Notes under the pieces: generated by a model | Databases searched by the model: none | Told to the model about the DNA's origin: nothing | The model's input: the letters and a program-made list of their open reading frames with translations, nothing else | Position numbers and translations under genes: made by a program | Shown here: positions 1 through 8,533 of the stretch, piece after piece | Layout: each line of letters begins with the position of its first letter | Numbering within the stretch: position 1 is the stretch's first letter | Assembly: GCA_037147375.1 (NCBI GenBank) | Contig: JBAWVI010000039.1 | Location: 1-8,533, forward strand | Length of the DNA stretch: 8,533 bases | Origin: an archaeon | GTDB lineage: Archaea; Iainarchaeota; Iainarchaeia; Iainarchaeales; CSSED10-239 | Direction of reading: 5' to 3'

Positions 1-779
1 AGATGATTAAGCATTGCTGATTCATAACCAAAGGATGCTGGAAAGGAAGAAGCATGATGTCCGAAATCAAGATCAACTTTAAGAGCAAGTCTTGCTGCTT
101 TGATATCATCTGTTTCAAAATCATTTGTTTCTGTTAAATATAAAATAATTCCTTCTTTAAACTTGCTTTTCATGAAAAGCTTTCCTACCCTGTGTGTTAT
201 TTCTCTAGTTCCACCAAATCTTTGTTCTCCAAAATAATTAATTAATCCGTTTCTTTGAATTTGTGAAATACATTCTTCTGTAATTGATCTTATTTGTTCT
301 TCTGATAAATCTTTTATTTGTCTAATTGTAACTATAAATTTATTGTCTTTTAAGTCTCCAATATCTATTCTATTCTTTGACCAAGTTGGATCATAAACCT
401 TAATTGTTTTGAAATAAAATTTTTTTAATCTTTCTAGAGAGGGTTCAAAGATTGATATTCTTTGACTCGTTAGAGCTCTCTTATCTTTAAGTCCTGCATA
501 ACCAATTCTTTTTTTACTTGTATGAAGAAATCTTGACATTTGAGAGATTGCAACTGTTGTTGCAAGATTGTTTTTCTCCATAGTTACGTGAAGATAATCT
601 TCTTTATCATTCTTTCTTGAAAAAATAGTGTCCCAATCAAGCTCAGGAAGAAGTTTATCTGGAAGATATTTAACTTCTGTATTGTATGTTTCTCCAATTT
701 CAGAAACTATGAAATCTTCAGATATTTCTTTTATTCTTCCATTAATTGGAGATGTGTTTGTTATATATTTAAATTCCAT
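1..779 (-). CDS. truD: tRNA pseudouridine synthase, TruD/Pus7 family; N-terminal ~259 codons only (3' end lies beyond the left window edge)
   Basis: Absent from the ORF track because it has no stop in the window. My hand translation of the minus strand from ATG 779..777 stays open to position 1: MEFKYITNTSPINGRIKEISEDFIVSEIGE...RIGYAGLKDKRALTSQRISIFEP...GLINYFGEQRFGGTREITHRVGK... It carries the two TruD-family signature blocks: GxKDKxAxTxQ with the catalytic Asp (462..503) and NYFGxQRFG (213..239). Confidence 0.85.
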   Translation of the reverse strand, partial: MEFKYITNTSPINGRIKEISEDFIVSEIGETYNTEVKYLPDKLLPELDWDTIFSRKNDKEDYLHVTMEKNNLATTVAISQMSRFLHTSKKRIGYAGLKDKRALTSQRISIFEPSLERLKKFYFKTIKVYDPTWSKNRIDIGDLKDNKFIVTIRQIKDLSEEQIRSITEECISQIQRNGLINYFGEQRFGGTREITHRVGKLFMKSKFKEGIILYLTETNDFETDDIKAARLALKVDLDFGHHASSFPASFGYESAMLNH

Positions 780-800
780 AAGTTATCGATTTACCTAAAT

Positions 801-3545
801 TTATACTTTATATCTTAAGAAAGCACCAAGTCCACCAAATGTTTCAAAGAATAGTTTTCCTTCTGGTGAATCCACAGAAATAAGTTCAACTTTTGTGCTT
901 GTGTTTTCTGCAACCTCAACAAAGTAATCAAAGATATCTAATTCTTCAATTAATTCTGATTCCTTACTACATGAAGAGCATACTGCTTGTTCTTTCTTTT
1001 CTTCTTTTTCTGGATCTCTAACTATCTTATAATCTATAGTACCACAAGAATTACATTTGTACTTGTGTGCCATCCATGTTATTCCTTCGGAGAGAAGAAT
1101 AGTATCTACTTGTCCAAGATCTAATGAAGTTAATACTTCTCTATAACCATATGTTGCAAGTTCATTCTTTGCAACCTTTTCAACAAACTTATTAACGATT
1201 GCTCTTTCTTTCATTACTCCTACTTCTTTTAGAATATCTCCTGATTTGTCAAGTATTTCCTTAATACCAGATTCATCAGTGTAGGATGTGTCTATTGTTC
1301 CTAGAACTTTATTTTTAATTCTATGATCAAGGTCTCCTGCTTCTAAAAACCAATTTTTAGAGTGACCGGGTCCACCAACCACAATTCCTTTAAGTTTTTC
1401 AACACCAACAAAAGATGCATTTACTTTTTCTCCAACTCTTTTGTAAAAGTCCTCTTCTGCTTTTTCTCTTAGTCTTTCAAAACGATGAGATGAATTATGA
1501 ACCACAAGCCCATTTGCAATAAAGTTTTGGTTCTTTACAGTAATGTCTACCATTGAAGTATCTTTTGCTTTTTGAATGTGTATCTTATTTATTTTAACAG
1601 GAATTACTGGGTAATCCATTATTTTTTTTAAGTCTGCATATAGTTTTTTATCTTTGATTCTTTTTAATATTGAGTTTTCGAAAGTTGCTTTACCCATCAT
1701 TCTTTTATTATTAAAGAAAGCACTAACTTTTGGGAATAATTCTAGATTATATCCTTTGCTTTCAATTAATTTTCTAATAATACTACCGGACACGATTATC
1801 TGTCTTGATCGTTCCATATCTGATTTCTTATTAATTACTTTATTTAAGACAAGTAACTTTTTGCTTGATGTAAATCCAATTTCTTTTTTAAATATATTTA
1901 ATGATTCTTTTTCAGTAATAGATATTGTAAATCTATGATTGTCAGTATATGGATTCATGTGATTATCATATTCTACTAAAGAAGAAATTATTGAAAATCT
2001 TAATAAAACTAATTGTACTTGTTGAGCTAGTTTTTTATTATTTATACCAAAACCTATTCCTCTATCTAGATTAACATATCCTTCTGCATCAAATAATCCT
2101 TTTAAAAAACTTGCAATTACATAATTTGGAGAATATAATATCTTTTGTGGAATTAATGTATCTCTTGCTTTTTTAAGTTCAGGAAATTCTTCTTTAATTA
2201 GTCTTACAAGAGGCCTACTTGTGAATCTTAATTGATGATAATTCTTTATATCTCTAAATCTATAACTTGAGTCTACTGAAAAATAAGAATCAAATTTTTG
2301 TTTGTAGTATAAGGCCACATCTTTGCTTTGCTCAGAAAAAGTAATTCTATCTTCTTCAAAACTACCATCGCCTGCAAAATAACCAATGAATTGAGCGAGC
2401 TCTTTATCAAGTTTAGTTGGAAGCTTGATGTTTGTGTAGATTGTATTTATTGTATATTTTTTTAAAAAATTAGAATAATTTATTTTTAATTTATTACAAA
2501 TCTGTTCTAAAAGCTCTCTGTTTGTATTTTTTTTACCTAATTCTATTGATGAAATTGCGGTTTGAGTTACCCCTAGTTCTTTTGCGAACACTTTTTGAAA
2601 TAATTTTCTTTTTTCTCTTTCTTTTTTTAGTAAGTTTCTTCCTTCTTCTGTTATTGTAAATGAATTATAATATTTCTTTGAATCTATCATTTGAAGAGAA
2701 CCCTTAACATCTATCTTCTCTGGCATTATAAGTGTATCTCCTTCAATTAGATATTCTGCTGCTTTTTCAATAACTTCAGTTCCTGTATGAACAAAGAAAA
2801 GGTGATCCTTACTGGATTGAATTTCAAGTCTTGGTTCTTTTGTAATTATTGTATATACTTCATTTTTCTTTGTGTTCCATTTATTTGAAACCATAGAGTC
2901 AAGTAGATTATAATTATTAAAATTAATTGATTTAACTTCTTGTTTCTTAGAAAGTTCTTCGATATCGATTATGTTTCCATTTGATAATTGAATAAATGCG
3001 TTTCTTAGACATTGTCCACCAGCACGTGATTTTCCAGGAACTGCTGATGTTTCGTTACTAAGTATCTGAATTGCTTTTCCTCTTAATAGAGCAATAGTTG
3101 CTTCTCTCTTATCAACTGCAATAAAACCATAAACCTCATCAGTTTCTGCCATCTCTTCAAGTGGAGTTGTGTGAAAAGCAGAATCACACCAATAAAGCTT
3201 GGTTGTTAATCTTTTTGGTGGAATTACTTCAAGAAGAGTTACATCTGATTTTGATGGATTTGTTGAAACGTCTCCTGAAAAAAGAACAAGTCCTGTTTCA
3301 GGTAACTTAAAATCAATTTGTCTTAAGTAATTAATTATTCGCTTTAAGGCTGCTTGAACGTTCTTTCTAGTCTGAGAGCTCTTTATGTTTGATGATTGAC
3401 TTTGTTCATCTGTTAATTGCTTAGTAACTGAACTTCTGTCAGCATCAGGTGGAAGGTATACACTAATTAATTGTGTTCCTGTTCCACGGAACTTCTTAAT
3501 CGCCTTAAGCTTCTTTTTTAATAATAATAAATTTGTTTCATCCAT
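801..3545 (-). CDS. prf1: Archaeal peptide chain release factor aRF1 (eRF1 family) precursor containing a 506-aa intein; predicted spliced product 408 aa
   Basis: 914-aa ORF. N-extein residues 1-178 carry NIKS (res 53-56, 3378..3389), YxCxxxF (YWCDSAF, res 118-124) and end in GKSRAGGQ. C-extein residues 685-914 begin SSHRFERLREKAEEDFY, so excision restores the canonical GGQ-S-x-x-RF-x-RLR. The remainder (VVGGPGHSKNWF..., GGLGAFLRY) is typical of eRF1 domains 2-3. TAA stop at 801..803. Confidence 0.95.
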   Translation of the reverse strand: MDETNLLLLKKKLKAIKKFRGTGTQLISVYLPPDADRSSVTKQLTDEQSQSSNIKSSQTRKNVQAALKRIINYLRQIDFKLPETGLVLFSGDVSTNPSKSDVTLLEVIPPKRLTTKLYWCDSAFHTTPLEEMAETDEVYGFIAVDKREATIALLRGKAIQILSNETSAVPGKSRAGGQCLRNAFIQLSNGNIIDIEELSKKQEVKSINFNNYNLLDSMVSNKWNTKKNEVYTIITKEPRLEIQSSKDHLFFVHTGTEVIEKAAEYLIEGDTLIMPEKIDVKGSLQMIDSKKYYNSFTITEEGRNLLKKEREKRKLFQKVFAKELGVTQTAISSIELGKKNTNRELLEQICNKLKINYSNFLKKYTINTIYTNIKLPTKLDKELAQFIGYFAGDGSFEEDRITFSEQSKDVALYYKQKFDSYFSVDSSYRFRDIKNYHQLRFTSRPLVRLIKEEFPELKKARDTLIPQKILYSPNYVIASFLKGLFDAEGYVNLDRGIGFGINNKKLAQQVQLVLLRFSIISSLVEYDNHMNPYTDNHRFTISITEKESLNIFKKEIGFTSSKKLLVLNKVINKKSDMERSRQIIVSGSIIRKLIESKGYNLELFPKVSAFFNNKRMMGKATFENSILKRIKDKKLYADLKKIMDYPVIPVKINKIHIQKAKDTSMVDITVKNQNFIANGLVVHNSSHRFERLREKAEEDFYKRVGEKVNASFVGVEKLKGIVVGGPGHSKNWFLEAGDLDHRIKNKVLGTIDTSYTDESGIKEILDKSGDILKEVGVMKERAIVNKFVEKVAKNELATYGYREVLTSLDLGQVDTILLSEGITWMAHKYKCNSCGTIDYKIVRDPEKEEKKEQAVCSSCSKESELIEELDIFDYFVEVAENTSTKVELISVDSPEGKLFFETFGGLGAFLRYKV
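2073..2399 (-). other. LAGLIDADG homing-endonuclease core inside the intein (both dodecapeptide motifs)
   Basis: Motif 1 is LAQFIGYFAGDGS (2361..2399, verified as CTC GCT CAA TTC ATT GGT TAT TTT GCA GGC GAT GGT AGT). Motif 2 is IASFLKGLFDAEGYV (2073..2117). The acidic residues that normally end each motif are both present (Asp in GDG, Glu in AEG), so the nuclease may be active. Confidence 0.8.
2475..2633 (-). other. XRE/Cro-C1-like helix-turn-helix segment embedded in the intein, between the N-terminal splicing domain and the endonuclease
   Basis: Residues ~305-357: LLKKEREKRKLFQKVFAKELGVTQTAISSIELGKKNTNRELLEQICNKLKINY. This follows the HTH_3-type pattern (...R...gl.Q..lA..lGv.q..IS.iE.G.....e.L..i...L.i). 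The identification is by eye only. Confidence 0.55.
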
Positions 3546-3551
3546 AAATAT

Positions 3552-3555
3552 ACCT
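3552..3555 (-). promoter_or_regulatory. Shine-Dalgarno-like AGGT, 6 nt upstream of the aRF1 ATG
   Basis: The minus strand reads TTAGGTATATTT-ATG. The same (A/T)AGGTA core recurs upstream of herA, the 249-aa gene and truD. Confidence 0.4.
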
Positions 3556-3557
3556 AA

Positions 3558-3592
3558 TTTATATATATAATATCTGTTACGATATATAGAAA
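3558..3592 (-). promoter_or_regulatory. TATA-like AT tracts upstream of aRF1 (candidate archaeal promoter)
   Basis: The minus strand reads TTCTATATATCGTAACAGATATTATATATATAAA in the 50-nt gap between the membrane-protein stop and the aRF1 start. There are two TATA-like candidates. The distal one (about 3582..3591) leaves room for a short leader containing the AGGT. Confidence 0.3.
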
Positions 3593-3595
3593 TAG

Positions 3596-4018
3596 CTATC
3601 CATTAATGATTTCTGTTATATAAAAAACTGATTTAACTTGATCATTATAATAATCATAAGTCATTCTTAAAGATTGATAAATAATAACATAATCATTTGA
3701 ATTTTCCATTTTATTAACAAATGGTTCTCCAATCATGTATTGTTTATAGCTTGAGATTGCAACTTGAGGATTTTCTGATAACTTTAATAAAACTTCCTCA
3801 TCTGTTGGTGCTTTAATTGTAATACCATAAACACCTAAAAATAAAGAATAAATAAATAAAACAATTATAAGTATAACTAAGAATATTTTTATTTTAGAAA
3901 TTAAAGAAATCTTATTGGGATTTTTTGAGCTTCTATGGTGTATAACAGGAGCTACCTCTTCATTCTTTAGAATAATTTTTTTTGTAACTGCTTTCTTTTT
4001 TGTAATTTTCTTTTTCAA
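3596..4018 (-). CDS. Hypothetical single-pass membrane-anchored protein: Lys-rich N-terminus, one TM helix, ~75-aa C-terminal domain
   Basis: 140-aa ORF. The start codon is TTG (4018..4016), and there is no in-frame ATG before residue ~95. A strong SD, GGAGTGA, sits 6 nt upstream. Hydrophobic stretch IFLVILIIVLFIYSLFLGVYGI (res ~44-66). TAG stop. I recognised no family. Confidence 0.5.
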   Translation of the reverse strand: MKKKITKKKAVTKKIILKNEEVAPVIHHRSSKNPNKISLISKIKIFLVILIIVLFIYSLFLGVYGITIKAPTDEEVLLKLSENPQVAISSYKQYMIGEPFVNKMENSNDYVIIYQSLRMTYDYYNDQVKSVFYITEIING

Positions 4019-4024
4019 GTTTTC

Positions 4025-4031
4025 TCACTCC
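4025..4031 (-). promoter_or_regulatory. Shine-Dalgarno GGAGTGA for the membrane-protein gene, overlapping the stop codon of the upstream phosphoribosyltransferase
   Basis: The minus strand reads TGT TTG GAG TGA GAAAAC TTG. GGAGTGA contains the PRTase TGA stop and lies 6 nt before the TTG start. Confidence 0.5.
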
Positions 4032-4489
4032 AAACAATTATCATAATCTTGACATAAAGATGCTTCTTGATAAGGGAAAACAATTGTTAGTTTATCTTTT
4101 ATTTTATTAATTGAATATTTAGGAATAAATTTAGTTTCTGATTTATAAAAAATACATGCAAGGTCTATGTTTTTAATGTTTTTTTGTAACTTCTTTACTT
4201 TCTTTGCAACATCCTCTCCTCTATCTTCAAACACATCGTCAACTAAGAGAACATCTCCTTTGAGGTCATAGAGGCAAGTTATTGTATTATCAATAACATA
4301 CTTATTGTTAATTACTTTTGCAGAAATTATTCCTAAAGGAAGTCCTAAAATTCCTGATAAGATTCTTCCTAGAAGAAGCCCACCACGAGAAATACAAATA
4401 ACAGCACTGTATTTTTTATTAGAAGTAAGTATCTTCTTTCCAAGCTCAAGGCTTAGAGATTCAAACTCATTCCAGGATGTATAATACAT
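4025..4489 (-). CDS. Type I phosphoribosyltransferase, Gpt / archaeal Hpt-like (purine PRTase family) with an atypical PRPP loop
   Basis: 154 aa. SWNEFESLSLELGKKI...AVICISRGGLLLGRILSGILGLP parallels the N-terminal region of E. coli Gpt (TWDML...[21 protein letters not shown]). The hydrophobic-DD PRPP motif is VLLVDDVFEDRGED (4211..4252). TGA stop. Confidence 0.7.
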   Translation of the reverse strand: MYYTSWNEFESLSLELGKKILTSNKKYSAVICISRGGLLLGRILSGILGLPLGIISAKVINNKYVIDNTITCLYDLKGDVLLVDDVFEDRGEDVAKKVKKLQKNIKNIDLACIFYKSETKFIPKYSINKIKDKLTIVFPYQEASLCQDYDNCLE

Positions 4490-4511
4490 ATAATAATATA
4501 CTAAACATAAG

Positions 4512-4519
4512 ATATAAAA
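4512..4519 (-). promoter_or_regulatory. Candidate archaeal TATA box (TTTTATAT) for the PRTase gene; transcript probably leaderless
   Basis: It lies 23-30 nt upstream of ATG 4489..4487. No SD-like motif lies between the box and the ATG. Confidence 0.4.
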
Positions 4520-4527
4520 ACATAATC

Positions 4528-4562
4528 AAAGGATGAAAAACAAAGTTTAGGCAATATCCTTT
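4528..4562. repeat. Inverted repeat AAAGGAT-N21-ATCCTTT between the two divergent TATA boxes
   Basis: AAAGGAT at 4528..4534 and its exact reverse complement ATCCTTT at 4556..4562. A third AAAGGAT lies at 4612..4618. Confidence 0.35.
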
Positions 4563-4568
4563 TAAATA
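4561..4568 (+). promoter_or_regulatory. Candidate archaeal TATA box (TTTAAATA) for the plus-strand pair of small genes
   Basis: Exact match to TTTAWATA. It lies ~40 nt upstream of the GGAG at 4607 and ~55 nt upstream of ATG 4623. Confidence 0.45.
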
Positions 4569-4622
4569 TATAGAAACTATATCTAATTATAATTAAGTTT
4601 AAGATTGGAGAAAAGGATTGTT

Positions 4623-5039
4623 ATGCAAAAACCAAAAATAAAAATAGCACGTAAAAAACCTACATTTAAGGAAATTAGAGAAAAACTTAAAAAAATAAAT
4701 ACAACAAAAAACAAATCAGTTATAGAAAAAAGAAATGAAGATAGAATTAATAGGCAAAATAAGATTCTTGTTAGTAAACTTGATTCGTTGCTTGAAAAAA
4801 ATGAAAAAGAAACTTTTTCAGAAATTATTAAGCAAATTAAGAATAAAAATATACATCCTAAACCAACATACACATCAGAAGAAGCAAGACTTGCACTTCG
4901 CGAAATTTGTTTAGAGTATGTAAAAGAATATAATCAAAGTCATGCAAGAGAGAAAAAACAAAAAACATATTTAACTTTAGATAGAACTGATCTTAATAAC
5001 CTAAAAGACGAACTTAAGCGTAGATTTTATTTAAAATAA
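4623..5039 (+). CDS. Hypothetical lysine-rich basic protein, paralog 1 (138 aa from ATG 4623; the ORF track starts at TTG 4605)
   Basis: The upstream sequence TTGGAGAAAAGGATTGTT-ATG puts GGAG/AAGGA where an SD is expected, so I prefer the ATG at 4623 over the TTG. The protein is MQKPKIKIARKKPTFKEIREKL... TAA stop. It is paralogous to the next gene. I recognised no family. Confidence 0.55.
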   Translation: MQKPKIKIARKKPTFKEIREKLKKINTTKNKSVIEKRNEDRINRQNKILVSKLDSLLEKNEKETFSEIIKQIKNKNIHPKPTYTSEEARLALREICLEYVKEYNQSHAREKKQKTYLTLDRTDLNNLKDELKRRFYLK

Positions 5040-5044
5040 AACTT

Positions 5045-5053
5045 GGAGATGAT
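5045..5053 (+). promoter_or_regulatory. Shine-Dalgarno GGAGATGAT upstream of paralog 2
   Basis: One mismatch to GGAGGTGAT. It lies 4 nt before ATG 5058 and starts 6 nt after the TAA of paralog 1. Confidence 0.5.
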
Positions 5054-5057
5054 AGTT

Positions 5058-5474
5058 ATGAAACTAAAACCAACCTTTAAGAGTACATTTGGAAAACCAT
5101 TTGGAGTTGTTGCGAGAAAAAAAGGAATAATTAGAGTTAATGAAAGGTTAAGTAAATTAAAAATAGAACCAAAAAGTAAAACAATAAAAAGAGATTTAGT
5201 TAGAAATAAAAGACAAACTCTAATTTTAGAAAAAAAACTAAATGAAATACTTATTAAAAATAAAAAGGAACAAATATCAGAATTAATTAATAAATTCATA
5301 AAAGAAAAAAATCAAGGAAAAGAAAATAAATTCATAAATGAATTTGTACATTCACACATACTTGAAGTTACTAGAGAATACATTAAAACCGCAAGACCAA
5401 AAATAGATGGAGTGGATTATCTCACAGCTTCTGATATAAACGCAATAATTAGAAGAATTATTAGAAAAGTATAA
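5058..5474 (+). CDS. Hypothetical lysine-rich basic protein, paralog 2 (138 aa from ATG 5058; the ORF track starts at TTG 5043)
   Basis: The protein is MKLKPTFKSTFGKPFGVVARKKG... TAA stop at 5472..5474. It shares KPTFK, the (R)xxRQxxIL..KL...L.KN.KE..SE.I block and the LE..(x)EY(V/I)K block with paralog 1. Its length from the preferred ATG is identical to paralog 1. Confidence 0.55.
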   Translation: MKLKPTFKSTFGKPFGVVARKKGIIRVNERLSKLKIEPKSKTIKRDLVRNKRQTLILEKKLNEILIKNKKEQISELINKFIKEKNQGKENKFINEFVHSHILEVTREYIKTARPKIDGVDYLTASDINAIIRRIIRKV

Positions 5475-5476
5475 GA

Positions 5477-7015
5477 TTACAAGAAAGATTCTATATCTTT
5501 CTTTTCTTCTTCTTTTCTTGTTTCATAACTTCTTGCAAGACCACTTAAGGTTACATCAAGAATTGAATCTTGGGATTTCTTTTTTCTTACCTTAAAGAAT
5601 ACAGGATAATTGCTTGCTTCACCAACAACAAGTGCTTCACCTACACGAAGAGAAGTTATCATCTCAATTGATTTACTATCAAGTCCTTCACTTGATTCAC
5701 CTATGTGCTTTAAGTCATAAGGATTTGTTATTCTTAAAATAATGTGTGTGTTTGCTTGCGATAGAACTGTTGTCGAAAGTCTAACTGGTCTTTGAGAAAT
5801 AAGACATAAACAAGCACCAAACTTTCTTCCTTCTCTTGCTATCGTTTCAAGAATTCCTTTTGCAAGAGCTCTATCCTTTTGTGCCATCTCTGGAGCAAAC
5901 TGATGTGCTTCTTCAACTACAAGAAGGAAAGGTGGAACTTTTTCTTTGTTTACTCTTCCATGGAATAGTTTATGAGCGAAATAAAAAAGAATTAATTGTT
6001 TCTTCTTTTGATTAATCTCATTTGATAAATCTAAGATAGTTAGCTTACCTGGTTGCACAACATCATAAACACTTGGAGAATCAACTTTACCAAATAAATG
6101 TAATTCAGTTAACTCATATAATGCATTAATTAGTGGTTTTGAAATTGTATCTTTAATGTCCGATGCTTCAATTTCTTTAATTATATCTTTTAAATCAAAA
6201 GGACCTGCTCCGTGCTTTTTATCTTCAGTTAATTTCTTGATTGCAATTGAGAGTTCTCTTTTTTGTGCTGCAGAAAGAACTGTTAAAAGATTAGATAGAA
6301 AATGATCCGATAAACCAGTAACTCCAATCTTAATATCATTTGATTTAATTTTTATTGTTTTATTTGAATAATCTTTTTTTTCTTTATCTTTACAAGGTTC
6401 TGAGAAATTTGAATATTCTCCATGAGTATCAACTAAGAATACTGCTATTCTTCCTTTATCTTCTGGTCTATCTAAAAGTTCTTCAAGAATAACGCTTGTT
6501 AAATAACTTTTTCCTGCACCTGATTGAGCAAGAATAGCAAGGTGCTTTTGAAGAAGACGATCAAGATCGAAAGTTACTTGAAGAGATGGATTTTCTATCT
6601 CTCCTAAGTTAAGTCCATCTTCTTTGAAATGTAAAAACTTTGTGAGAACATCTTTATCACAAACTTCAACCTTATCTCCTGGTGAAACTGGAAGAGTTGA
6701 TCTTGCAAATCTATTCTCAGTTGTAAGAACTCCAAGAGGCTTTATTATTCCTTCCAGAAATTCCCATTCATTTGCTGGAAACTGTTCAAAGATATTTATG
6801 TTATTAAGTTCAAATTCTTTAATTGATTCATTGTTTTCAAAATATCTATTTCTTTTTAAAACATCTACAACTAAACCAATTAGTTTTCCTTGAGAATAGT
6901 TTATTTGAATGTATTGCCCCTTATGAACAACCTTGTTTATGCAAACAAAACTAATCTTAGAAGTAGATGGGGAATCCTCTGTTGATATTACGATTCCAAA
7001 TTCATTTTCTTGCAT
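5477..7015 (-). CDS. herA: HerA-type hexameric ATPase/helicase (HAS-barrel + FtsK/HerA P-loop ATPase; DUF87/COG0433-like)
   Basis: 512 aa. The N-terminal barrel-like region is FGIVISTEDSPSTSKISFVCIN..VHKGQYIQINYSQGKLIGLVVDV. Walker A is HLAILAQSGAGKSY (AQSGAGKS = 6506..6529, verified at the codon level). Walker B is FLLVVEEAH (5903..5929). The C-terminal part is REGRKFGACLCLISQRPVRLSTTVLSQANTHIILRITNPYD and LRVGEALVVGEA. TAA stop. Confidence 0.85.
   Translation of the reverse strand: MQENEFGIVISTEDSPSTSKISFVCINKVVHKGQYIQINYSQGKLIGLVVDVLKRNRYFENNESIKEFELNNINIFEQFPANEWEFLEGIIKPLGVLTTENRFARSTLPVSPGDKVEVCDKDVLTKFLHFKEDGLNLGEIENPSLQVTFDLDRLLQKHLAILAQSGAGKSYLTSVILEELLDRPEDKGRIAVFLVDTHGEYSNFSEPCKDKEKKDYSNKTIKIKSNDIKIGVTGLSDHFLSNLLTVLSAAQKRELSIAIKKLTEDKKHGAGPFDLKDIIKEIEASDIKDTISKPLINALYELTELHLFGKVDSPSVYDVVQPGKLTILDLSNEINQKKKQLILFYFAHKLFHGRVNKEKVPPFLLVVEEAHQFAPEMAQKDRALAKGILETIAREGRKFGACLCLISQRPVRLSTTVLSQANTHIILRITNPYDLKHIGESSEGLDSKSIEMITSLRVGEALVVGEASNYPVFFKVRKKKSQDSILDVTLSGLARSYETRKEEEKKDIESFL
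5481..5503 (+). terminator. Hairpin (9-bp A/T-rich stem, 5-nt loop) followed by a T-rich tract; possible terminator of the plus-strand pair, lying inside the 3' end of herA
   Basis: AAGAAAGAT (5481..5489), loop TCTAT, ATCTTTCTT (5495..5503), then TTCTTCTTCTTTTCTTGTTTC. The hairpin starts 7 nt after the TAA at 5472..5474. The stem has only 2 G:C pairs, so it is weak. Confidence 0.3.
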
Positions 7016-7023
7016 ATTTTACT

Positions 7024-7027
7024 ACCT
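7024..7027 (-). promoter_or_regulatory. Shine-Dalgarno-like AGGT, 8 nt upstream of the herA ATG
   Basis: The minus strand reads TAAAGGTAGTAAAAT-ATG, within the 17-nt gap after the stop of the 249-aa gene. Confidence 0.4.
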
Positions 7028-7032
7028 TTAAG

Positions 7033-7782
7033 TTACATGTGTGCTAATTGCCTTTTTATTGTTTGATTTAATTTAAGTTTCATAATTTTATTTTTATGTT
7101 GAACTTCTCTTTTTCTGTGCTTTGGTAAGATTGCTTTTCTGAATTTATTTAGTTCAAATGGCTTTTCTGATAAGGATAAATTATTAAGATAATTTATCTT
7201 TGATTTAATTCCAAAATATTCTAACCTATTTTTAATAGCTTTTCCCCAAGTTGAAACACATAATCCTCTATACTCACCAAATGCAGAAATACTTATTTCT
7301 TTGTTTAATTTATTTAAAAATATTTTATTCATGAAATTAGGAGTTGTTATTGCACCAGGTTCAATTCCTTGATTTGGATCATAATTACTAAAAATTACTC
7401 TTTCACTTAGCTTATCTTTTATGAAAAGATTAAATTTAGATAATAGTTCTTTTTGTTCCTTAAGTGTTTCATTAAACCGTTGCGCATTCATTTTATAGGT
7501 TTCAAGTGTCATTTTATTTGAATAATTTTCATATCCTCTTAATTTTGGTTCGAAAACAATCAATATAGCATCTTTGTTTTCAGAAATTTTATTTATTTGC
7601 TTACCATAAATTCCTAGAGTTTTTTTCAAGATATCATTTGTACGTTTATCTCCTAATTTAATCTGTTTTATTATTGGATTTTCACGAGTGTCATTAATTA
7701 CTTGTCTTAAAAAACCTCTCATAATTATTAAATCGTATAATGGATGAACTAATAAATATATTTTATTATATTTCTCGCCCAT
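7033..7782 (-). CDS. Hypothetical protein, 249 aa: predicted alpha/beta body with a strongly basic C-terminal tail, immediately upstream of herA
   Basis: ATG start preceded by TAAGGTAA, TAA stop. Hydrophobic strand-like segments alternate with helical segments (IYLLVHP, AILIVFEP, VIFSNYDP, ISISAFGEYRGLCV). The tail is KFRKAILPKHRKREVQHKNKIMKLKLNQTIKRQLAHM. I found no NurA, Mre11 or other recognisable signature. Confidence 0.6.
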   Translation of the reverse strand: MGEKYNKIYLLVHPLYDLIIMRGFLRQVINDTRENPIIKQIKLGDKRTNDILKKTLGIYGKQINKISENKDAILIVFEPKLRGYENYSNKMTLETYKMNAQRFNETLKEQKELLSKFNLFIKDKLSERVIFSNYDPNQGIEPGAITTPNFMNKIFLNKLNKEISISAFGEYRGLCVSTWGKAIKNRLEYFGIKSKINYLNNLSLSEKPFELNKFRKAILPKHRKREVQHKNKIMKLKLNQTIKRQLAHM

Positions 7783-7790
7783 AGTTTGTT

Positions 7791-7794
7791 ACCT
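7791..7794 (-). promoter_or_regulatory. Shine-Dalgarno-like AGGT, 8 nt upstream of the ATG of the 249-aa gene
   Basis: The minus strand reads ATTAAGGTAACAAACT-ATG, within the 24-nt gap after the PAC2 stop. Confidence 0.4.
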
Positions 7795-7806
7795 TAATTT
7801 TATTAT

Positions 7807-8533
7807 TTATCTTATATAATTATTTCTTGTTGGTGTTTCATCTTTTGGAGGTTGATTCATCTTCTCTATATCTTTTGCCATCTTTGAGAATGATTCTTCA
7901 ATCTTTTTTGCACTTTCAAGAATTGATTTTAAGTCAAGCTTTAAATCTGGAAATAATTTTAAGGTTATCTCAAGTATTTCTTTTGCAGATGCTGGATCTC
8001 CATAAGTTAGCTTACTGTCTGTTTCTCCCATTAAACAAATACTAGATATCTTGTGATTTTGATATGCAACTCCAGGAAGAAGACCTGCAATTCCAGAAAT
8101 AAGTGTATCTTTATTGTCTTTATCAAAATAAATATTTGTAATCTTCTTTTTTTCAAAATTTGTTTTTGTTTGTTCATCAGATGTTACACAAGCAACCTTT
8201 GGCTTTGCTTTCATTCTTTGATCTCCAATGTTAAGTCCAGCAAAAGTATATATTTCTTTTATTCCTATTTTTTTTGCAAAAGAGGATATACTTTCTGAAA
8301 ACTCATAATGGTCTTGTGAGTTTGGAACATTTCCTAATGCTGGTTGAACAGGACCAACTAAAAATAAATAATCTCTAGTTTTACTGGAATAAATATATAT
8401 TTCATCATGAATAATTTCTAGAATTGAATTTTTTGCATGAACTGCTGGTGGAAATGAATCTGAATAAACCTTAGCAAAAAGAGTTGGCTTAGGTTTAAGT
8501 TAACTAACTAGATAATCAACAGCAATCTTTCCA
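7807..8533 (-). pseudogene. PAC2-family (proteasome assembly chaperone 2 / archaeal PbaB-like) gene, interrupted by a single in-frame TAA at 8500..8502; 5' end lies beyond the right window edge
   Basis: The ORF track gives only 7807..8214 (135 aa from an internal Met). My hand translation shows the same frame open upstream: GKIAVDYLVS-TAA-LKPKPTLFAKVYSDSFPPAVHAKNSILEIIHDEIYIYSSKTRDYLFLVGPVQPALGNVPNSQDHYEFSESISSFAKKIGIKEIYTFAGLNIGDQR-MKAKPKVACVTSD... There is no ATG, GTG or TTG between 8499 and 8214. The pattern is PAC2-like throughout: G.IA..YL...L, sd-FPP-v, IYTfaGl, and GIAGLLPGVAYQNHKISSICLMGETDSKLTYGDPASAKEILEITLKLFPDLKLDL. It could instead be a sequencing error or a split gene. Confidence 0.55.

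Follow-up and report, generated by a model that had tools for sequence, protein, structure and literature searches.

DNA-binding accessory domains are known from inteins that carry a nuclease; in the VMA inteins the accessory domain follows the nuclease (PMC8966425). As for hosts, the main text of the Novikova 2016 survey (PMC4760082) lists aIF2/IF-2 among the archaeal ones, describes core translation components as containing few inteins, and names neither aRF1 nor any other release factor as an intein host. No release factor host is found in the Anaeramoeba intein paper either. Here we analyzed an 8,533-nucleotide stretch of archaeal DNA (the whole of it being called the window), in which a sequence-only reading had placed a large intein within the catalytic GGQ loop of the archaeal release factor aRF1.

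The host gene (Table 1) encodes a 914-aa protein of the aRF1/eRF1 family: it matched TIGR03676 (aRF1) at 439.7 bits (cutoff of 234.7) and each of the eRF1_1, eRF1_2 and eRF1_3 profiles, and it has three domains, with NIKS, YWCDSAF (YxCxxxF) and GGQ all present. Residues 1-178 terminate in GKSRAGGQ, with Cys at position 179 and, beyond the insert, Ser at position 685 and then SHRFERLRE. The ORF anatomy claimed earlier (914 aa, GGQ178, Cys179, His-Asn and Ser685) was correct in every detail. After in-silico splicing, the 408-aa protein aligned without gaps across GGQ|S to both Halobacterium aRF1 (4af1; E 1e-83) and human eRF1, confirming the predicted continuity with reference aRF1s.

Table 1. 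Coordinates of the aRF1 gene, its intein and the predicted homing site in the window.
Feature	Position	Strand	Remark
aRF1 precursor gene, 914 aa + stop	801..3545	-	NCBI MEI8364438.1, deposited as 'LAGLIDADG family homing endonuclease'
N-extein, residues 1-178: aRF1 domain N (NIKS, YWCDSAF) and first part of domain M, ends GGQ	3012..3545	-	
C-extein, residues 685-914 + stop: Ser+1, SHRFERLRE, remaining domain M, domain C	801..1493	-	
Intein, 506 aa, Cys1 to Asn506 (precursor residues 179-684), ends His-Asn	1494..3011	-	
Hint splicing domain, N-terminal part (blocks A, B)	2652..3011	-	
Block B, SSKDHLFF	2793..2816	-	Ser and His invariant, 123 sequences
XRE-type helix-turn-helix accessory domain (Pfam HTH_3), five helices, intein residues 122-186	2454..2648	-	
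Double-motif LAGLIDADG homing endonuclease domain	1866..2423	-	
Asp215 of LAGLIDADG motif 1 (...FIGYFAGDGS)	2367..2369	-	
Glu310 of LAGLIDADG motif 2 (...LKGLFDAEGY)	2082..2084	-	
Helical region between nuclease and C-terminal Hint strands	1617..1865	-	secondary structure of AlphaFold model
Last intein segment	1494..1616	-	
Reconstructed homing site (predicted), left half (GCTGGTGGACAA)	3012..3023	-	
Reconstructed homing site (predicted), right half (TCATCTCATCGT)	1482..1493	-	

The insert has a Hint fold: searched as the whole 914-aa protein, it matched the Pfam profile Intein_splicing (59.8 bits, cutoff of 35.8, E 1.4e-14), intein_Nterm and intein_Cterm as well as TIGR01445 and TIGR01443 were also matched, and its AlphaFold (AF2) model (pLDDT 94.8, pTM 0.93) resembled solved archaeal inteins. 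Moreover, among 123 sequences whose inteins were cut out by alignment, the GGQ|C and HN|S junctions were invariant except in one N-terminally truncated sequence: intein position 1 was Cys in 122 of 123 (the exception being the truncated one) and position +1 was Ser in all 123. The Ser and His of block B S-x-x-H (SKDH), Asp489 of block F and the His-Asn of block G were likewise invariant. Being inserted in frame, with flanks colinear with intein-free homologues, and carrying these residues, the insert is of the class 1 type.

Nested within the splicing domain is a nuclease that matched LAGLIDADG_3 (E 2e-20, whole 914-aa protein), has an I-DmoI-like fold (Foldseek on the AF2 model) and is of the monomeric double-motif kind, with a catalytic Asp or Glu at the end of each of its two LAGLIDADG helices. 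The catalytic acids are conserved, as Asp in motif 1 of 119 of 121 sequences and as Glu or Asp in motif 2 of 118 of 122. Thus the intein in the GGQ loop, along with the integrity of its splicing and nuclease residues, was borne out by the profiles, the colinear flanks and the alignment. Between the splicing and nuclease domains sits a further module that the sequence-only reading had left unnoticed: an XRE-type HTH, matched by HTH_3 at precursor residues 306-356 (E 3e-9; 37.2-38.4 bits, cutoff 23) and modeled by AF2 as a five-helix bundle. It is missing from 12 of the 123 otherwise intact inteins, and variants of ~430 aa lack it. That module also turns up, identically placed, in related inteins hosted by FttA/aCPSF1, dCMP deaminase, DHH/GAN and others, so its most likely role is that of a DNA-binding accessory to the nuclease.

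Natural intein-free alleles of the gene were found. Two of them, P0121 and P0122, have a length of exactly 408 aa, show 93% and 90% identity, and share with the window the PRTase-small ORF-aRF1 synteny; together with the alignments, they agree with the earlier claim that excision rebuilds GGQ-S..RF.RLR and yields a 408-aa product. In blastn of one intein-free contig against the window, homology stopped exactly at window positions 3011/1493, which are the predicted junctions. The predicted homing site differs from that of the natural empty allele L001 (GCTGGTGGTCAA^TCTTCTCATCGT) in only 2 of 24 bases, while the empty site of L002 is divergent (11 differences of 24). As to the rest of the window, the ORF-less segment 1..800 had been considered as the place of a missing downstream gene, a reading that was rejected because the segment holds the beginning of a TruD gene that extends past the edge of the window. 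Scanning the window for tRNAs and Rfam families gave no match.

The same intein occupies the same aRF1 site in at least 120 protein clusters and, among the species genomes listed, in at least about 40, across DPANN phyla, including two complete chromosomes (Ca. Forterrea multitransposorum CP045477.1 and Ca. Fermentimicrarchaeum limneticum CP058998.1). At this site it takes full, HTH-less and mini forms; the exteins closest to those of the window are a mixture of intein-free, full, HTH-less and mini-intein alleles, and intein-free and intein-bearing alleles coexist among exteins that are 90-95% identical and in the same synteny. Purifying selection acts on the intein, as dN/dS between the window and L007 was 0.069 for the whole intein, 0.077 for its nuclease and 0.146 for its HTH. 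The dS of the intein was 0.98, about twice the 0.42-0.58 of the extein and four of five neighboring genes, an excess that could partly be an effect of composition (GC of 0.26 in the intein and 0.33-0.35 in the exteins). Base composition as a sign of foreign origin was rejected, as the intein GC is near the window mean (0.28) and the exteins are simply GC-richer. The window intein is 56-61% identical to inteins from hosts whose exteins are only 38-46% identical, and about 10% of all pairs have inteins that are more similar than their exteins by over 10 points of identity. Conservation is often higher in the intein than in the gene that hosts it, which points to horizontal spread; such discordance, together with the presence/absence polymorphism, is the population signature of homing, and the mobility suggested earlier for the element was thus upheld. 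As separate observations, some relatives have a second intein site in the YxCxxxF stop-codon-recognition motif, and Aenigmatarchaeota include aRF1s with GGM-SQ and GGW-SQ.

We therefore consider it highly probable that the insert is a canonical class-1 intein with a nested LAGLIDADG nuclease and an HTH accessory, a selfish element residing between Gln178 and Ser of aRF1 in a DPANN archaeon with affinity to Iainarchaeota. Judging from its residues, the precursor would be spliced and the free intein would home as follows: i) the 914-aa precursor would be translated; ii) Cys179 would perform an N-S acyl shift at Gln178-Cys179; iii) Ser685 would attack the thioester; iv) cyclisation of Asn684 would release the intein; v) an O-N shift would yield the 408-aa aRF1 with an intact GGQ-S loop; vi) the free intein would cut intein-less aRF1 alleles around GCTGGTGG(A/T)CAA^TC(A/T)TCTCATCGT, with repair copying the intein in; and vii) the HTH would add DNA contacts. 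The unspliced precursor is plausibly inactive, in which case all termination would depend on splicing. On this reading, the element sits where the host cannot alter the site and is not a regulator.

Rival readings were weighed against the selfish element. That there is no real intein, the insert being an assembly chimera or a permanent domain which stays in the mature protein, is a possibility raised only a priori by metagenomic contigs; it is refuted by the blastn breakpoint, the invariance of all splice-junction residues, the confidently predicted Hint fold (AF2) and the recurrence of the same architecture in more than 120 independent clusters and at least about 40 genomes, the two complete chromosomes included, and retains next to no probability. 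A fixed relic, which still splices while its endonuclease no longer homes, would owe its distribution to vertical inheritance with occasional loss; the occupation of one site in many DPANN lineages and the overall correlation between intein and extein pairwise identities (Pearson 0.66, Spearman 0.46) would suit it. However, it sits poorly with a nuclease that is constrained as tightly as its dN/dS indicates and keeps its catalytic Asp/Glu, with the excess of intein over extein identity in a tenth or so of pairs, with the distant hosts of the closest inteins, with the polymorphism among near-identical exteins and with an intein dS about twice that of the flanking genome. We regard the relic as unlikely.

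Long persistence and strong purifying selection on all domains in several phyla would also fit some benefit to the host. The intein might be more than a parasite in DPANN if its splicing were gated, by a Cys1-Cys172 disulfide or by nucleic acid binding of the HTH, so that aRF1 supply and global termination/readthrough followed conditions, or if the excised intein were a DNA-binding regulator; taken together, these options are hardly probable. In the former case, splicing conditional on redox state, temperature or other stress would gate active aRF1, as the sequence-only reading had raised. The intein does interrupt an essential factor in its catalytic loop, it has been retained across DPANN phyla with its residues intact, and Cys172 in the HTH, the sole Cys of the intein besides Cys1, is found in 105 of the 109 inteins with an HTH and might in principle form a pair with Cys1; conditional splicing is reportedly documented in other archaeal inteins, for example that of RadA. 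The redox traps known in inteins are C1-C+1 and C-3-C1 disulfides, and neither is available here because position +1 is Ser and the proximal N-extein (...SNETSAVPGKSRAGGQ) has no Cys. Moreover, very close relatives (93% and 90% identical exteins, same synteny) live without the intein, the HTH module is common to inteins in unrelated hosts, and the intein-free, full, truncated and mini forms at one site are those expected from the life cycle of a selfish element. Tuning of termination by conditional splicing thus found no support, and such a switch is distinctly improbable. Even less credit is due to the excised, HTH-bearing intein serving as a host transcription factor. WhiA is a domesticated LAGLIDADG protein that acts as a DNA-binding transcription factor and has lost the nuclease catalytic residues. 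The intein gave a weak Foldseek match to WhiA, and its HTH_3 is bona fide XRE-type (37-38 bits against 23) and under purifying selection, but unlike WhiA it has kept the nuclease residues, and the HTH is dispensable in the 12 inteins noted above and recurs in inteins of other hosts. DNA-binding accessory domains are, besides, a known feature of homing inteins (PMC8966425). Such moonlighting is very improbable.

The preferred reading, a selfish homing intein, adds a class-I release factor to the intein hosts, with the insertion in the universally conserved GGQ motif; the aRF1 sites are a very clean example of inteins targeting positions that the host cannot mutate. If there is no second aRF1 copy, protein splicing would be needed before any ribosome terminates; the intein could then be a point of vulnerability, and it would offer a natural setting in which to test splicing efficiency. 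The suspected novelty held in part: we found no description of a natural aRF1 intein in full-text searches on inteins, release factors and DPANN, whereas public sequence databases hold many copies of the insertion, some of which JGI labels automatically as 'eRF1/intein/homing endonuclease'. We therefore classify it as a textbook intein in an unlisted host, already in databases and usually mis-named. Many of these essential genes go under the NCBI names 'LAGLIDADG family homing endonuclease' or 'helix-turn-helix domain-containing protein', which can make DPANN genomes seem to lack aRF1. With many empty, full, HTH-less and mini alleles in public databases, the aRF1 intein is well suited to work on the homing cycle and on modular DNA-binding accessories in uncultured DPANN.

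Among known inteins, Foldseek found the AF2 model to be closest to the TliVMA intein (7qss; E 2.7e-23), PI-PkoII, PI-PfuI and PI-SceI. The archaeal set of TliVMA/PhoVMA (7qss, 7qst), PI-PfuI (1dq3) and PI-PkoII/TkoII (2cw7) provided the best structural matches (E 2.7e-23 to 1.9e-19, TM 0.6-0.75) and also the best PDB sequence matches, yet at an identity of only 12-19%. These inteins likewise have a Hint domain split by a double-motif LAGLIDADG nuclease with extra helical DNA-binding modules, and likewise sit in the catalytic motif of an essential protein; the host and site, aRF1 and GGQ|S, are different here. Furthermore, the stretch joining the N-terminal Hint part to the nuclease contains HTH_3 here and is an unstructured loop of 28-32 residues in VMA inteins, while the helical region preceding the C-terminal Hint strands takes the place of the accessory domain of TliVMA and PI-TkoII (PMC8966425). 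The yeast VMA1 intein PI-SceI is also class 1 with a LAGLIDADG nuclease, and its extra DNA-binding module, the DNA recognition region, likewise follows Hint blocks A/B and precedes the nuclease in the sequence, although its global superposition on the aRF1 intein model is weak (TM about 0.4). The aIF2/IF-2 inteins resemble the aRF1 intein in being selfish elements in an essential, conserved translation GTPase or factor, and the NCBIfam model of intein-containing IF-2 matched the aRF1 insert. The sister inteins with HTH_3 (P0312, P0347, P0350, P0308, P0309 and P0323), apparently uncharacterized metagenomic proteins, differ in host gene (FttA/aCPSF1, dCMP deaminase, DHH/GAN and others) and insertion site; their identity to the aRF1 intein across all 506 aa is 26-32%, and they share the same order of Hint-N, HTH_3, LAGLIDADG and Hint-C.

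Translation of the minus strand of the window at 801..3545 gave a 914-aa ORF matching, to the residue, its description in the sequence-only reading, namely an archaeal release factor (aRF1) with an intein in its GGQ loop. Pfam placed eRF1_1, eRF1_2 and eRF1_3 on both flanks of the insert. The intein and nuclease domains read earlier by eye were recovered by profile: Intein_splicing (E 1.4e-14; 59.8 bits with the insert alone as query, cutoff 35.8) and LAGLIDADG_3 (E 2e-20). In NCBIfam the precursor matched the aRF1 model TIGR03676 in two stretches (439.7 bits, cutoff 234.7), and it also hit models of both intein ends, N- and C-terminal, and, in several “intein-containing” models, the intein segments. 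Spliced in silico, the 408-aa host protein aligned end to end with Halobacterium aRF1 (4af1; E 1.2e-83) and human eRF1, both gapless at GGQ^S (^, junction), in line with the predicted rebuilding of the GGQ region upon excision. In NCBI the window protein is MEI8364438.1, “LAGLIDADG family homing endonuclease”, while many of its relatives are named “helix-turn-helix domain-containing protein”. Thus annotation hides an essential aRF1 in many DPANN MAGs.

Positions of the precursor parts, of other genes in the window and of loci on related contigs (L numbers)
Feature	Location	Strand	Size	Remarks
N-extein	precursor residues 1-178	-		NIKS and YWCDSAF; C-terminal end GKSRAGGQ
Intein	precursor residues 179-684; window 1494..3011	-	506 aa	residue 179 is Cys; last residues VVHN
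XRE-type HTH	precursor residues 306-356 (Pfam); intein residues 122-186 (AlphaFold2 model)			five helices in the model
Cys172 of intein	precursor residue 350; window 2496-2498			within the HTH
Further helical region	intein residues 383-465			between nuclease and C-terminal Hint strands
C-extein start	precursor residue 685	-		Ser, then SHRFERLRE
TruD-like gene	window 1-800			directly downstream of aRF1; runs off window end
Lys-rich tandem ORF	window 4605-5039	+	144 aa	no Pfam match
Lys-rich tandem ORF	window 5043-5474	+	143 aa	no Pfam match
Fast-evolving or exchanged ORF	window 7033-7782	-	249 aa	no Pfam match
Extra Lys-rich gene	L001:2843-3394; L007:10772-11323		183 aa	adjoins aRF1; function not assigned
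GGQ-less aRF1s	L034:2419-4821; L042:3-2240; L046:2419-5010; L047:2455-5094			proteins P0387-P0506, P0258-P0318

Across an alignment of 123 intein-bearing aRF1s, GGQ^C was invariant but for a single sequence truncated at its N terminus, and HN^S was invariant, as were Ser and His of block B (S-K-D-H) and the block F Asp; the first LAGLIDADG Asp was kept in 119/121 sequences and the second Glu/Asp in 118/122. The splicing and nuclease residues, judged intact before, are conserved in all or nearly all of these sequences. The AlphaFold2 model of the 506-aa intein (84 homologues in the input; mean pLDDT 94.8, pTM 0.93) had as best PDB matches in Foldseek the TliVMA intein (7qss; E 2.7e-23, TMt 0.75), PI-PkoII (2cw7; E 1.5e-19) and PI-PfuI (1dq3; E 1.9e-19); PI-SceI ranked lower, and I-DmoI matched the nuclease core only. 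An XRE-type helix-turn-helix (HTH; HTH_3, 37-38 bits, cutoff 23) lies between the Hint-N part and the nuclease; this domain was absent from the earlier account. The further helical region occupies the same position as accessory domains of VMA and PI-TkoII inteins (PMC8966425). The element is canonical in every respect tested.

Natural intein-free alleles defined the boundaries exactly. Two were retrieved with the spliced extein as query, P0121 (93% identical) and P0122 (90%), each of exactly 408 aa, and the gene order phosphoribosyltransferase, small ORF, aRF1 is common to the window and the contigs that carry them (L001 and L002-L006). In blastn, L001 652-2124 corresponded to window 4533-3011 and L001 2124-2816 to window 1493-801, so that homology breaks exactly at the predicted intein ends. 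L001 has GCTGGTGGTCAA^TCTTCTCATCGT as its empty site; the homing site predicted from the window agrees with it at 22 of 24 bases and misses it at two, while the L002 site differs from the prediction at 11/24. Contig L007, of the same synteny, holds an intein-bearing allele (P0001, 91% identical).

Such alleles are widespread. Among the matches listed, the full-precursor search returned at least 120 clusters (90% identity) of 836-921 aa, all with eRF1, Intein_splicing and LAGLIDADG_3, and with source names including Woesearchaeota, Nanoarchaeota, Diapherotrites and Ca. Iainarchaeum. HMMER with the intein alone against 1.84 billion 50%-identity representatives gave 2560 matches at E <= 1e-3, the best 150 of which included about 49 aRF1s with an intein after GGx. 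Among the matches listed in a genome scan, at least ~40 GTDB species genomes carried an intein at the aRF1 GGQ site (labelled Woesearchaeota, Nanoarchaeota, Pacearchaeota, Iainarchaeum/Forterrea, Aenigmatarchaeota, Micrarchaeota and Nanohalarchaeota family Asbonarchaeaceae); two intein-bearing genomes are complete chromosomes (CP045477.1 and CP058998.1). The inteins at this site come as 577-aa, ~505-aa HTH-bearing, ~430-aa HTH-less and mini (271 and 139-144 aa) forms.

Full-text searching of 8 million papers and preprints yielded no account of a natural aRF1 or eRF1 intein. As to the main text and a table excerpt of the 2016 intein-host survey (PMC4760082), the main text names no release factor, the excerpt has aIF2 as translation-factor host, and core translation components are said to hold few inteins. 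However, aRF1-intein sequences are abundant in public databases, and among the names assigned automatically by JGI is [quoted passage not shown]; the novelty suspected earlier would extend to the literature but not to the databases. As an intein host with its GGQ site, aRF1 seems to have gone unremarked; it comes with a rich series of natural alleles and offers no mechanistic surprise.

Four lines of sequence evidence argue that the intein is mobile, as had been proposed: i) Distribution is patchy: the exteins nearest to that of the window are the intein-free ones, and below ~72% extein identity, alleles with no intein are mixed with HTH-less, mini and HTH forms; ii) Intein and extein are discordant: after P0001 and P0002, the closest inteins (56-61%) sit in ~871-aa Woesearchaeota/Nanoarchaeota aRF1s whose exteins are merely 38-46% identical to the window's, while, P0001 aside, the closest intein-bearing exteins (68%) hold HTH-less inteins 50-55% identical to the window's, and intein identity exceeds extein identity by >10 points in 10% of HTH-bearing pairs; iii) Between window and L007, dN/dS of the whole intein (0.069) is as low as that of the extein (0.085), with 0.072 for Hint-N, 0.146 for the HTH, 0.077 for the nuclease and 0.039 for Hint-C; iv) In the same comparison intein dS is 0.98, about twice the 0.42-0.58 of the extein and 4/5 compared neighbour genes (base composition may bias the estimate), suggesting that the two inteins split before the two host genomes did and come from different circulating lineages.

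The GGQ loop of aRF1 must reach into the peptidyl-transferase centre. On structural grounds the unspliced precursor is very likely inactive, because a 58-kDa domain would sit at the tip of that loop; dependence of all termination on splicing presupposes a single-copy aRF1 gene. The further idea that conditional splicing tunes termination found no support in the window protein, where Ser is the +1 nucleophile and Cys is absent from the proximal N-extein. The sole intein Cys besides Cys1, Cys172 (kept in 105/109 HTH-bearing inteins), would be the only hook for such control, and could be either merely structural or a redox partner of Cys1.

In Aenigmatarchaeota and some Woesearchaeota, many intein-bearing aRF1s have GG[M/W/F]^C…HN^SQ in place of GGQ^C…HN^SA. 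With one spliced extein of this type as query, all 116 scorable intein-free top matches (58-90% identical, many named aRF-1 of Aenigmatarchaeota) were without GGQ: GGM-SQ in 103, GGM-SA in seven, GGF-SQ in four and GGM-SS in two. The GGQ-less proteins retain NIKS, YxCxxxF and all three domains. Vms1-like release factors are reported to have GGxSQ as their catalytic motif (PMC6514570), so a two-residue shift of the catalytic Gln may have taken place in these lineages. Nothing on GGQ-less aRF1s was found in the literature, and they could be a greater surprise than the intein. Two proteins, P0291 (1187 aa) and P0302 (1452 aa), have two inteins each, one at the GGQ site and the other within the stop-codon-recognition motif YxCxxxF (…YLYM^C…HN^CDDHY…), whose Cys serves as +1 nucleophile; thus aRF1 has at least two insertion sites, both in functional motifs.

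Elsewhere in the window, the tandem Lys-rich ORFs are paralogous (37% identical) and lie opposite in strand to all neighbours, where the AT skew also flips; L007 has just one copy. In L002-L004 the TruD-like gene likewise follows aRF1 directly, whereas L001 and L007 have the 183-aa Lys-rich gene next to aRF1. Besides the intein, this gene too is polymorphic for presence or absence within the population. The 249-aa ORF shares only 62% identity with its counterpart in L007 (dN 0.25, dS 1.17), against 90-98% for its neighbours, and is a fast-evolving or exchanged gene.

Related inteins in other hosts share the order Hint-N, HTH_3, LAGLIDADG, Hint-C at 26-32% identity over full length: their hosts are the archaeal transcription termination factor FttA/aCPSF1 (P0312), a metallo-beta-lactamase-fold protein (P0308), dCMP deaminase (P0347), DHH/GAN (P0350) and proteins not named (P0309, P0323). 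RadA sister inteins and some of those in DHH proteins are without the HTH, and it is dispensable in aRF1 inteins, being missing from 12/123. This occurrence in other hosts and absence from the 12 indicate that the HTH travels with the nuclease and not with aRF1. The inteins of this architecture seem to make up a family of homing inteins that carry an HTH. On the simplest reading, the HTH would serve the homing endonuclease as an accessory module for DNA binding, with a role probably like that of the PI-SceI DRR and of the HTH-like accessory domains in TliVMA and PI-TkoII (PMC8966425).
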